Positions 1 to 41,891 of a stretch of 41,891 nucleotides of DNA are shown here, piece after piece. Source of the stretch: a virus (taxonomy: Duplodnaviria > Caudoviricetes); IMG/VR virus record IMGVR_UViG_3300048850_000152, positions 1-41,891 of that record; one strand, 5' to 3'. The stretch's first letter is position 1. Every line of letters starts with the position of its first letter. The translations under genes were made by a program, and so were the position numbers. Under the pieces are notes generated by a model. That model did no database searches. It saw only the letters and a program-made list of their open reading frames with translations, and had not been told where the DNA came from.

Positions 1-759
1 TTGTCCGATACCCACACCACCAACGCGCGCACGATCGCGCGCAGCACTCGCAACCTTGTGCGGAGCGTTTCTGCCAAGTTCTCCGGAAAAGAGCGCGCGG
101 CCGATCGTCCGATCCACCGCAACAGCTATGACGTGAATGATCGGCGGGCGCAGGTAGCGAAGCGATGCGCCGATGGTACCCAGGCCGGCACTCTTGCCTT
201 TGTAGATTCGCTGCTGCGCACAGCCCGTGAGTTCGACTTGGAGGAGCGCAACGTCGGCAATCCGCGGCCGCTGCGCCTGTCCGGTATCCGCGTGCTCGAG
301 GAAGTGCTCCGCAACCACTGGCACGACTTCAAAACTGGCGAGATCGACCCCGCCCTCTCGCAGCTGGAACGCGCAACCGGCTTTGTGCGGCAGACGATCG
401 TTGAGGCCCTGAAGCGCCTGCGCAAGCATGGCTTCCTGGACTGGGTGCGGCGAACTGAGATCCGTCTTGAAGATCAGGGCCCCCGGCGCAAGCAAATCAA
501 CAACGCGTACTTTGTCGATCTCGCGCGCCTGCCCAGCCGCGTCCTGGCGCGCTTCAACCAGCTGTACCGCAACCAGAGGGCCCGCCAGATGATCCGCAAG
601 CCAGCGCCGGCCTCGCCCGCCCCTTCCCCGAGCACGTCCGAAGCAGCGCCCCAGGCGGCTCCTACGCCCGTCCAGCTGGCGCTTGCCTCCTTGGGCCGCG
701 CCGTCTTTGAGGCCAGCCCGAGTATGAAAAATAGCCTGTCTCCCTCGAAAGGGAATTAA
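1..759 (+). CDS. HTH-domain protein, putative replication initiator (plasmid Rep-like)
   Basis: Winged-HTH-like segment (IDPALSQLERATGFVRQTIVEALKRLRKHGFLDWVRR...QINNAY). Lies on the cos side where P2 carries gene A. Start codon uncertain (TTG at the window edge). Confidence 0.55.
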   Translation: MSDTHTTNARTIARSTRNLVRSVSAKFSGKERAADRPIHRNSYDVNDRRAQVAKRCADGTQAGTLAFVDSLLRTAREFDLEERNVGNPRPLRLSGIRVLEEVLRNHWHDFKTGEIDPALSQLERATGFVRQTIVEALKRLRKHGFLDWVRRTEIRLEDQGPRRKQINNAYFVDLARLPSRVLARFNQLYRNQRARQMIRKPAPASPAPSPSTSEAAPQAAPTPVQLALASLGRAVFEASPSMKNSLSPSKGN

Positions 760-1347
760 GCTTGAAAGGAACGCCTTCGGCGTGCGCAGCTTGATAGCCC
801 CCTAAAGCCGAAATGAACCAATCACCCGACCGGACTGCCAAGGCCCGGCTGTCGGAGCGCGGCGGCTTGCGCCGCCACGGGCTGCCGGCGGGCAGCGAGC
901 ACGATCCGTGCCGAGAAACCGCGAGCGACGTACACGCGATATCGTCGCATCGGCGGAGCGGACCACCCGCCGCCGCGACCTTACACGTCCGAGCCTTTCC
1001 TACAGATGACGGCTGTGCTTCAAGCTGGCGAATGGACAAGTTTACGCCCTCCGACGATCTCATGGGTGCGACCTAAGCGGGGCGAACAATCGCGTCGTCT
1101 GATCGACCTGCGACTCGCGGCGGCTATTCAGGCTCCGGCTAAGCGGAAGCGGCCACCGTCGCCCTGAGGCCGGTGGTCGATGGACTTTTCCACCGCCCTG
1201 ACGAGAGTTCCCACAGTTCTGAGGCGAGCCTGTGCAGTAAATCCTACTGCCGGGGCACACAGCTCGCGCGTGCCGCATATGCGATGGAAGTGATCCACCT
1301 CACTTTTTTAACCACTTTGGCAAAATAGGATTTGCAATGTTGGATTT

Positions 1348-1362
1348 GTTCCTATTCTGTTC
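1348..1362 (+). promoter_or_regulatory. Alphaproteobacterial LexA-type box (GTTC-N7-GTTC) overlapping a putative -10
   Basis: GTTC CTATTCT GTTC; overlaps the putative promoter TTTGCA-N16-TATTCT. Confidence 0.55.
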
Positions 1363-1438
1363 TCCATAGCGGAACGATGATGTTCCGCTTCTGGCGACGC
1401 GGTGCACTATGTGCGCAGCGTCTGTGGGAGTACACTTC

Positions 1439-2815
1439 ATGTCGTATGTGAATGTTCGTGACTTCGGGGCCAAGGGTGACAACGTCAGTGATGACACGGC
1501 TGCCATCCAGAGCGCGATTGACTCTGTTGCGTCCTCGGGCGGTGGCACTGTTTATGTTCCAGCCGGAACCTACAAGCTGTCTTATCGGCTGAGGTCGGGA
1601 GTAACTGGTCTGTATTGCCTGTTGATGCGGTCGCACATCAAGCTTGTTGGTGACGGCTTCGGCACGATTTTGCGGGTGCGGGATAATGATCCCTTCCCCG
1701 GCCCGGGCTCTATTGCGCGAGTGATTGGCGCAGGGGAAAACCTGGACGATGTTACGCTCGAGGCATTCTCCGTGGATGGTAATCGAGCCAACATTCCCGG
1801 TTTCTCTTCGGGCAACAATCCTCTCCCGGCGAACGGCGGAAACATCTTGTTTGGCTTCTTCGACGGCCTGACATGCAGCCGCATCCGCGTTCAGGCAGTC
1901 GCATCGTACAATGCGTTCGGACAGGGTATCCAGCTCGTGGGGCAGCCGAGTAATCTTGCCCATGATCTCTGGATCGAAGACTGCATCGTTCACCACAACG
2001 CCTATATCGGCATCCAGTCGAGCCAGGCCGTTGACCTGATGATTTCCGGGAACTCCGTGTATTCGAACGGTGACAACGGCATCGACGTTTACGGCGACAG
2101 CAACTCTGGTGGAGCTCAGGCGGCGACCACGGCGCGGGTGACGATCCGGGGCAACCATTGCCGCGACAATCCCGGCGTCGGCATCTTCCCCGAGACGATT
2201 ACCTATACCCTGGTGTCGGACAACGTGATCGAAGGCTCCCGGGAAGGCGTCCACATCAACCAGATCCACGGGACGCCGCGCGGTATCGTCGTTTGTGACA
2301 ACATCATCCGCAACTGTGCCGCAGGTATCGGTGCAAGCGGCGCGATGGAAGTCGGGCTCTTCGACAATCTCATTGATGGGTTCACCACGGCCGGGTTCCT
2401 GTTCGGCACAAGCGGAGGTGAGGCGTCGTACATCAAGTACGACCGGAACACTCTGAAGCCGGCGAACAACACCGTTCCGCTCGTCCTGGTGCCATCGGGG
2501 GTGTTCGCGCACAACTTCGTCGACCCTGGCAACTCGAATCTGTTGATCGAGGCGGATACCAACCGCCCCACCCCGGCATCCCTCTTCCGAGTCAGCAACG
2601 GCGCGATGCTGGTCGGGAGCCCCTATCCCGTCTTCCGGAGCGCCACCAACAACGCCACCCCGGGGTTCCGTGCGCGTAATCCGCAACTCGAGGGGCTCGT
2701 CCGCGTTCCGGACGGCCTACCGACGTATGCCGACAACGGGAGCGCCGTTGCCGCTCTCGGCAGCCGGGCACTGTACGTCCGCGCTGCCGGCGGACCGGTG
2801 TACGTGACCAACTAA
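1439..2815 (+). CDS. Right-handed beta-helix protein (Pectate_lyase_3-like N-terminus), depolymerase/tailspike-like
   Basis: N-terminal VNVRDFGAKGDNVSDDTAAIQSAID...GGTVYVPAGTY motif followed by PbH1-like repeats; GGGAG RBS before ATG 1439. Confidence 0.85.
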   Translation: MSYVNVRDFGAKGDNVSDDTAAIQSAIDSVASSGGGTVYVPAGTYKLSYRLRSGVTGLYCLLMRSHIKLVGDGFGTILRVRDNDPFPGPGSIARVIGAGENLDDVTLEAFSVDGNRANIPGFSSGNNPLPANGGNILFGFFDGLTCSRIRVQAVASYNAFGQGIQLVGQPSNLAHDLWIEDCIVHHNAYIGIQSSQAVDLMISGNSVYSNGDNGIDVYGDSNSGGAQAATTARVTIRGNHCRDNPGVGIFPETITYTLVSDNVIEGSREGVHINQIHGTPRGIVVCDNIIRNCAAGIGASGAMEVGLFDNLIDGFTTAGFLFGTSGGEASYIKYDRNTLKPANNTVPLVLVPSGVFAHNFVDPGNSNLLIEADTNRPTPASLFRVSNGAMLVGSPYPVFRSATNNATPGFRARNPQLEGLVRVPDGLPTYADNGSAVAALGSRALYVRAAGGPVYVTN

Positions 2816-2853
2816 CGTCGGCCATGGCCTGTCAGTAGGCGCTACATGGAACT

Positions 2854-2888
2854 GGCCCCGGTCTCTCATGAGATCGGGGTCTTTTTTT
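2854..2888 (+). terminator. Rho-independent terminator
   Basis: GGCCCCGGTCTC-TCAT-GAGATCGGGGTC followed by T7. Confidence 0.85.
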
Positions 2889-3041
2889 GGGCATCCTGCG
2901 CATCCTAGCAACGGCCGTGCCACGCCTTCGCACGTAGCCCTTGCCGAAGGCGCATCGCGGCATCAAAGTGAAACACCTGACGGGCGCGAAATTGCGGGCA
3001 TCCGCGGCAGTTTCCCTAAGGGCGCTCCCCTCTCCGGATCT

Positions 3042-3089
3042 TGCATCAAAAGCGCCACGCAAAGTTCGCGGGCGAGGCGGGGTGTAAAG
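3042..3089 (+). other. P2/P4-like cos packaging site
   Basis: TGCATCAAAAGCGCCACGCAAAGTTCGCGGGCGAGGCGGGG; 3071-3082 equals the first 12 nt of the P2 cohesive end GGCGAGGCGGGGAAAGCAC. The upstream context also resembles P2/P4 cos (from recall). Confidence 0.7.
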
Positions 3090-3304
3090 CGTGTTCTTGG
3101 GGCGCGCGCAGACCGGCTCGGCACCCCGCGGCCCACTCAACCGTGGGATCCGCTCGCCCATCGGCGTGGCCACCACTCGGAAAGCTGCGCCGGACGCCGG
3201 CCGTTCTCGTTTTCGCAAATGATAACCTATTGGAAAGACAAAACCGTCCACGCATCCATGACCGGCCGGATATACCGGGCGGCCGTCGTGATGGCACAGC
3301 TTCA

Positions 3305-5098
3305 ATGCAACCTTTTCTACAACTGCAGAACACCATTCTGGAGATGATTGCGAGGGGGGAAGCCCTCGAGCGAGCCGCCACACGCCTGTGCATCGAGGCT
3401 GAAAAGCTAGTACCCGGCGTGATTTGCTCGATCCTGACAGTAGATCCGGCGGGTTTGCTCCATCCGCTCGCCGGGCCCAGCCTCCCTGACGGATATTCAG
3501 CTGCACTCGAAGGCGTGGCAATCGGGCCAAAAGTCGGTTCGTGCGGCACCGCCGCCTACCTTCGCACACCCATAACAGTGGTGGATATCGAAGCCGACGA
3601 GCTCTGGGCGGAATTTAAGCACCTCGCGCTTCCAATCGGCCTCCGTGCTTGCTGGTCCAGTCCCATACTCGACTCTGAAGGTGCTCCAATCGGCACCTTT
3701 GCATTCTATTTCCGCGAATGCCGCGGCCCAACCGAGGCCGAACAGCGGATCGTCCAAGTATTCATCCCCCTCGCCGTCATCGCGATCGAACGCCACCAGC
3801 GCGTCGCTGAACGAGAGCGGCAGGCGTATACCGATGCGCTCACTGGCTTGCCGAACCGCGCGTCCTTCGAAACAGTTCTTGCCGCATTGCCCTGCGAGGT
3901 ACCCGAAACGTGGGCACTCCTCGCCGTGGATCTCGACAACCTAAAGGTCGTCAACGACACCTTTGGACATCATACCGGCGATTGTCTGCTGAGGGTTGCG
4001 AGTGCTCGCATTTGGCAGGCCAGTTTTCCTCACCGGAGCTTTAGGATCGGAGGAGATGAGTTTGCGGTAATTGTGCAATCCGCAGACGCGCTCCAAGACC
4101 TCGGCGAATTGGCAGAGCGTATCTTGAGCGCGCTCATGAGGCCGACTGATTGTGGAGGCCATGTCGTGGTCCCACGAGCCACGATCGGCGGCGCACTTTT
4201 TTCGAAGGAGGATCGCACGGCTGACCGTGTCCGACAGAACGCCGACTTCGCCCTATACCACGCGAAGGAAAGCGGCCGCGGCGGCTTTGTTCAATACTGG
4301 CCTGGGATCGGCACCAGCATCACACGTCGGCTAGAAGCGATCCAGTCCGTTGACACCGCGCTTCGGGAGAACAGGATCGAAGCACACTATCAGCCGATTG
4401 TTCTGCTTGGCACCCGTGAGGTGGTAGGGCTGGAGGCTCTATGCCGGTTGAGGCTGGGGGAGCGAATTATCACAGCGGCGTCATTTCACGAGGCCACCAC
4501 CGATGTTCATGTTGCGACGGCGCTGACCGCACGCATGATGTCTCTTGTCGCGAGCGACGTCCGTGCTTGGCTCGACCTTGGAATTCCGTTCGGGCACGTC
4601 GGCATCAACGTATCGTCTGCGGACATGCATGGGGCAGTGGATCAGGTCCTTGAAACGGCGTTCGGCGCCGAGGGCGTTCCCCTGAGCCACGTGATCCTCG
4701 AAGTGACCGAGTCCGTGTACATGGGGCGGGACAACCGGATAGTGCAGAGTGCTGTCGAGGCATTGCGGGCTAAAGGTCTCCGCGTCGCGCTTGACGATTT
4801 TGGAACCGGCTTCGCCTCGCTCACACACCTATTGAGCGTCCCTGTCGACATAATCAAAATCGACAAAAGCTTCGTTGACCGTTTAGCGCCTGGCGACGCC
4901 AGCGAGGCGATCATCGAGGGGCTAATCCGCATCGCCGGCAAGCTGGACATCCGCGTCATAGCCGAAGGCGTGGAAACTGAGGCTCAGGCCCGACACCTCG
5001 AGTCTCTGGGCTGCATGCTTGGCCAAGGCTATCTGTTTTCTCGTGCAGTGGACCGGCAGGGGGCTACGGCATTGCTGACGGGCACTGCCGACAGGTAA
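3305..5098 (+). CDS. GAF-GGDEF-EAL diguanylate cyclase/phosphodiesterase
   Basis: GAF (GSCGTAAY...CWSSPI), DALTGLPNR, intact GGDEF, EAL, DDFGTG and EGVE motifs. Start set at MQPF because the upstream frame runs through cos. Confidence 0.92.
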   Translation: MQPFLQLQNTILEMIARGEALERAATRLCIEAEKLVPGVICSILTVDPAGLLHPLAGPSLPDGYSAALEGVAIGPKVGSCGTAAYLRTPITVVDIEADELWAEFKHLALPIGLRACWSSPILDSEGAPIGTFAFYFRECRGPTEAEQRIVQVFIPLAVIAIERHQRVAERERQAYTDALTGLPNRASFETVLAALPCEVPETWALLAVDLDNLKVVNDTFGHHTGDCLLRVASARIWQASFPHRSFRIGGDEFAVIVQSADALQDLGELAERILSALMRPTDCGGHVVVPRATIGGALFSKEDRTADRVRQNADFALYHAKESGRGGFVQYWPGIGTSITRRLEAIQSVDTALRENRIEAHYQPIVLLGTREVVGLEALCRLRLGERIITAASFHEATTDVHVATALTARMMSLVASDVRAWLDLGIPFGHVGINVSSADMHGAVDQVLETAFGAEGVPLSHVILEVTESVYMGRDNRIVQSAVEALRAKGLRVALDDFGTGFASLTHLLSVPVDIIKIDKSFVDRLAPGDASEAIIEGLIRIAGKLDIRVIAEGVETEAQARHLESLGCMLGQGYLFSRAVDRQGATALLTGTADR

Positions 5099-5600
5099 AT
5101 AGTGCGAAAAGCGGAATCGAAGGCGCTCACGGCGGTAGTACGCTCGCGCAAACGTCACGACGGCGCTGGGGCTCCAATCGCCACCTCGCGGAGCGACAGG
5201 GGTACAGCGCAGCAGCGATCGCTCCCGATCCGTACACGGGCAGGCTCACGGAAGCGTGGCTGCAAGCAATTTCCGCTTCCGAGCGTGGGGCTGGCACAAT
5301 AGCATTGCCCCCCCATATACACGCTTATCGCACCGCCCCTCTTGAGCTTGGCTGCGACTGAGAGTTCTTCATGCTCCCGCTCTGAGGCGGAGCTTGCTCG
5401 TGCCAACCATCCCCCACGTCCGTTTCGTTCGGCTCGTGCGAAGCAGTGTCGCCGCTGACAAGCAGACTGCAGAGACGGAGAAAGCGGCGCATGCACACTT
5501 CGGACGGCGCCCGGCCTCAGGGTCTCGCCCAATCCTTTCGCTTTTCGGCACCGACCACCTCTTCGTGGGCCCGTCTGGGCCAAGTTTTAAGGATTAAAAT

Positions 5601-5729
5601 ATGGCCAAAGAACAACAGCGCGGTAATCGCGAGGCGCGCAAACCGAAGAAGGCGGGGCCTCCAAAGCAGAACGCTTCCAATCCCTCGCTAAAGGGCACGC
5701 CACCTGCGCAGCCAGCTAAAAAGGGCTGA
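5601..5729 (+). CDS. Small basic protein (42 aa, MAKEQQRGNREARKPKK...)
   Basis: AAGGA RBS; hand-translated, below the ORF-track cutoff; resembles small Lys-rich alphaproteobacterial peptides. Confidence 0.6.
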   Translation: MAKEQQRGNREARKPKKAGPPKQNASNPSLKGTPPAQPAKKG

Positions 5730-6130
5730 CCGCCTTCCTCGTCTCCGTCGAAGGCGCTGCCATGCAGCCCTCGTCGGCCTTCTGTCGCGCTCAGGGCGCA
5801 CACCATCGGGCACTCTCGCGCGCGCCACGCTCGACAATGTTAGATTGATAGCGGACGCGGCAGCGGCGGCCTCGGCGGGGGAGGCCCTTGCCGCGGGACT
5901 GCGTGAAGATCGCAAGCTGCGCACCCGAAATTCTGGGGAATCGCACCGGGAACCAAGTGGGCCGCCGTCGGCAGATTTCCTGAGCTTCAGTGAGAACCCA
6001 GATCGTGGGCACGCCACTGTGTCTCGATGCGCTCGTAGCGTGGAAAATGCGGCGGGCTGCTGAGCGCCGCAGACCGTTCATGGAAGAAAGCGGGCGTTAG
6101 TTGCCGGTGCCGACACCCGGCCGAAATTAG

Positions 6131-7189
6131 TCAGGCGGCCGCGGCGTTCATGCGCTTCCGGAACGTCACAAGGGCGCGACCCAGCCAGGCGTTCACCTCG
6201 GTGAAGGCGACCTGCAGCGGCTCGATCTCAAGGTCGAAGAACATGTCCGCCGCCTGAAGCGGATTGCCGAACCCGCTCGATCCTTGCGCCGGCACGATCC
6301 CCAGCACCTGCGGCGGCGTGCGGTGTGCGGCGAGCATGTCCTGGGCGGTCACGTTCTTGATGCCCAGGAACTCGTCTTTCGCGCCTACCTCGGCGATCGG
6401 CAGGATCTTGATGCTGCCTTCCTTGCCGTTGGGCGCATGCACGAACAGGTTCCGGAAATTGCCCGGCCCTTTCGACTGCTTGAGCGCGGTCTTCAGCGCA
6501 TCGGTGTCCTTGGTGTCGATCTCGCCGGTCGCGTACAGGATGAAGCCGGCGTGCGAGCCGTTGAGGTAGTAGCGGCGCCGGAACAGCGTCGCCGCCTCAT
6601 TGAGCAGCGCCGACTGCAGCGCGCTCAAATATTCCGGCACGCCGTACAGCTCCTGGTTGATGTCGGGCTGCTGGATCTGGAGCACCTCGCCCGGCGCCCA
6701 CGGCTCCGCCTCGCGCGCGTTCGGCACCCACCAGAACACGCCTGGCTCGACACCGCGACGCACGTATTTCGCGGGCACGTGCTCGAGCCGGATCACGCCG
6801 CCCAGGCGGTTCGTCCGCCTCAGGAAATAGGCGTTACCGAAAATCAGGAAGTCTAGCGCCGCGGCGGTGAAGTCCTTGGAGGACAGCAGCACCGATGGCT
6901 CGAAATACTTGACCAGCAGGTTGCGCTTGAGCTGGATCGCCGAGCTGTGGTGCGGGCTCGCGCGATAGGCGCGGGCGAGGCCGTCGAGCGGCACCGGCGG
7001 CTCGTACCAGCGGCCGTTGTCGAACGTCTCGAGCATGTCCAGGATCGTGCGGCGATCGAGCACCGGTTCCGGATCGCCGAAGCTGAAGGCGTCGATCGCG
7101 GGGCCGTTGTCGTTCGCGACGAGCGCGCCCGGCGCCGCGTGTGCCGTCTCCGCGCGCGCCATCGCCCGCACCTTGGTTCGCTTCGACAT
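6131..7189 (-). CDS. gpQ: Phage portal protein, P2 gpQ/PBSX family
   Basis: FSFGDPEPVLD, WYEPPV, HHSSAI, YGVPEYLSALQSALLNEAATLFRRRYYLNGSHAGFI. Confidence 0.96.
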   Translation of the reverse strand: MSKRTKVRAMARAETAHAAPGALVANDNGPAIDAFSFGDPEPVLDRRTILDMLETFDNGRWYEPPVPLDGLARAYRASPHHSSAIQLKRNLLVKYFEPSVLLSSKDFTAAALDFLIFGNAYFLRRTNRLGGVIRLEHVPAKYVRRGVEPGVFWWVPNAREAEPWAPGEVLQIQQPDINQELYGVPEYLSALQSALLNEAATLFRRRYYLNGSHAGFILYATGEIDTKDTDALKTALKQSKGPGNFRNLFVHAPNGKEGSIKILPIAEVGAKDEFLGIKNVTAQDMLAAHRTPPQVLGIVPAQGSSGFGNPLQAADMFFDLEIEPLQVAFTEVNAWLGRALVTFRKRMNAAAA

Positions 7190-8985
7190 CAAAAGATCTC
7201 CATCGAGCCCTTGGGCTTCTCTTTGCCGTCCAGCGGCTCGTTCATGAGGACGTGCATGGCCGCCCAGGCGATGTCGGCATGGCCGTCCTCGCCGCCGCGG
7301 CCCGCCTTAAAGGTGACGTTGCGCCCGCTGGTGGTCGCGGTTTTCTTGATCGAGATGAACGACGACACGATGTCGAGGTGCGAGCTGTCGAACGCCAGGC
7401 GCCCACGGCGCACGACGTTCTGCGCCTTCATCACCATGCCCGCCTTTACCTCGAGCGAATATTCGATCTTGGTGACGCCCTTGATCCCGCTCTCGGGCTT
7501 AGCGAGCAGCTGGTAGACGCCGGCGCCGACGCCGGTCGCATCGATGCCCAGGTACGTGCAATTGTACCGGGACAGCATGCCCTTGATGAACTCGGCCTGC
7601 TGCTCGAAGTCGAGCCCGCGCAGCTGGTGGCGCTCGAGGATCCGGAACGGCCCGCCCGGGAACGCCGGCGGTGCCGCGATCACCAGGGCGGCATTGTCGC
7701 CGGTCTCGCTGTTCTGCGGATCATATCCCGCCCAGACCGGCCGGTTGTCATAGGGCCGCGCCGCCTCGGGATCGAAGTCCTCCCATTCGACCAGGCTGTC
7801 GCAGCCGAGCTTGACCAAGTCGTTGAACTTGAAGGCGGACAGGCTGTCGTCGACGAACACGCACCCGAACAGGTTGGCGAACTCGTCCTCAGCGTATTCG
7901 TCGCGCAGCTCGTCCAGGTCGACCAGGTCGAAGCCGCCGTCGATCGCGTCCTGCACGGTCACGATCTGGCGCCAGACCTTGTCCTCGCACAGCCGTCCGT
8001 CCTTCAGTGCCGCGTGACCGACGTCGATCTCGACCCGGTCCTCTTTCTTGCGCCGGCGGTTGCGTCTCTCGCCCGTCCAGTACGGATATGCCGGATGCGC
8101 CACGGTCGAAGGCGTCGAGAAGTACGTCTTCCGCCAGCGCTTGTGCGTCGCCATGCCAGAGGCGACCTTGTTCAGCTCCTCGAAGCCGTGGACCCAGAAG
8201 AACTCGTCGAAATAGAAGTTGCCCGAGCGCCCCTGCGCGGTGCGGAAGTTGGTGCCTAGGAAGTGCAGCTCGGCCGCCGCCTCGCCCTCCGGCCGCAGTT
8301 CGCTCGTGATGAGCATCGGGTCGCCCTTCAGGTCGACGCCGGCCTGCTTGGCAAACGCGATGATGTAGTTGCGAAACTGGTGCGCCTGCGCCTTAGAGGC
8401 TGACAGGAAGATCTGGTTCCGCCCGCTCTCGACCGCGTCCATCAGCGCTTCGAACGCGAAGTAGTAGGTCGCGCCGATCTGGCGCGACTTGAGGATCATG
8501 CGCGTGCGCCGCGACAGGTTCTCCCACCACGTTTCCTGATAGCCGAACAGCTGATCGAGGAAGATCTCGCGCAGCTTTTCCGCCTGCTCGGCGGTGAAGT
8601 GGTTGGGCTTCTTCTTGGGCTTGCGCTCGCCGGCGTTGCGGTTGGCAACCTTGTCGTTGAGGTCGCCCTCGTGCCCGCCTGGCGCCTCGTACCGGCGCAC
8701 TTTCGCCAGCGCCGCGACCTGCCGCCCGAGCAGGTCGATCTCCTTGTAATCCTCGCCTGTCTTCTTGACCTTGGCGACCAGCGCCATCCACCGCGTCTCG
8801 AGGCAATCCTCGAGCTTCGCGATTGACGGCGCCGCGTCCCATCCGCCGCGCCGGCGCCAGCTCTCCACCGTGGGGCGGGGCTGGCCCAGCTCCTCGGCTA
8901 TCTGGGTCACGCCCCACCCGCGCCAGTAGAGGCTGCGCGCCTGGCGCTCGGGCGGAACGAAGGAAGGGTCGGATAGGATCGACAT
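7189..8985 (-). CDS. gpP: Terminase ATPase subunit, P2 gpP
   Basis: ARSLYWRGW, ILKSRQIGATYYFA, FYFDEFFW, GHADIAWA; TGATG overlap with the portal gene. Confidence 0.96.
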   Translation of the reverse strand: MSILSDPSFVPPERQARSLYWRGWGVTQIAEELGQPRPTVESWRRRGGWDAAPSIAKLEDCLETRWMALVAKVKKTGEDYKEIDLLGRQVAALAKVRRYEAPGGHEGDLNDKVANRNAGERKPKKKPNHFTAEQAEKLREIFLDQLFGYQETWWENLSRRTRMILKSRQIGATYYFAFEALMDAVESGRNQIFLSASKAQAHQFRNYIIAFAKQAGVDLKGDPMLITSELRPEGEAAAELHFLGTNFRTAQGRSGNFYFDEFFWVHGFEELNKVASGMATHKRWRKTYFSTPSTVAHPAYPYWTGERRNRRRKKEDRVEIDVGHAALKDGRLCEDKVWRQIVTVQDAIDGGFDLVDLDELRDEYAEDEFANLFGCVFVDDSLSAFKFNDLVKLGCDSLVEWEDFDPEAARPYDNRPVWAGYDPQNSETGDNAALVIAAPPAFPGGPFRILERHQLRGLDFEQQAEFIKGMLSRYNCTYLGIDATGVGAGVYQLLAKPESGIKGVTKIEYSLEVKAGMVMKAQNVVRRGRLAFDSSHLDIVSSFISIKKTATTSGRNVTFKAGRGGEDGHADIAWAAMHVLMNEPLDGKEKPKGSMEIF

Positions 8986-9035
8986 GGCGGGCGCGACCTT
9001 GCCGTGCACGTCGTCGCACGATCACCCGCCCGCTC

Positions 9036-9056
9036 TTGTGGAGACGCTCTCCACAA
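9036..9056. promoter_or_regulatory. Late-promoter activator box 1 (between divergent P and O)
   Basis: TTGTGGAGA-CGC-TCTCCACAA perfect inverted repeat, recurring at 18757 and 23168. Confidence 0.8.
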
Positions 9057-9158
9057 ATCCGCTCGCTTGAGAAGCGCGGCGCCTTTCGGCCTGTCTGGGG
9101 CTCAGATCGCGGGCGTCAGCCCGGTAGCACCGAACGACCCCACGAGGACCGCACCGCC

Positions 9159-9991
9159 ATGGGCACCAAGAGCAAGTTTTTCCGCGCCTTCGTCTCCGGC
9201 AACACCATCAGCGACGGCCGCAAGATCACGCCGGAGATGATCGACCAGATCGTCGAGACCTTCCACGTCGATACCTACAGGCCGCGCATCAACATCGAGC
9301 ATATCGCTGGCTACAGCCCCGAGCCGCCGTTCAACGGCTATGGCAGCGTGGTCGCGGTCAAGGCCGAAGACGTCGACATCACGATCGACGGCAAGGTCGA
9401 AAAGCGCCGCGCGCTCTATTGCCAGGTCGATGCCAACGACCAGCTGGTGAAGCTCGCCAAGGCTGAGCAGAAGCCGTTCCCCTCGGTCGAACTGACCGAC
9501 AGCTATGCCGGCTGCGGCAAGGTCGGGCTGGTCGGCCTCGCCTTCACCGACACGCCGGCAAGCGTCGGCACCCAGGCGCTGAAGTTCTCGCGCGCTGCGC
9601 CCGGCACCGTCTCGCGGCGGCCGATGAGGCGGCCGTGATCGAGTTCGAAGCGGCCCCCGCGAGCGTCACGCTTGCCGATAGCATCGTCGCCATGTTCTCG
9701 GCCGCCGCCGCCCGCATCACTGGCGGCAAGGCGGACGAAAAGCCGCCGGTCGTGGAAGAGCCGAAGCTCAAGGATGCGGCGAACGACAACTTCTCGGCCG
9801 CGATTTCTGCGCTTGGAGCGCAAGTGGCCACGACGGTAGCCGACGCGCTCAAGCCCGTCACCGACGCGCAGACGGCGATGGATGCTCGATTCACCAAGCT
9901 CGAGGAGCAGCTCGCGAGCACCGAGGTGCCCGGCACCTTCAGCCGAAAGCCCGCAACCGGCGCCGGCACCGCGATCGTCACCGACTGCTGA
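9159..9991 (+). pseudogene. gpO: Capsid scaffolding protein gpO, split by a 1-nt deletion at ~9612 (mutation or assembly error)
   Basis: SKFFRAFVSGNTISDGRKI...GLAFTDTPASVGT in one frame; C-terminus ...RKPATGAGTAIVTDC in another; adding one base at GTC TC GCG joins them. Confidence 0.85.
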
Positions 9992-10041
9992 TCCCACCGC
10001 ACCTTCGCCCCTAGCCAGCCACGCCCTCCGGAGCCGCACCC

Positions 10042-11118
10042 ATGCGCAACACCACCCGTCTCGCCTTCAACTCCTATGTGAGCCAGATCGCGCTCCTCTC
10101 CAGCGTCCCCTCGGCCGCCGAGAAGTTCACCGTCGCCCCCTCGGTCGCGCAGAAGCTCGAGGAAAAGACCCAGGCCTCGAGCGAGTTCCTGTCGAAGATC
10201 AACTTCGTCACCGTTACCGAGCAGGAAGGCGAAAAGGTCGGCGTCGGCATCACCAGCACGATCGCTGGCCGCACCGACACGTCGAAGGGCGAGCGTCAGC
10301 CGATCGACCCGACCGGCCTGACCGCGACCCGTTACCGCTGCGAACAGACCAACTTCGACACGGCGATTTCCTACGCCAAGCTCGACGCCTGGGCCCACAA
10401 GCCCGAGTTCCAGACCATCGTCCGCGACGCGATCACGAAGCGCCAGGGCCTCGACCGCATGATTATCGGTTGGCACGGCACCCACGTCGCCAAGCAGACC
10501 GATCGCACCAAGTATCCGCTGCTGCAGGACGTCAACAAGGGCTGGATCCAGCACACGCGCGAGGACGCGCCGGCGCGCATCCTGAGCGACGGCAAGCACA
10601 GCGGCGACGCTGATGACGCGGGCCACGTGCCGGCAATCCACGTCTCTGCCAAGGGCACGGCAGATTACGTCAACCTCGACGCGCTGGTGTTCGACGCGCT
10701 GCAGCTGCTCGACGAACAGCACCGTCGTCGCACCGACCTGGTCGTGTTCGTTTCCGACGAGCTGGTGCACGATAAGAAGTTCGCGCTGGTGAACGCCGCC
10801 GGCGACACCGCCACCGAGCAGCTCGCCCGCGACGTGCTGCTGCTGCAGGACAAGATCGGCGGCAAGCTGGCCGCGGTGGTGCCGAACTTTCCTGCCGGCA
10901 CCGTCGTCATCACGACCTACGACAACCTGTCGATCTACAACCAGGCCGGCACTCGTCGCCGCGCCGTGATCGACAATCCCAAGCGCGACCAGGTCGAGAA
11001 CTTCGAGAGCGTGAACGAAGATTATGTCGTCGAGGATTACGGCCTGATCGCGATCTACGAGAACATCGTCATGGAGGAAGCGGCAGCCGCCGAGGCTGAC
11101 GCCGAAGCCGGCGCCTAA
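10042..11118 (+). CDS. gpN: Major capsid protein, P2 gpN
   Basis: MRNTTRLAFNSY, FTVAPSVAQKLE, YRCEQTNFDT, LLQDVNKGW, ESVNEDYVVEDY. Confidence 0.96.
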   Translation: MRNTTRLAFNSYVSQIALLSSVPSAAEKFTVAPSVAQKLEEKTQASSEFLSKINFVTVTEQEGEKVGVGITSTIAGRTDTSKGERQPIDPTGLTATRYRCEQTNFDTAISYAKLDAWAHKPEFQTIVRDAITKRQGLDRMIIGWHGTHVAKQTDRTKYPLLQDVNKGWIQHTREDAPARILSDGKHSGDADDAGHVPAIHVSAKGTADYVNLDALVFDALQLLDEQHRRRTDLVVFVSDELVHDKKFALVNAAGDTATEQLARDVLLLQDKIGGKLAAVVPNFPAGTVVITTYDNLSIYNQAGTRRRAVIDNPKRDQVENFESVNEDYVVEDYGLIAIYENIVMEEAAAAEADAEAGA

Positions 11119-11160
11119 CGCCACCTCCCCGAAATTGCCCGCCGTTCCGAGGAACCCGCA

Positions 11161-11934
11161 ATGAGCCTCGCTCGCACGCACCAGGCCCGTGTCCTGGCTA
11201 AGCAAATCGCCGCGGCTGTTCCTTCGAGCGGCGGGCACGCACCCGCGCGGTCGACCGTTCCCCTTCCGGTCGACCGCGCGGCCACTACCATGGCTCGCCA
11301 GATCGGGCTGCGCCTGACGCACGATCTGCGCCGGCTCAAGGAGATCAAGTCGGTCGCCGACAAGATCGCGGCCAAGCGCGAGATGCTGCCGGAATATGCC
11401 GCCTGGGTCGAAGGCCTGCTCGCCGGCTCGGCCGAGGCAGGCGCCGGGATCTCGGGCGAGGTTCTGCCCACCGTCATGATCTGGCGCATCGACGTGGGCG
11501 ACTATGCCGGCGCGCTGTCACTCGCCGAGCATGTGCTGCGCCACCGCGTCGCGCTGCCGACCCGCTACGAGCGCGACGCACCGACGCTGATCGTCGAGGA
11601 GATTGCCGAAGCCGCCATCAAGGCGCAAGCCGCCGGCGAACCCTTCGACTTGGCCGTGCTCGAGCGTGTCGAGGCGCTGGTCGACGGTATCGACATGTAC
11701 GACCAGGTCCGCGCCAAGCTGATGAAGGCGATCGGCTGCGAACTGGACCGCACCGCGCGGCACCCGGCGAACGCCGACACCTACACGCTGGCGCTGCAGC
11801 AGCGCGCACTCGTTGCGCTCGAGGCAGCTCAGAAGCTCAACGACCGCGTCGGCGTGAAAACCACCATTCGCACCATCAAGAAGGCGCTGGCGGCAGCCGC
11901 GCCGCAACCCGATCCCGCCGGCACCACCGGCTGA
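11161..11934 (+). CDS. gpM: Terminase endonuclease subunit, P2 gpM
   Basis: DLRRLKEIKS...KREMLPEY, VMIWRIDVGDY, DQVRAKLMKAIG, GVKTTI. Confidence 0.93.
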   Translation: MSLARTHQARVLAKQIAAAVPSSGGHAPARSTVPLPVDRAATTMARQIGLRLTHDLRRLKEIKSVADKIAAKREMLPEYAAWVEGLLAGSAEAGAGISGEVLPTVMIWRIDVGDYAGALSLAEHVLRHRVALPTRYERDAPTLIVEEIAEAAIKAQAAGEPFDLAVLERVEALVDGIDMYDQVRAKLMKAIGCELDRTARHPANADTYTLALQQRALVALEAAQKLNDRVGVKTTIRTIKKALAAAAPQPDPAGTTG

Positions 11935-12046
11935 ACCAAGCTCGCCCCCGGCGCTCGGGGACGGATCGCAAGACGCGGGAGGGCCTTCGGGCTGAGGGCC
12001 GCGCTCCTCCGATCCCCACCCCCGAAAACATCGGAGATCCACGGCC

Positions 12047-12520
12047 ATGGCCGGTTTCAGTTTCAACGGCCCCAGCGACAGCGACGCCGCCCCGGCGCAC
12101 GTCACCAATGATGGATGGCTCCCCGACGTGGATTCTGCCGCCGTGAAAGACGAGCAGCGGATCCCGGACGGCATCACCGCGCCGCGTCTACGCGCCGCCA
12201 TCGTCGCCGCCATCATCACCATAGGCAACGAGCTGGCGGCCTGGAAGGCGCAGCAGCTCGCCGCCGGCTATACCAGCCTCGCTGCCGTGCCTGCGCCCAA
12301 GATCGACGGCCAGAGCCGCTATGTGCTGCTCTACCAGCGCGCGGTCGCCGCCTATGCGAAGGCCGACCTGGTCGAGCGCTATCGCGACGTCGACTTCACC
12401 GGCGCGGGCCAGCGCGATGCCGACGCGGTGCAGCCGTCGATCGGCGAGCTGCGCCGCGATGCCATCCATGCCGTGCGCGACATTCTCGGCCGCGCGCGCA
12501 CCGACGTCGAGCTGATCTGA
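12047..12520 (+). CDS. gpL: Head completion/stabilization protein gpL
   Basis: NDGWLPDV, YQRAV...KADLVERYRDVD, C-terminal VELI. Confidence 0.92.
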   Translation: MAGFSFNGPSDSDAAPAHVTNDGWLPDVDSAAVKDEQRIPDGITAPRLRAAIVAAIITIGNELAAWKAQQLAAGYTSLAAVPAPKIDGQSRYVLLYQRAVAAYAKADLVERYRDVDFTGAGQRDADAVQPSIGELRRDAIHAVRDILGRARTDVELI

Positions 12521-12735
12521 TGGCCGACACGCTCCACGCGCAGCAGGGCGACACGCTCGACCTGCTGTTGCACCGCGACTGCGGTCTCGGCCCCGAGGCG
12601 ATCAACACCGTGCTCGAGGCGAACCCTGGCCTAGCCGCGCTCGGCCCGGTGCTCCCGGTCGGCACGCCCGTGCTGGTCCCCAGCGTCGCCATTGCGGCGC
12701 CCGCCACCGTCAAACTCCTCCAGCTGTGGGACTGA
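12520..12735 (+). CDS. gpX: Tail protein X (LysM-like)
   Basis: AQQGDTLD...VLEANPGLA..GPVLPVGT...QLWD. Confidence 0.92.
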   Translation: MADTLHAQQGDTLDLLLHRDCGLGPEAINTVLEANPGLAALGPVLPVGTPVLVPSVAIAAPATVKLLQLWD

Positions 12736-12739
12736 CCGC

Positions 12740-13084
12740 ATGAAGATCCCGCACGAATGGCTTGAGATCGCGCAGACGTTCGTTGTCGGCCTCGCGCCTG
12801 GGGCGATCGGCTCGGCCGTTGGCCTAGCACATGAGAAGGGGCTCAGCTGGGCGGAACGCTTCACCCAGCTCGCGGCCGGCACCGTCGTGTCCTTTTTCGT
12901 CACCCGCGCGCTCGGCGCCACCGTCGATCTGAACCCCTTCGTGCTGCAGGGCATCGGCTTCACCGCTGGGATGATCGCCTACAAGTCGACCCCGCGCTTC
13001 ATTGCTGCCGCGGCCGACGTCGCCGGCGGCCTGCCCGCGGCGCTCCGCGACCGCTTCCTCCCCGCCCGAAAGGATCCGAAGTGA
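12740..13084 (+). CDS. Putative holin
   Basis: Small protein with about three hydrophobic segments directly before the lysozyme, at the P2 gene Y position. Confidence 0.7.
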   Translation: MKIPHEWLEIAQTFVVGLAPGAIGSAVGLAHEKGLSWAERFTQLAAGTVVSFFVTRALGATVDLNPFVLQGIGFTAGMIAYKSTPRFIAAAADVAGGLPAALRDRFLPARKDPK

Positions 13085-13587
13085 GCGACACCGCCACCCG
13101 AGCGCCCGCGCGCCTGACCCGCACCATTGCCGCGATCGGCCTTGCGGCCGCCGCGATCGTCGCGCCGTTCGTCTCCAGCTGGGAGAGCGGCGCCAAGGAG
13201 CATCTGGTCGCCTATCGCGACATCGTCGGTGTCTGGACGATCTGCGACGGCGACACAACCAGCGTGAAGCCGGGAATGGTCGAGACGCCGGCGGGTTGCG
13301 AGGGCCGCTACGATCGCCAGCTTGCCGCACATGCCGCACCGGTGCTCGCCTGTACGCCGGGGCTCAAAGGCCACCCCAACCAGCTCGCGGCCGCCATCTC
13401 ACTCGCCTACAACATCGGCACCAACGGCTATTGCGGATCCACCGTCGCGCGCCGCTTCAACGCGGGCGACTGGTCGGGCGCCTGCGACGCCTTCCTGATG
13501 TGGAACAAGGCTGGCGGCCGCGTGGTGCGCGGGCTCACCAACCGCCGCCGTGCCGAGCGCGACCTCTGCCGAAAGGATCTGCCGTGA
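13081..13587 (+). CDS. Endolysin, GH24 phage lysozyme with SAR-like N-terminus
   Basis: WE...AYRDIVGVWTICDGDT, AYNIG, GLTNRRRAERDLC; Ala-rich hydrophobic N-terminus. Confidence 0.92.
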   Translation: MSDTATRAPARLTRTIAAIGLAAAAIVAPFVSSWESGAKEHLVAYRDIVGVWTICDGDTTSVKPGMVETPAGCEGRYDRQLAAHAAPVLACTPGLKGHPNQLAAAISLAYNIGTNGYCGSTVARRFNAGDWSGACDAFLMWNKAGGRVVRGLTNRRRAERDLCRKDLP

Positions 13588-14087
13588 GAAAGCTGTTCGC
13601 TGCGATCGGCGCGGCGCGTGAGTGGCTGACGCTGCTCGTCGTCGGCGCCGTGGCCGCCTGGATCTATGTGCAGTACGCGGAAACCCGCGCCGAGCGCGAC
13701 GCCCTGGTGCAATGGGCCGAGGTCACCTGCGCCGGCGCCGGCGCCCCGTTCGAAGGCTCGGCCGAGGACCGCGTCGACAGCAACGGCAAGGCGGTGAAGG
13801 TCACCTTCGAACGCGGCCAGCGCTGCCGCACCGCCGTCACCACCGCCGTTGCCTTCAAGGCGCGATCCGACCAGGAAACCGCCCAGCTGCTCGCCGATGC
13901 CATGCGCGCCCGCGAGACCAAGGCCGCCACCGACTCTGCCCTTGCCCGTACCGCCGCGGAGGCTGCGCGCGACGCCGCTCTGCGCATGGAGAACGCCGAT
14001 GCCGAAGCTTCCGCTACGAACCGCGTCGATCGCCCTTGGTTTGCTGCTCTCAACGACGTTGCCGGGCTGCGCGCGCCGCGCCGTTGA
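13584..14087 (+). CDS. Rz-like inner-membrane spanin
   Basis: GTG start overlapping the lysozyme stop; N-terminal TM segment, Ala-rich coiled coil. Confidence 0.7.
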   Translation: MRKLFAAIGAAREWLTLLVVGAVAAWIYVQYAETRAERDALVQWAEVTCAGAGAPFEGSAEDRVDSNGKAVKVTFERGQRCRTAVTTAVAFKARSDQETAQLLADAMRARETKAATDSALARTAAEAARDAALRMENADAEASATNRVDRPWFAALNDVAGLRAPRR

Positions 14088-14313
14088 GGTGCCGGTTGCG
14101 ACGCCGGTGCCGGTTGCGGTCCCGGTGAAGGACACCCCGCCCGCTCACCTGCTCGCCTGCCCAGAGGCCCCGGCCGGTTTCCCGCTCGATGCCGAGGCGC
14201 AGATGCCGGACGGCGTCCGTGCGGCCGCAATCCGTCTCGCCCGTGCCTTCCGCGCACGTGGCGACCAGCTGGTGCGGCTGATCCGCTGGCACGATCCGGA
14301 GGCGTGCCGGTGA
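13999..14313 (+). CDS. Rz1-like outer-membrane lipoprotein spanin
   Basis: Overlaps the Rz 3' end in another frame; signal peptide with lipobox LPGC; Pro-rich. Confidence 0.75.
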   Translation: MPKLPLRTASIALGLLLSTTLPGCARRAVEVPVATPVPVAVPVKDTPPAHLLACPEAPAGFPLDAEAQMPDGVRAAAIRLARAFRARGDQLVRLIRWHDPEACR

Positions 14314-14780
14314 AAAAACCGCACTCGCTGCGCCAGCACCTGCTTGCCAGCGTGCCCGCGCTCGCGGCCGATCCTACCAAGCTAGACCTGTTCGTCGACA
14401 AGGGGCGGCTCGTCTGCCGCCCCACCGCCTCGCTGTCGTTCGCCTATCGCTACAGCCTCAACATCGTCGCGCAGGACTATGCCGGCGACGTCAATGCGCT
14501 AATGGTGCCGCTGCTCACGTGGATCGCAGCCAACGAGCCGGATCTGCTCGCCAAGGATCCGCACGAGCCCTTCACCTTCGAGACCGAGATACTCGACGGC
14601 GACCGCGCCGACGTATCGATCGACCTCGAGCTGTCCGAGCGCGTGCGGATCCAGGGGGGTGCAATGGTCTACGTTCCCGACGCGCCGGTCGAAGACAGCT
14701 TCGGCGTGGCCGCACGCCTGGCGCAGATCGCGCTCACCGACGTGGCCGTGCCCGAAACCACGCTGGTGCCGCAGGCGTGA
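14304..14780 (+). CDS. gpR: Tail completion protein gpR
   Basis: KPHSLRQHL, LFVDKG, SLSFAYRYSL, DLELSERV; exact start (14304 or 14310) uncertain. Confidence 0.9.
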   Translation: MPVKKPHSLRQHLLASVPALAADPTKLDLFVDKGRLVCRPTASLSFAYRYSLNIVAQDYAGDVNALMVPLLTWIAANEPDLLAKDPHEPFTFETEILDGDRADVSIDLELSERVRIQGGAMVYVPDAPVEDSFGVAARLAQIALTDVAVPETTLVPQA

Positions 14781-15442
14781 ACCACGACCTCGAGGAGGTA
14801 GAGAGGCTGGCCGGCGCGCTTCTGCGCAGCCTTTCGCCTGCCGAGCGTCGCCGCGCGTTGCGCCGGGTTTCGCGCGCCCTGCAGAAGTCACAGCGCGACC
14901 GCATCGCCCGCCAGAGAAATCCCGATGGCAGCGCGTTTGCGGAGCGCAAGGAGCTGCCAGAGCCCCGACGGGGCAATCATGCGGTTAAGTTCCTCTACCC
15001 GAAAGGCTCCAACGAACCCCGCCTGGTCACCATGAAGAGCTGGGTGCACGACGGCCCGCTGCTGACCGGCTTCGACATCGAAGCGGGCGGAATGCGAAGC
15101 TTCTTCTGGGACAAGGTCGATCGCTGGCTGCCGGTGCCCGCCGAGGAACAGAACAAGGGAGCGGGCAAGCTTCGTCGCAACGGGCACATTCGTCGCAAGG
15201 CGATGTTCCGCAAGCTACGTGGCACTGACGTCCTGAAGGCGGGCTCGACCGACACAGAAGCTTGGGTCGGGTTCGCGGGGCAGGCGTCGCGCGTCGCCAG
15301 CATCCACCAGGAAGGAGGCATGGATCGTCCGTCGCTGAAGTCGAAGGCGGTTCGCTACGCCAAGCGCTCGCTTCTCGGGGTGACGGAGGCCGACCGCACA
15401 CGGATCCTCGATCTGCTTTTCGGGCAGCTCGCCTCCGGTTAG
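14777..15442 (+). CDS. gpS: Virion morphogenesis/tail completion protein gpS
   Basis: RIARQRNPDGSAF, AMFRKLR, RVASIHQEG, YAKRSLLG. Confidence 0.9.
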   Translation: MNHDLEEVERLAGALLRSLSPAERRRALRRVSRALQKSQRDRIARQRNPDGSAFAERKELPEPRRGNHAVKFLYPKGSNEPRLVTMKSWVHDGPLLTGFDIEAGGMRSFFWDKVDRWLPVPAEEQNKGAGKLRRNGHIRRKAMFRKLRGTDVLKAGSTDTEAWVGFAGQASRVASIHQEGGMDRPSLKSKAVRYAKRSLLGVTEADRTRILDLLFGQLASG

Positions 15443-15511
15443 GTCGTGAACCCATAAACGACCGCTCCTAGATCGAGCGCTGAACTGCCGATTGTGGGCG
15501 ATAGCGGACGT

Positions 15512-15886
15512 TCAGCCTAGGCGTTGCGGCGGCTGATTGTAGATTTCGAACTGTAGGGCGGCGAGGTCAAGATCGTGTGTGCTTTCGGGCCCCCACGCGA
15601 AGCCTTCCAGCATGTGCAACCTGCCGCCTTTAATAAAGAGAACGAAGCCGAAGCCGTGCTCTAGGCCGCAGATGCGGGCCTGCGTGGCATAGCCCAGCAC
15701 TGGCGGGCTATTCACAGCGGGAGCATCGTCCGCGACGGTGATCGTCGTGAAGAATCCACCGCCACTGTTCTCGCGGTCGGCTACGACCGACGCGTCAAGC
15801 TGTCGTTCGAGCGGTAGCGCAAGCTCCGGCGTCTCTAAAAAGATGGCTCGAAGTGCCGCCACCTCCAGTTCGGTGAACTCAGTCAT
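15512..15886 (-). CDS. Cassette 1: hypothetical protein (124 aa)
   Basis: MTEFTELE...RENSGGGFF...GLEHGFGFVLFIKGGRLHMLEG; stop overlaps the repeat at 15482. Confidence 0.8.
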   Translation of the reverse strand: MTEFTELEVAALRAIFLETPELALPLERQLDASVVADRENSGGGFFTTITVADDAPAVNSPPVLGYATQARICGLEHGFGFVLFIKGGRLHMLEGFAWGPESTHDLDLAALQFEIYNQPPQRLG

Positions 15887-15936
15887 AACCGCTCGGTAGC
15901 ACAACCGCCGAGCATCCGAACGTCTGCAATTGGTGG

Positions 15937-16209
15937 TTAGCGGACGTTCCGACGCGCCAGGTAGCTCTGCTGCTCGACCGCATCTTCGTCGGTGTAGACA
16001 ATGTCTTCGATGCCGCCAGCGTCATATGTGCCGAGGCCGCGCCGGTCGTATTGAAGCTGCATAGCGTGATGCCAAGATGCCGCATAAATGCAGAAAATGA
16101 GGTGGCCGTCAGGCACCACGGTGGGCCGGATCGCATCGCTGCGCTCGCGAACGATGCTGAACTCGGCTCCGTCTTCGCCTTCCCAATATTCATGAACCAG
16201 CTTTGCCAT
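15937..16209 (-). CDS. Cassette 2: hypothetical protein (90 aa)
   Basis: Ends ...NVR-TAA, encoded by the repeat arm. Confidence 0.75.
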   Translation of the reverse strand: MAKLVHEYWEGEDGAEFSIVRERSDAIRPTVVPDGHLIFCIYAASWHHAMQLQYDRRGLGTYDAGGIEDIVYTDEDAVEQQSYLARRNVR

Positions 16210-16251
16210 GCCGCCTTTTACAGCGCCTCGGCCACGTCCGCTATTGGGTGG

Positions 16252-16467
16252 TTAGCGGACGTTCGTGACGAGCCAGCGAACCGTCCTAAACAGCGCTCCG
16301 ACGCCATATATAACGACGGCAGCAATGGCGAAGATCAGGCCGAGCAGATATACCGGCACAAACGCCTCTGCGTCCGTGATGCCCCCAACCAAACCGATCC
16401 CGCACACGATGGCAATCAGGAGCGGTGCGAAACCAAACAGCAGGAGTTCGAGCCCGATCTTTTTCAT
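16252..16467 (-). CDS. Cassette 3: small two-TM membrane protein (71 aa)
   Basis: MKKIGLELLLFGFAPLL...; ends NVR-TAA in the repeat arm. Confidence 0.7.
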   Translation of the reverse strand: MKKIGLELLLFGFAPLLIAIVCGIGLVGGITDAEAFVPVYLLGLIFAIAAVVIYGVGALFRTVRWLVTNVR

Positions 16468-16653
16468 TGTTGGAAACGTAGATCGTCGGCTCGAATGTCC
16501 GCAAGTGGGCGTTACCTGCCGTCGCGGTTCAGGGGTATTGGCGGGGTACAGCTCAGCGGTTGCGGCTCTCAGACCCAAGCTTTCCGCGGTCTCTGCTTGA
16601 GCGCGGCGGAGGGTCTCTCCGTCGCGAATGTTCAGAAGTGTTAGAAGGGAACG

Positions 16654-16851
16654 CTAGGAGCGTGTGATTGCCGCGCCTGCTGAGATGCAGGCGAACAGTA
16701 ACCATGTCCCCGCTGAAACCCAGAAGATCACCGGACTCTCGTCTCTACGATAGGCGCTGTAGTGCGCCCAGATCCTGCCGGTCTTTAGCCCCCCAACAAG
16801 CATCGATATTGCGAAGATGGTGAGAAGGACGAAAAGCAAGCGATCGCTCAT
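16654..16851 (-). CDS. Cassette 4: small two-TM membrane protein (65 aa)
   Basis: MSDRLLFVLL...GRIW...YRRDESPVIFW...; stop lies in a degenerate repeat. Confidence 0.7.
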   Translation of the reverse strand: MSDRLLFVLLTIFAISMLVGGLKTGRIWAHYSAYRRDESPVIFWVSAGTWLLFACISAGAAITRS

Positions 16852-16988
16852 ACGGCGTCCTAGCCTTTGCCAGCGAGCGTCTACAAGTGGGTGATTGTGG
16901 ACGGGCCGCTTTTGGCATCCCCGTTCGGCAATCGGAGCGTCTGGAAGTGGTGGTGAGCGGAACGGCCGCACTTGGTGCAAAGCGCGAG

Positions 16989-17396
16989 TTAGGCGCCGTT
17001 CCCCGCCTGCTCATATTGAAGACCTTGCGGGGTGTCGGCCATCGTCTGCAATCGGCCGGCGCCCAAGTAGATCAAGTAGCAGTTCCCGGCCGTGGAGAAA
17101 CGCCGTCCCACCTCCGTGCTCGGGCATCGGTTCTGTACTCGTCGTAGCGCGTCACCGGACAGAGAGTAGGATCGCGTGCCGTCGGTGATACGAAGTGCTC
17201 TGATGTCCTGTATCCAGTGGGCTCTTGCTAGCGCCATAGCTTTGCCCGCCGAAACAGGGAAAGCAGACGACCAATGGCCGTAGTCGCGATGAAGATACTG
17301 CACCATTAACTGCGATTGCGTTCGATTATCCACTACGGTGGGCCAAGCGTCACAGGCCGCGAGCAGTGGTAGGAGCAGACAGACAAACGACCGCAT
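16989..17396 (-). CDS. Cassette 5: lipoprotein (135 aa)
   Basis: MRSFVCLLLPLLAAC lipobox; stop lies in the repeat at 16960. Confidence 0.75.
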   Translation of the reverse strand: MRSFVCLLLPLLAACDAWPTVVDNRTQSQLMVQYLHRDYGHWSSAFPVSAGKAMALARAHWIQDIRALRITDGTRSYSLSGDALRRVQNRCPSTEVGRRFSTAGNCYLIYLGAGRLQTMADTPQGLQYEQAGNGA

Positions 17397-17531
17397 GCGA
17401 TTAGCGTATGAGGCCGCGTGAACGGCCGCAAGTGGGCGAAAGCGGACATCCGCGCCTGCGCTGCCGCGAGTGTCCGGTTCTTGGTGGGAAGCGGACATGG
17501 CTCCGGAGCGCACCAACGACTAAGGTAGGAC

Positions 17532-17699
17532 ATGGCCGACGATCAAGCGCGCAACTTCTACCTGTCCATGCTGAACGCCATGGAGGGGCTTCAAGACGAT
17601 CTAGACGCCAACGCGGCACCCGAGACAGCGAAGGCCCTGTTGGACGAGCTAATTGAAGAATGCCGCTCGGATTTCAGGGTGCGATTTGATGTGGGCTAG
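17532..17699 (+). CDS. Cassette 6: small acidic helical protein (55 aa), opposite orientation
   Basis: AAGGTAGGA RBS; MADDQARNFYLSMLNAMEGLQDDLDANAAPETAKALLDELIEECRSDFRVRFDVG (hand-translated). Confidence 0.6.
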   Translation: MADDQARNFYLSMLNAMEGLQDDLDANAAPETAKALLDELIEECRSDFRVRFDVG

Positions 17700-17751
17700 G
17701 TTGGCCGCTGAACGTCTGATTGTGGGCGTTTCCTGCGTCCGAGATTGGTGG

Positions 17752-18126
17752 TTAACTGCCGTTCGCGCTACCAGCCACTTGGGTGCTCGCAGCGGTCGCC
17801 GCTTGCCTTACGCGCGACCAAAGTGGATGCGTTACGAAGTGGCTATCGTCAGCGTCGCCCGCGGCATCCAAGACGGCGCCGAGGGCATCCTTCAAGGCAC
17901 CGATCAACCGGACTTCCATCGCACCGGTAAGCGTGTCGCCGATCGCGCCATCATCAAAGTCGTTGTCATCAAAGAAGAAGTGGAACACCTCATCAATGCC
18001 GGATGCCAATCCGCTCTCGCGCTCGGCCCGCCACATCGTTCGAGGGTCAGCTGCTTGAAGCTCTGAAAGGTAAGCCTGCAATTGACGGCGCACGTGCGGC
18101 TGTGACAGGGCGGGTGCATCGATCAT
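17752..18126 (-). CDS. Cassette 7: SCO4402-like (immunity-protein-like) protein (124 aa)
   Basis: DEVFHFFFDD...IGDTL...E...HPLWSRVRQAA resembles the SCO4402 family (from recall); ends NGS-TAA in the repeat arm. Confidence 0.7.
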   Translation of the reverse strand: MIDAPALSQPHVRRQLQAYLSELQAADPRTMWRAERESGLASGIDEVFHFFFDDNDFDDGAIGDTLTGAMEVRLIGALKDALGAVLDAAGDADDSHFVTHPLWSRVRQAATAASTQVAGSANGS

Positions 18127-18222
18127 TTTGCGATGATCGCGCCTAGTCGGCACGTCCGCAAGTGGGCGATTGCCGAAGGCTGCTGTTGGCTCGATCACGC
18201 CAATCAGACGCACCTCTCCGGC

Positions 18223-18627
18223 TTATCTCGTCCTTGGGCGAGCCAAGCGCAAAGCGAGGAGCAGGCGATGGGCGTGCATGGACACCAGATAGAACAAGCT
18301 CGACGCGATGGCTGAAATGCCAGCCCACTTCATGAAAGCTGCGTCCGTCATTATTGCGCAGGAAGCGACCACGACCAAAGGACCTGTGATTGCGAATGCA
18401 ATTGGGTGACGATCTATCCAATGGCCACATAACGCGATCACTAGAGCCAAAGCGATCATCCATGGGAGCGACAGCAGCCCACCAAGAAACAGGCCTAGGG
18501 CCGCTCCATTTAAGTTGAAGCCGGACGTCGTACCGATTGTCCCTGCGACACCCGTCACGCAGAGCCCGACGCAATGCGCTGCGAGCACTCGCAGGGCTAT
18601 CCTCGTTTCGATGTCGGCCCGCGCCAT
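18223..18627 (-). CDS. Cassette 8: four-TM membrane protein (134 aa)
   Basis: Four hydrophobic segments; lies between the repeats at 18150 and 18660. Confidence 0.7.
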   Translation of the reverse strand: MARADIETRIALRVLAAHCVGLCVTGVAGTIGTTSGFNLNGAALGLFLGGLLSLPWMIALALVIALCGHWIDRHPIAFAITGPLVVVASCAIMTDAAFMKWAGISAIASSLFYLVSMHAHRLLLALRLARPRTR

Positions 18628-18756
18628 CCTATTTTCGTAGCCACTGGTACGGTTCCGCGCAACGGCAGCTATCGGGCACACACGTCCGCCACTGAATGTC
18701 CGCAAATGGGCGTTTCCCGACAGTCGGCTTAATGAGCCTACGACCTAATCCGGCTC

Positions 18757-18777
18757 TTGTGGAGAGCGTCTCCACAA
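18757..18777 (+). promoter_or_regulatory. Late-promoter activator box 2 (before gpJ)
   Basis: TTGTGGAGA-GCG-TCTCCACAA, centred 57 nt before the gpJ ATG. Confidence 0.8.
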
Positions 18778-18823
18778 ACCTGCGCGTCTAGCCCGACCGG
18801 CACCGCGCCCGCGACATGGCGGC

Positions 18824-19720
18824 ATGGCCGCCAGCACTGCTTCTACTCTCGACCTGTCCAGCCTCCCCGCGCCGGATCTGATCGAGCAGCTTCCGTTCGA
18901 CGATGTCCTCGCGCGCATGGTCGCGGACGTAAAGACGCGGCTTCCGGCTTTCGACGCCACGGTCGATGCCGACCCGGCCGTCATCGTCCTGCAGGTCGCC
19001 GCCTACCACCTGCAGCTGCACCGCGCCGCCGTGAACGACGCCGCCCGCCAGCTGATGGTCGCGTCGGCCACGGGCTCCAATCTCGACCAGTTGGCGGCCC
19101 TCGTACGCGTCCAGCGGCTCACGATCGACGAAGGCGATCCCGCTCGCGGCATCCCGCCCAAGCTCGAGAGCGACGCGGCCCTGCGGCAGCGCATAACCCT
19201 TGGCCCCGAGGGCTTCTCCGTCGCCGGCCCGGAACTCGCTTATGTCTTCCACGCCAAGTCGGCAGACGGTGCGGTGCGCGACGCCAGCGCGACGTCGCCT
19301 GCGCCTGGCGAGGTGCTGGTCTCCGTGCTCGCGCGCGACGGCGACGGAACCGCGCCCGCAGATCTGCTCGCCAAGGTCGCCGCGGTCGTGAACAGCGACA
19401 GCGTGCGCCCGCTCGGCGATCTGGTCACCGTCGCCTCGGCCGAGATCCGGCATTTCGAGCTCGCGGCGCGGCTCGTCACCTTCAGCGGTCCCGACGTCGA
19501 CCTGGTGCTGTCCGCCGCGCGCGCCTCGCTCGACGCCTATCTCGCCCGCAGCCGGCTGCTCGGCCGCGACATCACGCTCTCGGGCATTTACGCCGCCCTG
19601 CATGTCTCGGGCGTGATGCGCGTGGAGATCCTGTCGCCCGCCGCCGACGTCGTATGCGACGCCACCCAAGCGGCATACTGCAGCAAGATCACGCTGACGC
19701 ATGGCGGCTATGACGACTGA
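18824..19720 (+). CDS. gpJ: Baseplate assembly protein gpJ
   Basis: LDLSSLPAPDLIEQL, ESDAALRQR, FSVAGPELAYVFHA, VRPLGD. Confidence 0.95.
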   Translation: MAASTASTLDLSSLPAPDLIEQLPFDDVLARMVADVKTRLPAFDATVDADPAVIVLQVAAYHLQLHRAAVNDAARQLMVASATGSNLDQLAALVRVQRLTIDEGDPARGIPPKLESDAALRQRITLGPEGFSVAGPELAYVFHAKSADGAVRDASATSPAPGEVLVSVLARDGDGTAPADLLAKVAAVVNSDSVRPLGDLVTVASAEIRHFELAARLVTFSGPDVDLVLSAARASLDAYLARSRLLGRDITLSGIYAALHVSGVMRVEILSPAADVVCDATQAAYCSKITLTHGGYDD

Positions 19721-20369
19721 GCGCGTCTCGCTGCTGCCGCCCAACTCGACACCGCTCGAGCGCGCGCTAGAGCAGGGCGTCGCGCGTCTGGGCGAGGTTC
19801 CGTACCCGCTCGATCTGCTCTGGGATCCGCAGCGCTGCCCGGTCGAGATGCTGCCGTGGCTGGCATGGGGGCTGTCGGTCGACAGTTGGGACGCGGAGTG
19901 GAGCGAGCAGACTAAACGGGACGCCGTCTCGGAGTCGATCGCGCTCCACTACACCAAGGGCACGCCCGCTTCGGTGAAGTCGGTACTAGGCCGCTTCGAC
20001 CAGCTGCTCGACCTGGTCGAGTGGCACCAGGCAACGCCGCGCGCGGATCCGCACACCTTCGAGATCCGCCTGCCAATCGCGACCGAAGGCGTGAAACCGG
20101 GCGGCCGGCGCGCCACTGCTGCCTTTGCAGAAGCCATCATCCGCGAGGTCTCGCGGGTGAAGCCTGCGCGCGAGCATTTCCGCCTGGTGCAGACGCTCGA
20201 CCTTGAGGGCGCGATCGGCATCCAGGGTGTCGCGCGCCTCGCCGGCACCGGCCGCGGCGACATGGCCGCCATCATCGACACCTCGCCGACCTGGGCCGCC
20301 TACCTCCAGACCGAGGACGGCGAGCCGCTGCAGGATGACACCGGCACCTTTGTGGACACCGCCCCATGA
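19710..20369 (+). CDS. gpI: Tail protein gpI
   Basis: SLLPPNSTPLERAL, LWDPQRCP..LPWLAW.LSVD, KGT. Confidence 0.94.
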   Translation: MTTERVSLLPPNSTPLERALEQGVARLGEVPYPLDLLWDPQRCPVEMLPWLAWGLSVDSWDAEWSEQTKRDAVSESIALHYTKGTPASVKSVLGRFDQLLDLVEWHQATPRADPHTFEIRLPIATEGVKPGGRRATAAFAEAIIREVSRVKPAREHFRLVQTLDLEGAIGIQGVARLAGTGRGDMAAIIDTSPTWAAYLQTEDGEPLQDDTGTFVDTAP

Positions 20370-21541
20370 GCAAGCTCGCCCTTACCATCACCCAGGCGGG
20401 ACATGCCCGCTTTACCGCCGCCCAGGTAGACGACGACATCGACCTGTCGGTGTCGCACGTCGGGCTCACCGACCGCAGCTTCGTGGCCGCGCCCACGCTC
20501 ACCGCCCTGCCCGGCGAGTTCCGGCGCGTGTCGACCATCTCCGGCCAGGCCGTGGGCGACAACGTCGTGCACATGGTCGTGCGCGACAGCGAGCCGCTCG
20601 CCTATCGCGTCCGCGGCTTCGGCCTGTTCCTCGCCGATGGCACGTTGTTCGCCACCTATGGGCAGGCCGATGCGCTGTTCGAGAAGGCTTCGCTCAGCGA
20701 GATGCACCTCGCGCTCGACATCGCCTTCCCCGCCGGCAACGTCGAGCAGCTGAACTTCGGCGACACCAACTTCCTCAACCCGCCCGCGACGACGGCGGCA
20801 AAGGGCGTGGCCGAGCTGGCGACGCAAGCCGAGGTCGACGCCGGCACCGATGCCGAGCGCATCGTCACGCCCAAGACGCTGGGGCAGCGCCTGCTGTCGC
20901 TGCTCACCGGCCGCAGGATCCTCGGCGCCGGCCTCGTGACCGGTGGTGGCGACCTGTCTGCCGATCGCACCCTCACCGTCACCGCCGCCACTGCGGCCGA
21001 GGCGGACGCCGGCACGGTGGCAACCAAGGCGCTGACGCCGGCGAGCCTGGTCAACGTGCTGGCGTCGGTCGCAGCGCGCGTACCGCTCACCCGCCGGGTC
21101 AACACCGATGGCCTGGCGCTTGGCGGCAATGCGCTGGGAACCGACGTGACGATCTCGGTGCCCGCTGCCACGCCAGAGCAGCTGCTCAACGCCATGGCAG
21201 CAAACGTCGCGCTCACGCCGCAGTCGTTCGGCGGCCTCGCCAAGCTGTTCGACGCCAACGGCTACTATACGCTCCCCGGTGGCTTGATCGTCCAGTGGGT
21301 GAGCTATCGCGCGCTGCTCGCGGACGAGCCTACGGCGACGCTCGCCTATCCGGCGCCGTTCCCGAATGCCTGCCTGTTCGCGATGACGTGCCCGTATATC
21401 TCGGCCGCGAGCCCGGCGCGGGACGGATGGACCCAGATCGTCGGCAACCCCGGCCCGGCCTCCTGCCTCATCCAGGTGCAGGCCGACGACCAGAACGACC
21501 GCCGCATCGACGGCATCAACCTTCTCGTCATCGGACGCTGA
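20366..21541 (+). CDS. Tail fibre protein (gpH-like) with internal repeats
   Basis: Baseplate-attachment N-terminus (GLFLADGTLFA), three AT.AE..AG....TP..L-type repeats, C-terminal NGYYTLPGGLIVQW...FPNAC domain. Confidence 0.85.
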   Translation: MSKLALTITQAGHARFTAAQVDDDIDLSVSHVGLTDRSFVAAPTLTALPGEFRRVSTISGQAVGDNVVHMVVRDSEPLAYRVRGFGLFLADGTLFATYGQADALFEKASLSEMHLALDIAFPAGNVEQLNFGDTNFLNPPATTAAKGVAELATQAEVDAGTDAERIVTPKTLGQRLLSLLTGRRILGAGLVTGGGDLSADRTLTVTAATAAEADAGTVATKALTPASLVNVLASVAARVPLTRRVNTDGLALGGNALGTDVTISVPAATPEQLLNAMAANVALTPQSFGGLAKLFDANGYYTLPGGLIVQWVSYRALLADEPTATLAYPAPFPNACLFAMTCPYISAASPARDGWTQIVGNPGPASCLIQVQADDQNDRRIDGINLLVIGR

Positions 21542-21542
21542 C

Positions 21543-23150
21543 ATGGCCAAGATCTCCGAACTTCCCGAACTGGTCGATCCGGCCGGCACCGAAACCGTGC
21601 CGGTCCTCATCGGCGGCATCACCAGGCGCGCGCGCCTCGACAAGCTCGCCGGGGCCGCTGCCGGCACGCTGGTTGCCGAGGCGACCAACGATCTGCGCTA
21701 CCGGGTTGCCGGGGCTTACGATCCCGCCGGCGCCCGCCTGACCGGCAACACCGCCCCCGCCGGCACCACGGCCATCTACAAGAAGACCTTCGGCCAGCTG
21801 TTTCCTGACATGGGCGACGAGGGCGGCATGATCCCATGGGTGGAGATCGCCTTCGAGGTGGCAGGCCCGGTGCGGATCAAGCTGTTCAGCACCAATGGAA
21901 CTGGCCAACCGGTCTACGAGGCCGACGTCGGCACCTTCACGCCGCCCGCGATCGTCGTGCTGCCCGCACTGGTACGGTTCACGCTGCCCACCCCGGTCAA
22001 GGTGGCGAAGGCGTGGCGTGGCGGGCTGTACCAGGCCGGCAGCTATGTCTCGGCCCTGCTGAACGATGGCCAGAACCAGACCAGCATGTCCGGGGACTAT
22101 ACCGTTCCGACCCGCAATCCCGACAACAACAACGCGACCACGGCCCGCCTCTTCCGCCTGGGCGTGCGCTACAAGAGCGTCGGCGAGCAGGTCGATACGC
22201 TGACGACCCGCGTCGCCGCCGTGGAGGCGCGCGGCGGTGGCAAGACCGTGCTGCCGAGCGACACCTATCTGCGCGCGGGCGAGCTTCTGCCGTTCCTGCC
22301 CGACATGACTCGCATCGCCTGGTGGGGATCGTCCACCATGGATTATCTCGGTACCGAGCTGGGCACGATGGCGGCTGCCTATGGCGCCACGCCCTACGCC
22401 GGCGGCAAGGCAGGCGAGCTGCTGGAGGATACGCTTGCCCGGTTCGGCTCGCGTCCTGCCCTCCTCAACGTCGTCGGCGGCTCGATCCCGGCTGACCGCA
22501 GCGCCGTCGCCTGCGTGTCGCAGAACGGCCAGACCGCCGCGCTCAAGCCCTATGCCGGCACGCTGGCCGGCGTAGCGGGCACGCTCAGCTGGAGCACCGC
22601 CAACAACCGCCTTGAGTTCGTGCGCGACGCTGTCGGCACCGCCGTGCCGGTCGCAGACGGCACCCCGATGCTTCCCACCATCGGGAGGCAGCACCGCAAT
22701 GCCGTGACGTTGCTCAACATCGGCAAGAACAACTTCGTGCCCGACTATGCCAGCGCCGACTTCATCGCCCAGCAGACCCATGAGGCGTTCGACTGGCTGT
22801 CGCCGTTCCTCAAGAGGGTGCTGGTGATCAACCACTATGTCGACATGCTGTCGGCACCGAGCGACTACAAACGCTTCACCAAGATCCTCGAGGTCAACCA
22901 GAAGCTGCGCGACCGCTACGGTGCGCAGTGCGTCGATCTCTACGCCTTCATCTGCAAGGGCGCGGTGCTGTTCGGAAAGACTGTGTGGCAGGTCACCGGG
23001 GTCACGCCCACCGCGGAAGATCTCGCCGCCCAGGTGCGCGGCAACAAGCCACCCTCGCTTTCGTCCGACGACCAACACCTCAATGCCGCCGGCAATGTCG
23101 GCATGCGATGGCTGATCCAGCAGTACATCGCCCAGCTGGGCTGGTACTAG
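21543..23150 (+). CDS. Second tail fibre/tailspike with SGNH-hydrolase-like domain
   Basis: MAKISELP N-terminus; block I WGSSTM, block III NIGKNN, block V DDQHLN. Confidence 0.7.
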   Translation: MAKISELPELVDPAGTETVPVLIGGITRRARLDKLAGAAAGTLVAEATNDLRYRVAGAYDPAGARLTGNTAPAGTTAIYKKTFGQLFPDMGDEGGMIPWVEIAFEVAGPVRIKLFSTNGTGQPVYEADVGTFTPPAIVVLPALVRFTLPTPVKVAKAWRGGLYQAGSYVSALLNDGQNQTSMSGDYTVPTRNPDNNNATTARLFRLGVRYKSVGEQVDTLTTRVAAVEARGGGKTVLPSDTYLRAGELLPFLPDMTRIAWWGSSTMDYLGTELGTMAAAYGATPYAGGKAGELLEDTLARFGSRPALLNVVGGSIPADRSAVACVSQNGQTAALKPYAGTLAGVAGTLSWSTANNRLEFVRDAVGTAVPVADGTPMLPTIGRQHRNAVTLLNIGKNNFVPDYASADFIAQQTHEAFDWLSPFLKRVLVINHYVDMLSAPSDYKRFTKILEVNQKLRDRYGAQCVDLYAFICKGAVLFGKTVWQVTGVTPTAEDLAAQVRGNKPPSLSSDDQHLNAAGNVGMRWLIQQYIAQLGWY

Positions 23151-23161
23151 CGCCAGACAGG

Positions 23162-23194
23162 CCGCTCTTGTGGAGAGCGTCTCCACAAGAGCGG
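23162..23194 (+). promoter_or_regulatory. Late-promoter activator box 3 (before gpV)
   Basis: CCGCTCTTGTGGAGA-GCG-TCTCCACAAGAGCGG with 15-bp perfect arms, centred 56 nt before the gpV ATG. Confidence 0.8.
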
Positions 23195-23233
23195 GAGCGC
23201 GCGGAGCCCGGACGCGCGCGCCAAGGTCGCACC

Positions 23234-23761
23234 ATGGGCGACACTCACGACACCACCCGACTGGTCGGCGACATCGCGCGCTATGGCGTGATCGTCTCGC
23301 GCAGCGGAGACACCTGCCGCGTGCAGGTCGGCGACCTGGTCACCGGCGACGTGCCGTGGATCTCCGGCCGCGCCGGCAGCGCGCGCGTCTGGTCGCCCCC
23401 GAGCGTCGGCGAGCAATGCCTGCTGCTCTGCCCGGAGGGCGATGCCGCCGCTGGCGTCGTGCTGCCCGGCATCTTCTCCGATGCCAACCCCGCGCCGGCA
23501 GATGACGACGCATGGCTGGTGACGTTTGAAGACGGCACCCGCCTGCGCTACGATCCGGCTGCTCACGCGCTCGAGGCGATCCTCGCCACCGGCGGCAGCG
23601 CCACCATCGACGCGCCCGGTGGCATCACCCTGCGCGGCCCGGTGACGGTCGAGGGCACGCTCACCGCGTCCGAGGACGTCGTCGCCGCCGGCAAGAGCCT
23701 CAAGGATCACGTCCACCTCAAGGTGCAGCCCGGCGCCGGCATTTCGGGGGCGCCGCAATGA
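23234..23761 (+). CDS. gpV: Baseplate spike gpV
   Basis: RAGSARVWSPPSVGEQCLLL, FEDGTRLRYD, SLKDHVH. Confidence 0.94.
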   Translation: MGDTHDTTRLVGDIARYGVIVSRSGDTCRVQVGDLVTGDVPWISGRAGSARVWSPPSVGEQCLLLCPEGDAAAGVVLPGIFSDANPAPADDDAWLVTFEDGTRLRYDPAAHALEAILATGGSATIDAPGGITLRGPVTVEGTLTASEDVVAAGKSLKDHVHLKVQPGAGISGAPQ

Positions 23762-24111
23762 TCGGCATGGACGCGCTCACCGGCAAGCCGCTCGCTGGCG
23801 CCGCCCACCTCGAGCAGTCGGTCGGCAAGATCCTTGGCACGCCGCTCGGCTCCCGCGTCGGGCGCCGCGACTTCGGTTCGCGCCTGCCCGAGCTGCTCGA
23901 CCAGCCCCTCAACGCCCGCACCCGCGTGCTGATCTACGCCACCACCGCCGACGCGCTGCGCCGCCACGAACCGCGCATCGCGCTCTCCCGCGTCACCTTC
24001 CTGGCCGGTGAACAGCCCGGCAGCGCGGTGCTGACGCTGCAGGGCAGTCGCACCGACACCGCGGCTGCCGCTTCCGCCCTGTTGCTCTCCGTCACCGTCC
24101 GCGCCGCCTGA
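23758..24111 (+). CDS. gpW: Baseplate protein gpW (GPW/gp25)
   Basis: GMDALTG, HLEQSV..ILGTPLGSR..RRDFGS, EPRI. Confidence 0.94.
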   Translation: MIGMDALTGKPLAGAAHLEQSVGKILGTPLGSRVGRRDFGSRLPELLDQPLNARTRVLIYATTADALRRHEPRIALSRVTFLAGEQPGSAVLTLQGSRTDTAAAASALLLSVTVRAA

Positions 24112-24122
24112 AAGGATCCACC

Positions 24123-25295
24123 ATGGCCGCTCCTGCTGACTACCGCCACGGCATCACCGTCACCGAAACCACCACCGCCCGGCGTGCGATCTCGACGATC
24201 GCCACCGCCGTGATCGGCCTGGTCGCGACGGGCCCCGCCGCCGACGCCACCATGTTCCCGCTCGACCGCCCGGTGCTGGTCGAGGATCTGCCCGCCGCCA
24301 TTGCGAAGGCCGGCGCCACCGGCACGCTCAAGCACGCGCTCGAGGCGATCCTCGCCCAGGTGCGCGCGCCCGTCGTCGTCGTACGTGTCGCCGATGCGGC
24401 CGACGCGGATGCCACCTCGCTCAACGTGATCGGCACCGACATCGCCGGCCGCCGCACCGGCATGCAGGCGCTGCTCGCGGCCGAGGCGCTGGTCGGCGTC
24501 AAGCCGCGGATCCTCGGCGCACCCGGCCTCGACGACGCCGATGTTGCCGAAGCGCTGGGCGAGCTGGGCGACCGGCTGCGCGCCATCGCCTATGCGCGTG
24601 CCGAGGGCGACGATGTTGAGGAGGTCATCGCCTACCGCGCGGCCTTCACCTCGCGCGCGCTGATGCTCATCCACCCGGACTTTACCGTCCGCACCGCCGG
24701 CGAGATCGTGACCAGCTACGCCGTTGCACATGCGATGGGCCTGCGCGCCGCGATCGACAAGACGCAGGGCTTCAACAAGACGCTGTCGAACGTACCGGTT
24801 GCCGATGTCGTGGGCATCACCCGCGACGTGGCCTTCGACCTGCAGGATCCGGAGTGCGACGCCAACCGGCTGAACGCCTATGACGTCACCACGCTGGTGC
24901 GTCTCAACGGCCAGCTGCGGTTCTGGGGCTCGCGCACCTGCGCGGCCGACGCCAACTTCGCGTTCGAGAGTGCGACCCGCACCGCGCACATCATCGCCGA
25001 CACCATGGCGAACGGCCTGGTCTGGGCAATCGACCGGCCGCTGCTGCCCAGCCTTGCGCGCGATATCGTCGAGGAGATCAACGCCGCCTTCCGTCAGATG
25101 AAGTCGGCCGGGCAAATCCTCGGCGCCGAGGCCTGGTACGATCCAAGCCGCAACCCGGCCGAAAGCCTCAAGGTCGGCAAGCTCGCCATCTCCTACCGCT
25201 ACACGCCCACGCCGCCGCTCGAGCAGCTCGGCCTGGTGCAGGAGATCACCGACGAGTTCCTCGCCGACTTCTCCAGCCTCGTCACCGCCGGCTGA
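24123..25295 (+). CDS. gpFI: Tail sheath protein FI
   Basis: YRHGITV, PRILGAPG, LRFWGSRT, YRYTPTPPLEQL. Confidence 0.95.
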   Translation: MAAPADYRHGITVTETTTARRAISTIATAVIGLVATGPAADATMFPLDRPVLVEDLPAAIAKAGATGTLKHALEAILAQVRAPVVVVRVADAADADATSLNVIGTDIAGRRTGMQALLAAEALVGVKPRILGAPGLDDADVAEALGELGDRLRAIAYARAEGDDVEEVIAYRAAFTSRALMLIHPDFTVRTAGEIVTSYAVAHAMGLRAAIDKTQGFNKTLSNVPVADVVGITRDVAFDLQDPECDANRLNAYDVTTLVRLNGQLRFWGSRTCAADANFAFESATRTAHIIADTMANGLVWAIDRPLLPSLARDIVEEINAAFRQMKSAGQILGAEAWYDPSRNPAESLKVGKLAISYRYTPTPPLEQLGLVQEITDEFLADFSSLVTAG

Positions 25296-25328
25296 TCGCC
25301 ACCACGTCCCTAGATTTGGAGAACCACC

Positions 25329-25835
25329 ATGGGCTTCCCCCGCAAGCTTAAGCAGATGGCGCTGTTCATCGACGGCCGCTGGGTCGACGAAACGGCGTCG
25401 GTCACCCTTCCCAAGCTCACCCGCAAGCTCGAGGAGTATCGCGGCGGCGGCATGGGCCGACCGGTCAAGACCGACATGGGCGGCGAAGCGCTCGAGGCCG
25501 AGTTCACCTGCGCCGGCGTCGTGCGCGACGTGCTGCGCGGCTACGGGGCCTCGCTCGCCGGCGTCGCGCTCCGCTTTGCCGGATCCTACGAGAACGACGA
25601 CACCGGCGAGATCACGTCGGTCGAGGTCGTGCTGCGCGGTCGATACGAAGAGATCGACATGGGCGAGGCCAAGCCCGGCGAGGATACCGAGCTGAAGGCG
25701 AAGATGGCCGTCGCCTATTACAAGCTCGTCTGGAACGGCCGCACCGAGATCGAGATCGACCCGATCAACATGATCGAGATCGTCGACGGCGTCGATCTGA
25801 TGGCGCCGCATCGCGCCGCGATCGGTCTCGCCTGA
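25329..25835 (+). CDS. gpFII: Tail tube protein FII
   Basis: PRKLK, LPKLTRKLEEYRGGGM, YYKL..NG..EIEIDPINM. Confidence 0.95.
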   Translation: MGFPRKLKQMALFIDGRWVDETASVTLPKLTRKLEEYRGGGMGRPVKTDMGGEALEAEFTCAGVVRDVLRGYGASLAGVALRFAGSYENDDTGEITSVEVVLRGRYEEIDMGEAKPGEDTELKAKMAVAYYKLVWNGRTEIEIDPINMIEIVDGVDLMAPHRAAIGLA

Positions 25836-25888
25836 TCCCCAGCGCCGGTTCGCCGGCGCCGCCTTTCTTCCGCTCATAGGAACCGACC

Positions 25889-26227
25889 ATGACCGAACAG
25901 ACTGCCGCGCCCGCGGCCAACTCCAAGTTCCGCAAGTTCAAGCTCGACCACGAGATCGTTGTATCCGGTGAGGTGCTCCACGCCGCCGGTACCGAAATCA
26001 CCGTGCGCAAGCCCGGCGCCGGCGAGATGCGCGGCCTGACCCTGATGGGCCTCAGCCAGCTCGACTATAACCAACTCGAGCGCCTGGCGCCGCGCATCAC
26101 CAGTCCCGTGCTTACCAAGCAGGTGTTCGGCGAGATGGATCCGGCCGACCTGATGCAGTTCGGCGGCGAGGTTATGGATTTTTTGCTGCCGACTGCCGCG
26201 AAGGAGGCGGTCTCCCCGACCGAATAG
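25889..26227 (+). CDS. gpE: Tail assembly chaperone gpE
   Basis: VRKPGAGEMRGL, PRITSP, MDPADL; contains the TTTTTTG slippery site at 26179. Confidence 0.9.
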   Translation: MTEQTAAPAANSKFRKFKLDHEIVVSGEVLHAAGTEITVRKPGAGEMRGLTLMGLSQLDYNQLERLAPRITSPVLTKQVFGEMDPADLMQFGGEVMDFLLPTAAKEAVSPTE

Positions 26228-26352
26228 AAGATGCCATGGCCGACCTGGCGCTCGTCTTCGGATGGGTGCCGGCGGACATGGACGTGATGAGCCTGCCCGA
26301 ACTGATGGAGTGGCGCGAACGCGCCGCCAAACGCCACAACGCCAAGGAGTGA
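26179..26352 (+). CDS. gpE' extension reached by -1 programmed frameshift
   Basis: The -1 frame is open from TTTTTTG to TGA 26352 and encodes MADLALVFGWVPADMDVMSLPELMEWRERA, as in P2 E+E'. Confidence 0.88.
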   Translation, partial: FFAADCREGGGLPDRIEDAMADLALVFGWVPADMDVMSLPELMEWRERAAKRHNAKE

Positions 26353-26356
26353 CCCG

Positions 26357-28895
26357 GTGGCCGACCGCAACCTGCGCATCCGCATGCTGCTCGAGGCGAG
26401 CGACCGGGTCACCCGGCCGCTGCGCGACATCGCCGGCGGGTCGACCCGTGCCGGCCAGGCGCTCAAGATCACGCGCGACCGGCTGAAGGAGATCAACCGG
26501 GCGCAGCAGGACGTCGGCGACTTCCGCCAGCTGAAGGCGGGGCTCCGCACCACCGAACAGGCCATGCACGCCGCACAGACGCGCGTGGGCCAGCTCGCGC
26601 GCGAAATGCAGGCGACCGACAGCCCGACGAAGAAGCTGGCGGCCGACTTCGCGCGCGCCAAGCGGGAGGCGCAGCAGCTCGGGGTGCAGCACGACAGCGA
26701 AAGCCGTCGCCTGCAGGAGCTGCGGGATCGCCTGCGCGCCGCCGGCGTCGCCACCAACGATCTCGCCCGCCACGAACGCGATCTGCGCCAGCAGGCCCGC
26801 GCCACCAATGAGGAGCTGGCCGAGCAGGAACGCCGCCTGCAGGCCGCCACCGCACGCTCACAGCGCATGGCTCGCGCCCGCGATGGCTTCGGCCGCGTCC
26901 AGGGCGCAGCGGTCGGGCTTGCCGCAAGCGGCGCCTCAGGCATTGCTACGGGCATGGCGCTCGGCCGCCCGCTCACCGCCGCGATCGAGGACGCGCAGGC
27001 CTACGAATCCGTCATGACCGACATCGGCCAGAAAGCCGACCTGTCGCGCGAAGCATCCGCCCAGATGGGTCGCAACCTGCTGGTCGCCGCCGGTAAGGCC
27101 AACCAGCTGCCCGAGGCGCTGCAGCAGGGCGTCGACCTGCTCGCGGGCCGCGGCCTCGATCCGCGCCAGGCCGTGGAGATGATGACGCCGATCGGGCGCG
27201 CGGCCACCGCCTACAAGGCCGAGATCGCAGATCTCGCGTCGGCGTCCTTCGCCGCGCATGACAACCTCAAGGTGCCGCTCGAGGACACCGCCCGCATGAT
27301 CGACGTCATGGCGCAGGCGGGCAAGTCGGGCGCCTTCGAGGTCAAGGACATGGCCGCCTATTTCCCGACGCTGACGGCCGCCTATCAGGGGCTGGGCCAG
27401 ACGGGCGTCGCCGCCGGCGGCGACCTCGCGGCCGCGCTGCAGATCGTGCGGAAGGGCGCGGGCGACAGCGCGACCGCCGCCGGCAACCTCAACAACATCC
27501 TTCAGAAGATCACGTCGCCCGCCACGGTTCGCGCCTTCAAGAAGATGGGCGTCGATCTGCCCAAGTCGCTGAAGAAGCTCTACGCCGAGGGCAAGACCCC
27601 GATCGAGGCGATCTCGGAGCTGACGAACAAGACGCTCAAGGGCGACCTGTCCCAGCTTGGCTACCTGTTCGAAGATGCCCAGGTGCAGCAGGGCCTGCGC
27701 CCGCTGATCCAGAACATGGAAGAATATCGCCGGATCCGTGCCGAGGCGATGGGAGCGAAGGGCACCACCGACACCGACTTCGCGGGCCGCCTTGAGGACA
27801 GCGCCGAGAAGACGAAGCGCTGGACGATCACCAGCCAGCGGCTGTCCCGCACCCTTGGCGGCATGCTGATGCCCACCATCAACGCGCTTTCCGACAAGGC
27901 TTCCGGCTTTCTCGAGCGCGCGAACGCCTGGGCCGAGGCCAACCCCCAGCTCGCCAAGGGTGCCGCGATCGCCGCCGGCGTCCTCGCCGCCCTGTTCCTG
28001 GTGCTGGGCGGCGGCGCCATCGCGATCGCGGGCATCCTCGCGCCTTTCGCGGCGCTCACCTTCGTCGCAGGTGCCTTCAACATCGCCATGCTGCCGATGA
28101 TCGGCATCGTCGCCGCCGTCATTGCCGGGATCGCGCTGCTCGCCGGTGCCGCCTACCTGCTTTATTCGAATTGGGGCGGGATCTCGGCGTGGTTCTCTCA
28201 CCTCTGGGCGTCGGTGAAGGCGATCATTGCCAGCGCCTGGGCCGACATCGGCACCGCGTTCGACGGCGGCCTGTGGGGCGTTCTCGCCATGCTGTTCCGC
28301 TGGGGCGGTCGGCGCGGCGCCTGGGCTGTTCGGCATGCTGATGGGTGCGATCAAGGCTGTGGTCTGGAACGGGCTTCTGCTGTTGCCGCGCCTGGCGGTG
28401 CAGTTCGGCGTCAACACCGTCCGCGGCTTCGTCAGCGGCATGCGGCAGATGTTCGGGTTCCTGCGCGGCGGCATCAACGGCATGGCGCAGTCGGCCGTCG
28501 ATTGGTTCAAGGCAAAGCTCGGCATTCACTCGCCCAGTCGTGTCTTTATGGGGCTCGGCGGCCATATGATGACTGGCCTTGCCGATGGCATCGGTGAGGC
28601 GGAGCATGCCCCCATTGCGCGCCTAGAAAAGCTGTCGCGCCGAGTCGTCGGGGCCGTCTCCACGGGCCTGACCGTTCCTGCGATGGCCGCCGGCACCGCT
28701 CAGCCCCCCCCTAGCGGTGCCGGCACCTTTTCCCCCGCAGCGCCCAGCAGCGTCACCATCCAGATCTACCCGACGCCGCAGCAGTCGCCGCAGGACATCG
28801 CACGGGCGGTCGCCGCCGAGCTCGATCGCCGCGAGAGCGCCGCCCAGGCGCGCAACCGCTCCAGCTTCACCCGCTCCGAAGGCTGGGAGGAATAA
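26357..28895 (+). pseudogene. gpT: Tape measure protein gpT with a frameshift at ~28302-28305 (G4 run)
   Basis: Tape-measure sequence to ...MLFRW; the typical C-terminus (KLGIHSPSRVF...IARAVAAELDRR) is in another frame; deleting one G restores it. Confidence 0.85.
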
Positions 28896-28897
28896 CC

Positions 28898-29287
28898 ATG
28901 CTGATGGCCCTGGGCATGTTTCCCTTCGACCTGCCGCTGCTCGCCTATGACGAGCTGCAGCGCCGCACCGACTGGCGCCACGCCCGCAACCCGCGCGTCG
29001 GCGCCCGCGATGCGACGCAGTTCACCGGCCCCGGCGACGATACCATCACGCTCTCAGGCACCGCCTATGCCGAGCTGTGCGACGGTCGAGCCTCTCTCGG
29101 CGAGCTGCGCCGCATGGCCGACGCCGGCGAGGCGCGCCCGCTGGTCGACGGCGCCGGCTACATCTACGGCGCCTTCGTCATCACCGCGCTGGACGAGAAG
29201 CACAAAGCCATCCTGCCGGACGGCACGCCGCTGCGCATCGACTTCAGCCTCGATCTGCTACGCGTCGACGTGGAGGCACGGGCATGA
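28898..29287 (+). CDS. gpU: Tail protein gpU
   Basis: MLMALGMF.F, WRH..N.RVG, GPGDDTITLSG, IDFSL.L. Confidence 0.93.
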   Translation: MLMALGMFPFDLPLLAYDELQRRTDWRHARNPRVGARDATQFTGPGDDTITLSGTAYAELCDGRASLGELRRMADAGEARPLVDGAGYIYGAFVITALDEKHKAILPDGTPLRIDFSLDLLRVDVEARA

Positions 29288-30288
29288 AGCCGCGCAACAA
29301 CATCCCCGATTTCCGCGTCCACCTGGGCGATCGTGACCTCACCGATAAGCTGCGCCCGCGGTTGATGTCGCTGTCGATCACCGAAAAGCGCGGGGACGAA
29401 GCCGACCAGCTCGACCTGGTGCTCGACGACAGCCGCGGTGACATCCCGCTGCCCGCGGGCGGCGCGACGCTGCGCGTGCAGCTGGGCTGGCTGTCCGGCG
29501 CTGACGTGCAGCCCGGCCTGGTCGACAAGGGCAACTTCGTGGTGGACGAGGTCGAGCACAGCGGCCCGCCCGACATCGTCACCATCCGTGCCCATGCCGC
29601 GGACTTTACCGGCGCGCTCACCACCCGGCGCGAGCATAGCTGGCACGACACCACGCTGGGCGCCGTCGTCGCGGCGCTCGCCGGCCGCAACGGGCTCACT
29701 GCGCGCATCGCACCGCCGCTCGCCGCCATCGCAGTGCCCGCGCTTGCGCAGAGCCGGGAGAGCGACCTTGCCTTCCTGCGCCGCCTCGGCCGCCAGCACG
29801 ACGCGGTCGCCACCATCAAGCAGGGCCTGCTGATCTTCAGCCGCAAGGGCGCCGGCGTGACGCCCACCGGCGGCACGATCCCGTCGCTCATTCTCCAACG
29901 GCGCGAAGGCGACAGCCACCGCTTCCGCATCGAGAAGCGCGAGGAGGCGACCGGCATCACCGCCAGCTGGCACGACCGCAAGGGCGCCAAGCAGGAGAGC
30001 GTCACCGTCGGCGACGAGGACGGCGCTAAGCGCCTGCGCAAGGTTTACCCGAGCGAGGCGGCCGCACGCGAAGCCGCCGGCGCCGCTAAGGCACGCGCCG
30101 GCCGTCAGCCGCGTAGCCTCGAGCTGACGCTCGCCCTCGCTCGCGCCGATCTCTACCCGGAGCGCCGGCTCGCCACTTCCGGGTTTCGGCCGGAGATCGA
30201 CAACACGGCGTGGCTGTTGGAGGAGGTATCCCACAACCTGTCGAAGGACCGGGGCTACACGCTCAGCGCGAAGCTGGAGGCAGCTTGA
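29284..30288 (+). CDS. gpD: Late control / baseplate hub gpD
   Basis: RLMSL...RGDEADQLDL.LDD, VDEVEHSGPPD, QSRESDLAFL.RL. Confidence 0.94.
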   Translation: MKPRNNIPDFRVHLGDRDLTDKLRPRLMSLSITEKRGDEADQLDLVLDDSRGDIPLPAGGATLRVQLGWLSGADVQPGLVDKGNFVVDEVEHSGPPDIVTIRAHAADFTGALTTRREHSWHDTTLGAVVAALAGRNGLTARIAPPLAAIAVPALAQSRESDLAFLRRLGRQHDAVATIKQGLLIFSRKGAGVTPTGGTIPSLILQRREGDSHRFRIEKREEATGITASWHDRKGAKQESVTVGDEDGAKRLRKVYPSEAAAREAAGAAKARAGRQPRSLELTLALARADLYPERRLATSGFRPEIDNTAWLLEEVSHNLSKDRGYTLSAKLEAA

Positions 30289-30297
30289 TCCGTGACA

Positions 30298-30615
30298 TTA
30301 AGCGGGAAAGAGCCGAGCCCTCAGCACGTCACCCGTCTGCTTCGCCAGCGCACTCCAGATAGCGAATTGCACAGCAATCAACGACAGCAGCACTGCACAC
30401 ACAACAAAGGGCCAGCTCGCCCATGTTGCTATCGGCGTGGTGTTGGCCAATTCGAAGAAGCCCGGTGCGAACTTCACCAGCACATAGCCGAAGAACGCCT
30501 GTTCCAGGTACGCGGGGATCGCAATCAGACAGAGGACGAACGTGGACACCTCGCTCCACGGCTTGCCACGCCGGGAGAGCAACAGACGATTCACCTTCCG
30601 AAGCATCTGTTTCAT
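30298..30615 (-). CDS. Small membrane protein (105 aa), moron
   Basis: GAAGGGAG RBS, two hydrophobic segments; divergent from 30729. Confidence 0.6.
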   Translation of the reverse strand: MKQMLRKVNRLLLSRRGKPWSEVSTFVLCLIAIPAYLEQAFFGYVLVKFAPGFFELANTTPIATWASWPFVVCAVLLSLIAVQFAIWSALAKQTGDVLRARLFPA

Positions 30616-30728
30616 GCCGAGTCTCCCTTCGCCACGTGGCCCGAGCCGCTTTGGTTTACATTTTCCGGACCGGTTGACAAATCCTGAAAAACGCACAGGA
30701 TGCCGACGCAACTGGGGGACAAGCTGCC

Positions 30729-31328
30729 GTGCCGAAGCAATACCCGTGGGACATCCATCCGGACCTCACCGAAGAACGATTGGTGAAGGTCGCCGGCCTC
30801 ATTCGGCGCGGCCGCGAAGATGCAGTCGATCGACACGACGAAAGCATCGGCGACAACAACTGGCTGCTCGGTTGCAGCGCCTACCAGTTTGGCTGCTTCC
30901 AGATTGGCAAGGCTGCAGGGACGGACGGCTATCAATGGCTGAAGGTCATCAACCCATCGTTGGAGTTTGTTTTCCAGGTCGGTGAGTATCCTATTCGCTT
31001 CTACCGAGACGATGCGGAGGAGCTCAGTATGCGCGGACGCGCACGTGCCCACGCTGAATTGGATCAGCTCAGCCTAGCCTTCCCTGCTCGCGAGACAGCG
31101 CCCGCTTGCCGGTTTGTCATCAACACCGATGGAGAGGGCTCGCTTCTGGCGGTGAAGTTCGTCGGGTTTGAGGGCGAGATGCCCCTGATGGTATGGGACG
31201 TGCCACTTGGCGCAGAGCCAGTGAAGCTCCCGCCCGCAGCCGAAGCGCCGAGTGAAGGCGTCGAACTGCCAGCACCCGCAGTCCGCTTGCCAAGCGACGA
31301 GAAAGATCGGAAGGGCAGCGCCGCCTAA
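30729..31328 (+). CDS. Putative RosmerTA-type toxin (RmrT-like)
   Basis: 199-aa protein of unknown function immediately upstream of an HTH-ImmA/IrrE gene; TTGACA upstream at 30683. Confidence 0.55.
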   Translation: MPKQYPWDIHPDLTEERLVKVAGLIRRGREDAVDRHDESIGDNNWLLGCSAYQFGCFQIGKAAGTDGYQWLKVINPSLEFVFQVGEYPIRFYRDDAEELSMRGRARAHAELDQLSLAFPARETAPACRFVINTDGEGSLLAVKFVGFEGEMPLMVWDVPLGAEPVKLPPAAEAPSEGVELPAPAVRLPSDEKDRKGSAA

Positions 31329-31360
31329 GGCGACGCTTCGGCACGAACGATACAGGATAG

Positions 31361-32503
31361 ATGATGTGGCCTGACGACGGCTTTGCCGGCGAGCAGCTGC
31401 GACTCGCGCGGCTCGCGCATGGAATGTCCCTGGACGAGCTGGGACAGCGGGTGGCTGTCAGCCGCCAATATCTGAACCAGCTGGAGATGGGCACGAAGCC
31501 GCCCACCTCGGAGATGACGGCCGCGCTCGCTGACGTGCTCGGCGTCACGCCACGCTTCTTCGCGCCTACCGCCCGCCCGCCCGTGCACGCGGAGCAATGC
31601 CATTTCCGCAAGCAGGCGACGACGCCTGCGTCCGTGACCAGCCAGGTGCTCGCACGCGGCACCCTGCTCGATCGCTTCATTGCGCGACTGGATACGGTGC
31701 TGGAACTGCCCAAGGTTGATTTCCCGCAGATCCCCGTCTCCTCGGCCGAGGACATCGAGGCAGCGGCCGAGGCGTGCCGCCGCCACTGGGGGCTCGGCCT
31801 CAGCGGGCCGATCACAAACATGACGCGGGTCGTCGAGAATGCCGGGGCGATCGTCGCCCATTTCAGCGGTATTTCCGATCGCGTCGACGCGCTTTCGATG
31901 GACCGCCCTCGCCCGCTCATTATCCGCAGCGAGGCGAAGCCTAGCGCGTGCCGCTTGCGCTTCGACATCGCGCATGAGTGCGGGCACCTGGTCATGCATC
32001 GAGGCATTCAGACCGGAGATCGGGAGACGGAAGGCCAGGCGCATCGCTTTGCCAGCGCATTCCTGCTCCCACGCGGTGCCTTCGCCCGCGAATTCCCGAG
32101 CGGTCGTTATCTGAACTGGTCGGCGATTTTCGACCTCAAACTACGCTGGAAAGTTTCCGCCCGCGCGATCATTCGGCGCGCTTACGATCTTGGTCTCATC
32201 ACCGCCGATCGGTACCGCTCGGGCAACATCCACCTGAACCGCAATGGGCAGGCGAAAGTAGAACTGCATGACGACAACATCGTACTAGAGACACCGGAGG
32301 TGTTCACCAGCGCGTTCGCGGCGCTCGCAAGTACACGCCACGATGCTTTGCGAGACTTGGCTGAGAGTGTCGCCATGAGAGACGGTATGTTTGAGCGCCT
32401 GCTCGGGCAGCCGCTTCCAGGAACCGGCCAGACCACATACCTCGATAACGTTGTTCCGCTGTTCCGATCCCCTCCCTCGGTGCCGATCAGCACAAGCCGG
32501 TAG
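31361..32503 (+). CDS. XRE HTH + ImmA/IrrE zinc metallopeptidase (RmrA-like)
   Basis: LRLARLAHGMSLDEL...QLEMG HTH; RLRFDIAHECGHLVMH (HExxH), E.QAHRFASAFLLP. Confidence 0.9.
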   Translation: MMWPDDGFAGEQLRLARLAHGMSLDELGQRVAVSRQYLNQLEMGTKPPTSEMTAALADVLGVTPRFFAPTARPPVHAEQCHFRKQATTPASVTSQVLARGTLLDRFIARLDTVLELPKVDFPQIPVSSAEDIEAAAEACRRHWGLGLSGPITNMTRVVENAGAIVAHFSGISDRVDALSMDRPRPLIIRSEAKPSACRLRFDIAHECGHLVMHRGIQTGDRETEGQAHRFASAFLLPRGAFAREFPSGRYLNWSAIFDLKLRWKVSARAIIRRAYDLGLITADRYRSGNIHLNRNGQAKVELHDDNIVLETPEVFTSAFAALASTRHDALRDLAESVAMRDGMFERLLGQPLPGTGQTTYLDNVVPLFRSPPSVPISTSR

Positions 32504-32806
32504 TTGTCAGTTCCAGACCAAAAAGCGCAGATGAGCAGTAACTCAGCGCGGAGCTAACACTCCCTCAGCCGTCCGGATCTCCACTCGAGCGACAAGTTGC
32601 CAAGTGTCGGTGTCGCAGCGGAACGCCGGCGCAAAAGGACGTGGGAATCCAGAGCCCTTCCGGCCGCGCGCCAAGCGACCTCGCGCGGAGTGTGGCAAGG
32701 CAGCAACACCTCCCCAAAACCTTAAGCAGGTCGCAACCATATCCCGGACTTGTCATTTTATCGGGTGCGATGTACGACATCGCTCGGACCGGGAAGGAGA
32801 CAATTC

Positions 32807-33112
32807 ATGGCCGTAGAAGAGCCGGCGTCAAAAGGGGCATTTGAGTTCGAGACGCATTGCGTCCACCACCTGGCAGAAGAAAATTACAGCCTCACGGTGC
32901 GGAACGAAGTGTCTCGCAAAATGGCTTCGTTGGGAGTCAACCTCACAGACGTGCACCATGTGATGAAGCAAGGGAAGGTCATTTACAGTGGGATGCGCGA
33001 CCGCGGCAGCCTGTGGGTGGTCCGCGGTCGGTTAGTGGACGGTGGGCGGCTCGATGTCACCCTCACGTTCAACCTGAGTGAATTGCACGTCGAGTTGATC
33101 GACTTGGCTTGA
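32807..33112 (+). CDS. DUF4258/RelE-like putative toxin (101 aa)
   Basis: AAGGAG RBS; KM...GV...DV.HV...G.V........W.V.G...DG..L.V pattern; upstream of an HTH antitoxin-like gene. Confidence 0.55.
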   Translation: MAVEEPASKGAFEFETHCVHHLAEENYSLTVRNEVSRKMASLGVNLTDVHHVMKQGKVIYSGMRDRGSLWVVRGRLVDGGRLDVTLTFNLSELHVELIDLA

Positions 33113-33159
33113 TTGTTTCCGTCTCGGTCCCCTTTATTCATTTTTTGAGGATATTTATT

Positions 33160-33783
33160 ATGGCCAAGAAGCTGCATGGAGGGGCTAATACCAAAGTAGT
33201 TGACGCTTTTCACGCAGTCGACCTCGGCGCCCCGTTTAAGGTCATTCTGACCAACAGCGTGTCAGCCAGTTTCGACACAGAGACTGGCGAGATGCTCAGT
33301 TATACCATCCCGGATTTCGAGGAACTGGTGCGCTCGGTAGCGATGTCCCGGCTGACGCATGACCGTAAGCTCAGCGGCGCCGAGTTACAGTTCCTACGTA
33401 AGGCCGTAAGCGTATCGCAGGCTGAACTCGCTAGAGTCCTAGATTGCAAGGCGGACCACCTCTCAAAGGTCGAAAACGGGCGTTATCCTCTTACGACCAT
33501 GGCAGAACGGTGGGCTCGCATCTTTCTTTTCAAGAAAGCTGCCAAACTCCATAACATGGAGGATGGAAAAATGAAGAACAAAGTGCATCAACTATTAGAC
33601 CAGATGTTTCATGGTCTAAAACCCGTAGCTGTTTTTTCTGATGAGGAACTAGAGTTCAGCTTCCACTACAAACCGCGGGATGAATCATCCAGCGACAGCA
33701 TCGCTGCCAATGATGACTGGGTGGAAGCAGACGCCAATCACACTTGGAGCGACGGCCAAGAGCTACAAGCAGCGTGTGGTTAA
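33160..33783 (+). CDS. MqsA/HigA-like XRE antitoxin with acidic C-terminal tail
   Basis: GAGG RBS; LSGAELQFLRKAVSVSQAELARVL...LSKVENG HTH. Confidence 0.75.
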   Translation: MAKKLHGGANTKVVDAFHAVDLGAPFKVILTNSVSASFDTETGEMLSYTIPDFEELVRSVAMSRLTHDRKLSGAELQFLRKAVSVSQAELARVLDCKADHLSKVENGRYPLTTMAERWARIFLFKKAAKLHNMEDGKMKNKVHQLLDQMFHGLKPVAVFSDEELEFSFHYKPRDESSSDSIAANDDWVEADANHTWSDGQELQAACG

Positions 33784-33803
33784 GCTTAGAACGTCTATTG
33801 GAA

Positions 33804-33835
33804 TTCGGGAGCGCGGGTGCAACCGCGCTCCCGAA
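33804..33835. terminator. Hairpin after the toxin-antitoxin operon
   Basis: TTCGGGAGCGCGG-GTGCAA-CCGCGCTCCCGAA, 13-bp stem, no clear U-tract. Confidence 0.55.
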
Positions 33836-33951
33836 GCCCTAGCAGACCGCTGCCCCTGTTAGGGCTGTGACTCCGGCCAGAGCGAGACGTGTGATTTAGC
33901 ACGGCTAGTCGGAGGAGCAAAGCATCGGCGGCATTTCGTGAGGTAAATGTC

Positions 33952-34080
33952 ATGTCAAAGCAGAAAGTCCCGACACAAACTGCGCACCGGAGTTCAACCA
34001 GCGGGCGTTTTGTAACGCCCGCGTACGCTAAGGCGCATCCCAAAACCACCGAGCGCGAGAAAATCAAACATCCGAAATGA
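33952..34080 (+). CDS. Small basic protein (42 aa; SGRFVT..YA..HP.TT motif)
   Basis: GAGGT RBS; MSKQKVPTQTAHRSSTSGRFVTPAYAKAHPKTTEREKIKHPK (hand-translated); 10-bp hairpin at 34085-34110 follows. Confidence 0.7.
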   Translation: MSKQKVPTQTAHRSSTSGRFVTPAYAKAHPKTTEREKIKHPK

Positions 34081-34231
34081 CTCGGTCGGCCGGGCTTGTA
34101 CCCGGCCGACACATTTCGGAGTCATAGGCGGCCATACGACTTTCACAGATGCTCAGCAGGCGCTGTGGCGCCGTTTTGCAGCAGATTTCTTCGGAATTCC
34201 TCCGCGACGGCATGAAGAATTCCGCGCGACA

Positions 34232-34888
34232 TCAAAGCCGTCTACCGACGAAGGCGATGCGGCCGACGATGTTGATTTCGTCGACGGTGGCTGCATCCGG
34301 CGGAACGCTTGGGTTGTCGGATAGGATCGTAACCGTCTCCCCCCTCACCCGGAGACGCTTGATCATGCCGATTTCGCCGACGGTGAAGGCCCAGATCGAG
34401 TCCTGCTCGCGGACGGTTCGTTCCGAGCGGTCTATCAGGATTAGGTCGTCGGGGCCGATTGTTGGGGCCATCGACTCGCCGCGTCCGCGCGCCCAGGTGA
34501 GCATTGCCGGCGCGGTGTGGGTAATCGACTGGATCCACTGGCGGGGGAAGTGCTGCACCTGCTCGTCGATCGGAACGTCGGTGAACGTGCCACCCATGCC
34601 GTACGCGAGGTCGATCGAGCGGATCTCCACCAGATCCAGCTGCTCAGCCACGGCGGCTCGCGTAGGGAGCGGCGATGCTCCCTCGGCTGGATCGTCAGTC
34701 TCGCCCAAGAGGTAAGCGGTAGAGGTCTTCAGCTCGCGGGCGATGGCGTGAAGATGCCTGGAACTACGCGTTTCTCCCCGCACCAGTGCGTTGATGCTGC
34801 TCTGGCGAACAGACACCCGACGGGCGAGCTCTGCCTGAGAGATGCCCACCGCCACTAGACGTTCTTCGATACGGGCCGGGATAAGCAT
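34232..34888 (-). CDS. cI: CI-like repressor (XRE HTH + S24 peptidase)
   Basis: ISQAELARRVSVRQSSI HTH; RGESMAPT catalytic Ser and IKRL catalytic Lys. Confidence 0.92.
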   Translation of the reverse strand: MLIPARIEERLVAVGISQAELARRVSVRQSSINALVRGETRSSRHLHAIARELKTSTAYLLGETDDPAEGASPLPTRAAVAEQLDLVEIRSIDLAYGMGGTFTDVPIDEQVQHFPRQWIQSITHTAPAMLTWARGRGESMAPTIGPDDLILIDRSERTVREQDSIWAFTVGEIGMIKRLRVRGETVTILSDNPSVPPDAATVDEINIVGRIAFVGRRL

Positions 34889-34898
34889 GCCGATAGGT

Positions 34899-34963
34899 CT
34901 AACGGCGAGCCGATAGCGCGCCACACCGTTTTACCGTTTGCCTTTCTAACGTTTTGCCGTTAG
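34899..34963. promoter_or_regulatory. Three 18-bp operators of the cI/cro switch
   Basis: CTAACG-N6-CGATAG (34899), ACACCG-N6-CGTTTG (34923), CTAACG-N6-CGTTAG (34946), 23-24 bp apart; PR-like TTGCCT-N17-TAGCGC lies 7 nt before the cro ATG. Confidence 0.75.
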
Positions 34964-34973
34964 CGCAACGTGC

Positions 34974-35291
34974 ATGGGAGTAGAACGTCACATCAACACG
35001 CCGCTTGCGGCTGCTGTACGGGTGGCCGGAACGCAGTCAGCATTTGCTCGCCTCATCGGTCGCCGCCAATCGACCGTCCACGGATGGCTGCGCGACAGCA
35101 AGCATCTTCCTGCCGAGCATGTCCTCACCGTCGAACGCGCGACCGGCGTCTCCCGCCACCTGCTTCGCCCCGATCTCTATCCCGCCGAGCCCCCTGCTTC
35201 CCTCTCCGCGCCTGGGGGCTTGGTAGGCGGTGGCGCGTCGACCGTCTCGGGCGATCGACGCGCCATTTCGCCCCGCACGGTGCGGCCATGA
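34974..35291 (+). CDS. cro: Cro/YdaS-like repressor
   Basis: AGTQSAFARLIGRRQSTVHGWL...VSRHLLRPDLY; divergent from cI. Confidence 0.88.
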   Translation: MGVERHINTPLAAAVRVAGTQSAFARLIGRRQSTVHGWLRDSKHLPAEHVLTVERATGVSRHLLRPDLYPAEPPASLSAPGGLVGGGASTVSGDRRAISPRTVRP

Positions 35292-35782
35292 CCAAGCCGC
35301 GCACCCCCCTCACTATCCCGCACGCGATCACGAAGATCGTGGGCGTGCTCGGCGTACCCGCCGCGGCCAACGTCGCCGGTCGCGCGGAGCGCCGCATCTA
35401 CAAGTGGATGGACCCGGACAGCGACCTCGCGCCCAGCCTGCCCCAGGCGATCGCGCTCGACGCGGCCTATCGCGCTGCGGGCGGCGACGGCGCGCCGCTC
35501 TACGAAGTCTATGCCGAGCTGCTGGGAGAGGAAGTCGCCCAGCACGCCGCCTGCCAGCTGCGCCTTGCCGACGATCTCGCCCGCGCCTCGCGCGAGTTCG
35601 GTGAGGCCGCGGAGGCGACTATCGCCGTCATCAAGCCGAACGCCGGCGAGCGCGACGTGCACCGCGCCCTGGCGGAGGCCGAAGAGGCGCACGGCGCCAT
35701 GGGCGCGCTGATGCGGCGCCTCAGAACTTTCCTGCCGTTCGGCGCGGGGCCGAACGTCACGAAAATGGGGGGAGCCCAATGA
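35288..35782 (+). CDS. CII-like regulatory protein
   Basis: HTH-like N-terminus (IYKWMDPD), helical C-terminus, position after cro. Confidence 0.6.
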   Translation: MTKPRTPLTIPHAITKIVGVLGVPAAANVAGRAERRIYKWMDPDSDLAPSLPQAIALDAAYRAAGGDGAPLYEVYAELLGEEVAQHAACQLRLADDLARASREFGEAAEATIAVIKPNAGERDVHRALAEAEEAHGAMGALMRRLRTFLPFGAGPNVTKMGGAQ

Positions 35783-36114
35783 AGACGCCAACTGGCAAGA
35801 ACCGAATTCCCAGCATCCACTGCCCGCATTGCGGCGCGCGCTCGCTGGTCCGCACCAGCGAGCAGCTGACGCCGCTGGTGCGCGAGCTGCGCTATCGCTG
35901 TGACGATGACGATTGCGGCCACACCTTCGTGGCGCAGCTCTCGGTCATCCGCACGATCCGCCCCAGCGCCAAGCCGCGGGCCGGCATCCACCTGCCGGTC
36001 GGCAACCCCGCGCTGGGCTGCACCCGTCCACGCCACGCCAACGACGACGCGCGGGAGCCGGCGAACGACGCCGACCCTGCCTTACCGCCTACCGACGCCG
36101 CCATGAGCGGCTGA
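35779..36114 (+). CDS. ogr: Ogr/Delta-like zinc-finger late activator
   Basis: CPHCG....RTS......E.RYRC....CGHTF. Confidence 0.92.
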   Translation: MKTPTGKNRIPSIHCPHCGARSLVRTSEQLTPLVRELRYRCDDDDCGHTFVAQLSVIRTIRPSAKPRAGIHLPVGNPALGCTRPRHANDDAREPANDADPALPPTDAAMSG

Positions 36115-36226
36115 TCTGACGCGGCCTCGGGCCGCACGCTCTTCCCCGTTCCGCTCCCGCCACCCGGCCACGGCTCCCCCGCAGCCGGGAACGCCCCCCG
36201 CTTGTCTGTGAAGAAGGCCCTCCCCG

Positions 36227-36646
36227 ATGATGCACAGCCCGATCCTGCCCGCACCCGCCACGCCGCCCGCCGAAGCGCCCCGCCTGCGCCCCGCCGCCTA
36301 TCTGCGGCTGCGGCGCGAGGCTGCCGGCCTGTCGGTGGAGGATGTCGCGACCATGCTCGCGCCGGCCTTCGCCGATCGCGCCGCCGCCCGCGCCTTCGTC
36401 CGCTTGCTTGAGGTCGACCTGGTGGTCGCGCGCAAGGCGCGGCCGATCGAGCGGCTCGCCACCTGCTACCCGCTCGATCCCGCCGTCTACTACCAGCTGG
36501 CTGGCCCCACGCCGCACCCGCGCGTCTGCCAGAACTGCGGCTGCAGCCAGTGGGACGCGTGCCACCACGAACAGTACGGCCCGTGCAGTTGGGCGACGCC
36601 CACCCGCTGCAGCCAGTGCGCCGCCGCCCGGGGACAGGGCGCATGA
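36227..36646 (+). CDS. HTH + Cys-cluster protein
   Basis: YLRLRREAAGLSVEDVA; RVCQNCGCSQWDAC...CSW....CSQC. Confidence 0.75.
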   Translation: MMHSPILPAPATPPAEAPRLRPAAYLRLRREAAGLSVEDVATMLAPAFADRAAARAFVRLLEVDLVVARKARPIERLATCYPLDPAVYYQLAGPTPHPRVCQNCGCSQWDACHHEQYGPCSWATPTRCSQCAAARGQGA

Positions 36647-36771
36647 TCGTCGCCGCACAGCCCCGCCGCTGGCGCCGAGCCCGCGTGATCGCCGTGGTCG
36701 CCGGCGCGCTGCTGATCTCACCCTTCCTGCTCGCCGCGATCTTCGCGCGCGCCTTCGCTGAGCGACGCTGA
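36643..36771 (+). CDS. Small single-TM protein (42 aa)
   Basis: ATGA overlap with the previous gene; basic N-terminus plus TM segment. Confidence 0.5.
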   Translation: MIVAAQPRRWRRARVIAVVAGALLISPFLLAAIFARAFAERR

Positions 36772-36772
36772 C

Positions 36773-36958
36773 ATGCCCGCCATCCACACCCTCGCCTGCC
36801 GCTGCGACCGCTGCACGCCTGCCGCGCTCTCCCGGCCCATGTCCGACCGGCGCAAGATCGCGCTCGTCCTCGCCAGCCTCGCTGTCGGCGAAGCCTTCAC
36901 CTTCGTGCTGGACCGCCTGACCGACGGTCCCGGCCTCCTCGTCCCGTTCGGCCTCTAG
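36773..36958 (+). CDS. Small phage protein (61 aa, CxCxxC)
   Basis: Tightly packed in the early operon; HTLACRCDRC. Confidence 0.55.
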   Translation: MPAIHTLACRCDRCTPAALSRPMSDRRKIALVLASLAVGEAFTFVLDRLTDGPGLLVPFGL

Positions 36959-36966
36959 GAACCCTC

Positions 36967-37203
36967 ATGAGCGACAACATTTCGGCCGAGCAGCTCCGGC
37001 TGCTGATCGAACGCATCGAACGCCTCGAAGAGGAAAAGCAGGGCATCGCCGACGATGTCCGCGATACGTACGCCGAGGCGAAGAGCGCCGGCTTCGACGT
37101 GAAGACCATCCGCGCCGTCATCAAGCTGCGCCGCATGGAAAAGCACCACCGCGACGAAGCTGAGATGCTGCTCGACACCTACAAGCAAGCGCTCGGGATC
37201 TGA
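36967..37203 (+). CDS. gapR: GapR-like (DUF2312) nucleoid-associated protein
   Basis: QLRLLIERIERLEEEKQGIADDVRDTYAEAKSAGFDVKTIRAVIKLRRM...LLDTYKQALG. Confidence 0.9.
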   Translation: MSDNISAEQLRLLIERIERLEEEKQGIADDVRDTYAEAKSAGFDVKTIRAVIKLRRMEKHHRDEAEMLLDTYKQALGI

Positions 37204-37205
37204 CG

Positions 37206-37337
37206 GTGCCGAAGCCGCCGGCCACACCGCAACGCTGCACCTGCGGCGCCTGCCAGGCGCTCGATCGACAGCACCCCGCGGAAGGCTGGCAGCTGCGGCT
37301 CCTGCCCGATCGGGCTCCAACGAAGAAGAGAAGATGA
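37206..37337 (+). CDS. Small CxCxxC protein (43 aa)
   Basis: GTG start; MPKPPATPQRCTCGACQ...; ATGA overlap with the next gene (hand-translated). Confidence 0.4.
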   Translation: MPKPPATPQRCTCGACQALDRQHPAEGWQLRLLPDRAPTKKRR

Positions 37338-37672
37338 CCGCACCCTCCATCGTCCGCCTCGACCAACGGCTCAGCCGGGCGGCCGAGATCGGCAAGGGCA
37401 TCCGCCTGGAACCGGCCGACCTCGACCTGCTCGCCAGCCTCGGCCTTTTCGACCTCACCCACCAAGCCAAATCCGAATATCTCAAGGAACAGACGAAATG
37501 CCGGGACGCCCGCCGCCGCTCTATCGCCGCGGAAAATACTGGGTCGACAAGCTCCGGCGTGCAGACGGTTCTGAACGGTCGCCCCGCTGGTATGTCTTCT
37601 GGTACGATCCCGAGGCGCGACGCGAGGCAAGCGCATCAACGGGCACTGATGACGCCGAACAAGCGATCATAG
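37334..37672 (+). CDS. Hypothetical protein overlapping the int 5' end (excisionase position)
   Basis: ATG after a purine-rich tract; 175-nt overlap with int. Confidence 0.5.
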   Translation: MTAPSIVRLDQRLSRAAEIGKGIRLEPADLDLLASLGLFDLTHQAKSEYLKEQTKCRDARRRSIAAENTGSTSSGVQTVLNGRPAGMSSGTIPRRDARQAHQRALMTPNKRS

Positions 37673-38835
37673 CATGCGACCGGCGCTACCTCGCCGATCG
37701 CGAGGAAGCGCCCGCCTTCTGCTACGTCTGTGGCCAGCCCCTTGCCTCCGCCGCAGCCTACCTGCTGAGCGACGCCATCGCCGACTACCGGCTTGAGTGG
37801 GGCGATCTGCAGCCCTCTGCGGACACCATTCGCGCGCGCCTGAAGCACGTTCTGGACTTCCTCCAGGCAGAGGAAACCCGCGCCGGCATGTACGGGCTTG
37901 AGACCAGCTGCGCAGTGGCGTGTGGAACCCCATTCATCGCGGCGTTCCGCGCCTGGTCGAAAGACCAGCCCGTCGTGTGGCGAAACAAGAAAGGCGAAAT
38001 CACGACCTCGCGGGCGCGCTCCGCCGCAAGCACCGAGGAGTCGGTGCTGCAGCTGGCTGCTGTGCTCAACCACGCCGCCGACGCGGATCCACCGCGATCG
38101 GAGCGCCGACCGGTGTACAGACCACTTCCGCGCAAACAGGTGTCCCGTCCCCGCCGCCACCGAGTCGACGTGCCGGTGCTGGCGCGAATGGTCCGGTACG
38201 CAGCCGAGCCTGGCAAGAAGCGCACCTCGCTGCACGCCTTTCTGGTCGCGTCGATATGCACGCTCGCCCGCCCCGATGCTGTTGTCGATATCTGCGTTGC
38301 GCCTGAGCGGGAACAGTGGTTCCTGGGATCGCCGACACTGGACCTCAACCCGTTCGGCCGCGCGCAAACAAAGAAGTTCCGCCCGACCCTGCCGGTCCTA
38401 CCGATCCTGGCGGAGTGGCTCACGGCCGAGCTCGCCGCGTACGAGAAGCTGGATGGCGCGAATCGCAGGGGCGCGGGCTACCTGGTCAACTACTTCGGGC
38501 GACCCGTGCAGGACGTCGACACGTCTTGGCGCACGATGCTCGAGGAGCTCCGCCTGCCGACCGGCCGGGAGTGGAAGCCGTACATCCTGCGGCACAGCCT
38601 CGCAACGATCCTGCGCAACCGCGGCGTCGCGAAGTGGGATCTGGAAGGCTTCATGGGTCACGGCGCCGGAAGCACGACCGAGACCTACGCGATCGGCCGA
38701 TTCGAGACGGTCCGCGCGGCTCTAGAGGACATCATCGGTGAAATAGAAGCGGCCGCGCCTGGCGCGATGCGCAGAACCTGCGCCGAAGTCTCACTATCCG
38801 GCCCTTCAAAGGGAGACCTAAAAATGACCGGATAG
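37498..38835 (+). CDS. int: Tyrosine recombinase/integrase
   Basis: Catalytic R (TLARP), YILRH (Y in place of the first H of HxxR), MGH and Y (TTETY); abuts the tRNA 3' end. Confidence 0.9.
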   Translation: MPGRPPPLYRRGKYWVDKLRRADGSERSPRWYVFWYDPEARREASASTGTDDAEQAIIACDRRYLADREEAPAFCYVCGQPLASAAAYLLSDAIADYRLEWGDLQPSADTIRARLKHVLDFLQAEETRAGMYGLETSCAVACGTPFIAAFRAWSKDQPVVWRNKKGEITTSRARSAASTEESVLQLAAVLNHAADADPPRSERRPVYRPLPRKQVSRPRRHRVDVPVLARMVRYAAEPGKKRTSLHAFLVASICTLARPDAVVDICVAPEREQWFLGSPTLDLNPFGRAQTKKFRPTLPVLPILAEWLTAELAAYEKLDGANRRGAGYLVNYFGRPVQDVDTSWRTMLEELRLPTGREWKPYILRHSLATILRNRGVAKWDLEGFMGHGAGSTTETYAIGRFETVRAALEDIIGEIEAAAPGAMRRTCAEVSLSGPSKGDLKMTG

Positions 38836-38848
38836 CAATGACTTAACC

Positions 38849-38923
38849 TGGTGGGCGCGGCTGGGATTGAACCAGCGACCCCTGCGGTGTGAACACAGTG
38901 CTCTACCACTGAGCTACGCGCCC
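38849..38923 (-). tRNA. tRNA-Val(CAC), integration target
   Basis: GGGCGCGTAGCTCAGTGGTAGAGCACTGTGTTCACACCGCAGGGGTCGCTGGTTCAATCCCAGCCGCGCCCACCA; cloverleaf, anticodon CAC, encoded CCA. Confidence 0.97.
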
Positions 38924-39011
38924 ATGCGCCTTTCGGCGAAACGGGAAGCGGGCCTTTAGGCTGCGGAAAACGGCCTGTCCAGCCCCCTTGCCCAAAAACC
39001 CGCGAGATCGA

Positions 39012-39284
39012 TCAGTTGACCGAGTCCTTCAGGCCCTTGCCTGCCTTGAACTTGGGCTGCGACGAAGCCTTGATCGTCATCGGCTCGCCCGTGCGGGGGT
39101 TGCGGCCCGTCGAGGCCTTGCGCTTGCTGACCGAGAAGGTGCCAAAGCCCACCAGACGTACCTCGTCGCCCTTCTTGAGCGCGGCCGAGATCGACTCGAA
39201 CACCGCCTCAACCGCCTTGGTCGCATCACCGCGGCCCAGCCCCGACAGATCGGCGACCTGACCAATCAGCTCCTGCTTGTTCAT
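39012..39284 (-). CDS. hupB: DNA-binding protein HU
   Basis: MNKQELI...GFGTFSV..R....GRNPRTG...PKFKAGK.LKD; downstream of lon. Confidence 0.97.
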   Translation of the reverse strand: MNKQELIGQVADLSGLGRGDATKAVEAVFESISAALKKGDEVRLVGFGTFSVSKRKASTGRNPRTGEPMTIKASSQPKFKAGKGLKDSVN

Positions 39285-39494
39285 TCGTTCAAACCCCTTT
39301 TTGTCGTTGGGGAGCAGGGCGCGGCAGTGCCGGCCGAACCGCCCCCCCGGCAGCGGGCGCAGTTAATGCGCCTCTCCCCCGCACTGTCAAAGCAAATCGC
39401 CCCGCGTGGACGGCAGGATGCGGCATCCCGCCGCACCGCTACGGGAGCGGGCGGGGCATACCGCCGCCCCACCCGCTCCCGCGGACGTTCTCGA

Positions 39495-41891
<2,397 letters not shown>

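Follow-up and report, generated by a model that had tools for sequence, protein, structure and literature searches.

A probable slot of exchangeable gene modules, bounded by 32-bp two-core sites, in a P2-like prophage

Organization of the gpS-gpJ interval

The interval between gpS and gpJ of a P2-like prophage is occupied by eight small unrelated genes, seven on the minus strand and one, gene 6, on the plus strand. These cargo genes are accompanied by 13 co-oriented sites of ~32 bp and one decayed site, all confined to the interval and with no further copy in the window (the whole 41.9-kb stretch of DNA analysed). The sites span 15482-18725 and every one of the 13 lies on the plus strand. A preliminary description of this DNA had reported the eight genes, a single site orientation, and five sites at quoted coordinates, all of which are confirmed. 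Two classes of core, A (TGGGCG) and B (TGGTGG), separate the arms of the sites in the following features, in which "profile" marks sites recognized by the site model described below.

14777-15442, plus: gpS tail completion gene, left flank (PF05069)
15482-15513, plus: outer left site, core A TGGGCG at 15495-15500 (profile)
15512-15886, minus: cargo gene 1, 124 aa, no family; a 63% homologue in locus L172 is bracketed by B and A sites
15918-15949, plus: site, core B TGGTGG (profile)
15937-16209, minus: cargo gene 2, 90 aa, stop in arm
16232-16264, plus: site, 7-bp core B TGGGTGG (profile)
16252-16467, minus: cargo gene 3, 71 aa, hydrophobic, stop in arm
16493-16524, plus: site, core A (profile)
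16512-16625, no strand: gene-less module from core A to the decayed site, found with many different flanks
16626-16657, plus: decayed B-type site containing the gene 4 stop (loose ends; no profile score)
16654-16851, minus: cargo gene 4, 65 aa, hydrophobic, no family
16875-16906, plus: site with variant core and compensatory arm change (profile)
16935-16991, plus: two overlapping sites, 16935 with core B and 16960 with core TGGTGC, weak (profile)
16989-17396, minus: cargo gene 5, 135 aa, lipoprotein-like (a lead only)
17420-17500, plus: core A site (17420), 49-nt core-to-core linker, core B site (17469)
17532-17699, plus: cargo gene 6, 55 aa, the sole plus-strand gene
17710-17764, plus: overlapping core A (17710) and core B (17733) sites (profile)
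17752-18126, minus: cargo gene 7, 124 aa, SCO4402 family / DUF7945, stop in arm
18150-18181, plus: site, core A (profile)
18223-18627, minus: cargo gene 8, 134 aa, hydrophobic
18694-18725, plus: outer right site, core A (profile)
18758-18778, no strand: TTGT..ACAA dyad, also upstream of gpJ in most related loci printed
18824-19720, plus: gpJ baseplate gene, right flank (PF04865)

Along the plus strand, the usual order of a module is core B, a gene on the opposite strand, core A, a short linker, and core B again. As described earlier, six of the seven minus-strand genes have their stop codon in or overlapping an arm. Gene 4 does so solely through the decayed site, and the stop of gene 8 lies 42 nt from its arm. 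The shared endings that had been proposed, NVR* and NGS*, apply to genes 2 and 3 (NVR*) and gene 7 (NGS*), whereas the other minus-strand genes end in RLG*, TRS*, NGA*, and RTR*.

The array had been placed inside one tail operon. It more likely lies between two transcription units, at the position that orf30, a terminator, and the pV promoter occupy in P2, and the dyad at 18758-18778 is likely a late-promoter activator site. RNA run X2 yielded contigs over parts of the array, which cannot show transcription. Folding of the gene-less module (16506-16645) with two homologues gave weak covariation. All eight cargo proteins lack a significant match in PADLOC and PHROGs, so an anti-phage role is without support, and genes 1 and 5 fall into hypothetical clusters only in the ESM Atlas. 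Of 117 cargo frames, 92 have no Pfam family.

Sites, cores, and arms

The first profile, seeded on the sites of the window and retrained on related loci, recognizes the 13 sites and no others in the window at a threshold of at least 11 bits. Random windows (20 trials each) gave 0-2 matches at this threshold and 0-1 at 15 bits or more. On a larger profile (~386 sites from 225 loci), the 13 sites of the window score 8.5-45.6 bits and the decayed site at 16626 has no score; an intact counterpart of the latter is present in two other contigs (loose ends at 16640 in X3 and 16626 in X7). An over-strict site pattern retrieved 5 loci among genome contigs. The exact pattern had no match in the viral contig collection, the array had no DNA match in the plasmid collection, and Rfam gave no real match, the single one being a chance match at E 3.8.

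The sites combine two inverted arms, a short asymmetric overlap, and crossover within that overlap, as expected of tyrosine-recombinase sites. Both arms fit one consensus, and direction is set by the core. Two core classes are found where a single type had been described; as both begin with TGG and end in G, a mismatch of 2 bp at the centre may be tolerated. Neighbouring sites are co-oriented in 196 of 230 cases, and among these 196 the cores alternate, with A followed by B at short spacing in 45 and B followed by A at long spacing in 77. The corresponding counts in the genus that has the exact cores of the window are 18 and 29 of 62, and there the linker is of fixed length, 48 nt in 12 of 19 short spacings.

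Complementarity between the arms is loose (7.69 of 13 pairs, against 7.42 ± 0.05 with arms shuffled; 385 sites). The compensatory change noted earlier at 16875 is therefore real but not typical. A mechanism based on hairpins or single-stranded DNA was rejected on weak arm covariation and poor folding. CGTC-tagged REP elements carry their tag unpaired at one end, with stems of 8-9 bp and loops of 4-5 nt, and occur mostly as head-to-head dimers (available text of PMC3733652). The present sites resemble them as short palindromic repeats with many copies per genome in alphaproteobacteria and with CGTC or TGTC in the arms; they differ from that account in having the motif inside both arms, loose pairing, and direct sites that mark module ends. 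By skeleton and pairing they are not attC, as described earlier, and they are not REP elements.

Evidence of exchange

Phages that are otherwise near-identical differ in whole slots and in single modules. Locus L001, with 94% gpS identity, has an empty allele, a 142-bp gap with 0 sites, and an X3 contig joins 15430 directly to 18743. A 32-kb prophage contig (X11) matches the window to 15498 and again from 18707 with 3,571 other bases between; both outer arms are kept and all DNA between the two outer cores is replaced. Loci L002 and L003 and an X1 contig part from the window inside the first core. The left arm of the outer left site is followed by B-type cores in L002, L003, and X11, while core A follows the left arm of site 15918 (core B in the window) in an X9 contig and the left side of site 16232 (7-bp core B in the window) in X11.

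Single modules are found on other contigs at 94-99% identity, and five cargo genes recur on contigs from other studies with different neighbours. The gene 2 unit (15928-16247) is 94% identical on a contig with other flanks (X4 record 21), the gene 5 unit (16949-17435) is 97% identical on another contig, and genes 7 and 8 (17746-18713) occur together on another at 98%. The gene 3 unit is also present in X3, X4, and X11, and that of gene 6 in X9, where it starts at a B core. Among the counted unmatched module ends, 18 of 20 lie within -3 to +6 nt of a core start, and the remaining two, both at 16261 (in X4 and X11), miss the core by 16 nt. Site-reordering joints in X7, X10, and X11, which have just 21-23 letters on the short side, were excluded from these counts. 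Pairs with a common left flank have arm identities of 0.83 on the left and 0.54 on the right (n = 23), and those with a common right flank 0.67 and 0.82 (n = 19), against a background of 0.58.

These comparisons bear out the earlier expectations that related prophages do not carry the same block between gpS and gpJ and that breakpoints map to the core. Homologues of the cargo in other loci were likewise expected to have flanking sites, and 4 of 6 have one within 250 nt, with none near the other 2. Cassette circles were not seen in contigs from other runs. Among related phages, 26 have an insert in the gpS-gpJ interval; 5 of them carry sites at 14 bits or more and 8 at 11 bits or more, and the interval is often filled by site-free DNA. 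Since the empty allele has no sites, the phage did not acquire its first insert at one.

Distribution beyond the prophage

Sites are present in the chromosomes of 60 of 251 genomes of the sampled family, and also in E. coli, in plasmids, and in unrelated P2-like phages. The site-specific gene-capture system proposed earlier is supported by exchange at the core; it is not specific to phages.

In coliphage P2, fun(Z) is separated from G by a site that scores 13 bits (core TGGCAC), and a second, weak one of 1.3 bits (core GAGCGA) lies towards FI; TGGCAC also occurs among the sites of the present profile set. In 2004, Nilsson, Karlsson, and Haggard-Ljungquist reportedly found inserts with breakpoints at a flanking repeat at the Z/fun locus of P2-like coliphages; the inverted repeats on either side of that locus are the subject of their paper (doi 10.1093/molbev/msg223). 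The P2 repeats and the present sites, having the same arm consensus around a 6-bp core, very likely belong to one site family. P2 has one gene between two sites at the G-FI position, whereas here 13-14 sites bound eight genes at the S-J position, with other cores, gene-less linkers, and a candidate enzyme.

A possible promoter element in the arm

One arm contains a -35-like hexamer in register with cargo starts. Of 162 A sites, 39 have an ATG with an open frame 35-37 nt away, as do 18 of 46 A sites against 0 of 43 B sites in a second set; TAnnnT peaks at +23. A sigma-70 consensus scan found nothing above chance, and the promoter is a positional pattern only. From this pattern, the arm appears to supply the -35 box of a leaderless cargo promoter. 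Each cargo gene would likely have its own such promoter, with the box inside the arm at core A, in which case a promoter for the whole array is unneeded.

A candidate enzyme

The candidate enzyme is a tyrosine recombinase of 200-210 aa that consists of the catalytic domain only, with R-K-HxxR-H-Y residues read by eye. It is abundant (8,000 of 8,000 scored clusters) and occurs in 774 of 5,426 E. coli genomes (at least 80% coverage). Site density is 0.89/kb within 250 nt of its gene against 0-0.29/kb further out. A site lies within 300 nt at 26 of 70 mini-recombinase loci, the other 44 having no scoring site in that range, and within 1.5 kb at 1 of 26 loci of other tyrosine recombinases. Where copies of the gene are near-identical, their similarity stops immediately past the core on either side. 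In one clade the distances between gene and sites are constant, about 78-80 nt on the downstream and 50-60 nt on the upstream side, and the E. coli homologue is bracketed by the same two cores as P2 fun(Z). The association across genomes is modest: strict sites occur in 28 of 80 genomes with the gene and 32 of 171 without (odds ratio 2.3, p = 0.007, kinship uncorrected).

The gene is absent from this provirus and from 4 genomes of the genus with the cores of the window, was not found in the viral-contig scan, and has only 3 matching records in the phage collection. The copy on a Pseudomonas plasmid is without sites, no copy was found with the 6-bp cores of the window on both sides (L262 has them upstream only), and a motif search within 2.5 kb of sites in 225 loci found no recombinase. 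Judged from sequence, the mini-recombinase is nevertheless likely the enzyme of the sites, supplied from outside the phage.

Tyrosine invertases of the FimB/FimE type, of ~200 aa, are also of catalytic-domain-only size and invert one switch. The mini-recombinase resembles them in size, and its scores against the NCBIfam "tyrosine-type DNA invertase" models are weak (E 0.0013 and 0.02; 18 and 14.5 bits, far below the cut-offs of 222 and 221). It differs in that modules are exchanged here rather than a single switch inverted.

Proposed mechanism and alternatives

The interval is best read, with a probability of roughly 0.7, as a slot in which the mini-recombinase, acting in trans on double-stranded DNA, likely exchanges gene modules at the 6-7-bp core. 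Crossovers between like cores (A with A, B with B) would excise or insert units of gene plus linker, and a double crossover would exchange the whole stretch between an outer pair of sites, in the manner of cassette exchange. Crossovers of A with B also seem to occur and would delete linkers, giving the A-A and B-B junctions of the window. The first pair of sites probably reached the phage in some other way.

The sites might instead be used by host XerC/XerD or another resident recombinase, with the mini-recombinase gene as mere cargo. Five site-rich genomes (G258, G188, G097, G001, and G171; completeness unknown), three of them with the cores of the window, lack the mini-recombinase and have Xer-size tyrosine recombinases. 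The 6-bp spacer and the module logic are also like those of the Acinetobacter dif modules, whose pdif sites are used by XerC/XerD and have two different Xer boxes as arms and inverted neighbours (PMC13141974). In both systems, as far as the available text of that source goes, short arm-spacer-arm sites bound the cargo, crossovers or module ends fall in the spacer, spacer identity guides partners with some tolerance, and single modules are replaceable by two crossovers. Unlike pdif, the present sites have one consensus for both arms and mostly direct neighbours (196 of 230), and the ATAA-N6-TTAT Xer frame of the pdif table in that text occurs in 0 of 427, which agrees with the earlier statement that they do not match dif. 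The same arms bracket the mini-recombinase in E. coli, and site distances around its gene are fixed in one clade, which makes use by a resident recombinase unlikely.

It is improbable that the sites are promoter or protein-binding repeats among which homologous or microhomology recombination shuffles modules with no dedicated enzyme. The register of the -35-like hexamer with cargo starts and the frequent site-free DNA between gpS and gpJ would fit such repeats; against them, breakpoints concentrate in the core, identity drops towards background in the arm on the unshared side, exchange partners have just short imperfect stretches in common, and the two cores alternate with a fixed linker. The integrase of the prophage itself (37498-38835) is the sole tyrosine recombinase found in the window, but sites occur in chromosomes, plasmids, and unrelated P2-like phages and none lies near its gene, so that its action on them is very improbable.

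An atypical integron array (CALIN) with degenerate attC hairpins is scarcely credible, despite the arrays of small, mostly unknown, co-oriented single genes, the stops in the site, the lack of an enzyme nearby, and a match of one cargo gene in another locus to the integron cassette family Hfx_Cass5. The attC skeleton, RYYYAAC..GTTRRRY over 55-145 nt with complementary ends, occurs 0 times in the array against 0.58 ± 1.03 by chance. The sites are 32 bp long with a central crossover, arm covariation is weak, and many barely fold (-0.2 to -10.8 kcal/mol, plus strand). No IntI is present: the integrase of the window has no match to TIGR02249, and the mini-recombinase reaches 25 bits where the cut-off is 265. 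There is also no single platform, and the cargo is apparently self-promoted.

Implications

A wider proposal, held at slightly better than even odds, is of a third, pan-proteobacterial cassette system in addition to integrons and dif modules. A mobile mini tyrosine recombinase, encoded by a module that itself lies between two sites, would act in trans on two-core sites in natural cassette exchange, with the central core mismatch tolerated, and self-promoted single genes would be swapped among chromosomes, plasmids, and phage hotspots including P2 Z/fun. A literature search of freely readable full texts found no description of such a system.

Arrays of these sites are common in Alphaproteobacteria, a class in which 243 genomes are reported, in the available text of the source, to have no integrons or CALINs (PMC4889954). 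If the proposal is true, it would place a cassette system in that class and fill the integron gap there. It would also provide a mechanism for cargo turnover at some P2-like phage hotspots; for the route at its cos-adjacent hotspot, one paper on such hotspots offers only speculation (bioRxiv 2021.01.21.427644). The sites would be a sequence tag for mining small unknown adaptive genes, and the recombinase, at 210 aa and with 32-bp sites whose cores are naturally heterospecific, could serve as a compact cassette-exchange tool. For the bacteria and phages that carry them, the sites would then represent a gene-swapping system distinct from integrons.

Architecture of the Site Array

The window holds a complete P2-like provirus with genes for gpR, gpS, gpJ, an Ogr/Delta protein, a repressor-like protein, and an integrase, followed by host genes named by eye as HU-like and Lon-like. 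In the sampled family, four of five genomes have a Lon copy 77–83% identical to that of the window, and homologues of the candidate enzyme from this family bear Sphingomonadales names; together these suggest that the host is probably a sphingomonad. GC content is 59% in the gpS–gpJ interval versus 69% in the flanking structural genes. A second accessory region of lower GC (53–66%) at 30298–34000 is free of sites and carries unknown ORFs, with an HTH plus IrrE-like M78 peptidase gene at 31361–32503. To the left of the portal-like gene, a pectate-lyase-like beta-helix gene (1409–2815) lies in DNA of lower GC.

A profile scan places 13 sites within 15482–18725, each of them on the + strand, while the rest of the window has none; random windows at the same threshold give 0–2 matches. 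The array that the preliminary description placed between gpS and gpJ is real, as is its packing of stop codons into sites: six of the seven minus-strand genes end inside an arm. A 14th site at 16626 is decayed, and intact counterparts on other contigs reveal the former site. Cores are classed as A, ending in CG, or B, ending in GG, and are arranged as follows:

15482–18725, + strand: core order A, B, B, A, decayed B, variant, B, variant, A, B, A, B, A, A

Members of the site family follow the consensus GAAYGTCCGC-WWN, a 6–7-bp core, and WWA-GCGGAC-RTTC. The innermost three arm positions are A/T-rich and non-complementary, and arm pairing in 385 sites is barely above that of shuffled arms (7.69 of 13 versus 7.42 ± 0.05), which favors two inverted, putatively protein-binding arms on duplex DNA over a hairpin. 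Partial arm-like motifs immediately left of the last site (18660–18693) are possibly a decayed linker, a short gene-less stretch leading from core A to core B.

Breakpoints and Module Exchange

The sites are very probably recombination sites (probability about 0.93). Related phage loci L002 and L003 have the same left flank and left arm as the window and diverge inside the first core, and a contig of sequencing run X1, possibly the source sample, departs at 15497 in that core. A 32-kb contig of run X11 follows the window as far as 15498 and rejoins it at 18707, where the last core begins; the 3,571 bases in between are different. The units of gene 2 (15928–16247), gene 5 (16949–17435), and genes 7 and 8 together (17746–18713), as well as those of genes 3 and 6, recur on contigs of other studies at 94–99% identity with different neighbors.

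Contig ends were counted where at least 20 letters were unmatched, on contigs of at least 280 nt among the matches listed that span cargo or flanking sequence. The count excludes matches to a linker or a site alone, the empty allele (the interval without insert or site), and one piece outside the array, and the match tables leave aside 61 and 60 shorter pieces. The core of the 17469 site was taken at 17482. Among the matches listed, 18 of 20 counted ends lie within −3 to +6 nt of a core start, windows that cover ~4% of the array. The other two, both at 16261 (contigs of X4 and X11), miss the core by 16 nt; here the 3′ end of gene 3 (16252–16261) differs from the window, possibly a pre-capture state or a secondary-site event. 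In pairs of other loci sharing a left or right flank (23 and 19 pairs, with some loci contributing to more than one), arm identity is 0.83 and 0.82 on the shared side and 0.54 and 0.67 on the unshared side, versus a background of 0.58. The pairs agree with the ends in placing breakpoints at the core.

The gpS–gpJ Interval in Related Prophages

A gpS search yielded 46 loci, 39 extending to gpJ and seven ending before it. The interval is empty in 13 of the 39 (121–165 bp), including L001 with 94% gpS identity, and holds inserts in 26. Sites of at least 14 bits occur in five inserts (nine in L007, seven in L038, five in L045, and one each in L009 and L028), weak sites in three more, and sites in five of the seven shorter loci. 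Arrays stand in either orientation with other genes; by tblastx, three of six compared arrays have no match to the window array and L045 has weak matches only, while L002 has the left flank and a linker in common with it. The block is not constant among related prophages. Because most inserts lack a detected site, the interval is a general hotspot, like the P2 position holding orf30 between S and V. The empty allele contains no site, and inserts begin ~40–50 nt before the first arm and end ~18 nt beyond the last; we therefore infer that the first sites entered the phage by another route.

A TTGT..ACAA dyad upstream of gpJ (18758–18778), present in most of the related phage loci inspected, marks the right insert edge and is probably a late-promoter activator site. 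Two related prophages each have one good site elsewhere (L025:16885 and L006:8302), so other phage slots may be used. Larger cargo occurs in L038:3906–7398 and L045:10109–11633, including an Imm53 immunity gene and, by eye, a 710-aa protease/autotransporter-like gene and a regulator plus oxidoreductase pair.

Two Cores and Their Order

Among 196 co-oriented neighbors, A precedes B by less than 150 nt in 45 and B precedes A across a gene-size gap in 77; long A-to-A and B-to-B spacings number 21 and 16. One genus, with four genomes, has the exact cores of the window, isolated B–gene–A units at many places, and short spacings of 48 nt in 12 of 19; the window order is less regular. One of its genomes, G258, carries 34 sites in ~24 kb. 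This chromosomal array (G258:C1:1446394–1469835, L378–L379), with the window's cores and 48-nt linkers, is a good model locus; a P4-like integrase gene (by eye) lies ~9 kb away.

At three junctions the same left side adjoins the other core on another contig: 15495 (L002, L003, X11), 15931 (X9), and 16245 (X11). These junctions argue that A × B crossovers must occur, apparently within the common TGG. The last two core bases are retained in 21 of 23 and 17 of 19 pairs from other loci, pointing to like-with-like crossover as the rule and unlike crossover as a leak. Recombination would tolerate a central core mismatch.

A gene-less module of ~115 bp at 16506–16645, with copies at L002:10873–11012 and L018:20–150, has many different flanks in X1, X4, X7, X11, and two other phages. 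It has a conserved 3′ hairpin with weak covariation and may represent a regulatory element, a small RNA, or the remnant of a gene.

Cargo Genes and Expression

When A sites are read outward through their left arm, an ATG followed by an open frame is most frequent at 35–37 nt (39 of 162 sites). TAnnnT is most frequent at +23, keeping register with the arm TTGCGG at +1. A second genome set has the ATG pattern in 18 of 46 A sites versus 0 of 43 B sites, and five of seven minus-strand window genes start at 35–38 nt. This spacing and register suggest leaderless cargo promoters with the −35 box as part of the site. Cargo consists mostly of unknown proteins, with gene 7 of the SCO4402 family, and PADLOC gave no significant match for the eight cargo proteins. 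In other arrays, 25 of 117 frames, some possibly miscalled, match Pfam, the families including Imm53, EamA, nitroreductase, glyoxalase, and Hfx_Cass5.

Distribution and Candidate Enzyme

Of 251 genomes of the sampled family, 60 contain a strict 7-bp-core pattern, with as many as 37 copies in a genome, versus 0–1 for reversed-pattern controls; on one chromosome, the sites form small clusters scattered around it. In coliphage P2, family members with cores TGGCAC and GAGCGA lie either side of fun(Z).

The window array contains no recombinase gene. A 210-aa tyrosine recombinase family, reached via a pseudogene in genome G173 and present in 80 of 251 genomes, aligns to the XerD catalytic domain only. 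With a profile trained without enzyme loci, site density is 0.89 per kb within 250 nt of this mini-recombinase gene versus 0–0.29 further out, and a site lies within 300 nt at 26 of 70 mini-recombinase loci, versus 1 of 26 loci of other tyrosine recombinases even within 1.5 kb. In one clade, the gene is bordered upstream by a TGGGCCG site and downstream, ~79 nt past its stop, by a B site; near-identical copies diverge directly after either core. E. coli homologues are flanked by both P2 cores. Genome-level co-occurrence of site and enzyme has an odds ratio of 2.3–3.2 only, and many copies are without scoring sites. On balance, the mini-recombinase is likely the enzyme of the sites. Its gene was found neither in the provirus nor in the viral-contig scan, and five site-rich genomes, whose completeness is unknown, also lack it; this implies that the enzyme would act in trans, perhaps transiently.

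A chromosomal array in E. coli NZ_CP080246.1 (L326:3463–7731) has five TGGCAC/GAGCGA sites around a 200-aa recombinase; at the DNA level, the gene of this recombinase is matched in 875 of 5,426 E. coli genomes. In genomes G188 (C29:54000–57300) and G258 (C6:83500–87000), a cassette lies ~2.4 kb from an Xer-size recombinase gene, probably through a shared insertion place.

Relation to Known Systems

The closest precedent is a repeat at P2 Z/fun, reportedly noted by Nilsson et al. in 2004. The array resembles pdif modules (PMC13141974) in how it works and an integron array (PMC4889954) in how it looks, yet it falls outside both in membership tests, and the sites likewise fall outside CGTC REPs (PMC3733652). 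The integron and pdif results uphold the preliminary mismatch with attC and dif. In their accessible parts, two P2-hotspot papers (PMC13586616, bioRxiv 2021.01.21.427644) mention the Z/fun locus and not such sites, and PMC13100340, PMC6379469, and PMC3091744 add nothing on them. Searches of open full-text papers listed none that describes either the arrays or the enzyme.

As new results, the window contributes single cassettes followed into other contexts at 94–99% identity, a phage slot replaced in full between its outer cores, switching of cores, and arm-borne promoter geometry. The site family was probably first seen in P2, and the system is best read as a variant of its own within tyrosine-recombinase cassette exchange. 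The initial inference of a gene-capture system that loads the phage with swappable genes holds.
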